Assembly (NCBI GenBank): GCA_963587495.1
Contig: CAVACC010000001.1
Location: forward strand, 3,818 to 67,817
Length of the DNA stretch: 64,000 nt
Source: Clostridia bacterium
GTDB taxonomy: Bacteria; Bacteroidota; Bacteroidia; Bacteroidales; Bacteroidaceae
Reading direction: 5' to 3'
Below the pieces are notes generated by a model that worked only from the letters and a program-made list of their open reading frames with translations, was not told where the DNA came from and ran no database searches. Shown in pieces: positions 1 to 64,000 of the stretch (within the stretch, counting starts at the first letter, position 1; the number at the start of each line of letters is the position of its first letter). The translations under genes and the position numbers were made by a program.

Positions 1-2
1 AA

Positions 3-113
3 TTGTACGAGCACATCACAGGTGAGAAGTTCGACAAGGCTACCGAGGAAGGTGACATTGCCGCACGAATCGAGAAGAACGTTAGCGAGTGGCTCGCTTC
101 ACACAAGAAGTAA
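3..113 (+). CDS. purC: 3' end of probable SAICAR synthetase (gene begins before the window)
   Basis: Frame 3 reads LYEHITGEKFDKATEEGDIAARIEKNVSEWLASHKK*, resembling the Bacteroidales PurC C-terminus; its position upstream of menG fits. Confidence 0.65.
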   Translation: MYEHITGEKFDKATEEGDIAARIEKNVSEWLASHKK

Positions 114-130
114 GCTGAAGACAACAAGAA

Positions 131-172
131 GAGTTACGGAACGACAGTCTTTCGACCGACATTCCGTAACTC
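131..172. other. Intergenic stem-loop
   Basis: GAGTTACGGAA (131-141) pairs with TTCCGTAACTC (162-172); no clear U-tract. Confidence 0.5.
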
Positions 173-219
173 ATACTATACAGTAATATTCTATATATAA
201 TATAAGGTACGCGCGAGGC

Positions 220-954
220 ATGTACAAGCAAGAGAAAATAAAGCCCTACGAAGGACAAGGCGATAAAGGGAAACTGGTAGAGGAAATGTTCGACAACATC
301 GCCCCCACCTACGACACCCTCAACCACAGACTCTCGTGGGACATAGACAAAGGCTGGAGGAAGAAGGCCATCAAGCAGCTGGCACCTTTCAGACCTCAGA
401 AAATGCTCGACATAGCCACAGGCACAGGCGACTTCGCCATCCTGTCGGCACAAATGCTGCATCCACAGCAACTCATCGGCACCGACATCTCGGAGGGCAT
501 GATGAAGATAGGCAAGGAAAAGGTGGCAAGAGAGAAGTTGGAGCACATCATCTCCTTCCAGAAAGAAGACTGCCTGAACCTCTCGTTTCCCGACAACACC
601 TTCGATGCCGTGACAGCTGCTTTCGGCATTCGCAATTTCCAGAGTCTTGACCAAGGACTCAGAGAGATGCACCGCGTACTGAAGAAGGGCGGACATCTGA
701 GTATAGTGGAACTGACGTCACCCGTCCGCTTCCCTATGAAACAGCTTTTCCGCATCTATTCACACACCGTACTGCCCATTTATGGCAAGCTGATTTCCAA
801 AGACCAAAGCGCCTACAGCTATCTTACAGCTACCATAGAGGCTTTCCCTCAGGGAGAGACCATGATGGAAGTGCTTAGGAAAGCAGGATTTGCCAAAACC
901 GAATTCAAAAGACTGACTTTCGGAATCTGCACCATGTATTTCGCAACAAAATAA
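220..954 (+). CDS. menG: Demethylmenaquinone methyltransferase (UbiE/MenG)
   Basis: [16 protein letters not shown] motif [26 protein letters not shown]. Confidence 0.93.
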
Positions 955-995
955 ACAGAGCGCAACGATAAAGAACAATACAAAACAAGGATATT

Positions 996-1739
996 ATGGA
1001 CAAATATGGACTTATAGGTTATCCGCTGGGACATTCCTTCTCAAAGAACTACTTCAACGAGAAATTTGAGAACGAAGGAATTGATGCCAATTACATCAAC
1101 TTCGAGATACCACACATCGAAGACCTGACAGAAATCTTGGACACCACACCCGAGTTGAAAGGACTCAATGTCACAATCCCCTACAAGGAAAAGGTTATCA
1201 GCTACCTCGACTTCATCAGCCCTGAGGCTACAGCCATCGGAGCTGTCAACGTCATCAAGGTGGAACACAAAGGAAATGATGTCAAGCTGAAAGGCTACAA
1301 CAGCGACGTCATAGGATTCACCCGCAGCATAGAGCCTTTCCTGGAGCCTTGCCATAAGAAAGCCCTTATCTTAGGTACAGGAGGCGCATCCAAAGCCATC
1401 AACTATGGACTGAAGTCTCTTGGACTCGAGACCGTCTACGTGAGCAGATTCGAGCGCCCTGGAACCATACAGTATGACAAAATAACACCAGAGATTATCA
1501 AGGAGTACAACGTAATCGTAAACTGTACCCCTGTAGGAATGTATCCACATACAGACGAATGTCCCGAACTTCCCTACGAGGCTATGGACAGCCACACCCT
1601 GCTCTACGATCTCATCTACAACCCAGACGAGACCCTCTTCATGAAGAAAGGCAAAGAGCATGGTGCCACCGTGAAGAACGGTCTGGAGATGCTGCTTCTG
1701 CAAGCCTTTGCATCGTGGGACTTCTGGCATCAGGAATAG
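996..1739 (+). CDS. aroE: Shikimate dehydrogenase
   Basis: GYPLGHSFS, GLNVTIPYK, IGAVNVI, GYNSDVIGF, LGTGGAS, NGLEMLLLQA. Confidence 0.93.
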   Translation: MDKYGLIGYPLGHSFSKNYFNEKFENEGIDANYINFEIPHIEDLTEILDTTPELKGLNVTIPYKEKVISYLDFISPEATAIGAVNVIKVEHKGNDVKLKGYNSDVIGFTRSIEPFLEPCHKKALILGTGGASKAINYGLKSLGLETVYVSRFERPGTIQYDKITPEIIKEYNVIVNCTPVGMYPHTDECPELPYEAMDSHTLLYDLIYNPDETLFMKKGKEHGATVKNGLEMLLLQAFASWDFWHQE

Positions 1740-1795
1740 CATCCACTCTCTGCAGACAATATATAATTCTAAATTATTTTTTATATCAATTGATT

Positions 1796-2962
1796 ATGAG
1801 CAACAACAGATATATGATGCGCGGTGTGAGTGCCGCCAAGGAAGATGTGCATAATGCCATCAAGAATATTGACAAGGGAATCTTCCCACAGGCTTTCTGC
1901 AAAATTATTCCCGACATTTTGGGAGGCGACCCTGAGTATTGCAACATCATGCATGCCGACGGCGCCGGCACAAAGTCGAGCTTGGCATACATGTATTGGA
2001 AGGAAACTGGCGACCTCTCTGTATGGAAAGGTATTGCACAGGATGCTGTGGTAATGAATACCGACGACCTCCTCTGCGTGGGAGCCGTAGACAACATCTT
2101 GGTGTCTTCTACCATTGGACGCAACAAAATGCTCGTACCTGGAGAGGTCATCTCTGCCATTATTAATGGTACTGACGAACTCCTGAACGAAATGCGCAAC
2201 ATGGGTATCGGCATCTATCCTACCGGTGGAGAGACTGCTGACGTAGGCGACTTGGTTCGCACCATCATTGTAGACTCAACAGTAACCTGCCGCATGAAGA
2301 GAAGTGACGTCATCAACAATGCCAACATACAGCCAGGTGATGTCATCGTAGGTCTTTCTTCTACAGGTCAGGCTACCTATGAAAAGAAATACAATGGTGG
2401 TATGGGCAGCAACGGACTTACCTCTGCCCGTCATGATGTCTTCGCCAAGTACCTGGCAGAGAACTACCCAGAGAGCTACGACCATGCAGTACCCGAGGAA
2501 CTGGTATATAGTGGCAAATACAAACTGACCGACGAGGTGGAAGGCGCTCCTGTCAATGCTGGCGAACTGGTTCTCTCTCCTACCCGCACCTATGCTCCTG
2601 TCATCAAGAAACTGTTAGACGAACTGCGTCCCGAAATACATGGTATGGTACACTGCACAGGCGGCGCACAGACCAAGGTTCTGCATTTCGTAAACGAGAA
2701 CTGCAAGGTAGTAAAGGACAACATGTTCCCTGTTCCACCTCTCTTCAAGGCCATCCACGACTGCTCTGGTACCGACTGGAAGGAAATGTACCAGGTATTC
2801 AACATGGGTCACCGTATGGAAATCTATGTGCGTCCTGAGGTTGCAGAGAAGGTTATCGCCATCAGCAAGAGCTTCAATATCGATGCTCAGGTAGTGGGAC
2901 ATATCGAGGAGGGCAAGCGCAGCCTGACCATCAAGAGCGAGTTCGGAACTTTCGAATACTAA
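1796..2962 (+). CDS. purM: Phosphoribosylformylglycinamidine cyclo-ligase (AIR synthase); start placed at ATG 1796
   Basis: HADGAGTK, MNTDDLLCVGA, GGETADVGD, SNGLTSARH, HCTGG, VFNMGHRME. Confidence 0.92.
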   Translation: MSNNRYMMRGVSAAKEDVHNAIKNIDKGIFPQAFCKIIPDILGGDPEYCNIMHADGAGTKSSLAYMYWKETGDLSVWKGIAQDAVVMNTDDLLCVGAVDNILVSSTIGRNKMLVPGEVISAIINGTDELLNEMRNMGIGIYPTGGETADVGDLVRTIIVDSTVTCRMKRSDVINNANIQPGDVIVGLSSTGQATYEKKYNGGMGSNGLTSARHDVFAKYLAENYPESYDHAVPEELVYSGKYKLTDEVEGAPVNAGELVLSPTRTYAPVIKKLLDELRPEIHGMVHCTGGAQTKVLHFVNENCKVVKDNMFPVPPLFKAIHDCSGTDWKEMYQVFNMGHRMEIYVRPEVAEKVIAISKSFNIDAQVVGHIEEGKRSLTIKSEFGTFEY

Positions 2963-2965
2963 ATG

Positions 2966-3001
2966 TTTTAGGCACGGATTACACGGATTACACGGATTTT
3001 T
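2966..3001 (+). repeat. Left arm, 3x CACGGATT(A) 9-bp units
   Basis: TTTTAGGCACGGATTACACGGATTACACGGATTTTT. Confidence 0.95.
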
Positions 3002-3054
3002 ATGCATTAATGTCCTTAAATTTTGTTCTTTAATATCTTTTAAATAGTATTGTT

Positions 3055-3456
3055 ATGCTGGAAGAAGATTTAACTAAACAAATAATTGGTGCAGCTCAAG
3101 AAGTACACAAAGTCTTAGGATTTGGGTTTTTAGAAGCTGTATATGGAAATGCTCTGTATAAAGAATTGAAATTACGTGGATTGAAGTGTGAGTGCCAAAA
3201 ACACTTAGATGTTTTTTACAAAGGAGAATGTGTAGGTCACTACATTCCCGACATGGTCGTAGAAGACAAGGTGATTATTGAATTGAAAGCCGTTAAAGAA
3301 TTGCATCCCGAACATGAATGGCAGTTAGTAAACTATCTCTCTGCCTGCCAAGCAGAAGTAGGGTTGCTCATCAATTTCGGTCTATCCTTACAAGTAAAAA
3401 GAAAGATATTTACAAACGAGCGCAAGAGTACACTGCACAGAGAAAAATCCGTGTAA
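3055..3456 (+). CDS. GxxExxY family protein (PD-(D/E)XK nuclease-like fold)
   Basis: GFLEAVY signature, IPDMVVEDKVIIELKAV (PD...ExK), QLVNYL, GLLINFG. Confidence 0.9.
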   Translation: MLEEDLTKQIIGAAQEVHKVLGFGFLEAVYGNALYKELKLRGLKCECQKHLDVFYKGECVGHYIPDMVVEDKVIIELKAVKELHPEHEWQLVNYLSACQAEVGLLINFGLSLQVKRKIFTNERKSTLHREKSV

Positions 3457-3478
3457 TCCGTGTAATCCGTGCCTAAAA
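3443..3478 (-). repeat. Right arm, reverse complement of 2966-3001
   Basis: AAAAATCCGTGTAATCCGTGTAATCCGTGCCTAAAA; contains the GxxExxY stop codon (3454-3456). Confidence 0.95.
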
Positions 3479-3486
3479 AACAATCA

Positions 3487-4596
3487 ATGGATAATAACAA
3501 CATTTTACAGAAATTAGAAGGCTTGGAGAGCCGATACGAGGAAGTCAGCACCCTCATTACCGACCCTGATGTGATAGCAGACCAGAGCCGATACGTGAAG
3601 TTGACCAAGGAATACAAAGACTTGGGCGACATCATGGCGGCACGCAAGCGCTACATCGATTGCCTCAACGCCATCAAGGAAGCCAAGGACATTCTCGCCA
3701 ATGAGAGCGACCCTGACATGAAAGAGATGGCACGCGAGGAACTCAATGAGAACGAGACCCTTCAGCCCCAGCTTGAGGAGGAGATAAAGATTGCCCTTGT
3801 GCCAAAAGACCCAGAAGATGCCAAGAATGTACAGATGGAAATTCGTGGCGGAGCTGGTGGCGACGAAGCCGCACTCTTTGCTGGCGATCTCTTCAATATG
3901 TACAAGAAATACTGCGAGTCAAAGGGATGGACTATCAGCGTGACTTCTGTATCAGAAGGTGCTGTTGGCGGTTTCAAGGAAATCGACTTTGCCGTTAGCG
4001 GAGCTGACGTTTATGGCACGCTGAAATATGAATCGGGTGTACACCGTGTACAGCGAGTTCCTGCCACAGAAACTCAGGGCCGTATGCATACCAGTGCTGC
4101 TACGGTAGCCGTACTGCCCGAAGCCGACAAGTTTGAGGTAAACATCAACGAGGGTGATATCAAGTGGGATACATTCCGTTCGAGTGGTGCCGGTGGTCAG
4201 AATGTCAACAAAGTGGAGTCCGGTGTACGTCTTCGCTACCCCTGGAAGAACCCTAACACGGGTGAGGTGGAAGAGATTCTCATAGAGTGTACCGAGACTC
4301 GCGACCAGCCAAAGAACAAAGAGCGTGCCTTGAGCCGTCTGTACACTTTCATCCACGACCGCGAGCACCAGAAGTATATCGACGATATTGCCAGCCGACG
4401 CAAGAGTCTGGTATCGACAGGTGACCGAAGTGCCAAGATTCGTACATACAACTTCCCTCAGGGACGTGTCACCGACCACCGTATCGGTTATACCACCCAT
4501 GACCTGAGTGGTTTCCTCGGAGGCGACATACAAGGCATGATTGATGCCCTGACCGTAGCCGAGAATGCAGAAAAACTGAAAGAAACAGAATTGTAG
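3487..4596 (+). CDS. prfA: Peptide chain release factor 1; start placed at ATG 3487
   Basis: [48 protein letters not shown]. Confidence 0.95.
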
Positions 4597-4600
4597 AATT

Positions 4601-5437
4601 ATGAACAGAAAAGAACTTGTAGAACAGATATTCGCCAAGAAAAGTTTCTTGTGCGTAGGTCTCGACACCGATATCAAGAAAGTGCCTGAGCACCTCACCA
4701 AACAGTATGAAAAGACAGAAGATGTTATCTTCGCCTTCAATAAGGCCATCATCGATGCCACAGCCCCCTACTGTGTTTCCTATAAGCCCAACCTGGCTTT
4801 CTACGAGAGCATGGGACTGGCAGGCATGATAGCTTTCGATAAGACCATCGCTTATCTGAACGAGCACTATCCTCATCACTTTATCATCGCCGACGCCAAA
4901 AGAGGTGACATCGGCAACACATCAAAGATGTACGCACGTACATTCTTCGAAGAGTATAAGCTCGATGCTCTCACAGTAGCTCCCTACATGGGCGAAGACT
5001 CTGTGAAACCATTCTTGGAATATGAGGGCAAATGGGTCATCCTGCTGGCGTTGACAAGCAACAAGGGCAGCCACGACTTCCAGCTCACAGAAGACAAGGA
5101 CGGTCAGCGCCTCTTCGAGAAAGTGCTGACAAAGAGTCAGGAATGGGGAAACGACGAGAACATGATGTATGTCGTAGGAGCCACACAAGGCAGCATGTTC
5201 ACCGATATCCGCAAATGTGCTCCTAACCACTTCCTCCTTGTTCCTGGCGTAGGTGCACAGGGAGGCAGTCTGCAGGAAGTATGCAAGTATGGCATCATCA
5301 AGGACTGCGGTCTGTTGGTCAACTCTTCACGTGGCATTATCTATGCCAGCAATGGTGAGGACTTTGCCGAGACTGCTGGCATCAAGGCCAAGGAATTGCA
5401 AGAGCAGATGGCAGAAGAATTAGCCAAGCTTTCATAA
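4601..5437 (+). CDS. pyrF: Orotidine-5'-phosphate decarboxylase
   Basis: [44 protein letters not shown]. Confidence 0.95.
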
Positions 5438-5455
5438 AAAACAACTACCTTTTAT

Positions 5456-5490
5456 GGCGCAAAGTACCTCTTATCAGGGTTCTTTGCGCC
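5456..5490. terminator. Hairpin after pyrF, probable terminator
   Basis: GGCGCAAAG...CTTTGCGCC stem just after the stop codon. Confidence 0.55.
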
Positions 5491-5562
5491 TAAAAAGTGT
5501 ATGTTTGCAAGCTAAAATGCAAAATATTACGATTTAATTACAAGTTTATAAATCTTTTTTGC

Positions 5563-5572
5563 TATATTTGCA
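5563..5572 (+). promoter_or_regulatory. Bacteroidota -7 promoter box upstream of lpxD
   Basis: TATATTTGCA matches TAnnTTTG, ~50 bp before the ATG. Confidence 0.65.
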
Positions 5573-5621
5573 AGCAATAAGGAGCTAACTGGCTAATAAC
5601 AATCATTGAAAACAAACAAAT

Positions 5622-6653
5622 ATGGAGTTTACCGCAAAACAAATAGCCCAGTTTGTACAAGGGCACATAGAAGGTGACGAGAATGCAATCGTCAATACCT
5701 TTGCAAAAATTGAAGAAGGAAAGAAAGGTGCTATTTCTTTCCTCTCAAATCCCAAATATACGCATTATGTATATGACACTCAGTCATCTGTCGTTTTGAT
5801 AGACGAGAGTGTGGAACTGGAAAAGTCTGTTACCACAACATTGATTCGCGTAAAGAATGCCTACGAATGCGTGGCAAAACTTCTGCAGATGTATGAATCA
5901 ATGAAGCCTAAGAAGACTGGCATAGATCCATTGGCTTTCGTTTCTCCTAAGGCTAAGGTTGCTGAGGGTGTGTACGTAGGAGCTTTTGCTTATATCAGCG
6001 AGGGTGCTGAGGTGGGCGAAGGCAGCCAGATTTATCCTCATGCCTACATTGGCGAAGGTGTCAAGGTAGGAAAGAATGCACTCATTTATCCTAACGTGAC
6101 CGTTTATCATGGCTGCAAGTTGGGTGACAACGTAACTCTTCATGCAGGTTGTGTGATAGGTGCCGACGGATTCGGCTTTGCACCAGGTCCCGACGGTTAC
6201 GACAAGATTCCTCAGATAGGCATAGTTACCATCGAGGACGATGTAGAGATAGGTGCCAACACTTGTGTTGACCGTTCTACTATGGGAAGTACTTATGTCC
6301 GCAAGGGTGTGAAACTCGACAACCTCGTACAGATAGCTCACAACACCGATATTGGCGAAAACACCGTGATGTCCTCTCAGGTAGGTATCGCAGGAAGCAC
6401 CAAGGTGGGACAGTGGTGTATGTTTGGCGGTCAGGTAGGTATTGCGGGCCACATCACCATCGGCGACAAGGTATTCCTCGGTGCACAGAGTGGTGTTCCT
6501 GGAAGTCTGAAGAGCGGCCAGCAGCTCATCGGCACACCTCCTATGGAGCAGCGTTCATACTTCAAGTCACAGGCCATCTTCCGTCGCCTGCCCGATATGT
6601 ACAAGGAGCTCAACGACCTGAAAAAGCAGGTGGAAGAACTGAAAAAGAAGTAA
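5622..6653 (+). CDS. lpxD: UDP-3-O-(3-hydroxymyristoyl)glucosamine N-acyltransferase
   Basis: Hexapeptide repeats, [29 protein letters not shown]. Confidence 0.95.
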
Positions 6654-6664
6654 TAGAAATAACA

Positions 6665-6761
6665 AGGCACGGATGACGCAGATGACGCAGAGGCTAACGC
6701 CACTAAGACATCCGAAGGAAAGAGAAAAAATCCGTAATCCGTGTAATCCGTGCCTAAAAAA
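6665..6761. repeat. Gene-less copy of the GxxExxY-flanking inverted-repeat element
   Basis: Left AGGCACGGATGACGCAGATGACGCAGA; right AGAGAAAAAATCCGTAATCCGTGTAATCCGTGCCTAAAAAA, near-identical to 3439-3480. Confidence 0.85.
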
Positions 6762-6771
6762 TAATATAATT

Positions 6772-8154
6772 ATGTCAAAACAGAAAACTCTGAAAGGTAG
6801 TTTCTCACTTTGTGGAAAAGGCTTGCACACAGGATTAAGTCTCACTGTAACTTTCAACCCTGCAGCAGAGAATACAGGTTATAAAATACAGCGCATCGAT
6901 CTCGAAGACCAGCCTGTCATCCAAGCTGTAGCCGAGAATGTTGTAGAAACACAGCGTGGCACTGTGCTGGGCAAAGGTGATGTGCGAGTAAGCACCATCG
7001 AGCACGGAATGTCTGCTCTTTATGCACTCGGCATCGACAACTGTCTGATTCAGGTGAATGGTCCAGAGTTCCCTATTCTCGATGGTTCAGCTGCTTTGTA
7101 CGTAGAAAAGATTCAGAGCGTGGGCATACAGGAACAGAACGCAGAGAAAGACTACTATATCATCCGTCATAAGATAGAGGTGAAAGATGAAAGCGGTTCG
7201 GTCATCACGATCCTGCCAGACGAGGACTTCAGTATCACAGCCATGTGCTCGTTCGAGAGCAAGTTCATCAACAGTCAGTTTGCTACTCTCGACAAAATGG
7301 AGACATACGCAGAGGAGATTGCTTCTGCCCGTACCTTCGTTTTCGTACGTGATATCATGCCATTGCTGCAAGCCAACCTGATCAAAGGTGGTGACCTCGA
7401 CAATGCCATTGTGATATATGAGCGTCAGGTGGAGCAGGCTCAGCTTGACCAACTCGCCGACCATCTGAAAGTTCCTCGCATGGATGCCAACAAGTTGGGC
7501 TATATCCAGCACCGACCTCTGCAATGGGAGAACGAATGCACACGTCATAAGCTTCTCGACATTATCGGCGACATGGCTCTTATCGGTAAGCCTATCAAGG
7601 GTCGCATCATCGCTACCCGTCCTGGCCATACCATCAACAACAAGTTTGCCCGCCTGATGCGCAAGGAAATTCGCAAGCACGAGATTCAGGCTCCAATCTA
7701 CAATCCTAACGAGGAACCTGTTATGGACAACATACGCATCCGTCAGCTTCTACCCCACCGTTACCCAATGCAGTTGGTAGACAAGGTGATAGCCATGGGT
7801 CCAACCAGCATCGTTGGTGTGAAGAGCGTAACAAGCAATGAGCCATTCTTCCAGGGTCACTTCCCTGAGGAGCCTGTCATGCCGGGCGTACTGCAGGTGG
7901 AAGCCATGGCACAGTGTGGAGGCTTGTTGGTGCTCAACCAGCTGGAAGAGCCTGAACGCTGGAGCACTTACTTCATGAAGATAGACGACGTGAAGTTCCG
8001 CAAGAAGGTAGTACCTGGCGACACTCTCCTGTTCCGTGTAGAGCTGCTGGCTCCTGTACGCCATGGCATCAGCTCTATGAAGGGCTATATGTTTGTTGGC
8101 GACCAGGTAGTGGCTGAGGCAACCTTCACTGCACAGATAGTCAAGAATAAGTAA
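6772..8154 (+). CDS. lpxC: Bifunctional LpxC / FabZ; start placed at ATG 6772
   Basis: GKGLHTG, STIEHGMSAL, PILDGSA, RHKLLDIIGD, then FabZ motifs LPHRYPMQLVD and GHFPEEPVMPGVLQVEAMAQ. Confidence 0.95.
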   Translation: MSKQKTLKGSFSLCGKGLHTGLSLTVTFNPAAENTGYKIQRIDLEDQPVIQAVAENVVETQRGTVLGKGDVRVSTIEHGMSALYALGIDNCLIQVNGPEFPILDGSAALYVEKIQSVGIQEQNAEKDYYIIRHKIEVKDESGSVITILPDEDFSITAMCSFESKFINSQFATLDKMETYAEEIASARTFVFVRDIMPLLQANLIKGGDLDNAIVIYERQVEQAQLDQLADHLKVPRMDANKLGYIQHRPLQWENECTRHKLLDIIGDMALIGKPIKGRIIATRPGHTINNKFARLMRKEIRKHEIQAPIYNPNEEPVMDNIRIRQLLPHRYPMQLVDKVIAMGPTSIVGVKSVTSNEPFFQGHFPEEPVMPGVLQVEAMAQCGGLLVLNQLEEPERWSTYFMKIDDVKFRKKVVPGDTLLFRVELLAPVRHGISSMKGYMFVGDQVVAEATFTAQIVKNK

Positions 8155-8260
8155 GAATACTTCCATATGCAGAAGACTGCAAAAGAACATGAATACTCTC
8201 AGCTCCTCTGCATGTGGATCTTGAATAATAAAACTTAATTATAAATTGTAAACAAGAAAT

Positions 8261-9031
8261 ATGAATCAGATTAGTCCTTTAGCATTTGTTCATCCTGAGG
8301 CAAAACTCGGAGATAACAATATCATCGGTCCTTTCTGCTATATTGATAAAGACACCGTTTTGGGTGACAACAACGTGATGCAGAATTCTGTAACCATCCA
8401 TGTGGGAGCACGAATCGGCAATAACAACGAGTTCTTCCCAGGTGCCAGCATCTCTACCAAGCCACAGGACCTGAAGTTCCGCGGTGAGCAGACAACCTGC
8501 GAGGTTGGCGACAACAACAGTATCCGTGAAAATGTAACCATTTCCCGTGGTACTGCCTCAAAGGGCAAGACTGTTGTCGGAAGCAACAACCTCCTCATGG
8601 AGTGTGTGCACGTGGCTCACGACTGTGAGTTGGGCAGCGGTTTGATCATAGGCAACTCTACAAAATTTGCAGGAGAGGTGGTAGTAGACGACAACGCTAT
8701 CGTCAGCGCCAATGTTCTCGTTCACCAGTTCTGCCACATTGCAGGATACGTGATGATTCAGGGCGGATGCCGTTTCTCACAGGACATTCCTCCATATATC
8801 ATTGCCGGTAAGGAGCCTACAAGATACTGCGCACTCAACCTGGTAGGTCTTCGCCGCCGCGGTTTCAGCAACGAACTCATCCAGCAGATTCATGAAGCTT
8901 ACCGTCTGCTCTACTCTAAGGGCGTGCTGAAAGAAGGTATCGAGGAAATCAAGAAGAACCTGCAGATTACCCCCGAGATACAGTATATCATCGACTTCGT
9001 AGAGAACTCTAAGAGAGGTATCATTCGATAA
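8261..9031 (+). CDS. lpxA: Acyl-ACP--UDP-N-acetylglucosamine O-acyltransferase
   Basis: PQDLKF, IRENVTISRGT, HVAHDC, VHQFC, LNLVGLRRRGFS. Confidence 0.95.
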   Translation: MNQISPLAFVHPEAKLGDNNIIGPFCYIDKDTVLGDNNVMQNSVTIHVGARIGNNNEFFPGASISTKPQDLKFRGEQTTCEVGDNNSIRENVTISRGTASKGKTVVGSNNLLMECVHVAHDCELGSGLIIGNSTKFAGEVVVDDNAIVSANVLVHQFCHIAGYVMIQGGCRFSQDIPPYIIAGKEPTRYCALNLVGLRRRGFSNELIQQIHEAYRLLYSKGVLKEGIEEIKKNLQITPEIQYIIDFVENSKRGIIR

Positions 9032-9033
9032 AA

Positions 9034-9078
9034 GTAAAAGGGTAAAAGGGTAAAAAAGTAAAAAGAGCATTCTTGCTT
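9034..9078 (+). repeat. (GTAAAARR)4 followed by AGCATTCTTGCTT
   Basis: Four 8-bp units; same architecture as 41002-41062. Confidence 0.85.
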
Positions 9079-9109
9079 AAGTTTATGAAACGAGCAAGGA
9101 TGCTTTTTT
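9066..9109 (+). terminator. Intrinsic terminator after lpxA
   Basis: AGCATTCTTGCT...AGCAAGGATGCT followed by a T-run. Confidence 0.65.
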
Positions 9110-9145
9110 CTTGAATATAATGAATGATTCAACTTTCGTATGTAC

Positions 9146-9280
9146 GGAAGTTATAGTAGCTGAAGAAGTTATCACTCCCTTCGGTCGTTAGAAGTTATGC
9201 CAACAGACTTGATATATTATGTATAAAGTTTAATTTCTAAGTCCACTAAAGCATATGGCTTTAACTTCTCTAACTTCCTC
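9146..9280. repeat. Dispersed ~140-bp element with GAAGTTA/TAACTTC arms, copy 1
   Basis: 9163-9198 is the exact reverse complement of 27622-27657. Confidence 0.85.
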
Positions 9281-9306
9281 ATTTGCAAAACTTAAGTGAA
9301 TAATAT

Positions 9307-10215
9307 ATGAAAACATTGATTGTGGTCTTAGGTCCTACGGGTGTTGGTAAAACGGAGCTTTGCCTTTCGCTGGCAGAGCATTTAGGCACCCCTATCGTCA
9401 ATGCTGACTCCCGTCAGATATTCGCCGAGTTGCCTATAGGAACAGCAGCACCTACTGCCGAGCAGCAAAAACGCGTGAAGCATTATTTCGTAGGCAACCA
9501 CCACATCGAGGACTATTACAGTGCTGCCCAATACGAGGCTGACGTGATGAAACTCCTAAAAGAGGATATCTTCAAGAATCACGACGTAGCCCTGCTCACA
9601 GGAGGAAGTATGATGTACATCGATGCTGTATGCAATGGTATCGACGACATACCCACCGTACGTGATGACATCAGAGAATGGATGAAAGCACGTCTTGCCA
9701 ATGAGGGGCTCGACACTTTGGTGGAGGAACTGAAAAACCTCGACCCAGAACACTGGACCATAGTAGACAAGAAGAATCCACGCCGCGTGGTTCATGCTCT
9801 GGAGATATGTCACCAGACAGGAAAGACCTACACATCCTTCCGTACCAACGAGAAGAAGAGCCGTCCTTTCCGTATCGTCAAGATAGGACTGAACAGAGAC
9901 CGTACCGAACTGTACGAACGCATCAACCAACGAGTTCTCGTCATGATGCAGGAAGGTTTGGAGGCAGAGGCAAGGAGTGTATATGCCTATCGTGATCAGA
10001 CAGCCCTGCGTACAGTGGGCTACAAAGAGATGTTTGCCTATTTCGACGGCACCATCGACCTGCAGGAAGCTGTACGCCAGATACAGTCGCACAGCAGAGA
10101 ATACATGCGCAAACAGCTTACATGGTTCAAACGTGACGGGACAATACAATGGTTTCACCCCGATAATATTAAAGAAATCATAAAATATGTGGATAGCTGC
10201 TTGAAGATGGAATAA
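9307..10215 (+). CDS. miaA: tRNA dimethylallyltransferase
   Basis: [37 protein letters not shown]. Confidence 0.95.
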
Positions 10216-10221
10216 TTTTAC

Positions 10222-10231
10222 TACTTTTGCA
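10222..10231 (+). promoter_or_regulatory. -7 promoter box upstream of the PBP gene
   Basis: TACTTTTGCA. Confidence 0.6.
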
Positions 10232-10266
10232 AAGAAGTTTAAAAGAGTATTCAACATACAACAACA

Positions 10267-12825
10267 ATGAACAAAATCAAGAACTTAGCAGCATGGCTGT
10301 GGCGCAAGCTTCGCGCTTTCTGGCCATGGTACAAGAATCTGTATCGAGGCAAGGCATGGTATACCAAGACTCTCATTGGCATCGCCAGCTGCATCGTGGC
10401 TTTCATACTGTATTTAGGTGCAGTGGATATTAACTTCCTCTGGCTGTTTGGTAAATCGCCTGGTTTCTTCTCTGGCATTACGAATCCACAGACCAGCGAG
10501 GCTTCTGAGATTTACAGCGCCGACGGCAAGCTGATAGGTAAGTATTTCAACGAGAACCGTACTCCTGTAAAATACGAAGAGGTAAACCCAGCCTTCTTCA
10601 AGGCTTTGGTCGACACCGAGGACGAGCGCTTCTACAAGCATTTGGGTATTGACCCCATCGGACTCTTTGGCGCCATGAAGGATGCCTTGCTGCATCACGA
10701 TGCACGAGGAGCTTCTACCATCACCCAGCAGTTGGCAAAGAATATGTTCCGCGTCCGCTCCCAGTACTCTACAGGTTTGCTGGGCAAGGTACCCGGTCTG
10801 CGCATTCTCATCATCAAGAGCAAGGAATGGATTATAGCAGCCAAGTTGGAGGCTGTCTACACCAAGAAGGAAATCATCACGATGTATGCCAACACCGTAG
10901 ATTTCGGTTCCAACTCGTATGGCATCAAGACGGCGGCAAAGACATACTTCAACGTAAGTCCTAAGGAACTGACTACCGATCAGGCCGCCGTACTCGTAGG
11001 TATGCTCAAGGCTACCACCTATTATAATCCACGCACCAACCCCGAACACAGTCTGGAACGACGCAACGTGGTGCTCAGCAATATGGTACGCCATGGTGAC
11101 CTGAGCCGCGAGGAATACAACACCCTCAGTCAGGAACCTATCAAGCTCGACTTCAAGGTGGAGGAAAACTACGACGGACAAGCCAAATACTTCCGCGAGG
11201 CTGTGGCAGACTACTTGGCAGACTGGTGCAAGGACGAGGGTTACGACCTGTATACCAGCGGACTGAAGATATACACCACGATAGATACCCGCATGCAGAA
11301 GTATGCTGAAGATGCCGCACGCAAACAGATGCGACAGGTACAGCAGAACTTCAACAACCACTGGGATATCTACCGCAAGCAGGATACCAACTGGCTTCGT
11401 CAGGAACCCTGGCAGGACGAGAAGCATCAGGTCATCCCCAACTTCATTCAGGGCATTGCCGAGCGCCAGCCTTTCTATAAAGCTTTGATCGCCCGCTTCC
11501 CCAACAATCCCGACTCTGTGAACTATTATTATAAGGAGTGGGTTCACCCTGTCAAGGTATTCGATTACGATAAGGGCACCATCACCAAGATGATGACATC
11601 CGAAGACTCCATCAAGTACATGACCACCTTCATGCACTGTGCCTTTGTGGCCATGGAACCACAGACGGGTGCCGTCAAGGCATGGGTGGGCGACATCGAC
11701 TTCGACCACTGGAAATACGACAAGGTGACAGCCGAACGCCAGCCAGGTTCTACCTTTAAGCTCTTCGTCTACACCGAGGCCATGAACCAGGGTCTTACGC
11801 CTTGCGACAAGCGTCGCGATGAATATATCTCGATGGATGTCTACGACAAGAAGAAACATGAGATGGTGAAATGGACCCCATCCAATGCCAACGGTTCTTT
11901 CTCGGGCGACTCCATCCCACTGAAGAGTGCGTTCGCCAAGAGTATCAACTCTGTAGCAGTACGCTTGGGTCAGGAGATGGGCATCAAGCGCATCATAGAG
12001 ACAGCACAGAAGATGGGTATTCAGAGTCCGCTCAACGATGAGCCTTCTTTGGCTCTTGGTTCGAGCGACGTCAATCTCTTGGAATTGGCGAACGCCTACT
12101 GTACAGTTGCCAACAACGGAAAACATCATGACCCTGTCCTGGTGACAAGAATTGTAGACCGCGACGGCAAGGAGGTATATACTGCCCCATCAACCGAGGA
12201 ACAGGTGATTCCTTACAAGTCTGCCTTCCTGATGCAGCAGTTGCTGCAGGGAGGTATGCGCGAACCGGGTGGAACCTCACAGAGTCTGTGGGGCTACATT
12301 GGCAACGTCCGCGATACCGAGTTTGGCGGAAAGACCGGTACTTCCAACAATCACTCTGACGCCTGGTTCATGGGGGTAAGCCCTAAGCTCGTAGTAGGCG
12401 CATGGGTAGGAGGAGAATACCGCTGCATCCACTTCAGGACGGGTGCTCTCGGACAAGGCTCCCGAACGGCATTGCCTATCTGTGGATACTTCTGGCAGTA
12501 CGTGATGAACGACCCTGCCTTCCAGAAATACCACGGCAAGTTTGACAAACCTCACGACGAGGACATCACCCGCGACATGTACATCTGTGCAAGTTATGTG
12601 CCCAAGGCTAAGGTTGACACCACTCAGGTAGACAGCACTGCCCTCAACGAGGAGATCATCCTCGACGAGAACGGCAACCCTGTCATCAAGGAGATACCTG
12701 CCGAAAAGAATGAGGCCACAACAGGAACTGCCACAGAGAAAAAGCCAGGCGAGGAACAGGGCGAGAAGAAAGAAAAGAAAAAGCCACGCCCCACAGAGCA
12801 AGCCATCAAGTTTGACGACTTGTAA
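10267..12825 (+). CDS. Class A penicillin-binding protein (transglycosylase/transpeptidase, PBP1A-like)
   Basis: N-terminal TM, EDERFYKHLG, GASTITQQLAKN, QPGSTFK (SxxK), SIN (SxN), GKTGT. Confidence 0.92.
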   Translation: MNKIKNLAAWLWRKLRAFWPWYKNLYRGKAWYTKTLIGIASCIVAFILYLGAVDINFLWLFGKSPGFFSGITNPQTSEASEIYSADGKLIGKYFNENRTPVKYEEVNPAFFKALVDTEDERFYKHLGIDPIGLFGAMKDALLHHDARGASTITQQLAKNMFRVRSQYSTGLLGKVPGLRILIIKSKEWIIAAKLEAVYTKKEIITMYANTVDFGSNSYGIKTAAKTYFNVSPKELTTDQAAVLVGMLKATTYYNPRTNPEHSLERRNVVLSNMVRHGDLSREEYNTLSQEPIKLDFKVEENYDGQAKYFREAVADYLADWCKDEGYDLYTSGLKIYTTIDTRMQKYAEDAARKQMRQVQQNFNNHWDIYRKQDTNWLRQEPWQDEKHQVIPNFIQGIAERQPFYKALIARFPNNPDSVNYYYKEWVHPVKVFDYDKGTITKMMTSEDSIKYMTTFMHCAFVAMEPQTGAVKAWVGDIDFDHWKYDKVTAERQPGSTFKLFVYTEAMNQGLTPCDKRRDEYISMDVYDKKKHEMVKWTPSNANGSFSGDSIPLKSAFAKSINSVAVRLGQEMGIKRIIETAQKMGIQSPLNDEPSLALGSSDVNLLELANAYCTVANNGKHHDPVLVTRIVDRDGKEVYTAPSTEEQVIPYKSAFLMQQLLQGGMREPGGTSQSLWGYIGNVRDTEFGGKTGTSNNHSDAWFMGVSPKLVVGAWVGGEYRCIHFRTGALGQGSRTALPICGYFWQYVMNDPAFQKYHGKFDKPHDEDITRDMYICASYVPKAKVDTTQVDSTALNEEIILDENGNPVIKEIPAEKNEATTGTATEKKPGEEQGEKKEKKKPRPTEQAIKFDDL

Positions 12826-12875
12826 ACCGCGCCAGGCTCTATAGTGACAGAAAAGAATAAACATAACCTAACAAG

Positions 12876-12911
12876 AATCGGCGATTTTCTGAAAGACGGG
12901 AATCGCCGATT
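12876..12911 (+). terminator. Hairpin after the PBP gene
   Basis: AATCGGCGATT / AATCGCCGATT perfect 11-bp stem. Confidence 0.55.
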
Positions 12912-12931
12912 GTTATTTCAAAGAAACAGGT

Positions 12932-14710
12932 ATGGCAGAAAAAGACCACTCAGCAAGCCAGGCTGCAGAAAATCATATCGACCTGAATAATCCAGAGTTG
13001 CAGAATGCACTCCAGATTATACAGTACACCCGGCGCTCACTCTTCCTCACAGGAAAGGCAGGCACCGGCAAGTCCACCTTTCTGCGCTACATTGCTGCCC
13101 ACACCAAAAAGAAGCACATCATTCTTGCACCCACCGGTATTGCTGCCATCAATGCCGGAGGAAGCACCCTGCACAGTTTCTTCAAGATTCCATTCCATCC
13201 GCTGCTGCCCAACGACAGTATGTTCAGTGTGCGCAATATCCGCAACACCCTGAAGTACAACTCCGAGAAGATTAAGATCATACGCGAGGTGGAACTCATC
13301 ATCATCGATGAGATCAGTATGGTGCGTGCCGACATCATCGACTTTATTGACAAGGTGCTGCGCATATACAGCCGCAACATGCGAGAGCCTTTCGGTGGCA
13401 AGCAACTGCTTCTCGTGGGTGATATCTATCAGCTGGAACCTGTCGTGAGAGAGGAAGACCGCCGGCTTCTCTCACCTTTCTACCGCAGCAGTTTCTTCTT
13501 CGATGCCAAAGTGTTCGAATACTTCCAGTTGGTGAGCATCGAGTTGAGAAAGGTTTACCGACAAAGCGACCCTGTGTTTATCAGCATACTCGACCACATT
13601 CGCACCAGTCAGGTGCCCATGAGCGACCTTCAGAAACTCAACCAGCGTGTGGGAGCCCGACTTGACGAAAGCGACAGCAAACTCGCCATCACCCTTTCCA
13701 CACGCCGCGACACAGTAGACTACATCAACGACAGTCAACTCAAGCTGTTGCCTGGCGAGCCTACCCTCTTCCGAGGCAATATCCAGGGCGAGTTCCCAGA
13801 AAGCAGCCTCCCCACCCCAATGGAACTATATCTGAAGACGGGCGCACAGATCATCTTCATCAAAAACGATATAGAGCACCAATGGGTCAACGGAACCCTG
13901 GGAACCATCATCGGTTTCGACGAGGACGATGATGCCAAGATATACGTGCGAACAGAAAATGGACAGGATGTGATGGTAGAGCCTGCCGCATGGAGCAACA
14001 TGAGATATCACTTCAACGAGGTGGAGAAAAAGATAGAAGAGGAAGAGATCGGCCGATACGAGCAATATCCCCTGCGGTTGGCGTGGGCGATTACTGTACA
14101 CAAGAGCCAGGGTCTTACCTTCAATCAGGTGAAGATAGATTTCACAGGGGGCGTCTTTGCTGGAGGACAGACCTATGTGGCACTGTCACGTTGTACCAGT
14201 CTGGAAGGCATCAGCCTGCAGGAACCCATCAGACAGAACGAGGTTTTTGTACGCAACGAGGTGAAGCAGTTTGCCCGTCACTACAACGACCAGTCTACCA
14301 TCAACACGGCTCTTACCCAGAGCAAAGCCGACAAACAATACCATGATGCCGCCGCAGCATTCGACCAGGGCGACATGCAGGGAGCACTCGACAACTTCTT
14401 CCTTGCCATACACAGCAGATACGACATCGAGAAGCCAAGTGCCAAACGACTGATACGAAGAAAATTGGGAAAGGTCAACTCCCTGATAGCTGAGAACGAG
14501 CAGCTGCGCGAAATCATCAGGCAGAAGGAGGAAGAGAAAAAGAAACAAGAGAAATTCCTGAAACGCCTGGCAGCAGAATACACCTTGCTGGGCAAGGAAT
14601 GCGAGAAAGAAGGTATGTCGGCTGCTGCCATCGCCAACTACAAGAAAGCACTCGAACTGTGCCCCGAACATCCCGAGGCTAAAAGAAGACTAAAAAAGTT
14701 GAACCCGTAA
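12932..14710 (+). CDS. Pif1/RecD-like SF1B helicase with C-terminal coiled coil and TPR-like repeats
   Basis: TGKAGTGKS, APTGIAA, IIDEISM, GDIYQLEPV, WAITVHKSQGLT, YVALSR; tail AIANYKKALELCPEHPEA. Confidence 0.88.
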   Translation: MAEKDHSASQAAENHIDLNNPELQNALQIIQYTRRSLFLTGKAGTGKSTFLRYIAAHTKKKHIILAPTGIAAINAGGSTLHSFFKIPFHPLLPNDSMFSVRNIRNTLKYNSEKIKIIREVELIIIDEISMVRADIIDFIDKVLRIYSRNMREPFGGKQLLLVGDIYQLEPVVREEDRRLLSPFYRSSFFFDAKVFEYFQLVSIELRKVYRQSDPVFISILDHIRTSQVPMSDLQKLNQRVGARLDESDSKLAITLSTRRDTVDYINDSQLKLLPGEPTLFRGNIQGEFPESSLPTPMELYLKTGAQIIFIKNDIEHQWVNGTLGTIIGFDEDDDAKIYVRTENGQDVMVEPAAWSNMRYHFNEVEKKIEEEEIGRYEQYPLRLAWAITVHKSQGLTFNQVKIDFTGGVFAGGQTYVALSRCTSLEGISLQEPIRQNEVFVRNEVKQFARHYNDQSTINTALTQSKADKQYHDAAAAFDQGDMQGALDNFFLAIHSRYDIEKPSAKRLIRRKLGKVNSLIAENEQLREIIRQKEEEKKKQEKFLKRLAAEYTLLGKECEKEGMSAAAIANYKKALELCPEHPEAKRRLKKLNP

Positions 14711-14728
14711 ATGGATTCAACTTTTTTT
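14692..14728. terminator. Bidirectional terminator between convergent genes
   Basis: AAAAAAGTTGAA...TTCAACTTTTTTT. Confidence 0.7.
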
Positions 14729-14765
14729 CAATTTATCTTGTCCGCATTCTGATTCAAGATCAGTT

Positions 14766-15656
14766 CTATTTTCCGATTAGTTTCTTATTGACCTTGAACC
14801 GGTCGAAGCCCAATCCATAGACACCGATAACAGCACTCTGGCTGACAAATGCAGAAGGATCGATCTCATCTATCAGACGGAATATCGTCTGCGACTCACG
14901 CTGACGGGCCAGCACAAAGAGCATGTGCACATCCTTGCCACTATAGCATCCATGACCATCCATCACCGTACATCCTCTGTCGGCAGCTGTATTGATGGCG
15001 GCACTCAGTTCCAAATACTTGTCCGAGATGATGAAGAACTGCACCGATCTGCGAAGTGTGTTCACCACATGGTCTACACAAAGTGAGCAGACAAAAAGGC
15101 ACACATAACCATAGATCACCATCTCCCAGTCTTTGAGCACCCAGTAGGAACTCGTGACAATACACAGGTCACAAATCATGATGGCATGTCCCAACGAGAT
15201 GTTGTAATACTTGTTCACCATGGCTGCCACCGTATCAGAGCCACCTGTAGATCCGTTGCTCGACAATCCCAATCCGGCACTGCATCCCATGAAGAAAGCT
15301 CCCACCACCGTTGCCATGAAAGGCTGGTCGTGCAAGAGTGTGATCTCGTTTCCGCCATGACTCTCTATCAAACGGGTGACTACGGCAAAGACTGCCACGG
15401 CATACACCGTCTTCAGGCAGAAGCGCCATCCCAATGCCCTATAGGCCAATATCAAAAGAAAAATATTGAGACCGAAATAGGAAAACGATACAGGAATACC
15501 GAAGCCCCAATACAGGATAGAGGCAATACCGCCTACACCGCCCATGGTGATATGGTTGGGAAGAAGGAACACGTTAAGACCGACACTTCCGATAACCATG
15601 GCAAAGGCTATCACTATGTAATCGCGAATCTCATGAATTTTTGTTTTTCTCGTCAT
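14766..15656 (-). CDS. YitT family membrane protein; start placed at 15656
   Basis: Multiple TM segments, GGVGGIA, GSTGGSD, C-terminal IDPSAFV. Confidence 0.85.
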   Translation of the reverse strand: MTRKTKIHEIRDYIVIAFAMVIGSVGLNVFLLPNHITMGGVGGIASILYWGFGIPVSFSYFGLNIFLLILAYRALGWRFCLKTVYAVAVFAVVTRLIESHGGNEITLLHDQPFMATVVGAFFMGCSAGLGLSSNGSTGGSDTVAAMVNKYYNISLGHAIMICDLCIVTSSYWVLKDWEMVIYGYVCLFVCSLCVDHVVNTLRRSVQFFIISDKYLELSAAINTAADRGCTVMDGHGCYSGKDVHMLFVLARQRESQTIFRLIDEIDPSAFVSQSAVIGVYGLGFDRFKVNKKLIGK

Positions 15657-15696
15657 GATGCTGTTTTGATTATTTTTTTGAATTTCTATAACTTCC

Positions 15697-16932
15697 CTAT
15701 TTGCGTAAGTTGAACTTAGTATATTTCTTGCCAAGTCCTTTGGCGAGTCCACCCTCACTGGTCTCCTTGTAGAGCGAAGGAAGATCATGACCCGTCTGGC
15801 GCATCACCTCCACCACTTTATCAAACGACACACTGTGATGACCATCGGAGAAAGAGGCATACAAGTCGGCATCCAAGGCACGGGCTGCAGCAAAGGCATT
15901 ACGCTCGATACAAGGTATCTGAACCAGTCCGCATACTGGGTCGCAGGTCATACCCAAGTGATGCTCCAGACCCATCTCGGCAGCATACTCCACCTGGGCA
16001 GGACTTCCACCAAACAACTGGCAAGCTGCAGCCGAAGCCATCGCACAGGCCACACCTACCTCACCCTGACAACCCACATCGGCACCACTTATCGACGCAT
16101 TGTGCTTGACGATGTTGCCTACAAGTCCGGCAGTTGCCAAGGCTCTCAGAATGCGCTGTTCGCTCATGCCGTGAGCTTCCTGCATGTGATAGAGCACCGC
16201 TGGCAACACACCACAGGCACCACAAGTAGGAGCCGTAACGATGGTTCCTCCCGATGCATTCTCCTCGCTCACCGCCAGGGCATAGGCATAAACCAAACCT
16301 CTCGACTGCAGCGAGGCGCGATAACCCTTGGCCTTGGTGTAATAAGTGGCTGCCTTACGAGGCAGATTGAGCGGACCAGGCAATACTCCCTCATGGTCGA
16401 GACCGCGAAGAATGGCTTCCTTCATGGTCTGCCATATCGTCTTGAGATAGTCCCAGATTTCCTTGTCCTCACATTTCTCCACATATTCCCAGAAAGAGCG
16501 GCCGTTATCGTAGCACCAACTCTGTATATCGCTCATCTTGTTGAGGTCGTACACTTCGGAAGCTCCCAACTCGTCATGACCGTCCGTGCCATCCGAAAGG
16601 GCTCCACCGCCAATGCTGTAAACCGTCCACTCGTCTATTATATCACCATTCACGTCCCTGCCCACAAACTTCATTCCGTTGGGGTGAAAGGGCAAGAACA
16701 CCTGTGGTTTCCAGATAATGCTGACGGTGTGATGTGGATGTAGCACCTCCTCTATGGCGACATCCGTCATGTGTCCCTTGCCTGTGGCTGCCAGACTGCC
16801 ATACAGAGTCACCTCATACGAAGATGCGTTGCTACAGCGTTCCAAAAAGAGTTGGGCAGCACGCTGGGGTCCCATCGTATGACTGCTCGACGGCCCCTTG
16901 CCTATTCTATAAAGCTCGCGTAATGATTTCAT
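15697..16932 (-). CDS. sdaA: L-serine ammonia-lyase, Fe-S dependent
   Basis: IGKGPSSSHTMGP, LYGSLAATGKGH, VTAPTCGACG, GCQGEVG, TCDPVCGLVQIPCIERN. Confidence 0.93.
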   Translation of the reverse strand: MKSLRELYRIGKGPSSSHTMGPQRAAQLFLERCSNASSYEVTLYGSLAATGKGHMTDVAIEEVLHPHHTVSIIWKPQVFLPFHPNGMKFVGRDVNGDIIDEWTVYSIGGGALSDGTDGHDELGASEVYDLNKMSDIQSWCYDNGRSFWEYVEKCEDKEIWDYLKTIWQTMKEAILRGLDHEGVLPGPLNLPRKAATYYTKAKGYRASLQSRGLVYAYALAVSEENASGGTIVTAPTCGACGVLPAVLYHMQEAHGMSEQRILRALATAGLVGNIVKHNASISGADVGCQGEVGVACAMASAAACQLFGGSPAQVEYAAEMGLEHHLGMTCDPVCGLVQIPCIERNAFAAARALDADLYASFSDGHHSVSFDKVVEVMRQTGHDLPSLYKETSEGGLAKGLGKKYTKFNLRK

Positions 16933-16992
16933 ATTCTATACTAACTTTCTGCTTGTTTAAAACAACTATTTTCTATTCTCGTTCTATCAAGT

Positions 16993-17002
16993 TGCAAAAT
17001 TA
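16993..17002 (-). promoter_or_regulatory. -7 promoter box upstream of sdaA
   Basis: TAATTTTGCA on the minus strand. Confidence 0.6.
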
Positions 17003-17145
17003 CAAATTTTAATAGAAATATCGGCAAGTTTAATCAGAAAAATCAGCAAAGGCAAATAGAAATAACTTCTGCTCTCTTCTAATTTTCAAATCAATCCACG
17101 ACAAGCATACTGTTCAAGTTTCATGTTTGATATATATTATGTTTT

Positions 17146-17397
17146 TTATCCCAGCTCTTCTATTTCCTTCTTCACCTCCTCGAAGTCATTCGCCACTTCG
17201 ATATAGTCGTGCCATCGCCATGAATCACGCCTTTCTCTGCCATGTCATCCAACAGGGTGATGTGGAGTTCCAGAAGCCTTTCATGTTGTAGGAATCACCA
17301 TCTTGTGATGGTAGCTGATGGTGTGGGCGACGGCGATGGTGAATATTTCGTCCAGGGTGCCGATGCCGCCAGGAAGGGCTACGAAGATGTCGCTCAG
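17146..17397 (-). pseudogene. 5'-truncated, frameshifted LOG family (TIGR00730-like) gene remnant
   Basis: Minus strand reads LSDIFVALPGGIGTLDEIFTIAVAHTISYHHKMVI / YNMKGFWNS / ITLLDDMAEKGVIHG / WHDYIEVANDFEEVKKEIEELG* across three apparent 1-bp deletions; PGGxGTxxE motif at 17347-17373. Confidence 0.8.
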
Positions 17398-17443
17398 GGT
17401 AAGGCAATGGCAGAGAAGCTGCTGGCGGAATAAAACCAGAACC

Positions 17444-17535
17444 TATTCATTATGAATGAAAGATTTTAGACGAAAGTATTCGTTCTGAGTGAAAGGTTTT
17501 TAATAAAAGTATTCATTCAGAATGAAAGATTTTTT
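17444..17535. repeat. About 2.8 tandem copies of a 33-bp unit with a palindromic core
   Basis: TATTCATTATGAATGAAAGATTTTAGACGAAAG / TATTCGTTCTGAGTGAAAGGTTTTTAATAAAAG / TATTCATTCAGAATGAAAGATTTTTT. Confidence 0.8.
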
Positions 17536-17568
17536 AGGTTTTCTCTTGCTGCTTTCAGATATTTTTCT

Positions 17569-17576
17569 TATTTTTG
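17569..17576 (+). promoter_or_regulatory. -7 promoter box upstream of the AAA ATPase
   Basis: TATTTTTG followed by C. Confidence 0.5.
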
Positions 17577-17584
17577 CCCACGAA

Positions 17585-17624
17585 TCATAAAATAGTGGAG
17601 CAATTCATAAAATAGTGGAGCAAT
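17585..17624 (+). repeat. Perfect 20-bp tandem duplication overlapping the start codon
   Basis: TCATAAAATAGTGGAGCAAT x2. Confidence 0.9.
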
Positions 17625-18873
17625 GAAAGAACTGTTAAAACAAATTATATTTGAGCAGCAGGACAACTGCAGGCATCTTATGCAGGATGCCATCCCTCGA
17701 CACATAGAAGAGGAATGGCTTACCACCACGGAAATCCTTATTATAACAGGTGTAAGACGATGTGGAAAGTCGGTGTTGCTGCAGCAACTGCGTGATAAGT
17801 TGGAGGAGAAAGATTTCTTCTTCAATTTTGACGATGAGCGTCTTGTAAACTTTAAGCTTGAAGATTTTGCAACCTTGCAGGAATGCTTCTTTGAGCTTTT
17901 CGGCGAGCAGCACACCTATTACTTTGATGAGATTCAAAACATCACGGGTTGGGAAACCTTTGTGAGTCGCCTTTACAATGAAGGCAATAAGGTGGTGGTG
18001 ACAGGATCCAATGCCCGGATGCTGAGCAAGGAGATGGGCACTCATCTCACAGGGCGTTATATCTCTGTAGAGGTTTATCCTTTCTCTTTTGCCGAATATC
18101 TGCAGCTGGAGCATATTGAGCCTTCGCAGAAAGATTTCTATCTGATGGCGAGCCGTTCCAAACTGTTGGGGCATTTCCGTGATTTCTTGGAGAGGGGTGG
18201 TTTCCCGAAATATCTTCAGACGGGTTCCGTCAGTTATCTATCCTCACTTTATGAGAGCATTATCTTCCGGGATGTGATGGTTCGCAATGGTCTTACGAAC
18301 GACAAGGAAATAAAAGAGCTTGCGTTTTATCTTGCCAGTAATGCCACCAAGCGTGTTACCTATAATTCGCTGGGAAAGATAGTGGGCATCCGTCATCCCG
18401 AAACCATCAAGAACTATCTGGAATATATTCAGCAAACCTACATGATATTCCAGTTGCTGAAGTATGCTCCATCGGTAAAGACCCAGATGTTGAGTCCGAA
18501 GAAGGTGTATTTTATAGATAATGCCATCATCAGCAGGATGGGTTTTAATGTCACGGATAACAATAGTGTAAAACTGGAGAATGCCGTTTTCATCGAATTG
18601 CTGCGAAGGGGTTACGACTTGTTCTATCATGCCGACAAGAAAGAGTGCGACTTTGTGGTGAGAGAAGGTGTAAGGATTACCCAGGCTTACCAGGTTACGG
18701 TGAAGATGGATGATGAGAAGACTCGCAAGCGTGAAATCGAGGGTCTGCAAGAGGCGATGGAAATCTATGATTTGTCAGAGGGTTACATCATTACGCAGAA
18801 TGAGAAAGAGGAGCTTACCGTGGATGGCAAGACGGTGCATATAATTCCTGCTTGGGAATGGATGCTGAAGTAA
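17623..18873 (+). CDS. AAA+ ATPase, AAA_14/DUF4143 type
   Basis: Walker A GVRRCGKS, Walker B YFDEIQ, VVTGSN, GGFP, KKVYFIDN, ENAVFIEL, ECDFVV. Confidence 0.87.
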   Translation: MKELLKQIIFEQQDNCRHLMQDAIPRHIEEEWLTTTEILIITGVRRCGKSVLLQQLRDKLEEKDFFFNFDDERLVNFKLEDFATLQECFFELFGEQHTYYFDEIQNITGWETFVSRLYNEGNKVVVTGSNARMLSKEMGTHLTGRYISVEVYPFSFAEYLQLEHIEPSQKDFYLMASRSKLLGHFRDFLERGGFPKYLQTGSVSYLSSLYESIIFRDVMVRNGLTNDKEIKELAFYLASNATKRVTYNSLGKIVGIRHPETIKNYLEYIQQTYMIFQLLKYAPSVKTQMLSPKKVYFIDNAIISRMGFNVTDNNSVKLENAVFIELLRRGYDLFYHADKKECDFVVREGVRITQAYQVTVKMDDEKTRKREIEGLQEAMEIYDLSEGYIITQNEKEELTVDGKTVHIIPAWEWMLK

Positions 18874-18916
18874 TTTTCTTTTAGCGGGAAGGTGATAAGA
18901 ATAAAAGTTTAAGGGC

Positions 18917-18959
18917 GGAAGAACTACTGTTAATCCAAGTTGTTGTTCTTCCACTTTTT
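18917..18959 (+). terminator. Probable terminator after the ATPase gene
   Basis: GGAAGAAC...GTTCTTCC followed by ACTTTTT. Confidence 0.55.
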
Positions 18960-19068
18960 GCTTTTGTTTCTGAGTACTTCGCTTACAGGCTTCCATTCCT
19001 TCCTACATATTTAAAATGTGCATTTTTGCCGAAGAATCATATTAATGGGAGTTTTCAACTATTGCCGT

Positions 19069-19109
19069 AAATGTTCTATTTAGCCTATAAAAGTTCTATT
19101 CAAAGCCTT
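19069..19109 (-). repeat. Inverted partial copy (right end) of the 21-bp-array element
   Basis: Reverse complement matches 42757-42797 at 35/41 positions by manual alignment. Confidence 0.75.
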
Positions 19110-19133
19110 GTATTTGTTCTGTTTTGCGGACTA

Positions 19134-19291
19134 AAAATCGTTAAACCACAAATAAATCTATGTTCTAAACTTTAGAACATAAGTTCGATACTTTAGGACA
19201 CAAGTTCTAAACTTTAGGACACAAGTTCTAAACTTTAGAACATAAGTTCGATAGTTTAGAACATAGATTTATTGGGCTAAAAAAAACATTT
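19134..19291 (+). repeat. 21-bp-array element, copy 1 (five units)
   Basis: Leader AAAATCGTTAAACCACA; five GTTCTAAACTTTAGAACATAA-like units at 19162-19266; perfect 21-bp inverted repeat 19151-19171/19253-19273; trailer GGCTAAAAAAAACATTT. Confidence 0.88.
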
Positions 19292-19320
19292 ACTTCCCTT
19301 TCTGTATAAGTGTTACTTAA

Positions 19321-19438
19321 AGAGCACTATTGTGCCCATCGCAGAGCATTGTTGTGCCATAAGCAGGCATTTTTGCAGCATCAGCATTTATAAGAACAGC
19401 ATAAATACTTATAAAAACAGCATCAGCATTTATAAAAA
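19321..19438 (+). repeat. Two short degenerate tandem arrays (22-bp x2, 21-bp x3)
   Basis: AGAGCACTATTGTGCCCATCGC / AGAGCATTGTTGTGCCATAAGC; CAGCATCAGCATTTATAARAA-like x3 at 19376-19438. Confidence 0.7.
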
Positions 19439-19597
19439 GCAATATGTCGAAAACAAGAGTCTTATTACTTTACGCCTCCTGAATCAACGTTTTCACGAAC
19501 TGAGATCTTTAATAAAAATGAATAAAAAAAAGTAGCATCGTGCAATAAATACAATAACAAATTGTTTTATTAAACAGAACAACAAATAACTATTGAT

Positions 19598-20209
19598 ATG
19601 AAGAACTTAAAATCTTTGATCGGACTAATATTAGTCCTGCTTGTATCATTATCAGTCACATCATGCAATGACGATAATGACGAATCTTTAGACCAACAAT
19701 GGGCTTCTGTATTGAATAACCATGGAACCCCATACGTGTTCAGTGACAACGGAAACTGTTATGGTGCAGGCGGTGGCATCAGCAAAGAGGACTTTGAAAA
19801 AATGTTTATTGGTCATGGCTGGAAGCATTATGCCACATGGGAAATAAACAAGAAAGGCAGAAGAATGTCTGATGGATATTACACCAACATATTAGGAGCA
19901 TCCCCTGTAAACTACTATTTTGACAGTAATACAAAATTGACTGCCTACTATCATTCAGACGTTGCAGAGAGTACTATAAAGAAGGAAGAAATAGCATATA
20001 CCTTTTACGAAGATACACAACGTACGGTTCTGCTGCTCGACAACAACGAATACCTTCAGATAACAGGATGGATGCTTGGTACTCAACCAAGTTTCTGCAT
20101 AGTTCATCCGTTGGGAATAAAATCAAATGGTGAAACTATCTATGGCGTTTCTATCTATGTACAAATGACCGATAAGGAATTAAATACTATGCAGAATAGC
20201 GCAAAATAG
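19598..20209 (+). CDS. Hypothetical lipoprotein
   Basis: Signal peptide ending SVTS-C followed by acidic NDDNDE, resembling a Bacteroidota lipoprotein export signal; AT-rich gene. Confidence 0.75.
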   Translation: MKNLKSLIGLILVLLVSLSVTSCNDDNDESLDQQWASVLNNHGTPYVFSDNGNCYGAGGGISKEDFEKMFIGHGWKHYATWEINKKGRRMSDGYYTNILGASPVNYYFDSNTKLTAYYHSDVAESTIKKEEIAYTFYEDTQRTVLLLDNNEYLQITGWMLGTQPSFCIVHPLGIKSNGETIYGVSIYVQMTDKELNTMQNSAK

Positions 20210-20221
20210 GAATAACGCCCT

Positions 20222-20254
20222 AAAAAGTGAAAAGGCCATCCTCACGGACAGCCT
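20222..20254 (-). terminator. Terminator of the flavodoxin-DUF2023 transcript
   Basis: Minus strand AGGCTGTCC-GTGA-GGATGGCCT-TTTCACTTTTT. Confidence 0.65.
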
Positions 20255-20350
20255 AATACATTTATACAAAAACATTATGAATTCTTTATTATTAGCGAAC
20301 AAGATTCTACTTTATCAAAATCAATATATCTATCTAAAAGCTTCAAACAG

Positions 20351-20728
20351 TTAATTCATAAGACCGGCCGCTGCCTGAGCCTTGCGACACTTGCGCTCAC
20401 AATAGCGTTCGCACTGCGCACAAATGTCATAGCCTAACATGGCACCCAAGATAAAGTCTTCTTCGGGTGTCAGTTGACTGAGAGGTTTGTTAACCATCAG
20501 ACGGATAGCATCCAGACACTCTGGCTTGCCAAAGAACAAGTTCAGTCGACCATTGCCCACAGGCTGAACGATATAACTGATGTTCTGACTTTGCAATCGG
20601 GTTATGGCAAAAGACTCAAATCGCTCGTTGAAGGTGAAAAGCACCATGCGGCGCACACCTTTTTTATATTCATATATATGATTCATCAGAACCTTCATGT
20701 CCGTTGGCATCACTTCTTTCTGTTGCAT
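20351..20728 (-). CDS. DUF2023 family protein
   Basis: HIYEYKKGVR, LTPEEDFILGAMLGYDICAQCERYC; lies directly downstream of flavodoxin. Confidence 0.8.
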   Translation of the reverse strand: MQQKEVMPTDMKVLMNHIYEYKKGVRRMVLFTFNERFESFAITRLQSQNISYIVQPVGNGRLNLFFGKPECLDAIRLMVNKPLSQLTPEEDFILGAMLGYDICAQCERYCERKCRKAQAAAGLMN

Positions 20729-20791
20729 AATATCCGTCTGTTAGTTAAAAAATGACTGTGTTACAGGAGCATTCTCCTATTCCGCATTACA

Positions 20792-21286
20792 CTAAAGCGA
20801 AGGCTTAATGGCCTCAAGCCATGCATCAATGCGCTCCTCGGTCTTATCATCCTCGTTGACATCGTCAAGAGCAAGACCTACGAATTTTCCATCTACAACT
20901 GCATCGCTGTCATCAAAAGTATAACCCTCTGTCGATACTCCTTCGAGAACATTGGCACCAGCCTCTTTGGCAGCATCATAAAGTTCCTTCATTCCGCCAC
21001 AGAAAGTATCAGAATAAGACTCTGCATCGCCACAACCGAAGAGAGCGACCGTCTTGCCGGAAAGACCAGCTGACTTCAACAGGTTGATGCCATCGTACCA
21101 GTCATCCTGCAACTCACCTGCTCCCCAGGTGGAAGTTCCCAAGATAAGGTTGTCATGATCCGAGATGGCGGTCTCATCGATGCTGGATACATCTACTGCA
21201 CTGGCGCCCAACTTACCGGCTATTGTCTCTGCTATGCTCTGGCAGGTTCCTGTGGAAGAGCCATAAATTACAATTGTTGATTTCAT
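20792..21286 (-). CDS. fldA: Long-chain flavodoxin
   Basis: YGSSTGT, GTSTWGAGELQDDW, ALFGCGD, FVGLALD. Confidence 0.92.
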   Translation of the reverse strand: MKSTIVIYGSSTGTCQSIAETIAGKLGASAVDVSSIDETAISDHDNLILGTSTWGAGELQDDWYDGINLLKSAGLSGKTVALFGCGDAESYSDTFCGGMKELYDAAKEAGANVLEGVSTEGYTFDDSDAVVDGKFVGLALDDVNEDDKTEERIDAWLEAIKPSL

Positions 21287-21327
21287 ACGCTATAATTACT
21301 TTAGTTACATTGTTTCTTGTTTACGGC

Positions 21328-21337
21328 TGCAAAGATA
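21328..21337 (-). promoter_or_regulatory. -7 promoter box upstream of flavodoxin
   Basis: TATCTTTGCA on the minus strand. Confidence 0.65.
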
Positions 21338-21431
21338 CGGCGATTTTTCCAATGCCGCAATACCTAAAAATAATGGTTTGGCATGAATACCTACATATTA
21401 TGACTCGATTTTGGCAAGTCCAATCAATAAC

Positions 21432-21467
21432 AAAAAAAACTGCGGACAGATTGCTCTGCCCGCAGTT
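21432..21467 (-). terminator. Intrinsic terminator
   Basis: AACTGCGG...CCGCAGTT stem with a T-run on the minus strand. Confidence 0.7.
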
Positions 21468-21505
21468 CTCCTCATATAATCTCTCTCTTACTTTACATAA
21501 AAGTC

Positions 21506-21865
21506 TTACTTGATGCCACGATTTACGAGAGTGACGTTCAACAACATCAGATACTTGCGATACTGAGTGTTTGAAAGGATGACGTGCATGTACTTCAAGT
21601 CCTTGTTGATGGCCTTGTCGATCATAGCCTTGCGGTCGTCACCTGCTGCTACGGCAGCATTCATCATATCTGCAGTGAAGTTCTTGTGTACATCAGCTAC
21701 AGCCTCAACCTGGTCAATGTTCAAACCAAGAGCATCAGACAAGCTGTTCATGTTTACATTCATGTTGAAAGCAGCTGTTGCTGTTGTTGCACTTGCATTC
21801 TCATCTGCTGCAAAAGTAATTGTCATACTGAACAATGCTACTGCCAAAATCATCAATTTCTTCAT
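21506..21865 (-). CDS. Hypothetical exported small helical protein
   Basis: Signal peptide MKKLMILAVALFSMTITFA; has its own promoter box and terminator. Confidence 0.75.
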   Translation of the reverse strand: MKKLMILAVALFSMTITFAADENASATTATAAFNMNVNMNSLSDALGLNIDQVEAVADVHKNFTADMMNAAVAAGDDRKAMIDKAINKDLKYMHVILSNTQYRKYLMLLNVTLVNRGIK

Positions 21866-21941
21866 AATCTTTTTACCTTTCTTTTCTTTAATTCTACATT
21901 ATCCTTACTAATCTCTTTGTGTATGTCTTCCTGAAAGACAC

Positions 21942-21951
21942 TGCAAAGATA
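21942..21951 (-). promoter_or_regulatory. -7 promoter box
   Basis: TATCTTTGCA on the minus strand. Confidence 0.6.
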
Positions 21952-22228
21952 CACACAATATGCTGTGCACGCAAACATTTAGACAGAAAAGTAAGACTTT
22001 TGCGCATATTTTTGACATATATCAACAATCTTATCCTCTTTTTGCTTACGTTTCGTCAGTTTTACGCCTAATTACATAACATATCAACACAAAAACACAA
22101 GTCTCAGCCAACAGCCTTCTTGCGTAAGACATAGAACATTTGTACCTTAACTAAACAAAAATTCCACTTTTTCGAGCAAATATTTTGCTTCTCATAAATA
22201 AATGCATACGTATTCCAAATATTTTTTG

Positions 22229-22236
22229 TATTTTTG
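22229..22236 (+). promoter_or_regulatory. Possible -7 promoter box upstream of the SNF2 gene
   Basis: TATTTTTG ~50 bp before the ATG. Confidence 0.45.
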
Positions 22237-22287
22237 AAGGCAAATAAAGAATTTGACACAACATTTTAATCAAAACAGAAAAATAAA

Positions 22288-25116
22288 ATGAACGATTTTC
22301 TGCCACAACTCAAGAAGCTCCAACCCATCACCATTGCCAAAAGCGGCAAGACGATGACGGGCAAGGAGATTTTCTTCATGATAAAAACTGGGGAAAACGA
22401 TACTTTCATCATCCCAGTAGACAAGAAGCTGAAGCCGGTGGAGGCTGACTATCATTACTATTCGGGCGATACGGCTCAACTTCTGCGCAGCATTGACAGC
22501 ATCAAGGAGGAGATGGCTTTCCAAATCTCCTGGGACGAGAGCGAGGCTACCGACGTGAGCCTCAGCCAGAACCCTCACTTGCTCTACCAACTCATCCGTT
22601 GCACGAACCTCATCGATGAGAAGGGGCACGCCATCTCCGTTCACCCCGACCCCTCTGTGCTCCAACTGGTATTAAAGAAATTCGGCAGAAACATCGAACC
22701 GCATTTTATCATTGCCGCCAAGGAGTCTTCGGATGCTGAAGAATACGACGGAGCCAAGAAATACGAGGCCAACAAATTGTACTTCAGTCTTCTGTCAGAC
22801 TGTTTCGTCTTGTCTGACAATGTCATTTATCCCATCGCCCCTATCGGCGACAACTATCAGCAGCTCAGCTATTTTACCACCCGTTTCTCCGAAGATCTGC
22901 TGGAAGAATACCTCTCCGTATTCTTCTCCTTCATCGAAAACGTGCAGGTGGCTTACGAGGATTACACCGTAGAATTCTCCGACACCGACATCGTACCTAC
23001 CCCTTCTCTTTCATTTGAGAAGATAGATGCCGACAAGACCCTGTTCCTTCGACTCGTAGAATCATACAAGGGATTGCCGCTCGACTTCGTGCAGCAGTTT
23101 GACCTGAGCATGGCTGCATCGCTCTCGCTCGACCAAAAGATTGTGGTGAAGCGACTCGCCCATCTGCCTATCGACGAAATCACCAGCAACCTCAGAAAGG
23201 AAATCATACAATATGCCCCAAGCAAGGCGGCACAGAAGGAAGTGTATGTGGAGGACAATCTCTTCATCATCCCCGAGGAGACGGCAGGTCCGTTCCTGCT
23301 CCAATCGCTCCCTTCCCTGCTGAGAACCTACCAGCTCATCGGTGCCGAGAAACTGCGTGAGTACAAGGTGAAGCCAATGACGCCTAAGCTGAACATCAGC
23401 CTCTCATCGGGCATCGACTTCCTGGAGGGCGACGCCAGCATCACGCTCGAAGGCGAACAGTTCTCGCTCCAGCAAATCCTCTCGCAATACAACAAGAAGA
23501 AATACATCCAGCTGTCGGACGGCAACCGTGCCATCATCGAGGACGGATACATGCGCCGTCTGGAACGTATCTTCAAGAAAAAGGACAAGGACGGAAAGGT
23601 CAAGGTGTCGTTCTTCGACCTGCCTGAGATAGAAGACCTCATCAACGAGCCTTTGGAGGGCGAGGCGTTCAAGCATCACCGCAAGGTGTACGAGGGCTTC
23701 AACCACCTTGCCGAGGAACCCCTGAAGGCGCCAAAGCTGAAGGCCCAGTTGCGCCCATACCAGGCAGAGGGAATCAAATGGATAAAATATCTCTACGATA
23801 ACAACCTGGGAGGCTGTCTCGCCGATGACATGGGTCTCGGTAAGACCGTGCAGACCATCGGTGTCCTCACCCTCATCTATCCGAAGGTGAAGAAACCTAC
23901 GCTCATCGTAATGCCTCGCAGCCTGCTCTTCAACTGGCAGAACGAGTTGAAGAAGTTCGCCCCACAACTCTCGGTCTATACCTATTATGCCGGCGATCGA
24001 GACATCAAGGAGGCGATGAAGCACCAGGTGATACTGACCACCTACGCCATCGTGCGCAACGACATCGAGACCTACTCCAAGCAGAAGTTCCACTATGTGA
24101 TTCTCGACGAGAGCCAAAACATCAAGAACACTACCACGCAAACCACCCAAGCCACCCTCGTGCTCCATGCCGAACACAGACTGGCATTGAGCGGTACGCC
24201 TGTGGAGAACAATTTGACAGAGCTTTACTCGCTCTTCCGTTTCCTCAACCCAACGATGTTTGGCAGCTTGGACGATTTCAACAGCCGTTACACGGGCCCT
24301 ATCCAGCGCGACAACGACAAGGACACCTTGTTGAGCCTCCGCAAGAAGATATTCCCATTCATGCTTCGCCGACTGAAAAAGGACGTGCTCAAAGACCTGC
24401 CCGACCGCATCGAGCAGACCCTCTACGTGGAGATGAGTCCAGAGCAGCACGACTTCTACGAGCGAAGAAGACTGTACTACTACAACCAGGTGCGCCAGTC
24501 GATAGCCGCCGAGGGCATTCAGAAGTCGCAGTTTGTGATGTTCCAGGCACTCAACGAACTTCGCCGCATCGCCTCCATCCCAGAGAGTCTCAGCGACGGA
24601 CACATCAAGTCGCCTAAGCTCGACCTGCTGACCGACACCCTCCTCGAAGCCGTTGCCAACGGACACAAGGTGGTGGTATTCTTCAACTTCATCGCAGGTA
24701 TCGAAGAACTAAGCGAGCGGCTGGACCAAAACGGCGTGGACTATGCCTGCATGACAGGTTCAACGAGAGACCGCAAGAGCATCGTGGAGCGATTCCAGAA
24801 CGACCCACAATGCCGAGTGATGCTGATGACGCTGAAGACGGGTGGCGTGGGCTTGAACCTGACTGCCGCCGACACCGTGTTCATCTTCGAGCCATGGTGG
24901 AACAAGGCAGCCGAGGAACAAGCTATCAACCGCCTGCACCGTTTCGGACAGAAGGCAAAGGTACTCAGCTACTCGCTCATCACCCAGCAAACCATCGAGG
25001 AGAAGATACAGCTCCTGCAACAGCAGAAGGCCGAACTCTTCGAGGGCTTGATCGGTGCCGACAGTTCATCATCCAAGCATCTGTCGGAGGATGACATCAA
25101 CTTTATTCTGGGATAA
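22288..25116 (+). CDS. SNF2-family (SF2) helicase/translocase
   Basis: LRPYQ, LADDMGLGKT, ILDESQ, ALSGTPVEN, MLRRLK, GGVGLNL, QAINRLHRFGQ. Confidence 0.92.
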   Translation: MNDFLPQLKKLQPITIAKSGKTMTGKEIFFMIKTGENDTFIIPVDKKLKPVEADYHYYSGDTAQLLRSIDSIKEEMAFQISWDESEATDVSLSQNPHLLYQLIRCTNLIDEKGHAISVHPDPSVLQLVLKKFGRNIEPHFIIAAKESSDAEEYDGAKKYEANKLYFSLLSDCFVLSDNVIYPIAPIGDNYQQLSYFTTRFSEDLLEEYLSVFFSFIENVQVAYEDYTVEFSDTDIVPTPSLSFEKIDADKTLFLRLVESYKGLPLDFVQQFDLSMAASLSLDQKIVVKRLAHLPIDEITSNLRKEIIQYAPSKAAQKEVYVEDNLFIIPEETAGPFLLQSLPSLLRTYQLIGAEKLREYKVKPMTPKLNISLSSGIDFLEGDASITLEGEQFSLQQILSQYNKKKYIQLSDGNRAIIEDGYMRRLERIFKKKDKDGKVKVSFFDLPEIEDLINEPLEGEAFKHHRKVYEGFNHLAEEPLKAPKLKAQLRPYQAEGIKWIKYLYDNNLGGCLADDMGLGKTVQTIGVLTLIYPKVKKPTLIVMPRSLLFNWQNELKKFAPQLSVYTYYAGDRDIKEAMKHQVILTTYAIVRNDIETYSKQKFHYVILDESQNIKNTTTQTTQATLVLHAEHRLALSGTPVENNLTELYSLFRFLNPTMFGSLDDFNSRYTGPIQRDNDKDTLLSLRKKIFPFMLRRLKKDVLKDLPDRIEQTLYVEMSPEQHDFYERRRLYYYNQVRQSIAAEGIQKSQFVMFQALNELRRIASIPESLSDGHIKSPKLDLLTDTLLEAVANGHKVVVFFNFIAGIEELSERLDQNGVDYACMTGSTRDRKSIVERFQNDPQCRVMLMTLKTGGVGLNLTAADTVFIFEPWWNKAAEEQAINRLHRFGQKAKVLSYSLITQQTIEEKIQLLQQQKAELFEGLIGADSSSSKHLSEDDINFILG

Positions 25117-25145
25117 AAACATCACTTCATAATAGAAACAAAGAC

Positions 25146-27017
25146 ATGGCAACAGAAACAACACTCTGGGACATGAGCGATAAGCGACCAGAGAAAATCA
25201 TATACGCTCCGGAAGGGATAGAGAATGAACAAATAGTAAGTTCCCTCATGCACGGATATGATTTAAGTAAACTACAGGAAGCAGCTTACGAAGTGCGTGA
25301 AAACTTCAAGAAGTACAAATTGGTGGCACTGGACAAGGACGGCAAGAAATACGAGCCAGCCCCTATCGCGCTGATGTTCTCCAACAAGAAGAAACTGAAG
25401 AAAGATTATGCAGCGTATCTTGCTATCATGAAGCATACCAACAACTTCTCCCTATATTACGAAGAATGGTCGAAACCTGTAAAAGAACTCTTCAAGCAGA
25501 CTGCAGCTAACCATTACATCCTGCATACAGACGCAACCATGATTCTCGGCGAACCCAGCATCAAAGAGAGCAGGTATTTCTGGGACGATCCTGAGATCAA
25601 CCAGAAACTTGACAACTGGTATGGCACCATAGAGGCAAAAGCGCCAATTACCAACAAGAACACATACGAGCACTCTAATTATTACCTTGAATTGGCAGAC
25701 AACTCTTATTATGTCCTGACTTTGCCTTCACTCTTCCCAGAGTTGATGAATATCGAGAAATGCGAAGAGTTGCCTGATGCGGAAGCATACAAGACCTATA
25801 GCGGTGAGAATACAATTTTCACCGTCGTGCCTATCATGTCTTCACTCTTCGACAGCGGACAGCTGAACCTGGGGCGAAACAAGCTGCCAGCCAGCGAAGT
25901 AAAGAAGACTTCCAAGCTTCTCAAGCTCCCTGAGTTTTTCACGGATGACAACAAATATTTCTCCAACATCTGCGCTTCGTTTGTGCTCAATTTCTACACC
26001 ATCTATCGCATGGACTTGTACAACAACGACATGACGGAGACACAAGACCTATTGAAGGATCTCTTCAAGAACCTGAATGAAATGCAAGAGTACTTGATGC
26101 CTATCCTTTTGCCACACATCACAGGACTGAGGAAAAATCTGTTCAACTATTGCAGTTGTGGGTATCTGATAAATATTCTTCAGTCGGTATTGAAGAAATT
26201 CCACAAAGAAGAATGGTTGCCGATAGACAAACTTTTGTTCCATTGCCGAGTGAGTCCCCCAAAAACAGAGAGTCAATTTTTGCTGTTTTACTGCTCCGAC
26301 CTCTTCAAGGCCAATTTTTGTAATGATTATGATGGCAAAGAGATCTATTGCGACGACATCATCCAAGAGTTGACCTACCCTTACCTCAAGGCGGCGCTCT
26401 TCATGATGGCGGCATTCGGTTTCGTGGAGATTGCCTACAAGGAGAAGCCTGACGAGGGAGCCACCTCTTATTATGACACCTTGGCTTATGTACGACTCAC
26501 CAACCTGGGACTCTATGCCCTGGACATCAAGAGGAAATATGTGCGCACCAAGGAGGCAGAAATCCATTACTTCGAACTGGACACCGAACACCTCATCATC
26601 AAGTCGCTGGTGGACAACAATCCATACGAGTCGCTCCTGAGCAACATGTCGACAGCCATCTCCAAAAAGATGTACAAGGTGAGCTACGAGAGTTTTCTGA
26701 ATGGTTGTGAGAAGCTACAGGACATCAACAGCAAGATTGACTTCTTCAAGGAATACATCTCTTCCCAAGACTTGCCCGACAACTGGATCCAGTTCTTCAA
26801 GGACATCAAGAAGCGATGCAAGCCGATGAAAGCACCAAAGAAGAAATACTCACTGCTACAGATTCCAACCGATGACAAGGAGTTGCAGCACATCATCCTC
26901 ACCGAACCTACCATCCGCAAGTACACGCTGAAGGCTGAGGGCTTCATCCTCTTGGTGGAGACGAACTATAAAAGCAAGGTGGTGGAAGCACTCAAGAAGT
27001 ATGGTTATCTGATATAA
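25146..27017 (+). CDS. Hypothetical protein, probably co-transcribed with the SNF2 gene
   Basis: 623-aa ORF 29 bp downstream of SNF2 on the same strand; no catalytic motif recognised. Confidence 0.8.
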   Translation: MATETTLWDMSDKRPEKIIYAPEGIENEQIVSSLMHGYDLSKLQEAAYEVRENFKKYKLVALDKDGKKYEPAPIALMFSNKKKLKKDYAAYLAIMKHTNNFSLYYEEWSKPVKELFKQTAANHYILHTDATMILGEPSIKESRYFWDDPEINQKLDNWYGTIEAKAPITNKNTYEHSNYYLELADNSYYVLTLPSLFPELMNIEKCEELPDAEAYKTYSGENTIFTVVPIMSSLFDSGQLNLGRNKLPASEVKKTSKLLKLPEFFTDDNKYFSNICASFVLNFYTIYRMDLYNNDMTETQDLLKDLFKNLNEMQEYLMPILLPHITGLRKNLFNYCSCGYLINILQSVLKKFHKEEWLPIDKLLFHCRVSPPKTESQFLLFYCSDLFKANFCNDYDGKEIYCDDIIQELTYPYLKAALFMMAAFGFVEIAYKEKPDEGATSYYDTLAYVRLTNLGLYALDIKRKYVRTKEAEIHYFELDTEHLIIKSLVDNNPYESLLSNMSTAISKKMYKVSYESFLNGCEKLQDINSKIDFFKEYISSQDLPDNWIQFFKDIKKRCKPMKAPKKKYSLLQIPTDDKELQHIILTEPTIRKYTLKAEGFILLVETNYKSKVVEALKKYGYLI

Positions 27018-27071
27018 AGCAACCCAACAGACTGTGCAAAAGCCGAAATATTAAACTATATGGCAGTATTA

Positions 27072-27111
27072 AAGTAACTACTTATGGCTATAGGGTGCTG
27101 AGTTGTTACTT
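27072..27111 (-). repeat. REP-like palindrome (GTAACT...CTCAGCA...AGTTAC family), copy 1
   Basis: Reverse complement AAGTAACAACTCAGCACCCTATAGCCATAAGTAGTTACTT aligns with 42640-42684 and 42880-42917. Confidence 0.75.
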
Positions 27112-27203
27112 GTCGTACATATATATATATTGAGCCCACTTTAAAAAGGGGCTCAGCATTTTATATTTTGAACGAATCATTCGTTATTCTCGCTAAAAAT
27201 TCG

Positions 27204-27211
27204 TACCTTTG
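27204..27211 (+). promoter_or_regulatory. -7 promoter box
   Basis: TACCTTTG followed by C. Confidence 0.6.
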
Positions 27212-27249
27212 CGCACTATTAAATACTTATTTAAATCAAACCAAGATTA

Positions 27250-27525
27250 ATGGAAGAACAGAATCATATAGACAAAGCGCTTGCCTTCATGGAAAGCCTT
27301 GAAAGATTGCACAACCAGCTAAAAGCTGCAGAAGAGCAACAGAAATTGCTCCTCGCCCATCTGCTCGACCTGAAGAAAGAGGGCAAGACTGACTCGCAAG
27401 AGTATGCCCAGACATCACAGCAAAGCAAGAACCTGCAAGACATCATCGACAAGTGGCGCCCCATATACCTGGAACGCATGGAAATGGTGAAAGATGTTCA
27501 GAACAAAAAGAAGAACAAGAAATAA
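27250..27525 (+). CDS. Hypothetical coiled-coil protein
   Basis: 91-aa helical ORF with an upstream promoter box. Confidence 0.7.
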   Translation: MEEQNHIDKALAFMESLERLHNQLKAAEEQQKLLLAHLLDLKKEGKTDSQEYAQTSQQSKNLQDIIDKWRPIYLERMEMVKDVQNKKKNKK

Positions 27526-27526
27526 A

Positions 27527-27674
27527 GGAGGAGTTATTCAAGGAGTTAAAGGAGTTAAGGAGTTAAGACAAAAGCCTTTGTGGACTTGACCCAAATTCCC
27601 ATTCCAAAAGGGCTGTTGGCTATAACTTCTAACGACCGAAGGGAGTGATAACTTCTTTAACTTCTATAACTTCT
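27527..27674. repeat. Dispersed element with GGAGTTA/TAACTTC arms, copy 2 (inverted relative to copy 1)
   Basis: Left GGAGTTA x4, right TAACTTCT x4; 36-bp exact match to 9163-9198. Confidence 0.85.
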
Positions 27675-27722
27675 GTTCCCTATAACAGATAAAAACAATA
27701 ACAATAATAATAAAGAATTAAC

Positions 27723-28358
27723 ATGGAATCAAACAAATTCATCAGCGTATCATACCAGTTGTACGACATCACAGAAGGTAAGTCTGACCTCATCGAACAG
27801 ACAAGCGACGAGCGCCCATTCATCTTCGTAAGTGGCATGGGAGTAACACTGCCAGCCTTCGAGGAGCAGATAGTCAACCTGGCTAAAGGCGAGTCTTTCG
27901 ACTTCACCCTTACTCCAGAGCAGGCTTATGGCGCACACTATGCAGAGCGTGTCATCGACTTAGAGAAGGAAATCTTCACCATCAACGGCCAGTTTGACGC
28001 ACAGCACGTACAGGTAGGCGCCATCATTCCTCTGCAGAACGAGGACGGCAACCGCTTCAATGGTGTGGTATTGGAAATCGGTGACAGCAAGGTGAAAATA
28101 GACCTCAACCATCCTTTGGCTGGCAAGATACTCAACTTCAAGGGTGAGATAACTGAGAGCCGCGAGGCTACTGCCGAGGAAGTGGCAGGAATGGCAAAGC
28201 TCATGAGCGGTGAAAGCCACGGCGGATGCAGCGGTTGCAACGGACACTGCGGTGAAGGCGAATGCGGTGAAGGTCATTGTGGCGGTGAAGGCGAATGCGG
28301 TGAGGGTCACTGCGGAGGAGAAGGCCATCATGGCGAAGGCCACTGCGGTTGCCACTAA
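27723..28358 (+). CDS. slyD: FKBP-type peptidyl-prolyl isomerase SlyD with a His/Cys/Gly-rich tail
   Basis: LTPEQAYG, IDLNHPLAGKILNF, REATAEE, tail of GEGECGEGHCG repeats. Confidence 0.9.
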   Translation: MESNKFISVSYQLYDITEGKSDLIEQTSDERPFIFVSGMGVTLPAFEEQIVNLAKGESFDFTLTPEQAYGAHYAERVIDLEKEIFTINGQFDAQHVQVGAIIPLQNEDGNRFNGVVLEIGDSKVKIDLNHPLAGKILNFKGEITESREATAEEVAGMAKLMSGESHGGCSGCNGHCGEGECGEGHCGGEGECGEGHCGGEGHHGEGHCGCH

Positions 28359-28415
28359 TCCATCCTTCAAAGGTCAACATATCAACGAAGCAAGAACTTT
28401 AACAACAGACAGACA

Positions 28416-29483
28416 ATGAGGAATACTTTTGGTCATCTCTTTACCCTCACCACCTTTGGCGAAAGTCATGGAGTGGCTGTGGGCGGTGTCATCGACGGAT
28501 TTCCTGCCGGCATAGATATCGATATGGAGTTTGTGCAGAATGAACTGAATCGACGTCGACCCGGACAAAGCCATATCACCACATCACGCAACGAAGCCGA
28601 CAAGGTGGAGTTTCTCAGTGGTGTGTTCGAAGGCAAGAGTACGGGAACACCCATCGGTTTTGAGGTACGCAACACCAACCAGCACTCGCAAGACTACGAG
28701 AACATGCGATGCCTGTTCCGTCCGTCGCATGCCGACTATACCTATTATAATAAGTATGGCATACGCGACCATCGCGGTGGAGGCCGCTCTTCTGCCCGCA
28801 TCACCATAGCCCGATGCGTAGGTGGAGCCTTGGCAAAACTTGCCTTGCGCCAGTTGGGCATCAGCGTCACCGCCTACACATCTCAGGTAGGCGACATTGC
28901 CATAGAAAGAGATTACCATCTGTATGACTTAAGCAAGACCGAGGACAACATCGTGCGATGCCCCGACCAGCAGAAAGCCAAAGAGATGGAAGAGCTCATC
29001 GCCCAGGTGAAAGCCGACGGCGACACCATAGGAGGCGTGATCACTTGCGTCATCAAGGGATGCCCGGTAGGATTAGGCGAGCCTGAATTCGACAAACTGC
29101 ATGCACAGTTAGGCGCAGCCATGCTGGGCATCAATGCAGTGAAAGGCTTCGAATACGGTGAAGGCTTCGACGGTGTGACGGCACGAGGCAGCCAGCAGAA
29201 CGATACTTTCGTGCCAGGCATCACGACTACCACCAATCACAGTGGAGGCATACAGGGAGGCATCAGCAACGGACAGGACATCTACTTCAGAGTAGCATTC
29301 AAGCCTGTTGCCACCATCCTGAAAGAGCAAGACACCGTAGACTTGGAAGGCAATGCCACCAAGCTGACAGCACGGGGCAGACACGATCCATGCGTTCTGC
29401 CAAGAGCCGTTCCTGTGGTGGAAGCCATGGCAGCCATGGTCATCCTCGACAGCTATCTCGTCAACAAGAGTGTGAAGCTATAA
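28416..29483 (+). CDS. aroC: Chorismate synthase
   Basis: [44 protein letters not shown]. Confidence 0.96.
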
Positions 29484-29487
29484 GATA

Positions 29488-30810
29488 ATGAAAAGAAAAA
29501 GAAGACTCAGAAAGAAACGCATATTTACTATTTGCTTGGTCATGGCTATCGGCATCTCTCTGCTGACACGACGCTGCGTCACAAGTTGCTCGGACAACAA
29601 AGCATCGGTTGCCGATACACAGCCCAAGGTTCACCTCAACGACTCACTCAACAACTCTCTCTCTGAAGGCAAGGCCTACCACGAAATGGACTCGCTCATT
29701 GAGCGGTACCTGAAGAGATGGGAAATCAATGGCGCCCAACTGGTCATCACCCGCAACGACTCTCTGCTGTATGCACGAGGTTTCGGATGGGCTGACAAGG
29801 AGAAAAGCATCAAGATGCAACCATCCATGGTAATGAGATATGCATCGGTATCGAAACTCATTACTGCCGTGGGCATCATGAAGCTTTGGGAAGCCAAGAA
29901 GTTGAGAATGGGCGACAAGGTTTTCGGACCCAAGGGAATTCTGCGGGACACCTTATATAATAACAGCATCAAGGACAAGCGGTACTACGACATCACCGTG
30001 GAACAACTGCTGCGCCATCAGGCTGGATTTACCAACTATGCCGGCGACCCGATATCTTCCACACGCTACATCATGATGCAGAACCGTCTCACTACGCCTC
30101 CCGATCATCCTACGCTGCTCAAGATTCTCCTGAAAAGGCATTTAGGATACACACCAGGAGAAGGCAAGTGCTACTCCAACTTTGGATATATCCTCCTGTC
30201 GATGATTATAGAGAAGAAGAGTGGCATGAGATACGAGGACTACATGCAGAAGTACGTGCTCAACCCTGCCGGATGCTACGACATGCACATCGCCGGTACC
30301 TACTATAAGGACCGACGTCCCAATGAGACGAAGTACTACATGCACCAAGGCAGCATCCCTGTATATGAATACAACAACAGCGGAAGAATGGTGGAGAAAT
30401 GTTATGGCGACACAGATATTCCACGCCTGGCAGGAGCCGGAGCATGGTGCGGTTCGGCAGCTGAGCTGAGCCGACTGATAGCCAGCATAGACGGTATGCC
30501 CCACATAAAGGACATCCTCAGCAAAAAGAGTGTGGACTTTATGACCCGGGAACAGCCAGACCACCAATACTCCATCGGCTGGAACTACACGCCCAAGAAA
30601 GGACGTCCCTGGATTCGTACAGGATCGCTTGCGGGAACCTCTGCCCTGATTCTGAAATACGACGACGGACAATGCTGGATTCTCATCACCAACACTTCGA
30701 CATGGAAGGGACATGGCTTCTCCAACGACTCGATGGCTTTCTTTGAGAAGATGCGCAAGAAGTACATGGACAGCATGCCTAAACAAGACCTCTTCCTGCA
30801 CGTGAAATAA
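29488..30810 (+). CDS. Serine hydrolase, beta-lactamase/PBP-like family
   Basis: N-terminal anchor, ASVSK (SxxK), LLRHQAG, YSNFGY (YxN), RTGS. Confidence 0.85.
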   Translation: MKRKRRLRKKRIFTICLVMAIGISLLTRRCVTSCSDNKASVADTQPKVHLNDSLNNSLSEGKAYHEMDSLIERYLKRWEINGAQLVITRNDSLLYARGFGWADKEKSIKMQPSMVMRYASVSKLITAVGIMKLWEAKKLRMGDKVFGPKGILRDTLYNNSIKDKRYYDITVEQLLRHQAGFTNYAGDPISSTRYIMMQNRLTTPPDHPTLLKILLKRHLGYTPGEGKCYSNFGYILLSMIIEKKSGMRYEDYMQKYVLNPAGCYDMHIAGTYYKDRRPNETKYYMHQGSIPVYEYNNSGRMVEKCYGDTDIPRLAGAGAWCGSAAELSRLIASIDGMPHIKDILSKKSVDFMTREQPDHQYSIGWNYTPKKGRPWIRTGSLAGTSALILKYDDGQCWILITNTSTWKGHGFSNDSMAFFEKMRKKYMDSMPKQDLFLHVK

Positions 30811-30895
30811 AAACACGGAAAGAGAAAGAAGAAAAACAACGGGCATGACAAAGCCGACAAACAAGAAAGAACTCAGCAAGAAACCCATAAAACAG

Positions 30896-30931
30896 AAAAA
30901 GGATACATCCTGACTGGATGTATCCTTTTTT
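30896..30931. terminator. Bidirectional terminator
   Basis: AAAAAGGATACATCC-TGACT-GGATGTATCCTTTTTT. Confidence 0.85.
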
Positions 30932-30959
30932 GTTTTTATGATGTTTTCTACATTTCCTA

Positions 30960-33900
30960 TTAGAAAGTATACTTCACACCAACCTGACCACGCCAGCGGC
31001 TGTAGTAGTCGCTATAGTACTTGATAGGCTTGGTAGAATCGTTATCGAACTGGTAAGTACCATTATCCTTGTAAGTAATAGGAGAAACCAACTCGCTGTT
31101 ATAGCTGCTGCCATAAGTATGTCCCCACTTATTGTTGAGCAGGTTGGCAACGTTGAGAATATCCATAGTTACCTCGAGCGCATGAATCTGCTTGCCTACC
31201 TTGATGCCAAACTTCTGACCGAAGTGGAAATCAAAATGGCCCTCGAAAGGTAAGTTGTCTGCATAACGCTTATAGTACTCACCACGGTGATCCTTCAGAT
31301 AAGGAGTGCTTGCCAGCCACTTCTTCAAGTTGGTACGCTGCTCGTCAACAGTATACTTCACAGTCTTGTTGTCAGCCTTCATCACATCCGAGAACGGCAT
31401 CTTGTCAATCTGAGCATCTGTAGGGATGAAAATCAAGTCATTGCTTGCACCGTCGCCATTGACATCACCATTATAATAGAGTGAGTAAGGAGCACCACTC
31501 TGACCCTGATAAATCAAGCCAACAGTTGTAGTGAAGAGCTTGCCGGGGCCCCAGTTGAGGTGATAGAAAGCAGAAGCCTTAACAAGGTGAGGCACATTGA
31601 AAGCGCTGTTTGCCATCTCAGGATCGTTACTGAAACGATATGAATGGTTGTTGCGCCAGTTGCTCTGAGCCACAGAAGAGATAGAGCTGCTGATAGCCTT
31701 CGCCTTGGTGAAGGTGTAAGAAGCATTCAAGTCGAGACCGAAGTCAAAGTGCTTGGTAGCAGACAAAGACAAGTTGTAAGAATAGCCCTTGTCGGTATTA
31801 CGCATAGCATAGATGTTGCTGAACTTGCCGGCAGATGCCACCTTATGATACATAGGACGGCTCTCCCATGGCATGTCAGAAACCTGACCCAGGGTCTGTC
31901 CTGTTGCCTCGTAAGCGATATTCTGATAATAGATATCATTCAAGTTCTTGCTGAAGATAGCCTCAGCTGTCCAGTCGATACCCAAAGCCTGGAAGTCGAA
32001 ACCTAAGTTGATTCGCAGATTCTGAGCAAACTTGAAGTTCTTGTCGAAGACATTGACCAACTGGCTGCCTGAGGCGTTCAAACGCTCTGCATTCTGATTC
32101 TGCTTGTTAGGATCGACGATGAGAGCCACATTGGCATTGTTCTTTACAGAGTAAGAAGAGAACTGCACACCTGTGTTAGTAAAGCTGTTGCTCAACCATA
32201 CGAAAGGAATACGACCAGTAAACATACCAATACCTCCACGAAGGATGTACTTACGGTCGTTCTTGATATCCCAACGGAAACCTACACGTGGACTCCACAT
32301 AGGAGTGCTTGAAAGCTTCTGGTCGGTACGATAGCCATAACCTGCAGCTGCTGCCCACTCATTGAACTGAACATTCTCTGTAGGAGTATCAAAGAACAAA
32401 GGTATCTCCATACGAAGACCATAGGTGAGCTGGAAGTTATTGGTTGCATCCCACTTGTCCTGTACATAGAAGCCCAACTGACCAGCACCAAATGATGGTG
32501 CCCAAAGAGAACTGCCTGTCACATCCTTATTAGCTGTGGTATAGTAGAAATTCTTGATCAACTTACCATTAGAAGTTGCGGTATAGTTGAAAAAGTCAGC
32601 AGGAGAATCGAAGTAATAGCAACCATAGAGATTCTGAATGAAGAGATTCTCAAACTTGTAGAACTCGTTGTGAGTACCAAAAGTAAAGGTGTGGTTGCCT
32701 CGATACCATGTGAAGTTGTCTTCGATGGTAAAGATGTCCTGATCAAGGCTGTTGGCCATAGAAGAGTATTCGTTACCGATATTCACAGTACCATTGCCTA
32801 CATTATAGATGGTTACAGAAGGAGCTGCTGCACCTGAGCTACGGCTGTCGCGAACGCGGACGTATGACAGACGGGCCTCATTGCTTGTGTATGGAGAAAG
32901 ACGGCTCTGCAACTCTGCTGCGAATGAATGAGTCTTAGAGGTGAACTCATAGAGATGGTCGGCAGTATTCAATGATGCCATACCACCCAAGCCCAACAAC
33001 TGCTTGGCATCAACATAGCTCCAGCGGATTGAGAACTTGTTGAAGTCGTTGATGTTCCAGTCGAGTTTCAAACCACCCTTTTGGCTCTTGATAGACTTGT
33101 CCTTGTTTGCCCAAGTGCTCTGATACTCATAATTGTCGTGTGTTCTACCCCACTCCTTGTAAGCATCAAGAATCTGCTGTGCAAGGTCGGAATCAAACTT
33201 AGCACCCTCGCTACCGAAAGTATACTGAGTAGGATAAGACTTTTCGGTATTCTCGTAGTTGGCAAAGAAGAACAACTTATTCTTGATGATTGGACCACCC
33301 AAGGTGAAACCGAAGCGTGTCTCCTTCTCTTTATCATAAGGATTAGACATGGTGCCGTCCTGCATCTTGTAGTGACGACCTACCAACTTCTCATTGTTGC
33401 CATCAAAATAAGCACTTCCGTGGAACACATTCGTACCGCTCTTGGTAATCGCATTGATGGCTCCACCTGTGAAACCACCCTGACGAACATCGAAAGGAGC
33501 CACATTGATCTGAATCTGATCGATAGTCTCCATAGATACAGGCTGAGTTCCAGCCTGTCCGCCATTGCTACCATTGGCAGTTAAGCCGAACACGTCGTTG
33601 TTCATCACACCATCAATCTGGAATGAGTTGTAACGATTGTTGGTACCGGCAAAAGACATGGCACCAGACTGACCATTGGTAGACACCTGCGCATTCATAC
33701 GGGCAATATCAGCGATACTGTGGCTGATACTTGGCATTTCTGCAATCTGCTGCGCATTGATACTCTGAGCAGCACCTGTCTTAGTACCGTTAAGGCCAGC
33801 CTTGCCCGAAACCACAACTTCCTGCAACTCACGTGCATCCTCCTGGAGAGTACAAGAAAGGTTCTGGCTCTCACCCAAGTTCAAGGAAACATCCTTGAAC

Positions 33901-34166
33901 GTCTTAGGCTGATAGCCAATGTAAGATACCTCTACTTTGTAAGGACCTCCAGGACGCATACCCTGGATTGAGAAACGACCATCCTTGTTGGTCACTGCGC
34001 GATAAACAGTACCTGATGGCTGGTGGGTTGCTGTCACCGTAGCACCGATGACTTCCTCGCCTTGCGATGTCACCTTACCACTGATACCAGAGGTGGTAAC
34101 CTGTGCCATAGCCACTGAAACTACGAGCACCAGCATAGCGATAAGCAATTGCAATCTTTTCTGCAT
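30960..34166 (-). CDS. TonB-dependent outer membrane receptor (Oar-like, N-terminal carboxypeptidase-regulatory-like domain)
   Basis: Signal peptide, FQIDGVMNND, GGFTGGAINAITKSGTN plug motif, C-terminal GVKYTF. Confidence 0.88.
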   Translation of the reverse strand: MQKRLQLLIAMLVLVVSVAMAQVTTSGISGKVTSQGEEVIGATVTATHQPSGTVYRAVTNKDGRFSIQGMRPGGPYKVEVSYIGYQPKTFKDVSLNLGESQNLSCTLQEDARELQEVVVSGKAGLNGTKTGAAQSINAQQIAEMPSISHSIADIARMNAQVSTNGQSGAMSFAGTNNRYNSFQIDGVMNNDVFGLTANGSNGGQAGTQPVSMETIDQIQINVAPFDVRQGGFTGGAINAITKSGTNVFHGSAYFDGNNEKLVGRHYKMQDGTMSNPYDKEKETRFGFTLGGPIIKNKLFFFANYENTEKSYPTQYTFGSEGAKFDSDLAQQILDAYKEWGRTHDNYEYQSTWANKDKSIKSQKGGLKLDWNINDFNKFSIRWSYVDAKQLLGLGGMASLNTADHLYEFTSKTHSFAAELQSRLSPYTSNEARLSYVRVRDSRSSGAAAPSVTIYNVGNGTVNIGNEYSSMANSLDQDIFTIEDNFTWYRGNHTFTFGTHNEFYKFENLFIQNLYGCYYFDSPADFFNYTATSNGKLIKNFYYTTANKDVTGSSLWAPSFGAGQLGFYVQDKWDATNNFQLTYGLRMEIPLFFDTPTENVQFNEWAAAAGYGYRTDQKLSSTPMWSPRVGFRWDIKNDRKYILRGGIGMFTGRIPFVWLSNSFTNTGVQFSSYSVKNNANVALIVDPNKQNQNAERLNASGSQLVNVFDKNFKFAQNLRINLGFDFQALGIDWTAEAIFSKNLNDIYYQNIAYEATGQTLGQVSDMPWESRPMYHKVASAGKFSNIYAMRNTDKGYSYNLSLSATKHFDFGLDLNASYTFTKAKAISSSISSVAQSNWRNNHSYRFSNDPEMANSAFNVPHLVKASAFYHLNWGPGKLFTTTVGLIYQGQSGAPYSLYYNGDVNGDGASNDLIFIPTDAQIDKMPFSDVMKADNKTVKYTVDEQRTNLKKWLASTPYLKDHRGEYYKRYADNLPFEGHFDFHFGQKFGIKVGKQIHALEVTMDILNVANLLNNKWGHTYGSSYNSELVSPITYKDNGTYQFDNDSTKPIKYYSDYYSRWRGQVGVKYTF

Positions 34167-34226
34167 ACTAAAAATGAAATTTAGTTAATAATGAGGAAGC
34201 ATAAACTTCCTATTTTTATATTATGC

Positions 34227-34236
34227 TGCAAATTTA
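34227..34236 (-). promoter_or_regulatory. -7 promoter box
   Basis: TAAATTTGCA on the minus strand. Confidence 0.6.
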
Positions 34237-34291
34237 AACAAAATTTTTGATATAAATGTTACAGAGACATGAAAAAAAGAGTTTTTTATGC

Positions 34292-34326
34292 AAAAAAAAT
34301 CCACACTAACGATTTAGTGTGGATTT
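34292..34326 (-). terminator. Terminator of the nupG-rsmE-ABC operon
   Basis: AAATCCACACTAA...TTAGTGTGGATTT stem with a T-run on the minus strand. Confidence 0.7.
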
Positions 34327-34337
34327 CTTCCAGTTTT

Positions 34338-35537
34338 TTAGTCTTTGCGAAGCCATATCCGCATCACTTTACGGCGGATTGCTATCATGTTGAGTATTGA
34401 TACTATCAAGAACAGAACCAATCCCAAGACTATAGCGGGGCACATGGTTCCTTCCTCTATATCGGGGTAAAGGGCTTCTATAAAATCCATGTAATAATCA
34501 CGGATGAAGAACAAGATGCACCATGCCACAAGGAGCACCACCACGTTGAGAACGATGGTAAGCCAAAGGTACGGCATCGCCACATTGCCAGGACTATAGC
34601 CTATGAGCAAGAGGTTCTCCAACTTGGAGGAGTTCTTCTGTACCAACAGGTAGATGCTGAGCATCAGGATATAGAAACTGAGCACAGAGATAACAAGTCC
34701 TATAGCCATCACCATCAATACCATCATCCTGAGAAAGTAAGTCGTCTTCTCGGCATCCAACTTATCGGTTTCCACCTCATAGCCATTGTCTTCAAGGTAT
34801 TTGGTGATGTTTTCATCTCCTGGATTGCCCACCTCTACAATAAGTCGTGTGGGGTCGCTATGCTCTTCGGGAGCAAACTCATGATTACTCCAGTCCATGA
34901 ATGCCTGTGGCACAAGTATGGTATTGAGGCGAGAGGAGAAACCAATCACCTTTCCTTTGAACTGTTCTTTCTTGCCACCAGCCTGAATGAAAATATGGAA
35001 ATCTATCATTCCCATCAAACCGTCGCTGATCTTTGGAAGCGAATGGCTTTGTGCAAAACCAAAGTTGTACATATTAATATAGGTACGCGGGAGGATGATG
35101 GGCACTTCCTGACTGCCTGGCTCATACTTCCAGTCCTTGAGAGGCACATCGACAAAACCGTCGGGCACACTTTCGAAAAAGAGTTCGCTATTGAGCACAT
35201 TCACACCGTTGACACCCATCGAGGCATCCACCTTGTACTCGGTAGAGGTAAACTTGCCTATCTTCTTGACAAACTTTTGCGAGGAGATGTCGTCCACATC
35301 ACTGCCCGAGAAGGTGTTGGTACGACCACTGAGGGTGTTGCCCATACCTATCTTCTTGCTCATGATGAGGTAGTCGGCTTTCATAAAACTGTCTTGCTGG
35401 GTGAAGACAGGCAGCACATCCTTGTAAAACTGAAAGCCGAAAAGAACGATGAGCATACCGAAAAGGTTGGCAAAGGCAAAACCTGCAAACTGTGGTATGC
35501 TGATATGCTGACGTAATAATTTCCAAACGAGTTCCAT
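34338..35537 (-). CDS. ABC transporter permease (FtsX/MacB-like topology)
   Basis: One N-terminal TM, large soluble loop, three C-terminal TMs; adjacent to an ABC ATPase. Confidence 0.78.
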   Translation of the reverse strand: MELVWKLLRQHISIPQFAGFAFANLFGMLIVLFGFQFYKDVLPVFTQQDSFMKADYLIMSKKIGMGNTLSGRTNTFSGSDVDDISSQKFVKKIGKFTSTEYKVDASMGVNGVNVLNSELFFESVPDGFVDVPLKDWKYEPGSQEVPIILPRTYINMYNFGFAQSHSLPKISDGLMGMIDFHIFIQAGGKKEQFKGKVIGFSSRLNTILVPQAFMDWSNHEFAPEEHSDPTRLIVEVGNPGDENITKYLEDNGYEVETDKLDAEKTTYFLRMMVLMVMAIGLVISVLSFYILMLSIYLLVQKNSSKLENLLLIGYSPGNVAMPYLWLTIVLNVVVLLVAWCILFFIRDYYMDFIEALYPDIEEGTMCPAIVLGLVLFLIVSILNMIAIRRKVMRIWLRKD

Positions 35538-35588
35538 TACACCTTATTATATATATAATGTATGAAGTACTATTTGTTATAAATCTCT

Positions 35589-36233
35589 CTACAGCATCAA
35601 GGTCTTTTCGTAAGGCAAGTCCATATGCTTTCCGATACTGGTAACGATGACGCCCGAACCTTGTGCCTTGGCCTCCGTCATCATGATGTCGCCCATGATA
35701 CGTGAGTTGTTGTCGTCGAGATGGCTGATAGGCTCATCAGCAAGAAGAAAGTCGAAGGGCTGGCAGAGAGAACGGATCATTGCCACGCGCTGCTGCTGTC
35801 CAAACGACATGCGGCCTATCTTGGCATCCACCTTGTCGGCTATTCCCAACATGTCAAACCATTCGAGTATCTGCTTACGGCTCTTGAAGCCTGTGAGCTT
35901 GTTCTTGATTTCTACGTTTTCCATCGCCGTCAGTTCAGGGAACAAACGCAACTCCTGAAACAGATGACTGATGTGGCGCTTGCGTATCTCTACCCAGTTG
36001 GCAACCTTATAAGCGGCTGTATCATCCTCATCAAACATCACGCTGCCGCTATAATCGTGACGATAGCCAACCACGTAACTGCAAAAGGTACTCTTGCCTT
36101 TTCCGCTGTCGGCCTCTACAAGATAAAGATGCCCCTTTTCGAAAGAGACATCCTGACTCCATATCTCCGAATGAAGGTCATCACGCTGAGCGAAGACCTG
36201 CGGGAGAACGGAACGAAAGTTGATTGTGTTCAC
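35589..36233 (-). CDS. ABC transporter ATP-binding protein
   Basis: DSGKGKST, MSFGQQQR signature, LLADEPISHLD. Confidence 0.88.
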   Translation of the reverse strand: MNTINFRSVLPQVFAQRDDLHSEIWSQDVSFEKGHLYLVEADSGKGKSTFCSYVVGYRHDYSGSVMFDEDDTAAYKVANWVEIRKRHISHLFQELRLFPELTAMENVEIKNKLTGFKSRKQILEWFDMLGIADKVDAKIGRMSFGQQQRVAMIRSLCQPFDFLLADEPISHLDDNNSRIMGDIMMTEAKAQGSGVIVTSIGKHMDLPYEKTLML

Positions 36234-36287
36234 TTTTTTATATATTGTATATGTTTAAAGTTTTCGTATTGTGTATGCCCTGCCGCT

Positions 36288-37679
36288 TTATTTCAAAGTA
36301 TAGACCACGGCTTTGAGCTGTCCAAACAAAGGAGCCAGGAGTCCTGTCACAGCCTGCAAGGCATTATCGCCAGAGCCCGCCTTATCCAGATTGACAACCA
36401 TGACCATCTTCTGACCTTTTATCATTTTCTGGATATGCTGGTCGATGGGATGATTGGAAGGAAGAATGGAGTATTCTGCCGAAAGCTGGTCGTTACCGCT
36501 AAAGAATTGTTTGTCGTCAGATACTCCGAAGTAGAAACTGGTCTTGCCACTGGTATAACAGTAGGCGTTCTTCTTCCAGTTGCCGATGGTGCTTCCCTTG
36601 GGGCACGACTGTTTCCAATAGTCTATGTCCGAAAGCCACTTGGCATGACTCAGCCTTGCCGCCATCGTCATCTGCATATTGTCGGCACCCAACGATGGCA
36701 TCACAATGGCCATGTCGCCATCCACACTCCTAATGATATTATCCATGTCGATAGCTGCATTGATGCCCATCAACAGCGTTTGCAGTCCCTGGTTACTCTG
36801 CACCAAAGGCAGGAAACGGGTTCCTTCCACATTCATGAAAATACCAGCCAAGGCATCATTGGGCATACTCTTCACATAGTCACCCTTGATAGGACGATAA
36901 ACCGTCTGCGACTGCTGCAAGGCCTGGTTAATGCTTTTGTTGAAAGAGAAGGTCTTGCCCGATATCTTCAGAATACCATTCTCGACATTCATGCCCGCGG
37001 CTATTACTATCTGTGAGGCATCGGCATCCTTGGGAGCGCCAAGGGTGAAAGGTGCCACAAACTTCTCTGGCAGAGCCTGGGCCTGAGCTACCATGGCTAT
37101 GGGCGAATCGATGCTGTCGAGTTGGGCAAAGAGTCTGGACGACTTGACGCCAGCATCCTCGTCGGCATTAAGAAACCTTACCATTTGTCTTTGCAGGTCT
37201 GCACGGGCATCTGCCACTACAGGTCCCATGACGAGCAGAGCCTTAGATGAGAAGCCTACCAGCCATGAATCTTTCAGAACGGCAAAGTGGAAACCCTTGC
37301 GCTCTGTCAATTCTGTGCAAATATGCTTTTGGGATAATTGAGTGAGCCAATTACTGATATTATCCTCATCGGCAACCTTGGCACAGAGTCCCAAGTTGCC
37401 ATCAACAGTTTCAAAAAGGTAGAGCTTCTCGGTGACATCGATACCACAATCGGACACATTCTCCACATGCAGCATCGACTTCAGGATATTCTCTTTGTCT
37501 ACACCGTTGCCATCACCATCCGTCGTTTGCATGTCTACCGAAATGAGGGCAGTGCTCTTGGATGGTATGGCATTCAAGTAATCGTTATCCGAACAAGCTG
37601 CCATCAGCACGATTTGCAGAAGTGCAATGGCATAAAGAAAAACATTTTTCATTTGCATCATAATCTTTTTACTCTTCAA
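36288..37679 (-). CDS. Lipoprotein, probably DUF4836 family (start may be a downstream Met)
   Basis: Lipobox MAA-C followed by SDNDYLNAIP; located in the ABC operon. Confidence 0.7.
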   Translation of the reverse strand: MKSKKIMMQMKNVFLYAIALLQIVLMAACSDNDYLNAIPSKSTALISVDMQTTDGDGNGVDKENILKSMLHVENVSDCGIDVTEKLYLFETVDGNLGLCAKVADEDNISNWLTQLSQKHICTELTERKGFHFAVLKDSWLVGFSSKALLVMGPVVADARADLQRQMVRFLNADEDAGVKSSRLFAQLDSIDSPIAMVAQAQALPEKFVAPFTLGAPKDADASQIVIAAGMNVENGILKISGKTFSFNKSINQALQQSQTVYRPIKGDYVKSMPNDALAGIFMNVEGTRFLPLVQSNQGLQTLLMGINAAIDMDNIIRSVDGDMAIVMPSLGADNMQMTMAARLSHAKWLSDIDYWKQSCPKGSTIGNWKKNAYCYTSGKTSFYFGVSDDKQFFSGNDQLSAEYSILPSNHPIDQHIQKMIKGQKMVMVVNLDKAGSGDNALQAVTGLLAPLFGQLKAVVYTLK

Positions 37680-37685
37680 CTCTTT

Positions 37686-38414
37686 CTACAGGCGACGAGC
37701 CAAATTGGCCATCGTCACAGCTACCAGTCCGGCAGTCTCGGTACGAAGTCGGCTGGTGCCCAATGTCACTGACTCGTATCCTGCCTTGACAGCCATACGA
37801 ACCTCATCTATCGAGAAGTCACCCTCAGGGCCAATGAGCACCGTCACGTCAGCATCCTCATCAGGACAGGCCTTTGTGAGTTCTGTAAAGAGGTCTTTCT
37901 TCTCTATTTCCTCATAGCAATGACAGATAAACTTCCTGCCCTTGCGGGGTGTATTGATAAAGTCGCGGAAATTTACCATCTGGTTGACAATGGGCTTCCA
38001 CGCTTTATGACTTTGCTTGACTGCAGAGACGATGATCTTGTCAAGTCTTACGGTCCGCATCACCTTGCGCTCGGAGAACTGGCTGTTCAGGAAGGAGAGC
38101 TCGTTGAAGCCCACCTCGGTAGCCTTCTCTGCCATCCACTCTATACGGTCCATCATCTTGGTAGGAGCAATGGCCAAGTGGACATGCCCACGCCAGGCAG
38201 GTTGCTGCGGCATCACCTCCTTCACCTCATACATACAGCGCTTGGTGGCAGCCAATGTCACCTCAGCACGATAGAAGTTTCCCACACCGTCCATCAGGAA
38301 CATCTCGTCACCACTCTTGATGCGCAATACTCTCAGGGCATGAAGCGCCTCATCCATTGGCATCTCGGTCTCGGTAGCCGCATCGGGCACATAGAAAAAT
38401 CTGGTCTCTTTCAT
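37686..38414 (-). CDS. rsmE: 16S rRNA m3U1498 methyltransferase
   Basis: HALRVLR, EKATEVG, LIGPEGDFS, LRTETAG. Confidence 0.93.
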   Translation of the reverse strand: MKETRFFYVPDAATETEMPMDEALHALRVLRIKSGDEMFLMDGVGNFYRAEVTLAATKRCMYEVKEVMPQQPAWRGHVHLAIAPTKMMDRIEWMAEKATEVGFNELSFLNSQFSERKVMRTVRLDKIIVSAVKQSHKAWKPIVNQMVNFRDFINTPRKGRKFICHCYEEIEKKDLFTELTKACPDEDADVTVLIGPEGDFSIDEVRMAVKAGYESVTLGTSRLRTETAGLVAVTMANLARRL

Positions 38415-38424
38415 CAGTCTGTCA

Positions 38425-38997
38425 TTAGTTTGTTTCTGGTTTATCTCCCTTGGGATGTCGCTTTTTCAGCTCATCACGCAGGCTGGAAGCCAACTCGTAG
38501 TTTTCGTTCTCTATAGCTTTGCGTAATGACTCCTCCAACATCTTGTCGGTGATGACATTCACTGGCACAGCCATCTGTGTGAAATTAGGATTGTATTCTG
38601 CCGATTGTTTGGTCATCAAACCACGATCGGCATAAATCTCCATTCCGGTAATGAGCGACAGCAGGATGCCATCCGTACAGCGTATATTCTTCTTCTCGCC
38701 TGTCTCTGTGTTACGAAGACATGACATATACTTGCCTTCATGCAAAGCATAGATTTCGAAACGATAGGTGAGAAGAAATGAAAATGGCATCAGTTCTGCC
38801 AACACTTCAGGAAGCAAGTCATTTCTCTCCTTTATCATATTGGGATCCATGCGTAACCTAATCTGATAGGCCTGATGGCGATCACAAGGTATCACCAACT
38901 GACGTTGCTCTGCCACATCCACAAGCACAGCCAACACCAGATTGTCGGATCCCAAGATCTGGGATAATCCTTTGAATTTTAATCTTACGTTACACAT
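38425..38997 (-). CDS. Bifunctional nuclease (DUF151)-like protein with C-terminal UVR domain
   Basis: RQLVIPC, RCTDGILL, C-terminal AIENENYELASSLRDEL. Confidence 0.75.
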   Translation of the reverse strand: MCNVRLKFKGLSQILGSDNLVLAVLVDVAEQRQLVIPCDRHQAYQIRLRMDPNMIKERNDLLPEVLAELMPFSFLLTYRFEIYALHEGKYMSCLRNTETGEKKNIRCTDGILLSLITGMEIYADRGLMTKQSAEYNPNFTQMAVPVNVITDKMLEESLRKAIENENYELASSLRDELKKRHPKGDKPETN

Positions 38998-39042
38998 TTT
39001 TCTTTCAGTTTTATTTGCCCAGTCGCATCCTCAGGAATACGA

Positions 39043-40269
39043 CTAAGCTTTCTTGGGTCTGAATATAACAGCAAAAGATACTGCTACTACCAATGCATAA
39101 CCGGCAAAAATAAGCCAGCATGGTGCCCACTGGGTCACACCATTTGCATCGGTATAACTATTGACAACAGCCTGAGCCGACAGGGTTCCTACTGTGGCTC
39201 CGATACCATTGGTCATCAACATAAAGAGTCCTTGCGCACTGGAGCGGATAGAAGAATCCGTGGTCTTGTCGACAAACAGAGAGCCTGAAACGTTGAAGAA
39301 GTCGAAGGCCACACCATAAACCAACATGGAAAGGACAAACATCCATACACCACTGCCAGGATTGCCTATTCCGAAGAGACCGAATCGCAACACCCAGGCA
39401 AACATGGCTATCAGCATCACATTTTTGATGCCATAACGATTCATGAAGAACGGTATCAGCAGGATACAGCAAGTCTCGCTGATCTGAGAGAGCGAAATAA
39501 GGATGTTGGCATGGTTCACACCAAAGGTACCCGCATACTGTGGGTCGGCTCCAAACGAGGTGATGAATGGATTGGCAAAGCCATTGGTAATCTGCAGACT
39601 TACACCCAACAGCATGGAGAAGATAAAGAAGATGGCCATGCGCTTCTCCTTGAACAGAGAGAAGGCACGCAGTCCGAAGGCATCCACAAAACTCTTGGTC
39701 TCACCCTTGGCGCTGACAGGACATGCTGGCAACGTAAAGGTATAAAGGAACAGAATGCAGCTGACCACACCAGAAGCAACAAACTGATTCTGATTGGGCT
39801 GGAATCCCATCAAGTCGACAAGCCACATCATACAGATGAAGCCTACCGTACCAAACACACGAATCGGAGGAAAGTCTTTCACCGTATCCATGCCAGCAAG
39901 AGTCAAGGCATTGTAAGCCACAGAGTTCGTCAGAGCCAGTGTTGGCATATAGAAGGCCACACTGAGTGTGTAGATCCAAAACACCATACCAAGATTACCG
40001 GTCATTCCCATATAGGCAGCACCAAACATGAAGAGAGCAGCCATGAGATGACAGAAGCCCAACAGCCTTTGTGCAGGTACCCAGCGGTCGGCAACAATGC
40101 CCATAAGAGCAGGCATAAAGATAGACACCACGCCCTGTACGGCATAAAACCATCCTATCTGAGAAGCCATTCCGATGTTTCCCAGATATGTTCCCATAGA
40201 TGTCAGGTAAGCTCCCCATACTGCAAATTCAAGGAAGTTCAATAACGCTAAGCGTACTTTCAAGTTCAT
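39043..40269 (-). CDS. nupG: MFS nucleoside:H+ symporter
   Basis: FLEFAVWGAY, DFPPIRVFGTVGF, SQISE, YGVAFDFF, SAQGL. Confidence 0.85.
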   Translation of the reverse strand: MNLKVRLALLNFLEFAVWGAYLTSMGTYLGNIGMASQIGWFYAVQGVVSIFMPALMGIVADRWVPAQRLLGFCHLMAALFMFGAAYMGMTGNLGMVFWIYTLSVAFYMPTLALTNSVAYNALTLAGMDTVKDFPPIRVFGTVGFICMMWLVDLMGFQPNQNQFVASGVVSCILFLYTFTLPACPVSAKGETKSFVDAFGLRAFSLFKEKRMAIFFIFSMLLGVSLQITNGFANPFITSFGADPQYAGTFGVNHANILISLSQISETCCILLIPFFMNRYGIKNVMLIAMFAWVLRFGLFGIGNPGSGVWMFVLSMLVYGVAFDFFNVSGSLFVDKTTDSSIRSSAQGLFMLMTNGIGATVGTLSAQAVVNSYTDANGVTQWAPCWLIFAGYALVVAVSFAVIFRPKKA

Positions 40270-40357
40270 TTTGGTAATAGTATTTTTTCTGTTTCCGCAG
40301 GTTCCGGACAGATGTTGCCAGTTTCCGACACATGCGAATTTGGGTTATTTATATAAC

Positions 40358-40367
40358 TGCAAAGATA
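40358..40367 (-). promoter_or_regulatory. -7 promoter box for the nupG operon
   Basis: TATCTTTGCA on the minus strand. Confidence 0.6.
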
Positions 40368-40441
40368 ACGAATATTATTGAAATAAAAACACAAAACGCA
40401 AAATTATCCGTTCCAATACGGGATATTTAACAAATTATGTG

Positions 40442-40451
40442 TAATTTTGCA
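40442..40451 (+). promoter_or_regulatory. -7 promoter box for the chromate transporter pair
   Basis: TAATTTTGCA. Confidence 0.6.
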
Positions 40452-40476
40452 GCCTGTTTAATCAAATAATAGAGAG

Positions 40477-41013
40477 ATGTTATTCAGTTTTTTCATTACA
40501 TGTAATAAGATAGGAGCCTTTACCCTGGGCGGAGGCTACGCCATGATTCCTATCATGGAGAGAGAGTTTGTCGACCGCCATAAGTGGATGGACAAACAGG
40601 AGTTTATGGATATCATGGTAGTGGCACAGGCCACACCGGGCATCTTTGCCATCGATATGGCAAGCCACATCGGATATAAGCTCCGTGGGATATGGGGAGG
40701 CATCGTGGGAGCCATAGGCATTGCGCTGCCTTCCATCATAGCCATCATCATCATTTCCATGTTCTTCAGACAGTTCAAGGACAACTACTGGGTGGAGAAG
40801 TTCTTTGCCGGCATCAGACCGGCAGTAGTAGCCCTCATCGCTGCTCCTTGCTTCAAAATGGCAAAAACTGCCAAGATCAATCGCTACAATGCCTGGATTC
40901 CTGTAGCCTGCTGCGCCCTCATCTATCTTTTAGGTGTCTCACCCATCTACATCATCATTGCAGCTGGCGTGTTGGGCTGGCTGTATGGAAAGATGAGAAA
41001 GGTAAAAAAGTAA
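40477..41013 (+). CDS. Short-chain chromate transporter (CHR family), subunit 1
   Basis: KIGAFTLGGGYAM, AQATPG, GIRPAVVALI. Confidence 0.88.
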   Translation: MLFSFFITCNKIGAFTLGGGYAMIPIMEREFVDRHKWMDKQEFMDIMVVAQATPGIFAIDMASHIGYKLRGIWGGIVGAIGIALPSIIAIIIISMFFRQFKDNYWVEKFFAGIRPAVVALIAAPCFKMAKTAKINRYNAWIPVACCALIYLLGVSPIYIIIAAGVLGWLYGKMRKVKK

Positions 41014-41062
41014 AAAGGTAAAAAGGTAAAAAAGTAAAAAGGTAAAAAGAGCATTCTTGCTT
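41002..41062 (+). repeat. (GTAAAAAR)6 followed by AGCATTCTTGCTT
   Basis: Six 8-bp units overlapping the stop codon of the first CHR gene; same 13-bp tail as 9066-9078. Confidence 0.88.
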
Positions 41063-41084
41063 TTAAAAGTAAAATACAAAGACT

Positions 41085-41657
41085 ATGTTATTTCTGAAAT
41101 TATTCATCATATTCACAAAAATAGGCACGTTCAACTTTGGAGGTGGCTACGCCATGCTGTCGCTCATTCACAACGAGACGGTCGTAAAGAACCAATGGCT
41201 CAGCAATGCCGAGTTTACAGACATTGTAGCCATCAGCCAGTCGACACCAGGACCTATCGGAATCAACTGCGCCACATACGTGGGCTACACTTCCACCCTG
41301 CATGCTGGTTATCCAGAATGGGCTGCCATCCTGGGAGCTATTCTCGCCAGCCTGTCCATCATGTGGCTGCCTTTCGTCATCATGATTCTCATCAGTCATT
41401 ACCTGATGACACACAAGGACTCTAAAATCGTGAAAGATATCTTTGCCGGACTGCGCCCTGCCATCATAGGACTTATTGCTGCCGCTGCGCTTCTGTTGAT
41501 GAACAAAGACAACTTTGGCTCACTTCAGGACAATCCCGATGTCTTCGGAATCAGTATTGCCATCTTCGTACTGGCTTTCTATCTCACCGCCTTTAAGAAA
41601 GCCAACCCCATCCTGCTGATGCTGACCTTCGGCTGCTTGGGACTGATAATACTTTAA
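41085..41657 (+). CDS. Short-chain chromate transporter (CHR family), subunit 2
   Basis: KIGTFNFGGGYAM, SQSTPGPIGINCATYVG, GLRPAIIGLI. Confidence 0.88.
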   Translation: MLFLKLFIIFTKIGTFNFGGGYAMLSLIHNETVVKNQWLSNAEFTDIVAISQSTPGPIGINCATYVGYTSTLHAGYPEWAAILGAILASLSIMWLPFVIMILISHYLMTHKDSKIVKDIFAGLRPAIIGLIAAAALLLMNKDNFGSLQDNPDVFGISIAIFVLAFYLTAFKKANPILLMLTFGCLGLIIL

Positions 41658-41688
41658 TAGAAAGCTTCATGAGACATAAAAAAGAAAA

Positions 41689-41727
41689 TCCTCACTCAAT
41701 AAAGCCACTTGCTTTGTTGAGTGAGGA
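41689..41727. terminator. Hairpin between convergent transcripts
   Basis: TCCTCACTCAA...TTGAGTGAGGA stem. Confidence 0.6.
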
Positions 41728-41797
41728 AAAAAAAATTGATTGTCTCACGACAACCAATCTTTTATTAACCTTAATAATCTAATACCATGAAAAACAC
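41727..41797 (-). ncRNA. Candidate ~70-nt small RNA
   Basis: Minus-strand TACTTTTGCA box (41800-41809), a U-rich body with no credible ORF, then ATTGGTTGTC-GTGA-GACAATCAAT and a T-run. Confidence 0.5.
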
Positions 41798-41858
41798 ATT
41801 GCAAAAGTACTACTTTTATTTAGAACTCCAAATGTTTCTATAAACAAAATGCAGCTAT

Positions 41859-42506
41859 TTAACCTTTCTTAAATATTTTACCATTCCAATTAAACTTCCT
41901 TTGCACTTTTATGGCATTAATTAGCTTTTTATCTTCTGCTGAGAGCAATGGCAGAGCAAGACGGAAAACGATGGCATTCTCATGCTGCATGAGCAATGCA
42001 CTCATCATCCTGGGCTCTATCATCGCCTTGAGTTCTTCAAAACGTGACACACTCATCGTATCTGGTCTTTGCAACAGACTTTCGCAAACTCCTTGCATGT
42101 CTTCTCCATCAAAACAATGAGTCATCTCGAGTTGTTGCCACTGCTGATCGAAAAACATCACCTCACTCTCCTTTTCGGGTGCAGCCAAGGTTCTTACCAT
42201 ACAAATGATGGAGTCACCACCTGTCTGCTGCAACTTTTTTAATTGTAAGGTACATACTCTACTGAGTCTTATCTGCATGAAATCATTGGTCAGCGTATCC
42301 ATAACACTTGTATCACCCAACGATGTAGTAACCTCCGCCTTTACCTTCATATCCTGCAATTCTGTAAACTCCACACGCATATTCTGTGTGAGGACAGGAA
42401 CCAAGGAATCTGGCATCGACACCCAGAGCTCTCTCAACGACTTAGCTTGTACTGCTAATGCCACCACAAGGGCACAGAGCACGGTAAACATCTTCTTTCT
42501 GTTCAT
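41859..42506 (-). CDS. Exported protein, probably DUF3256 family; start placed at 42506
   Basis: Signal peptide, WVSMPDSLVPVL, ICMVRT, KFNWNG. Confidence 0.7.
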   Translation of the reverse strand: MNRKKMFTVLCALVVALAVQAKSLRELWVSMPDSLVPVLTQNMRVEFTELQDMKVKAEVTTSLGDTSVMDTLTNDFMQIRLSRVCTLQLKKLQQTGGDSIICMVRTLAAPEKESEVMFFDQQWQQLEMTHCFDGEDMQGVCESLLQRPDTMSVSRFEELKAMIEPRMMSALLMQHENAIVFRLALPLLSAEDKKLINAIKVQRKFNWNGKIFKKG

Positions 42507-42639
42507 ATCTTTCGTTAGTTTACGACAAAAGTACGGAAAAAAAACATAACCCACAACTTTTCTGCTGTTTTTCTGCATTTTTCTACAGACATAAGACGTA
42601 AAAGAAAACCATTACCAATTTTATTTTTGTCTTTATACA

Positions 42640-42684
42640 TTTACAGTAACTACTCAGCATATAGCCATATGTAGTTACTGTAAA
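42640..42684 (+). repeat. REP-like palindrome, copy 2
   Basis: TTTACAGTAACTAC-TCAGCATATAGCCATAT-GTAGTTACTGTAAA, 14-bp perfect stem. Confidence 0.8.
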
Positions 42685-42797
42685 ATCGTTAAACCACATT
42701 GAAATCTCCGTTCAAAGGCTTTGAACGCACATTCAAAGGCTCTGAACGGACATTCAAAGGCTCTGAACGGAACTTATATAGGCTAAAGAAAACATTT
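42682..42797 (+). repeat. 21-bp-array element, copy 2 (three units)
   Basis: Leader AAAATCGTTAAACCACA identical to 19134-19150; three RTTCAAAGGCTYTGAACG units at 42710-42772; trailer GGCTAAAGAAAACATTT. Confidence 0.85.
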
Positions 42798-42879
42798 ATA
42801 TAGTATAGGAGAAAAATTTCTCCTGTATTAAGCGATAGTTTCTTTGGGTTGTAAGGCAGATAACACAAGTATAGCATTT

Positions 42880-42917
42880 GTAACTATCAGTTCTCCATAT
42901 GGGTGCTGAGCAGTTAC
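42880..42917 (-). repeat. REP-like palindrome, copy 3
   Basis: GTAACTATCAGTTCTCCATATGGGTGCTGAGCAGTTAC. Confidence 0.75.
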
Positions 42918-43069
42918 CATTTACACCTTATTATATAAAAAGACTTAACGAGCGAGAATAAAAAATGGAAATTGTTGGATAAGAGACAATAAAAGTGTAT
43001 CTTTGCCGAACAAAGAGAGATACCCCACACATGTTGTGTAAAAACAAAAAAGTCAATAAACATTTGATT

Positions 43070-43768
43070 ATGAAAATACTTCCCTACTTCGTCTTCTGCT
43101 TCCTCATGCTTTCTGGTGTGTGCACAAGCATGAACAGCTATCATAATACAGAAAACAAAATCGCACAAGATGTAAATCAGGCTTTAAAACAAGCGCTCTC
43201 ACAGATGCCTGGCGATATTGTTACTACTGATACGATACAGTGTTACCGAAATTATCTTACTATAGCCGAACTGAAGGATACTGCCGGTATTGCTATGCGA
43301 ACAGTGCGTAGGGACGGACACTTAGAAACACAACTTGTGGCAGAAGCAAACTGCAGCTTTGCCACGACGTTCATGATGTCCGACCAAAAAGCTTCATGCT
43401 CTCTTTTCATGGTTGGAATGCTCTGGTTATTGGGCTGTTTGTGGTATACGAGAAAAAACAAGCCCAGAATTCTCGTACAAGGCCTGTCGTATGGTGGCAT
43501 CGTGCTGCATCAAGACACATTCATGACCCTTTCCGGCGAACAGATTCATCTTACCCCCATGCAGCATTCCCTGCTCAAGATGTTCATTACTTCTGATACT
43601 CACACCCTGTCAAAACAGGAAATCTGCGACCAACTATGGCCCAAGAAACCTAATGCCAGCGACACCCTCTACACGCTGATAAGACGAATAAAACCTATCA
43701 TAGAAGTTCATAGCTCTCTGAAGATAGAGTCTGACAGAGGAAAAAGCTATAGTCTGAGAATCAAATAG
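43070..43768 (+). CDS. Membrane-anchored regulator with C-terminal OmpR-type winged helix; start placed at 43070
   Basis: Two hydrophobic segments, then LTPMQHSLL, LSKQEICDQLW, LYTLIRRIK, IESDRGKSYSL. Confidence 0.8.
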   Translation: MKILPYFVFCFLMLSGVCTSMNSYHNTENKIAQDVNQALKQALSQMPGDIVTTDTIQCYRNYLTIAELKDTAGIAMRTVRRDGHLETQLVAEANCSFATTFMMSDQKASCSLFMVGMLWLLGCLWYTRKNKPRILVQGLSYGGIVLHQDTFMTLSGEQIHLTPMQHSLLKMFITSDTHTLSKQEICDQLWPKKPNASDTLYTLIRRIKPIIEVHSSLKIESDRGKSYSLRIK

Positions 43769-43776
43769 TTAGAAAC

Positions 43777-43847
43777 CTGACAGTTAATTGTCAGAGAAAT
43801 GTCAGCCAAATAAAGAGAGTTCTCCGCAATCTTGACTTACCTTTGCA
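43777..43847 (+). promoter_or_regulatory. TGTCAG boxes plus -7 promoter upstream of the OM receptor
   Basis: CTGACA at 43777, TGTCAG at 43789 and 43800 (11-bp spacing), TACCTTTGCA at 43838-43847. Confidence 0.55.
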
Positions 43848-43870
43848 TCAAAAATCAAAATTGATGCAAA

Positions 43871-45916
43871 ATGAAACGAATCTTTACATTTTCTCTTATC
43901 CTATTATCTGCATCCTTTGCCCATGCGCAGGATGTGGAGAAATCCGTCACACTCGAAGAAGTAACGGTGAAGGCTTCCAAGGTAGTCAACAAGTCCGATG
44001 GTATGATTATCTACCCTACTGAAGCACAAAAACAAGCCTCCAACAATGGCTACAGCTTTCTTGACAAACTCACACTTGCCAATCTTCGTATCGACAACAT
44101 CAACCATTCTATCACAGCTATAGACAACAGAGGCAGCGTACAACTCAGAATCAACGGTATCGTAGTAGACAAGCAAGAAATGCTGGCTCTCAATCCTAAA
44201 GATATAACGAAGATAGACTTCATCAACAACCCTGGAGTCCGATATGGTGAGGGTATTGCCTATGTCATCAATATTGTGACACACCGGACCGAGAGCGGTT
44301 ATACTATTGGCACGGATCTTACATCGGCACTTACTACCCTTCAGGGCGACGGCATGGTGTATGGAAAAAGAAACAAAGGCAAAAGCGAATGGACTTTGTC
44401 GTACGACATAAATGGATATAGATTTAAAGGTTCCAAGAGCACCCAGTTGGCGGAATACACTTTGAATGATGGCAGCATCTACACCATAGAACGAAATGAT
44501 GCGGAGTCGATTAGGAAAGCTATCGCACACGAGGCAAAGCTAACCTACAACTGGGCAGACTCTACCGTCACCGTCTTTCAGGCTTCCTTGAGTGGAGCAG
44601 TCAACAACGCCCCCGACAACTATAAACTCAAAGACATCATAGACGGCAGCCGCCAATACAGAGCGACAAGCCGGGATGACGACAAGAGCTATTCGCCTGT
44701 ATTGGATATTTATTTCTTTCGTCAGTTCACTCCACGCCAATCTATCACCGCCAATACTGTAGGCACCTACATCTCCACACAGACCAGCAGCTATTATGAC
44801 GAAGAAACACCTTATCAATATGAGGTAGACGGCAAAACGGCTTCTCTGCTTACCGAGGTAGTCTACGAGAACAGGCTGAAGCCCTTCACTCTCTCCACGG
44901 GTTTGAACTATAGTTATAAATATACCAAGAACGACTATCGGGGTGACGCGTCCTCTTTGACCAAGACGAACAACAATCGCCTGTATGCTTTTGCCGAGAT
45001 AAAGGGCATGCTAAAGCAACTGCGCTATACATTAGGTACAGGTGCGAGTTATATCCATTACACTCAGAACGGTCACAGATACAACTACTGGACTTTCCAT
45101 CCCAAGGCTTCGCTGACATATCAGTTCAATAACAATCTGCAGTTGAGTTATACATATCAGATGAGGGACGTAGTGTCTCGCATTGCCATGACAAGTGATG
45201 CCACCGTCCGCACCAACAGTATGGAATGGACTGTAGGCAATCCCGACCTGAAACCTTCGCACGACATGGACCATCGGTTACAGCTGTCATATAACACCCA
45301 ACGATTGCAGACCTTAGTGGAAGGCTACTACAAGCAATGCCTCAAACCCAACATGGCACATTACGAACGGACCGACGACAACCGATTCATCTATACACAG
45401 ATCAATCAAAAGGAAATAGACGCATTGGACGTCATGGCATACGCAAGCTACTGGCTCTTGCCCGAGAAACTTCAGATGGCCGCCAACGGAGGAATATACA
45501 GATGTTTCAATTTCGGCTACGACTATACACATTGCTACACATCATGGTACTACGCAGGGAGCATCACGGCTTATCTCGGCAAATTCACATTACAAGGATA
45601 TGTTGATAACGGCAACCGATTCTTAGAAGGCGAGTCGAAAGGCTACAACGGAGCCTATTCCGTCTTGAAAGCATCCTACACGTGGGGCAACTGGCAATTT
45701 TCTTTGTCATGGGGCAATCCCTTCAACAGTCACTACAAGTCGTACGAAAACGAACTGCTGAACCGCAATCTCTATAAACACACCATCGGCTATTCCAAGG
45801 ACAGCGGCAACCAAGTGTCACTCAACATCTCCTGGCGCATCAACCGAGGCAGCAGACATAAGTCGGCAGAAAAGACAATCAGCCTCAGCGATAAAGACAA
45901 TGGTATCATAAAATAG
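43871..45916 (+). CDS. Outer membrane beta-barrel / TonB-dependent receptor-like protein
   Basis: Signal peptide, LEEVTVKA, plug-like NPGVRYG...VINIVT, GNPDLKP, aromatic-rich beta strands. Confidence 0.78.
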   Translation: MKRIFTFSLILLSASFAHAQDVEKSVTLEEVTVKASKVVNKSDGMIIYPTEAQKQASNNGYSFLDKLTLANLRIDNINHSITAIDNRGSVQLRINGIVVDKQEMLALNPKDITKIDFINNPGVRYGEGIAYVINIVTHRTESGYTIGTDLTSALTTLQGDGMVYGKRNKGKSEWTLSYDINGYRFKGSKSTQLAEYTLNDGSIYTIERNDAESIRKAIAHEAKLTYNWADSTVTVFQASLSGAVNNAPDNYKLKDIIDGSRQYRATSRDDDKSYSPVLDIYFFRQFTPRQSITANTVGTYISTQTSSYYDEETPYQYEVDGKTASLLTEVVYENRLKPFTLSTGLNYSYKYTKNDYRGDASSLTKTNNNRLYAFAEIKGMLKQLRYTLGTGASYIHYTQNGHRYNYWTFHPKASLTYQFNNNLQLSYTYQMRDVVSRIAMTSDATVRTNSMEWTVGNPDLKPSHDMDHRLQLSYNTQRLQTLVEGYYKQCLKPNMAHYERTDDNRFIYTQINQKEIDALDVMAYASYWLLPEKLQMAANGGIYRCFNFGYDYTHCYTSWYYAGSITAYLGKFTLQGYVDNGNRFLEGESKGYNGAYSVLKASYTWGNWQFSLSWGNPFNSHYKSYENELLNRNLYKHTIGYSKDSGNQVSLNISWRINRGSRHKSAEKTISLSDKDNGIIK

Positions 45917-45960
45917 ATATGAACGATTTCTTTATACAATAGAAAGGCACATGAACAGAC

Positions 45961-45993
45961 AAAAAAGCCATCGCTGCAGTAGTAGCGATGGCT
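45961..45993 (-). terminator. Terminator after ppdK
   Basis: AGCCATCGCT...AGCGATGGCT stem with a T-run on the minus strand. Confidence 0.7.
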
Positions 45994-46015
45994 CATTATT
46001 TTATATAGTTTTAAA

Positions 46016-48736
46016 TTATTCCTCTACAGCAGCCTGAGCCGCAGCCAAGCGTGCAATAGGCACACGGAATGGAGAGCAAGACACATAATTCAAGCCTACC
46101 TTGTGACAGAACTTAACAGATGAAGGCTCACCGCCATGCTCACCACAGATACCACATTTGAGATCTGGACGAGTGCCACGACCCTTCTTGACAGCCATCT
46201 CTACCAACTGACCAACACCTGTCTGGTCGAGAACCTGGAATGGATCAACATTCAGAATCTTCTTCTCCAAGTAAACAGGCAAGAAGCTGGCAATGTCGTC
46301 ACGGCTGTAGCCGAATGTCATCTGAGTCAAGTCGTTAGTACCGAAACTGAAGTACTCAGCCTTCTTGGCAATATAGTCGGCAGTAAGGGCTGCACGAGGA
46401 ATCTCAATCATGGTACCTACCTTGAATGGAATCTCAATGCCTTCCTGCTCGAAGAGTTCCTTAGCTGTGCTGCGGATTACCTGCTCCTGCATATCAAACT
46501 CGTTGACGATACCGATAAGAGGAACCATGATCTCAGGCTGAGGATCGAAGCCTTCCTTCTTCAACTGGATGGCTGCACCCAGGATAGCCTTTGTCTGCAT
46601 AGCGGTAATCTCAGGATAGGTATTACCCAGACGGCAACCACGATGACCCAACATTGGGTTGGCCTCGCTCAGAGAGTTGACACGCTTCTGGATTTCCTCA
46701 ACAGAGATACCCATTTCTTCAGCCATCGTCTTCTGACCTGCCAAATCGTGAGGAACGAACTCATGCAAAGGAGGATCGAGCAAACGAACGTTTACAGGAT
46801 GACCGTCCATAGCCTTCAAGATGCCATAGAAATCCTGCTTCTGATAAGGAAGAAGCTTGGCGAGCGCCTTCTCTCGACCTTCCTTTGTACCAGAAAGAAT
46901 CATCTCGCGCATGGCCTTGATCTTCTCATTCTCAAAGAACATATGCTCAGTACGGCACAAACCGATACCTACAGCACCAAAGTTGCGTGCCACCTCAGCA
47001 TCATGAGGCGTATCAGCATTGGTACGAACTACCAACTTGGTATATTTATCGCAAAGGTTCATCAACTCAGCAAAGTCACCTGTCACCTCTGCAGGCTTGG
47101 TCTTTACCTCACCATTATAAACCTCACCAGTAGAACCATTCAGAGAAATGAAATCACCCTCGCGAAGCAGCACTCCGTCGATTTCTACTGTACGGGCCTT
47201 ATAGTCTACATTGATTGCGCCGGCACCTGACACGCAGCACTTACCCATACCACGAGCCACAACGGCAGCATGAGAAGTCATACCTCCACGAGCCGTCAAG
47301 ATACCTTCGGCAGCATTCATACCAGCCAAGTCCTCCGGGCTGGTCTCGATACGAACCATGATTACACGGTGTCCACTCTCATGCCACTTCTCTGCATCAT
47401 CAGCAAAGAATACAATCTGGCCGCTTGCTGCACCAGGCGAAGCTGGCAAACCGCGAGTCAGCACCTTGGCCTGCATCTGAGCTGTCTTATCGAATACAGG
47501 GTGCAGAAGTTCATCAAGCTTGTTGGGTTCACAACGCTCAAGGGCTGTCTTCTCATCTATTTCGCCCTCGTGGAGCAAGTCCATGGCAATCTTAACCATA
47601 GCAGTTCCAGTACGCTTACCGTTACGAGTCTGAAGGAACCAGAGATGGCCTTCCTGTACGGTGAACTCCATATCCTGCATATCATGATAGTGCTTCTCCA
47701 ACTTGTTCTGGATATCATTGAGCTGAGCATAAATCTCTGGCATATTCTCTTCCATAGAAGGATATTTTGTGGCGCGAGTCTCCTCGTCGATGCCCTGGAG
47801 TTTTGCCCAACGTATAGAACCTTCCTTAGTAATCTGCTGTGGTGTACGGATACCGGCAACCACGTCCTCGCCCTGGGCATTGACGAGATACTCACCATTG
47901 AAGAGATTCTCACCTGTTGCTGCATCACGGCTGAAGCAAACACCTGTTGCTGAAGTGTCGCCCATATTACCGAATACCATTGCCATAACAGATACTGCTG
48001 TACCCCACTCTGCAGGAATGCCTTCCATCTTGCGATAAAGGATGGCACGCTCGTTCATCCAGCTGTCGAACACGGCACAGATAGCGCCCCAAAGCTGATC
48101 CATAGGATTGTCGGGGAAGTCCTTACCTGTCTGCTGCTTAATAGCTGTCTTGAATGCCTTGACGAGTTGCTTCAGTTCTTCGACTGTCATTTCGTTGTCG
48201 AGAGTGATTCCGCGCTGCTTCTTCACGTCCATGATAATAGCCTCGAATGGATCGATGTCTTCCTTGTTGACAGGCTTCATGCCAAGCACAACGTCGCCAT
48301 ACATCTGTACGAAACGACGATAGCTGTCGTAAGCGAAACGCTCATTGCCAGTCTTGCGAGCCAATCCCTCTACCACCTCGTCGTTCAAACCAAGGTTGAG
48401 GATAGTATCCATCATGCCTGGCATAGAAGCACGGGCACCGGAACGAACGCTGACAAGGAGAGGATTCTCCACGTCACCGAACTTCGAGTTCATCAAAGTC
48501 TCAATATGCTGAACCGCCTTCTCTACTTCTTCTTTGAGAAGAGCTACAACGTCTTCCTTGCCTTTTTCAAAGTATTCATTACAAACATCGGTTGTGATCG
48601 TAAAACCTGGAGGAACGGGAACACCAATAAGATTCATCTCTGCCAAGTTGGCTCCCTTACCACCAAGCAAGTTTCTCATGTCGGCCTTGCCTTCTGCCTT
48701 ACCATTACCAAAGGTATAAACTCTTTTTTCACTCAT
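46016..48736 (-). CDS. ppdK: Pyruvate, phosphate dikinase
   Basis: LGGKGANLAEM, SVRSGARASMPGMM, GGMTSHAAVVARG, GLCRTEHMF, FSFGTNDLTQ, GICGEHGG. Confidence 0.97.
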   Translation of the reverse strand: MSEKRVYTFGNGKAEGKADMRNLLGGKGANLAEMNLIGVPVPPGFTITTDVCNEYFEKGKEDVVALLKEEVEKAVQHIETLMNSKFGDVENPLLVSVRSGARASMPGMMDTILNLGLNDEVVEGLARKTGNERFAYDSYRRFVQMYGDVVLGMKPVNKEDIDPFEAIIMDVKKQRGITLDNEMTVEELKQLVKAFKTAIKQQTGKDFPDNPMDQLWGAICAVFDSWMNERAILYRKMEGIPAEWGTAVSVMAMVFGNMGDTSATGVCFSRDAATGENLFNGEYLVNAQGEDVVAGIRTPQQITKEGSIRWAKLQGIDEETRATKYPSMEENMPEIYAQLNDIQNKLEKHYHDMQDMEFTVQEGHLWFLQTRNGKRTGTAMVKIAMDLLHEGEIDEKTALERCEPNKLDELLHPVFDKTAQMQAKVLTRGLPASPGAASGQIVFFADDAEKWHESGHRVIMVRIETSPEDLAGMNAAEGILTARGGMTSHAAVVARGMGKCCVSGAGAINVDYKARTVEIDGVLLREGDFISLNGSTGEVYNGEVKTKPAEVTGDFAELMNLCDKYTKLVVRTNADTPHDAEVARNFGAVGIGLCRTEHMFFENEKIKAMREMILSGTKEGREKALAKLLPYQKQDFYGILKAMDGHPVNVRLLDPPLHEFVPHDLAGQKTMAEEMGISVEEIQKRVNSLSEANPMLGHRGCRLGNTYPEITAMQTKAILGAAIQLKKEGFDPQPEIMVPLIGIVNEFDMQEQVIRSTAKELFEQEGIEIPFKVGTMIEIPRAALTADYIAKKAEYFSFGTNDLTQMTFGYSRDDIASFLPVYLEKKILNVDPFQVLDQTGVGQLVEMAVKKGRGTRPDLKCGICGEHGGEPSSVKFCHKVGLNYVSCSPFRVPIARLAAAQAAVEE

Positions 48737-48780
48737 AGTTGAATAGGTTTGTTATTTTTAGTTATTGTTATTTTTTATGA

Positions 48781-48790
48781 TGCAAATATA
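48781..48790 (-). promoter_or_regulatory. -7 promoter box for ppdK
   Basis: TATATTTGCA on the minus strand. Confidence 0.6.
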
Positions 48791-49059
48791 CAACTTTTAT
48801 TCTGTTCCACCAAACATAAAACCAACTTTTTGCTATCTCTACATTACATTTCAGGTTGTTTACGTACACACAGGCACATTTTAAAGAGCAATCAACCCTA
48901 CTGCTCTATAAAAGCAACTTTATCACACATTCAGCAACAGCCTTTCAGCTTTCCTGCCTGTAACAACAAAGAAAAGATTCCACGGCCCAATACACCTTAT
49001 TATATATAGACCGTGGAATATTGTTATGATTGCCAAGCGGGCAACGTTAAGAAAAGCGA

Positions 49060-50337
49060 TTACAGTTTGGAGAGACGATCCAGATAATATTCTCTTACGT
49101 CATTCCAATGATAGTAAGGCCACATCTCAGTCTTCACAGCCACATGCACTTCCTTCTCATTGTGAAGGAACTTCACCAGGATGTCGCCTTTCTTGTTCTC
49201 GAAGAAAACAATCTGGATATTCGCCGCCATCGGAGAAGCCTTGAAGTCGCACCAATGCTTGTACACCTCGGTTGGTCCGGCTACTGACGCATCAAAGTTT
49301 TCTACCTGCAGCAGCGCCAACAAAGGAATCACGTTGCCGTCATGACCGAAACGCAAAGTGGCGGCAATCGACCGGTTCTTGATAGCAGAATCTGCCGACT
49401 CGATGATATTATGAACCAAAGACTTGGAGTTTGCCATCACAAGGCCCTTGCTTGCCAAAGGATTGGCATTGCCCATATAGAATCGGTAGTTGACGCACTG
49501 CCACAAATCGAACATCTCCTGTGCCGTGAACAGATCATAGAAAGACAATGGAGTCTCAATGTCCTGCATGTCTACAGCAATCCAGTACAAACTCCACATC
49601 AAGTCACGAGGATTTACCTCACAACGTATAAAGTCGGCATCGGAGAAGAGTGAAGCCACCAGACGGTCGGGCTTTACCTGAGCCTCTTCAAACTTGCGAT
49701 ACTCCTCTACCCATGGACCTTTCTCTCCATGAGTGAAAACATTCGACTTGTCAGAATGAAAGTTAAGATAATTCATGTATTTCTCGCTCATCTCGTAGCT
49801 GATGTCGAGTTGAGGATACAATCCCTTGAGACGGTCGCCGAAAGCAGCCATACTCATTGCGCAACGGTAAACTACTGTAGAACGGGCAGAAACGTGACGT
49901 TTGCCACGGAACACCTCAGGAAAGTTCTTTGCCATTCGCTCTGCGATGCCCTGATGCTGACGCACACCAAGAGGAGTCAAATCTCCAGCACGACCCTGAG
50001 CCTCAGCCCAAACCTGCTCCAGACGGTTCAGCACATCCTTGCCCAAAGTGGTAAGACCGTTCACTGCATCAGCTTTCTGCATCAGTTGGAGAACCCACAG
50101 ATAATCTCTGTCACCCAAAAGATAACGGGAACCATGTCTTCCGTAATGACTCACATAAAACGGCTTATAGCCTTTTGGAGCTGGAGTCAACTTTGCTTCC
50201 ACCTTGGGATAAGCCAGATAAACACCACCAGCCTTATTCAGATCAGCACTAATTTCCTCAAAAGTTGTCTGCGCATGAACGCCCAGACCAAAAGTAGCCA
50301 CCATGATGGCTAATACTTTCATTCTAAGTTTCTTCAT
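49060..50337 (-). CDS. Exported histidine acid phosphatase family protein
   Basis: Signal peptide, HYGRHGSRY (RHGxR), LRFGHD. Confidence 0.87.
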   Translation of the reverse strand: MKKLRMKVLAIMVATFGLGVHAQTTFEEISADLNKAGGVYLAYPKVEAKLTPAPKGYKPFYVSHYGRHGSRYLLGDRDYLWVLQLMQKADAVNGLTTLGKDVLNRLEQVWAEAQGRAGDLTPLGVRQHQGIAERMAKNFPEVFRGKRHVSARSTVVYRCAMSMAAFGDRLKGLYPQLDISYEMSEKYMNYLNFHSDKSNVFTHGEKGPWVEEYRKFEEAQVKPDRLVASLFSDADFIRCEVNPRDLMWSLYWIAVDMQDIETPLSFYDLFTAQEMFDLWQCVNYRFYMGNANPLASKGLVMANSKSLVHNIIESADSAIKNRSIAATLRFGHDGNVIPLLALLQVENFDASVAGPTEVYKHWCDFKASPMAANIQIVFFENKKGDILVKFLHNEKEVHVAVKTEMWPYYHWNDVREYYLDRLSKL

Positions 50338-50522
50338 GAATTCGTTTAATTTATAGTTTTAAATTGTCAGTTAGTATACATTGATATCATGTTATTTCTT
50401 CTGCTTGAAACATTTCTTGCTCTAAACGACTACAAAGATAATACAATTAAACGATTCCACCATCATTTTTTTCCCCCAAAAACCTCAATATTCGGCTTTT
50501 ACTCTGCTTTATACCGATTTCA

Positions 50523-50637
50523 GTCATAATAGATGACCAAAGCCGGTCATAATAGACGACCAAAGCCGATCATAATAGATGACCAAAGCCGGTCATAATA
50601 GACGACCAAAGCCAGTCGTAATAGACGACCAAAGACG
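50523..50637. repeat. Five tandem 23-bp units
   Basis: GTCATAATAGAYGACCAAAGCCG-like x5 with no spacers. Confidence 0.9.
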
Positions 50638-50762
50638 AGGCACAAGAGAAGAACAACATCGGACACAAATAAAACCCGACAAGTACTTAGTAACCAAACG
50701 ACTTGCAGAAAGACTAAGGATAAAAAATATCTACAAGTCTTTCATGGTTCACATTTTTTTTG

Positions 50763-50772
50763 TAACTTTGCA
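50763..50772 (+). promoter_or_regulatory. -7 promoter box for rlmD
   Basis: TAACTTTGCA. Confidence 0.65.
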
Positions 50773-50791
50773 ACCAAAATTTAAAAGAATC

Positions 50792-52396
50792 ATGGCAAGA
50801 AAGAAAAAACCATTACCATTACTCGAAAATGTCACCATAGAAGCCGTAGCCGCTGAGGGCAAGTGCATCACGCACGTAGACGACAAGGTTGTCTTCGTCC
50901 CCTTCTGTGTGCCGGGCGACATAGTAGACCTGCAGGTAGTAAAAAAGAAACATAAATACTGCGAAGCCAAGGTGGTTCGCTTCATCCAGAAAAGCGAAGT
51001 TCGTCAAGAGCCTATGTGCGAGCATTTCGGCATCTGCGGCGGCTGCAAATGGCAGAACCTTCCCTACGAGGAGCAAATCAAGGCCAAACAGCAACAGGTG
51101 GAAGACCAGCTCACACGCATCGGAAAGATAGAGCTGCCCGAGTTCCGTCCCATCATGGGAAGTGTAAAGACTCAGGAATATCGCAACAAGATAGAGTTCG
51201 GCTGCAGCAACAAACGCTGGTTCACAGCCGAGGAGCTCGCCCTGCTGCCAAAGAAAGAAGACGACACGGTGACCTCGCTCAAGGAACGCCATGCACAGAA
51301 TGCCATAGGTTTCCACATCACAGGCGCTTTCGACAAGATTTACCCCATCAAGAAATGCTGGCTGATGGACGATCTCTGCAACGAGATTCGCAACTTCGTC
51401 TTCGAGTATGCCGATTCGCATGACTATACTTTCTACGATCTTCGTGAACAGCACGGATTGTTGCGCGACATGATGATACGCAACTCCAACACCGGAGAAT
51501 GGATGCTCGTATTCCAGTTCCATTACGACGAGGAGGGCGATGAGCAGAAGGCTCTCGAACTGATGCAGCAAGTGGCCGACAAATTTCCACAGATCACATC
51601 ACTCATGTACGTGGACAATCAGAAGGGCAACGATACCTTCAACGATCTGGAGCTGAGCCTCTTCAAGGGCAACGACCATATCTTTGAGTTGATGGAAGAC
51701 CTGAAGTTCAAGGTCGGACCAAAGAGTTTCTATCAGACCAATACCGAACAGGCTTACCACTTGTACTGCGTGGCACGCGAGTTTGCCAACCTTACAGGCC
51801 AAGAACTCGTGTACGACCTCTATACAGGAACAGGAACCATAGCCAACTTTGTGGCACACAAAGCCAAGAAGGTAATAGGAATCGAATACGTGCCTGAGGC
51901 TATCGAAGATGCCAAAGTCAACTCGCAGGTAAACAATATCGAGAATACGCTCTTCTATGCAGGCGATATGAAGGACATTCTGACAAACGACTTCATCGCG
52001 CAGCATGGACGACCCGACGTCATCATCACCGATCCACCACGTGCAGGAATGCATCCAGATGTCATCCAAGTCATTCTGAATGCTGCCCCAGGCCGCATTG
52101 TATATGTAAGCTGCAACCCAGCTACTCAGGCACGCGACCTTCAACTGATGGACGACTATTACAAGGTAGGAGCCGTACAGCCCGTCGACATGTTCCCTCA
52201 TACACCGCATGTAGAGAACGTGGTACTGCTTGAAAAACGAAGCGATGCCGACATCAAGCAGAAACTCAAGGAGCGCAAGGAACGAGAGCAAGCGATAGCA
52301 GAAGCCAAAGCTGCCAAAGAGGCAGAGGCACTTGCCAAGGCAGAAGCTCAAGCTGAAGACCTGACCGAAGAAGAACTGAAAGCCTGCCAGGCTTAG
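50792..52396 (+). CDS. rlmD: 23S rRNA m5U1939 methyltransferase; start placed at ATG 50792
   Basis: TRAM domain, CEHFGICGGC, SFYQTN, DLYTGTGTI, DPPRAG, YVSCNPATQARD, DMFPHTPHVE. Confidence 0.93.
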   Translation: MARKKKPLPLLENVTIEAVAAEGKCITHVDDKVVFVPFCVPGDIVDLQVVKKKHKYCEAKVVRFIQKSEVRQEPMCEHFGICGGCKWQNLPYEEQIKAKQQQVEDQLTRIGKIELPEFRPIMGSVKTQEYRNKIEFGCSNKRWFTAEELALLPKKEDDTVTSLKERHAQNAIGFHITGAFDKIYPIKKCWLMDDLCNEIRNFVFEYADSHDYTFYDLREQHGLLRDMMIRNSNTGEWMLVFQFHYDEEGDEQKALELMQQVADKFPQITSLMYVDNQKGNDTFNDLELSLFKGNDHIFELMEDLKFKVGPKSFYQTNTEQAYHLYCVAREFANLTGQELVYDLYTGTGTIANFVAHKAKKVIGIEYVPEAIEDAKVNSQVNNIENTLFYAGDMKDILTNDFIAQHGRPDVIITDPPRAGMHPDVIQVILNAAPGRIVYVSCNPATQARDLQLMDDYYKVGAVQPVDMFPHTPHVENVVLLEKRSDADIKQKLKERKEREQAIAEAKAAKEAEALAKAEAQAEDLTEEELKACQA

Positions 52397-52420
52397 CAAT
52401 ATTCTCCCCCAACAACATTC

Positions 52421-52467
52421 CCTCCTCGGTAAGTCTGAAAGGACATGGATTTCCGAGGAGGACTTTT
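52421..52467 (+). terminator. Probable terminator after rlmD
   Basis: CCTCCTCGG...CCGAGGAGG followed by ACTTTT. Confidence 0.55.
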
Positions 52468-52562
52468 CCAAGAATCACAACACAATCTTAACTTATTAAG
52501 TGACGAAAAGAACAAATAATATTTTCGCCGTCACAAAACCAAAACAGAGAGACATATAAAAA

Positions 52563-53777
52563 ATGAAAAGAGTATTTCTGATGGCGACTCTACTCGCCAT
52601 GACTTTATTCTCGGCCTCAGCGCAGGAGAAAGAAAAGAGGTGCATACAACTGCCCTCATGGTTGGACAACCTGAAATTGTCGGGCTACGGCATGACACAG
52701 TATCAATACATCGGACAGGAAGGCGCAAAATCCAACACCTTCAACATCCGCATGGCGCGTATTGCACTCGAAGGCCGCATAGCTGGAGATTTCTACTGGA
52801 AAACCCAGATACAGTTTAATGGCAACACATCCAATTTGGGCAGCAGCCCAAGAATGGTTGACCTGTTTGCTGAATGGCAGAAATATGAGATGTTCAAGGT
52901 AAAGATCGGTCAGTTCAAAAACCCATTTACCTTCGAGAACCCCATGCACCCCATCGTACAGGGATTCATGAGCTACTCACAGAACGTAAGCAAGCTGGCT
53001 GGTTTCAGCGACCGTGCCGGAGAGCATGCCTCCAATGGCCGCGACATCGGACTACAGTTGCAGGGCGACTTCCTCAAGAACGCCAACGGCCGTAACCTGC
53101 TGCATTATCAAATAGGAGTGTTCAACGGACAAGGCATCAACACCAAGGACGTAGACAATCAGAAAAACATCATTGGCGGAGTATGGGTCATGCCTGTCAA
53201 AGGAATGCGCATCGGTGCTTTCGGATGGACCGGCTCCTATGCACGCAAGGGAACATGGAACGATGACGAGCAGGGCAATATCATATATCAGAAAGACGCT
53301 GCCGGAAACCCTGTTCTCGATGAAGAGGGAAATCCGAAGAAAGAAACTTTCTCGGGCGTACGCAAACTGTCACAAAACCGATATGCCTTCTCCTTCGAGT
53401 ACAACGTGAACGACTGGACACTCCGTTCAGAATACATTCATTCCACAGGTATGGCATTTGCCAAAAGCATCACCAACCACGGAGACGCCAACTCGAAAGA
53501 CTGCAATCTGAATGGCAAGATAGGCAATAAGGCCCAGGGTGTTTATGCACTCGTCATCGCCCCTATAGTGAGCAAGAAACTCTATGCCAAGGCACGTTAC
53601 GACATGTATCAGGCCAACGGCAAGACCGACATGATGAGAACCCAATATGAGGCTGGTCTGAATTATCATATCAGCAAGAACTTCACCATCCTCACAGAAT
53701 ATGCACTCATCAACGACCGCACTCTGCAGAAGCACAACTACTCCATGGCAGACGTAGAGGTTTGCTTCCGATTCTAA
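52563..53777 (+). CDS. Outer membrane porin (OprO/OprP-like)
   Basis: Signal peptide, FNIRMARIALEG, KIGQFKNPF, GRDIGLQ, GVFNGQG, C-terminal Phe. Confidence 0.78.
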   Translation: MKRVFLMATLLAMTLFSASAQEKEKRCIQLPSWLDNLKLSGYGMTQYQYIGQEGAKSNTFNIRMARIALEGRIAGDFYWKTQIQFNGNTSNLGSSPRMVDLFAEWQKYEMFKVKIGQFKNPFTFENPMHPIVQGFMSYSQNVSKLAGFSDRAGEHASNGRDIGLQLQGDFLKNANGRNLLHYQIGVFNGQGINTKDVDNQKNIIGGVWVMPVKGMRIGAFGWTGSYARKGTWNDDEQGNIIYQKDAAGNPVLDEEGNPKKETFSGVRKLSQNRYAFSFEYNVNDWTLRSEYIHSTGMAFAKSITNHGDANSKDCNLNGKIGNKAQGVYALVIAPIVSKKLYAKARYDMYQANGKTDMMRTQYEAGLNYHISKNFTILTEYALINDRTLQKHNYSMADVEVCFRF

Positions 53778-53890
53778 GGAAAAACAAAGCATCGGAAAGC
53801 AAGTCTGATCAACATAAAAAGAAAAACATTCAATAAAAAACGACTTGGCAGAAATGCCAAGTCGGAAATATTAACTATAAGTAAGAGATT

Positions 53891-54094
53891 ATGCAAATGG
53901 AATCAGAACAAAGTACACATCGTACACACCATTCACACCATACACATCAACACAGCAGCACGTCCATGCGTGCATGCAGCCCACGACACAAAAAGCGCTT
54001 GATATTTAGCAAGTTGCTATTCGCTTTTCTTCTCGTTTGCGCCCTGCTTGTCATTGCCGCCTGCGTATGGATTACGATTTATGGCATTTACTAA
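53891..54094 (+). CDS. Possible small His-rich single-pass membrane protein
   Basis: 67 aa; THRTHHSHHTHQH, basic RHKKR, one hydrophobic helix; its stop overlaps that of the convergent gene. Confidence 0.5.
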   Translation: MQMESEQSTHRTHHSHHTHQHSSTSMRACSPRHKKRLIFSKLLFAFLLVCALLVIAACVWITIYGIY

Positions 54095-55365
54095 AATGAA
54101 TAGGAGAAACCCACAGAGGCGAACTCCTTAAATTGCCAGTAGCTTTGACCATCCTTGCGTTTGGCCCCATCGTCGAATCGAGGATAGATAAAAACATTGG
54201 TGGAGATGTAGCGATTGAACTGAAAGGTTATCGTGTTCTCCCACTCCAATTCAGCACGTTTGTATGTGGTATAACCATACAAGCGTGTTTTCCATCTCAG
54301 ATTGTCGGCAAGCACCCAGTTCAGGTCGATCGTGCACTCAGAACCATAGTCGGTCATCCCATGATGCCCCTCATCAAGACCATATCGGGTGGCAAGGTCA
54401 GCACGGCCAACATACTTCCAGTTAAGCGCCAAAGGTGCTATATGCACACTTCCCTTAAGACGGTGGTTGAGCCAGTCTACAGAATAGTCCATACCGACAG
54501 AGAGGTTGAGATTGAATGGCGAGAAGAAATCAGAATAAATCTTTTCGTCATTACTCTTCACACCATGCGTAAACTGAGTCTGGGCAATGAGCTGAAGAGT
54601 GTAGTACCAACGCTTGGTTGCCTGCAGACCAACCTTGCCGGTATAACGTATCAAGTCTTCCGTAGTCTTGTACTTGTGAATAGTATCGCCACGCGATGTC
54701 TGATAGCCAAGACGCAATTCCAGCTTGTTGTCCCATTTCACCTTTTGCTTGTTGTTGTAGTTGGCCTGCATGGTTACACTACCCAAAAGCGAATAGTTAC
54801 TCTCGCCTCCCTTATACCAGTTGTCCGACACATAGTTCTGCAAGAACTGAAGATAATAGTCGCCCCTGAAAGTCCAGAAGTTAGGCTTCGTCACCAAAAT
54901 ATCCATCGGAGCCACAGAAGGCTCTATAGCCACTGGTGCGACCTCTTTAACAATATCTGTAGTAACATGACGTGGAGCTGGTTCTGAGACAATCGGTGCA
55001 CCCACGCTCTCAAGATGACTTTCGTGCACTCTCACCAAGTCGGGACGGTTCAGATACACATGCATCAGAGCCTGGTCGATAGCCGCCTGCAAAGAATCGG
55101 CAACAACACACTTCCCCGGAGCAAGCCGCAGAAAGCGGGCAGCAGGTTCATGATAAAAAGTAAGAGGAATAAAGAGTTGCGAATAACGACTATTGATCTT
55201 GGGCTTCACCAACGAGTCAATACGCTGTCTGCTTGCAGTCAACGAGTCCATATATTCTGCCACCCAGTCTTTCTCTACCTTTTTCTTGCCGTATCCACCC
55301 CTTTGTGCACATACCATACCTGTCACAAAAAAGGCCAACACTAATATATAATATCTTAAATTCAT
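54091..55365 (-). CDS. DUF3078-like outer membrane protein (start 55365, alternatively 55380)
   Basis: Signal peptide, QNYVSDNWYKGGESN, C-terminal GFSYSF. Confidence 0.75.
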   Translation of the reverse strand: MNLRYYILVLAFFVTGMVCAQRGGYGKKKVEKDWVAEYMDSLTASRQRIDSLVKPKINSRYSQLFIPLTFYHEPAARFLRLAPGKCVVADSLQAAIDQALMHVYLNRPDLVRVHESHLESVGAPIVSEPAPRHVTTDIVKEVAPVAIEPSVAPMDILVTKPNFWTFRGDYYLQFLQNYVSDNWYKGGESNYSLLGSVTMQANYNNKQKVKWDNKLELRLGYQTSRGDTIHKYKTTEDLIRYTGKVGLQATKRWYYTLQLIAQTQFTHGVKSNDEKIYSDFFSPFNLNLSVGMDYSVDWLNHRLKGSVHIAPLALNWKYVGRADLATRYGLDEGHHGMTDYGSECTIDLNWVLADNLRWKTRLYGYTTYKRAELEWENTITFQFNRYISTNVFIYPRFDDGAKRKDGQSYWQFKEFASVGFSYSF

Positions 55366-55497
55366 ACTATGCTTATTCATATTTGGGCACAAAGGTAACA
55401 AATAATTCATAAAAGCCACGCCAATATTTACAATAATTTTGGCTAATTCATAATTTTATAGTAACTTTGCAGCCAAAATATTCTAATTTAAATATAA

Positions 55498-57108
<1,611 letters not shown>

Positions 57109-57110
57109 AT

Positions 57111-59048
57111 ATGAACAAAAACAACATTATCGGTTTCCTCCTGATAGCCCTTGTACTGATTGGGTTCAGTTGGTACTCACAGCCTTCTGCCGAAGAGCAG
57201 AGAGCGGCATTCGTTCAGGACTCCATCGCTAAGGCAAAACACGCCGAGATGGAAAAAGCTAACAAGGCTGCGGCGCTGCAGCGACAGGCTGAAGCCAAAG
57301 CCAAGGTTGAGGCTGACTCAACAGCCCTCTTCTACTCGGCTTTGAAGGGCAAGTCTCAGAAAATCGTTTTGAGTAACGAGAAAGTTGAGCTGACCCTCAA
57401 CACCAAGGGTGGTACTGTCGAGAAGGCAGTAGTAAAGGGTTATGTGGGGCACGACCTCAAGGTGAAAGATGGCTCAAAAGACAAGAAGGACGTTACTCTC
57501 TTCGATGGCAACGACCAGAACCTCAAGTTCATGCTCGAGGCTAAGGAAGCCAACATCATCACAAGTGACCTTTACTTTACTCCATCAAATGTCACAAAGA
57601 CATCTGTCACCATGACAGCAGAGGCTGCTCCGGGCAAGACCCTCACCATGACTTATACATTGGGCAAGGACTACCTGCTCCACATGAGCCTTAAGGCACA
57701 GGGCATGGCTGGATTGTTCTCGCCTAATTATAGCAAGATGGATGTTGACTGGAGCGACAAGGCCCGTCAACAGGAGCGCGGCTTCATGTTCGAGAACCGT
57801 TACACTACCCTCACCTATCACGATGTAGAGGGAGGTACCGACCATCTGAACGAGACAAGCGAGAAGATCGACGAGAAGATCGAAGAAACCATCGACTGGG
57901 TGTCTTTCAAGAACCAGTTCTTCTCTGCCATCATGATATCCAAGGACAACTTCGATAAGGATGCCTTCATGACTTCTATCCCTCAGGAGAAGGGCTCCGG
58001 CTATCTGAAGCAGTTCCAGGCTAAGATGAAGACCGCTTTTGACCCAACCGGAAAGAAGGCTTCTGAGTTTGAGTTCTACTTCGGTCCTAACGACTTCCAG
58101 ATTCTGAAGAATACAGAGAAGGAGAGCACCTTCGGCAAGGACCTGGAGTTCCAGAAGCTCGTTTATCTGGGATGGCCTATCGTCCGCTGGATCAACCGTT
58201 TCTTCACAATCTACGTGTTCGACTGGTTGAGCAAGATATTCCCAATGGGTATCGTGTTGATTCTCATCACTTTGCTCCTCAAGCTCATCACCTACCCTAT
58301 GGTAAAGAAGAGCTATATGAGTTCTGCCAAGATGCGCGTACTCAAACCAAAGCTCGAAGCAGCTACCGCTCAGTATAATAAGCCTGAGGATCAGATGCAG
58401 AAGCAGCAGGCTATGATGGCAGAATATGCCAAATATGGTGTAAGCCCATTATCTGGTTGTATCCCTATGCTGATTCAGTTGCCTGTTTGGGTTGCAATGT
58501 TCAACTTTGTGCCTAATGCTATTCAGCTTCGTGGTGAGAAGTTCCTGTGGATGAGTGACCTGAGCACCTACGACCCAATCGTAGAATGGGGAACCAATAT
58601 TTGGTTGATAGGCGATCACCTGAGTCTTACCTGTATCCTCTTCTGTGTAGCCAACCTCCTCTACTCTTGGATGACCATGCGCCAGCAGCGCGACCAGATG
58701 GTAGGCCAACAGGCTGATCAAATGAAGATGATGCAGTGGATGATGCTCATCATGCCATTGATGTTCTTCTTTATGTTCAACGACTACTCATCTGGCTTGA
58801 ACTTCTACTACTTCATCTCTCTGTTCTTCAGTGCAGCCATCATGTGGACCCTGCGCAAGACCACCAACGACGAGAAGCTTCTTGCCATCCTCGAGAAACG
58901 TTATCAGGAGAACAAGAGCAATCCTAAGAAGGCAAGCGGATTGATGGCAAGAATGCAGGCTCTGCAGGAATTGCAGCAAAAACAGCAAGCTGAACTTGCA
59001 CGTAAGCAGGCAGAATTGAACGAGAAGAAAAAGAACCTCGGAAAATAA
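57111..59048 (+). CDS. yidC: Membrane protein insertase YidC
   Basis: N-terminal TM, periplasmic domain, YFGPN, SSAKMRVLKP, GCIPMLIQLP, SGLNFYY. Confidence 0.93.
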   Translation: MNKNNIIGFLLIALVLIGFSWYSQPSAEEQRAAFVQDSIAKAKHAEMEKANKAAALQRQAEAKAKVEADSTALFYSALKGKSQKIVLSNEKVELTLNTKGGTVEKAVVKGYVGHDLKVKDGSKDKKDVTLFDGNDQNLKFMLEAKEANIITSDLYFTPSNVTKTSVTMTAEAAPGKTLTMTYTLGKDYLLHMSLKAQGMAGLFSPNYSKMDVDWSDKARQQERGFMFENRYTTLTYHDVEGGTDHLNETSEKIDEKIEETIDWVSFKNQFFSAIMISKDNFDKDAFMTSIPQEKGSGYLKQFQAKMKTAFDPTGKKASEFEFYFGPNDFQILKNTEKESTFGKDLEFQKLVYLGWPIVRWINRFFTIYVFDWLSKIFPMGIVLILITLLLKLITYPMVKKSYMSSAKMRVLKPKLEAATAQYNKPEDQMQKQQAMMAEYAKYGVSPLSGCIPMLIQLPVWVAMFNFVPNAIQLRGEKFLWMSDLSTYDPIVEWGTNIWLIGDHLSLTCILFCVANLLYSWMTMRQQRDQMVGQQADQMKMMQWMMLIMPLMFFFMFNDYSSGLNFYYFISLFFSAAIMWTLRKTTNDEKLLAILEKRYQENKSNPKKASGLMARMQALQELQQKQQAELARKQAELNEKKKNLGK

Positions 59049-59142
59049 AGAAACTTACAACGCATAACAAATGATTGTTTGTTCCCCATAGGTGTTACAC
59101 CTTATTATATATATACCTTATTATATATAGGCAAACATCATT

Positions 59143-59196
59143 AAAAAAAGAGTGTAATGGATAACTTTACGAAGTATTCATTACACTCTCTTTTTT
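59143..59196. terminator. Terminator after yidC
   Basis: GAGTGTAATG...CATTACACTC stem flanked by A- and T-runs. Confidence 0.7.
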
Positions 59197-59479
59197 CATC
59201 ATCGCCTACCACAAGCTACACTGTAGACTACGGCAAGCCCAAACGCAACATTACGAATTAGAAAGGAGCGAACAACTACATGAAGACAGTCATGATATGT
59301 ACGCCCTTTCATTGCGACCATAATGCAGGAAAGTGTCAGAAATACATCTGTAACAGCACCACTTTATCACAAAAAGTCAAAGAATACAAATACCTGTTTT
59401 TCAGCGCCTTACGCTTAAGACTCTATTCACTTTTACCACTTAATGATTTAATCATCAAACATGCAGTTACTTTTTTTAT

Positions 59480-59489
59480 TACTTTTGCA
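59480..59489 (+). promoter_or_regulatory. -7 promoter box for susC
   Basis: TACTTTTGCA. Confidence 0.6.
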
Positions 59490-59568
59490 AATGAAAAAGA
59501 TGCGTCTCACTTAAGAGCCAAAGCAATAAAAAAAGATATATACAATTAAATAACTAAAACTTTGATTT

Positions 59569-62547
59569 ATGAGAATACCAAAAAGTAACGCGATGTTGCG
59601 AGGATTAGCATCCACAGCACTCGTTCTATTAATCTCGGCTACAGCCTGGGGACAGAAAATGAAGATTACCGGCACTGTAATCGACAACACCAATGAACCC
59701 ATTATTGGAGCTTCTGTTCTTGAAAATGGAACGCAAAATGGTGTAGCCACCGATTTGGATGGACATTTTACCATCGAAGTACAACAAGGTGCCAAACTCA
59801 AGATTTCTTATATTGGCTATAAGAATAAAGAAGTAAAGGCTTCAAATGGTATCAAGGTCACACTCGAAGAGGAAGCTAATATGCTGAACGAAGTGGTTGC
59901 CATCGGTTATGGCTCAGTAAAGCGAAAGGATGTTACGACTGCTGTTTCAAGTGTGTCAGCAAAAGATCTTGACACACGACCCATTGTATCTGCTGCTGCA
60001 GGTATGCAGGGAAAAGCTGCAGGTCTACAAATTTCACAAGCTAATGGACAGCCGGGTGCTTCCCCTACCATACGTGTGCGTGGTACTACTTCTTTGAATG
60101 GCAGCAATGACCCACTCTATGTTGTAGATGGTGTGCCAATGACCGATATTGATTTCTTGGCTGCTGATGACATTGATAATATTCAAGTATTGAAAGATGC
60201 ATCTTCTGCTGCTATCTATGGTTCACGAGCTGCTAATGGAGTCATTATTATTGGTACCAAACAGGGAAAAACAGGTGTGGCAAAAATTAGTTTGAATGCA
60301 CACTATGCGTTTAATACGGTACGCGACAATCAGAAATCACTCAATGCTGCACAGTATAAAGAACTGATGGATGAGATTGGTATGGTAAAACTCCCTGAAG
60401 GTTTGAAAGATATGACCGACTGGAAAGACGAAGTTTTTCGCACTGGAAACGTGCAGGATTACCAGGTCTCTATTACTAATGGAACTGAGAAAATGAGATA
60501 TTTCATCTCTGGTGGTTATACAGGTGAGAATGGTGTCATCAAGAAATCAAGTTACAAACGTTACAATTTCCGCGCATCTATTGAAAACGACATTCGTAAG
60601 TGGCTGCGCCTTAATGCAAGCGTAACCTATTCTGACTATACCAACAAGGGTACTGGTATTATTTCCGGTACGGGTTCTAACCGTGGCGGTGTAGTTACGG
60701 CTATCGTCAATACGCCTACTTACGCTCCTGTATGGAATCCTGAGAATCCAAATCAATTTTACAACAACTTCTATGGCGTAAATATCACTTCACCTGCTGA
60801 GAATATAGCCCGAACACAGAACAACAAATCGGCATACAATCGTTTGTTGGCTACAGGAAAAGCAACAGTTACCTTCATGCCTGAACTGACTTACAACCTG
60901 TCTTTGTCTTTCGATCGCACTCAAGGCACAACAACCAACTTCCTCGACCCTATCTCTACAACCATTGGTCGTCAGGATTTTGGTACTGGCTATGATGGAC
61001 GTAATATCAGCAGTGTGATCGTATGGGACAATGTTGTAAATTACAAAAAAGCATTTGGCAAACATAACTTAGATGCCATGGCGGGTAGTTCTTGGACTCA
61101 GAGCAAGTGGAGCCAAAACTATATCAATGGTAGCAACTATGCTAATGATTTCTTCCCTACTCTGAATGCTGCCAATAAGATTTCGTGGACAGATACTGGC
61201 TCTTCTGCTGCTGATTGGGCTATCTTCTCTACCTTCGCTCGTTTACAATACAACTGGAACGACACCTATATGGTAACAGCCAATATGCGTGCTGATGGTT
61301 CTTCCAAGTTAGCTCCTCACCATCGTTGGGGTTATTTCCCATCTTTCTCTGGAGCTTGGCGTGTGAGCAATGAGAAATTCATGAAGGATATCAAGTGGAT
61401 AGACGACTTGAAGATTCGTGGTGGCTGGGGACAGACTGGTAACCAGAGTGGCTTGGGCGACTATAGTTATCTGGCAAGATACAATATCAATCGTGTACAA
61501 TGGTTTGGTGAGGGCAATGACGCCAACGCTATACCTACATTCTCACAAGGCAACTTGAGCAACCCTGAGTTGACATGGGAAACAACAACACAGACTAACA
61601 TCGGACTCGACCTGACTGTATTAGGAAACCGCTTGACTTTCTATGCCGATTACTATTACAAGAAGACCAAGGATATGCTGATGAACATCACCCTTCCTGC
61701 AGGAAGTGCAGCTGCAACAAGTCTTACCTATAATGGCGGTTCGATGAGCAATAAGGGTTGGGAATTCGCCTTCTCCTCAAAGAACTTGATTGGAACATTT
61801 AAGTGGAACACCGACTTTAACATCTCATTCAATAAAAACAAGTTGGAAAGTCTGGCTCTAACGCAAGTATATTATGACGCAAAGACTACAGACTATGTCA
61901 ACGAACAAGTTGTGCGCAACACACCAGGTATGCCTTTAGGAAGTTTCTGGGGTTATGTGGCAGAAGGAGTAGATCCAGAAACAGGTGACATGAAGTATAA
62001 GGACGTAACAGGCGACGGACTCGTTTCTGCCAGCGACCGTACTTATATCGGTGATCCTAATCCTGACTTCACTTTCGGTATGACCAACACCTTCTCATAT
62101 AAAGGCTTGAATCTCAGTATTCTCATCCAGGGAAGTTATGGAAACGACATCTATAATGTCTCTCGAATGGAAACAGAAGGAATGTATGATGGCAAGAACC
62201 AAAGCACCAAAGTATTGGCTCGTTGGAGAGTTCCTGGGCAAATCACAAGTGTACCTAAGGCTAAGTGGGATATCCGTAACTCTACCTACTTTGTAGAGGA
62301 CGGCAGTTATATTCGCTTAAAGGATATTTCACTCTCTTATGATGTGCCACGCAAACTGATTTCACGCTTCGGACTGACTCGTTTGCAGCCATACGTATCA
62401 GCTACCAACCTGATCACTCTTACCGATTATTCTGGTATGGATCCTGAGGTTAATCAGTATGGCAATAGTGGTAGTGTACAAGGCATCGACTGGGGTACAT
62501 ATCCTCTCAACAAAAGCGTAGTATTAGGTGTAAAAGTTGAATTCTAA
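59569..62547 (+). CDS. susC: SusC/RagA family TonB-dependent transporter
   Basis: EVVAIGYG, PLYVVDG, VLKDASSAAIYGSRAANGVIII, NPELTWETT, YFVEDGSYIRLK. Confidence 0.93.
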   Translation: MRIPKSNAMLRGLASTALVLLISATAWGQKMKITGTVIDNTNEPIIGASVLENGTQNGVATDLDGHFTIEVQQGAKLKISYIGYKNKEVKASNGIKVTLEEEANMLNEVVAIGYGSVKRKDVTTAVSSVSAKDLDTRPIVSAAAGMQGKAAGLQISQANGQPGASPTIRVRGTTSLNGSNDPLYVVDGVPMTDIDFLAADDIDNIQVLKDASSAAIYGSRAANGVIIIGTKQGKTGVAKISLNAHYAFNTVRDNQKSLNAAQYKELMDEIGMVKLPEGLKDMTDWKDEVFRTGNVQDYQVSITNGTEKMRYFISGGYTGENGVIKKSSYKRYNFRASIENDIRKWLRLNASVTYSDYTNKGTGIISGTGSNRGGVVTAIVNTPTYAPVWNPENPNQFYNNFYGVNITSPAENIARTQNNKSAYNRLLATGKATVTFMPELTYNLSLSFDRTQGTTTNFLDPISTTIGRQDFGTGYDGRNISSVIVWDNVVNYKKAFGKHNLDAMAGSSWTQSKWSQNYINGSNYANDFFPTLNAANKISWTDTGSSAADWAIFSTFARLQYNWNDTYMVTANMRADGSSKLAPHHRWGYFPSFSGAWRVSNEKFMKDIKWIDDLKIRGGWGQTGNQSGLGDYSYLARYNINRVQWFGEGNDANAIPTFSQGNLSNPELTWETTTQTNIGLDLTVLGNRLTFYADYYYKKTKDMLMNITLPAGSAAATSLTYNGGSMSNKGWEFAFSSKNLIGTFKWNTDFNISFNKNKLESLALTQVYYDAKTTDYVNEQVVRNTPGMPLGSFWGYVAEGVDPETGDMKYKDVTGDGLVSASDRTYIGDPNPDFTFGMTNTFSYKGLNLSILIQGSYGNDIYNVSRMETEGMYDGKNQSTKVLARWRVPGQITSVPKAKWDIRNSTYFVEDGSYIRLKDISLSYDVPRKLISRFGLTRLQPYVSATNLITLTDYSGMDPEVNQYGNSGSVQGIDWGTYPLNKSVVLGVKVEF

Positions 62548-62561
62548 AATTAATGACAACA

Positions 62562-64000
62562 ATGAAAACATATCATAAAATCAAGACTTTAGCGCTCGGT
62601 AGCTTAACCATGATAACATTGGCAAGTTGCTCACTCGACTATGAGCCTATATCCGAGCCATCAGAAATAACACAGGGCACCCAGACAGAAACATCTACTG
62701 CTGTGCTAAAAGATAAGGCTGCCGCAGAAGCACAACTCAAGTCTCTCTATGAGCTGTTCCGCAATCGCCAGGAGCACACCCATCTCGATTATCTCTTGAT
62801 AGGCGACTCTCATAGCGATAATGCGTATGCTGGTACTACAGGAGCCGAGGTGGTACCTTACGAAACCAACTCTATCGATGCCAGTAACTCTGTTTTGAGC
62901 CGAGACTGGGATCGTTACTTAGAGGATATCGCTAAGTCCAATGTGCTCATCAATGGCGTAGAACAACTGAAGGAAAGTGGCCAAATATCAGATGCAGAAT
63001 ATCATTCATATAAGGCTCAAGGAGAAATATTCCGTGCTTTGATGATGTTCAGAATGGCTCGCCTTTGGGGGTCTTTCCCTGTGATAACAACCATCGCAAA
63101 GACTATCACCTCAGATAATATCAATGAGGTATACCCTACTTACTATCCTCCTCGCAAAACACCTAAGGAGTGCTATGAGCAGATTATTGCTGACTTGACA
63201 GATGCAGAACAATATGCTCCTGACAATGATAATTCTGACCGCACCAAGATGACCAAGACAGTAGCTCAGGCTATGCTTGCCAAGGTTTATGCCGAAAAGG
63301 AGGTACAAGATTACGATAAAGTAATAACCTATGCCGACAAGGTAATTAAGACTCCAGGGGTGGAACTTGAAGACAGTTACGAAACTCTCTGGGGATACGA
63401 TGAGACTACCATGGATTGTCTGAAACGTAATACCAAGGAAGGTATTCTGGAGGTACATTGGACAACAGGTAGTGGAAACTGGGAAACTTGGATGTTCGGT
63501 CGCCAGTTGGACAACTGGGATTACTACTTTACATGGGCGAAGTGGATTACTCCATCACGCGATATCATCAGCGACTTTGAAAAAGAAGGCGATGAGGTTC
63601 GCAAGAATCAGGCCATAGTGTACTATGCATGTACATGGAGCAACTATTATCCTGCCTCCAACTATCCATTCATGTATAAGTTGCGTTCTTCATACAACAA
63701 TATTTACTGGATTCGACTCGCTGACATTATCCTCATGAAGGCTGAGGCTGAAGCCTATAAGGGCAACCTTGACGAAAGTGCGAAACTCGTCAACCAGATT
63801 CGCAAACGTGCCAAGTTACAGGAACTGACTTCTGATAAGACAAATAGCAAGGAAGCTATGATAGAAGCCGTGCTCCACGAACGCCGTTTAGAGCTTGCCT
63901 TTGAGGGAGAGCGTTGGTTCGATCTATGCCGCAACAACAAAGTAGAAAAATATCTCAATGGCATTGACAATCGTGATAATGGTCGCATCAAACAAGTTAA
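62562..64000 (+). CDS. susD: SusD/RagB family lipoprotein, runs off the window end (absent from the ORF track)
   Basis: MKTYHKIKTLALGSLTMITLAS-C lipobox; RLADIILMKAEA; ERRLELAFEGERWFDLCR. Confidence 0.9.
   Translation, partial: MKTYHKIKTLALGSLTMITLASCSLDYEPISEPSEITQGTQTETSTAVLKDKAAAEAQLKSLYELFRNRQEHTHLDYLLIGDSHSDNAYAGTTGAEVVPYETNSIDASNSVLSRDWDRYLEDIAKSNVLINGVEQLKESGQISDAEYHSYKAQGEIFRALMMFRMARLWGSFPVITTIAKTITSDNINEVYPTYYPPRKTPKECYEQIIADLTDAEQYAPDNDNSDRTKMTKTVAQAMLAKVYAEKEVQDYDKVITYADKVIKTPGVELEDSYETLWGYDETTMDCLKRNTKEGILEVHWTTGSGNWETWMFGRQLDNWDYYFTWAKWITPSRDIISDFEKEGDEVRKNQAIVYYACTWSNYYPASNYPFMYKLRSSYNNIYWIRLADIILMKAEAEAYKGNLDESAKLVNQIRKRAKLQELTSDKTNSKEAMIEAVLHERRLELAFEGERWFDLCRNNKVEKYLNGIDNRDNGRIKQV

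What the first reader, a model, noticed from the sequence alone, without database searches (positions are those of the whole stretch)
2966..3478. GxxExxY nuclease-like gene enclosed by a perfect 36-bp inverted repeat of 9-bp units: candidate mobile or intervening element
Seen: 2966-3001 and 3443-3478 are exact reverse complements, each carrying three CACGGATT(A) units. The left arm starts 4 bp after the purM stop and the right arm ends 9 bp before the prfA ATG. The right arm supplies the last codons and TAA of the enclosed, visibly AT-richer ORF. No target-site duplication is evident. Established: GxxExxY proteins belong to the PD-(D/E)XK superfamily (PD...ELK is intact here) and I know of no assigned function. 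Inference: gene plus arms form one unit that inserts harmlessly between operon genes, analogous to REP/RAYT but with a different nuclease fold. In the polycistronic mRNA the arms would form a 36-bp duplex looping out the ORF, like an intervening sequence that RNase III could process.
Basis: partly seen in the sequence, partly recalled or inferred. Interest (0 to 1): 0.88.

Follow-up and report, generated by a model that had tools for sequence, protein, structure and literature searches.

The report
Hairpin-armed nuclease cassette swapping operon spacers
A small nuclease gene wrapped in mirrored repeats replaces the short gap between two housekeeping genes and has moved between gut bacterial species into the same gap, which points to an apparently undescribed selfish element.

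Summary
In detail: a perfect 36-bp inverted repeat encloses a GxxExxY (PF13366) gene between purM and prfA. The 524-bp cassette takes the place of the native spacer, which is 13-14 bp in 30 of 32 near-identical metagenome alleles. It moved sideways into the same site of another species: 11% of synonymous codons differ in the gene against 38-51% in nine neighbours, and both carrier lineages have empty sister strains. Two more pairs at rmlD-prfC share only the cassette plus about 24 bases or less upstream. Arms flank 63 of 100 homologues against 0 of 186 controls, follow the protein tree, and occur as 16 gene-less hairpins in this genome. Against: 10 of 50 spacers swap between close strains, with other repeat families too, one tied to a non-nuclease gene; 8 of 12 arm-rich genomes lack the matching gene. 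No enzyme activity is shown. Verdict: a real mobile cassette, REP/RAYT-like in build, homing-like in movement.

The parts
2963..3486 (+). Whole cassette, 524 bp, filling the purM-prfA spacer
   Evidence: Empty alleles carry 13-14 bp here in 30 of 32 metagenome loci and in runs X1, X2, X10
2966..3001 (+). Left arm: T-run, AGG, three CACGGATT(A/T) units
3002..3054 (+). AT-rich leader, 53 bp here and 31 bp in the other species' alleles; no sigma-70-type promoter found
3055..3456 (+). GxxExxY gene, 133 aa, PD-(D/E)XK fold; invariant G24, E27, Y30, D66, E76, K78, Q90, Y94, G103, F108; residues 125-133 low-confidence tail
   Evidence: 81 sequences; pLDDT 89; only copy in G000
3443..3478 (-). Right arm, exact reverse complement of the left; overlaps the last codons and stop of the gene
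1796..2962 (+). purM-like AIR synthase gene, upstream flank (host gene)
3487..4596 (+). prfA, downstream flank (host gene); first 19 bases match the other species' allele at four sites where all 26 empty alleles differ
6665..6755 (.). Gene-less hairpin with the same arms between lpxD and lpxC
   Evidence: same element at this site in G057, another repeat family in G107, short spacer in G074

Best explanation
A selfish cassette of about 0.5 kb: a promoterless GxxExxY nuclease gene between two inverted arrays of a short unit, living in the spacer between co-oriented housekeeping genes. Shown: it is present or absent within species, it replaces the native spacer, and it passes between species into the same spacer with very little flanking DNA. 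Inferred: the nuclease recognises its own iterated arms (not a conserved target), nicks or cuts at them, and host repair copies the unit into a recipient using the conserved gene ends as short homology; rare illegitimate events found new sites; gene-less hairpins with the same arms are non-autonomous derivatives spread in trans. I put about 0.85 on 'laterally mobile cassette' and about 0.5 on 'its own nuclease, acting on the arms, drives this'.
For: Same-site transfer: 14 of 125 synonymous codons differ in the gene against 38-51% in nine neighbours, window against G107 (Fisher against purM+prfA p 3e-12); the gene is not slow in general (mean four-fold difference 0.63 against 0.56 and 0.54 for flanks over 91 pairs). 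Host tree: window sits with empty alleles (100/99); G107 and L070 sit with empty G141 (100/99). Replicates at rmlD-prfC: L068/L073 2 differences over about 490 nt, L081/L080 4 over about 470 nt, flanks 4-20 per 100 nt; the flank tree rejects three cassette groupings (AU p 0.004, 1e-4, 5e-5). Arms at 63 of 100 homologues, 0 of 186 shifted controls, 21 of 23 in the close clade. Unit type follows protein clade, whereas site does not: the close clade holds 3 sites, and rmlD-prfC also holds a 48%-identical clade with other arms. dN/dS 0.01-0.06 in 7 pairs, 3 more saturated. Catalytic D66, E76, K78 invariant. Decay series at rmlD-prfC: gene-less hairpin and half-arm remnants. Arm-rich genomes are enriched for the matching gene, 3 of 7 against 8 of 293. 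The Y1 transposases in five genomes never carry these arms (0 of 9 loci; most carry a different repeat).
Against: Spacer swapping is common here: 10 of 50 syntenic spacers differ wholly between G107 and G141, involving several repeat families (regions chosen around known elements). Four-helix-bundle genes, which have no nuclease fold that I know of, sit in the same kind of arms and one is present in G141 where G107 has only a short spacer. 8 of 12 arm-rich genomes lack the matching gene, including near-complete G074 with 24 arm hits. The enrichment rests on related genomes. Arms and gene are linked, so shared descent alone makes units follow the tree. 10 of 16 complete gene-less copies in G000 ride inside another hairpin repeat and may spread with it. 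37 of 100 homologues fall below the arm threshold. No residue change could be tied to a unit change. No activity data.
Confidence: 0.5

Rival explanations
1. Passenger in a switched spacer. Hairpin-bearing spacers are recombination-prone and are exchanged by host repair and ordinary gene transfer; the nuclease does something else (for instance defence or RNA turnover) and the arms only insulate the operon or regulate the gene.
For: 10 of 50 spacers swapped between close strains across several repeat families; all 4 tested gene-less sites are wholly different in G052 and 3 of 3 examinable in G141; four-helix-bundle genes show the same build; replacement of intergenic regions by unrelated ones is a described process (PMC5890482, passages); arms persist without the gene.
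Against: Does not explain why 63 of 100 homologues across several phyla have arms whose unit follows the protein clade (55, 69), why each repeat family has its own partner gene (109, 113), or strong purifying selection on a patchily present gene (107).
Confidence: 0.25
2. Classical free-standing homing endonuclease: the enzyme cuts the empty allele at a conserved sequence in purM or prfA, and the arms only limit its expression or its harm to the operon.
For: Intergenic, no promoter found, next to essential genes, same-site lateral spread and decay to remnants, as described for T4 free-standing endonucleases (PMC2790892, passages); a PD-(D/E)XK homing enzyme with a 17-bp site exists (PMC3424549, table row).
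Against: Proteins 70-78% identical occupy three junctions in which I saw no shared sequence by eye, and a distant clade shares one of them; shared flanks are tens of bases, against up to 2 kb quoted for T4; the 133-aa model has no separate DNA-binding domain; does not explain gene-less hairpins at unlinked sites with related cores.
Confidence: 0.15
3. mRNA intervening sequence: the 36-bp stem is cut by RNase III or by the protein itself, releasing the gene's message from the operon transcript; mobility is secondary.
For: The stem forms in the predicted fold; 48 of 53 arm-bearing loci with both neighbours called are co-oriented; RNA-library contigs cover the gene and one runs in from purM; tRNA splicing endonucleases are among weak fold matches.
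Against: No G-U preference on the mRNA strand; no RNA-only joint among the 15 listed of 18; loci without arms are co-oriented as often, 24 of 26; no Rfam match of note; does not account for iterated units. It can be true alongside the best explanation.
Confidence: 0.1

Closest known systems
REPIN-RAYT systems, REPtrons and TIRtrons (10.1101/2021.07.10.451892 and PMC3733652; passages read)
   Same: One small enzyme gene flanked by inverted repeats; about 100-bp extragenic doublets of the same repeat with variable cores dispersed in the genome; repeats outlast the gene.
   Different: Enzyme is PD-(D/E)XK, not HUH/tyrosine; arms are tandem arrays of a non-palindromic 9-mer; the gene moves between species and disagrees with the host tree, whereas RAYTs are described as vertical and congruent; up to 8 family members per genome in the genus.
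Free-standing homing endonucleases (T4 mobE, PMC2790892, passages; Ssp6803I row in PMC3424549)
   Same: Intergenic nuclease gene without its own promoter, next to essential genes, spread to the same site in relatives, broken copies and remnants.
   Different: Bounded by inverted arrays; shared flanks of tens of bases; close relatives at unrelated junctions; dispersed gene-less copies; cleavage of an empty allele not shown.
Switched intergenic regions / horizontal regulatory transfer (PMC5890482, passages)
   Same: A spacer is replaced by an unrelated one between conserved genes, out of step with gene trees.
   Different: Here the incoming spacers are members of repeat families, some carrying their own gene.
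ORF-bearing 23S rRNA intervening sequences and four-helix-bundle family TIGR02436 (link recalled, not read)
   Same: Small ORF enclosed by a long stem in a longer transcript; TIGR02436 genes in G107 and G141 sit in 32-33-bp inverted arrays.
   Different: mRNA spacer, not rRNA; processing not shown.
Insertion sequences and MITEs (general knowledge)
   Same: Terminal inverted repeats, gene-bearing and gene-less forms.
   Different: No transposase family match, no target duplication, native spacer lost, single copy at a fixed site.

Membership tests
GxxExxY / PDDEXK_3 protein family | Profile match over curated cut-off | tested here: met
   TIGR04256 140 bits (cut-off 35), PF13366 141 bits (cut-off 22)
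PD-(D/E)XK nucleases | Restriction-endonuclease-like fold with acidic-acidic-lysine site | tested here: met
   D66, E76, K78 invariant in 81 sequences; best matches Cas4 SSO0001 E 5e-4 (67), 3ijm Z 8.4 rmsd 3.5 over 99, Hjc 1gef Z 6.7 rmsd 3.4 over 84 (68); no single subfamily stands out
PD-(D/E)XK nucleases | Metal-dependent nuclease activity | not testable with these tools
   needs an assay
REPIN-RAYT | HUH/tyrosine (Y1) enzyme | tested here: not met
   Only PF13366 found; the Y1 genes of five genomes lack these arms in 9 of 9 loci
REPIN-RAYT | About 100-bp extragenic doublets in inverted orientation with variable core | tested here: met
   16 gene-less pairs of 76-119 bp in G000 (12); related cores at unlinked sites
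REPIN-RAYT | Enzyme gene vertically inherited, tree congruent with host | tested here: not met
REPIN-RAYT | Repeat copying depends on the cognate enzyme | tested here: inconclusive
   3 of 7 against 8 of 293 genomes, not independent; 8 of 12 arm-rich genomes lack it
Free-standing homing endonuclease | Spread to the same site in alleles that lack it | tested here: met
   three pairs at two sites; pattern only, direction and drive not shown
Free-standing homing endonuclease | Co-conversion of flanking DNA | tested here: inconclusive
   about 19-26 nt into prfA, about 24 nt into rmlD, 12 nt or less in a third pair (39, 74); could be eroded tracts or old states
Free-standing homing endonuclease | Cleaves the empty allele at a long target site | not testable with these tools
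   needs an assay
IS / MITE | Target-site duplication with native site preserved | tested here: not met
   native 14-bp and 17-bp spacers are not kept intact around the cassette (27, 46); an old insertion inside a T/A run cannot be excluded for the first event
RNase III-excised intervening sequence | RNA cut in the stem | tested here: inconclusive
   only contigs were available; no G-U bias
Invertible DNA switch | Both orientations found | tested here: not met
   all called neighbours of 26 close loci are co-oriented; no strand-change joint among 15 listed of 18 (31)

The most novel reading that the evidence does not exclude
GxxExxY genes are the enzymes of an undescribed class of mobile element that reads its own tandem-repeat arms and spreads by replacing whole intergenic spacers through very short homology at gene ends, rather than by inserting. 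They would be one of at least three enzyme-repeat partnerships (GxxExxY, four-helix bundle, Y1 transposase) competing for operon spacers in Prevotella, which would give a cause for frequent spacer switching between close strains and a first function for PF13366.
Probability: 0.35. Interest if true: 0.9.

Novelty: new variant of a known kind. Interest (0 to 1): 0.72.

Why it matters
PF13366 is listed as function unknown with multiple transfers (PMC3424549) and is found in 168 of 301 genomes of this genus. This locus supplies what a test needs: matched filled and empty alleles in two species, exact boundaries, cognate and non-cognate arms, and gene-less substrates. If the enzyme drives the swap, a 133-aa nuclease places a 0.5-kb cargo using tens of bases of homology, and spacer switching next to genes such as prfA, prfC, hisS and lpxC in a dominant gut genus gets a mechanism.

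Tried and rejected
PDB sequence search gave no informative relative. The ESM Atlas gave nothing above 0.76 once PF13366 was left out. Rfam gave one chance hit outside the element. No tblastn match in 50,697 phage records; 8 of 72,556 plasmid records, all under 60% identity. A G-U asymmetry test for an RNA stem was negative. A search by eye for residues that change with the arm unit gave nothing convincing. The protein tree is the quick version, since the careful run did not finish. The genus-wide DNA search at rmlD-prfC mostly returned prfC alone and gave only 30 loci. Rejected: chance repeat; vertical conservation (0 of 23 relatives with a readable junction carry the gene); inversion switch; identity with the Prevotella PINSR repeat, which is 188 bp and has no terminal inverted repeats (PMC4755523, passages); mobilisation by the resident Y1 transposases as the obvious partner. 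Runs with small word shares were not used. Rows dropped: three antisense shadow frames; 10 duplicate loci and 2 truncated ones before the count of 100; 11 near-duplicates and loci scoring under 35. The threshold 35 was chosen after seeing the control maximum of 34; at 30 the counts are 67 of 100 against 1 of 186.

Full report
1. Observation. The two arms are exact reverse complements over 36 bases, each with three 9-base units. They enclose a 133-aa AT-rich ORF of family TIGR04256/PF13366, the only copy in the 86%-complete genome G000. The flanks are a purM-like gene and prfA.

2. Empty sites. None of 23 relatives with a readable purM-prfA junction carries the gene (29 relative loci, 6 lacked one flank). 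A pattern scan of metagenomes gave 32 alleles: 30 have a 13-14-bp spacer, 29 of them with purM 96-98% identical to the window; two are other species. The same short spacer stands in DNA runs X1 and X2 and RNA run X10; filled alleles are covered by contigs in X2, X10 and X17 (31). The joint is therefore a genomic allele, not splicing.

3. Lateral transfer into the same site. Filled alleles also occur in L062, L070 (record titled Segatella copri; 4-base deletion in the gene), G107 and G057, whose purM and prfA are only 83-86% identical to the window while the gene is 94% identical. Window against G107: 14 of 125 synonymous codons differ in the gene (6 of 44 four-fold sites) against 38-51% (44-61%) in nine neighbours (Fisher p 3e-12 and 6e-7 against purM plus prfA). 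On a purM+prfA tree the window groups with empty alleles (100/99), and G107 and L070 group with empty G141 (100/99) inside a clade of empty genomes. G141 is identical to L062 over 120 bases on each side but has a 17-bp spacer of which nothing is kept around the cassette. In the window four of the first 19 bases of prfA match the other species where all 26 empty alleles differ; from base 27 the sequence is of the home type. On the purM side the signal is broken (two matching sites at -46 and -34, home type at -22 and -13), so the direction of transfer is not settled.

4. Replicates. The close clade (26 loci at 67% identity or more) occupies three sites: purM-prfA, next to rmlD or prfC and purA-hisS or purA, always co-oriented where neighbours were called. 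At rmlD-prfC, L068 and L073 differ at 2 positions over about 490 nt that span the cassette and 24 bases of rmlD, while flanks differ at 6-20 per 100; L081 and L080 differ at 4 over about 470 nt with flanks at 4-15 per 100; five other pairs tested show no such drop, or a weak one. Over 91 pairs the gene is not slower than its flanks. The flank tree of 14 loci rejects three groupings taken from the cassette data (AU p 0.004, 1e-4, 5e-5). The same site also holds a gene-less hairpin (G073), half-arm remnants (L203, L222) and a 48%-identical GxxExxY with other arms (G241): a gain, decay and loss series.

5. Arms and protein. 63 of 100 distinct homologue loci have an inverted match scoring 35 or more across the gene, against 0 of 186 shifted controls; 21 of 23 in the close clade. 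Unit types (CACGGAT, CACGAAT, CACAGAG, ACGAAG, GGACT) fall in separate protein clades on a quick tree; linkage alone could give this. dN/dS is 0.01-0.06. The model (pLDDT 89) is a minimal PD-(D/E)XK domain with invariant D66, E76, K78 and E27; best matches are generic (Cas4, restriction-like proteins, Hjc, tRNA splicing endonuclease).

6. Gene-less copies. G000 has 16 complete gene-less hairpins and 8 halves at contig ends. Ten complete ones, and the halves, lie inside a second hairpin repeat that also occurs alone at 32-60 bp; six of the ten lie between convergent genes, whereas four stand-alone copies lie between co-oriented genes, one in this window. Cores fall into families shared by unlinked sites and do not match the present gene's interior. 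Across 301 genomes, 12 have ten or more arm hits and 8 have the matching gene (70% or more); 4 have both. Without G000 that is 3 of 7 against 8 of 293 (p 0.001, kin not independent).

7. The control that cuts against the simple story. At four gene-less sites of G107, G057 has the same hairpin, but near-identical G052 (4 of 4) and G141 (3 of 3 examinable) have wholly different spacers. Between G107 and G141, 10 of 50 syntenic spacers are under 50% identical while most are 80-100% (regions were picked around known elements, and some ORF ends are uncertain). Several repeat families take part. One is tied to Y1 transposase genes, two to four-helix-bundle genes in 32-33-bp arms. So spacer replacement is a habit of this genus, and each repeat family seems to have its own partner gene; whether the partner or the host does the work is open.

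8. Mechanism. Shown: unit structure, polymorphism, same-site lateral movement, replacement, short shared flanks, selection on the protein. Inferred: expression by read-through (no promoter found; RNA-library contigs cover the gene but may include DNA), recognition of the arms, cutting, and repair-mediated copying. Arm recognition is preferred to target recognition because arms follow the protein and sites do not. Odds: own nuclease on arms 0.5, passenger 0.25, classical homing 0.15, RNA processing as the main role 0.1.

9. Known systems. It is built like a REPtron/TIRtron with REPIN-like copies (PMC3733652 and 10.1101/2021.07.10.451892, passages) but fails the enzyme and vertical-inheritance tests. 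It moves like a free-standing homing endonuclease (PMC2790892, passages; PMC10448857, abstract; PMC2677866, passages) but with arms and very short tracts. Print searches: 'GxxExxY' is in 3 papers, 2 listed, both passing annotation mentions; 'PF13366' in 2, one read as a table row saying unknown; combined searches listed no description of this element. The library lacks most subscription papers, and no supplements were read.

10. Earlier notes and verdict. Eighty earlier findings in at least 79 genomes report GxxExxY genes in inverted arrays (8 shown); they are unchecked and were used as leads only. Searches for earlier notes on same-site transfer, on this genome and on this sequence returned none. 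Verdict: real, mobile, not found described in the papers searched; new variant of a known kind; interest 0.72.

Noticed in passing
G000 C2:21159-21330 and nine more: A 154-172-bp composite repeat: the GGCACGGAT hairpin sits in the loop of a second hairpin repeat (GAGGGTGTGTCATAA ends) that also occurs as 32-bp and 52-60-bp forms; mostly at terminator positions. Its mover is unknown.
   Followed up: partly
L291:1420-1881 (G141) and L290:1432-1894 (G107): Four-helix-bundle genes (TIGR02436) enclosed by 32-33-bp inverted arrays of AATGTTG or AAGGAGTTA units, with gene-less copies in other spacers: the same design with an unrelated protein.
   Followed up: partly
L293-L299, including G000 C101:156-503: Y1 transposase genes flanked by GCCCTGAAAGGGC-type repeats, a REPtron-like system in this genus; L292 has a different repeat.
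   Followed up: partly
L195-L196 and L284-L286 against L279-L283: About a fifth of intergenic spacers are wholly exchanged between strains whose coding flanks were 94-99% identical where measured.
   Followed up: partly
L230 (G241) and L158, L077, L080: The left arm supplies or alters the last codons of the upstream host gene rmlD (ends such as LLSTD, LLGTD).
   Followed up: no
L067, L150, L078: The three intact purA-site proteins share QLLNYL and a KRKINT end though they do not group together on the quick tree; possible site-linked residues or recombination.
   Followed up: no
window:9030-9070: Short run of GTAAAAG-type units just after lpxA, apparently a half arm of yet another repeat family.
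   Followed up: no
window:5453-5491: Small imperfect hairpin after pyrF, ahead of the lpxD leader.
   Followed up: no
G000 contig ends C73, C77, C81, C108, C124 and C31, C42, C75, C121: Two longer repeated ends starting with the GAGGGTGTGTCATAA hairpin break the assembly; may be ends of an uncollected insertion sequence.
   Followed up: no
L025, L008, L011, L014: Other inserts at the purM-prfA junction in relatives: an 857-bp insert with a Fic-like motif (name recalled), and 190-320-bp small ORFs.
   Followed up: no
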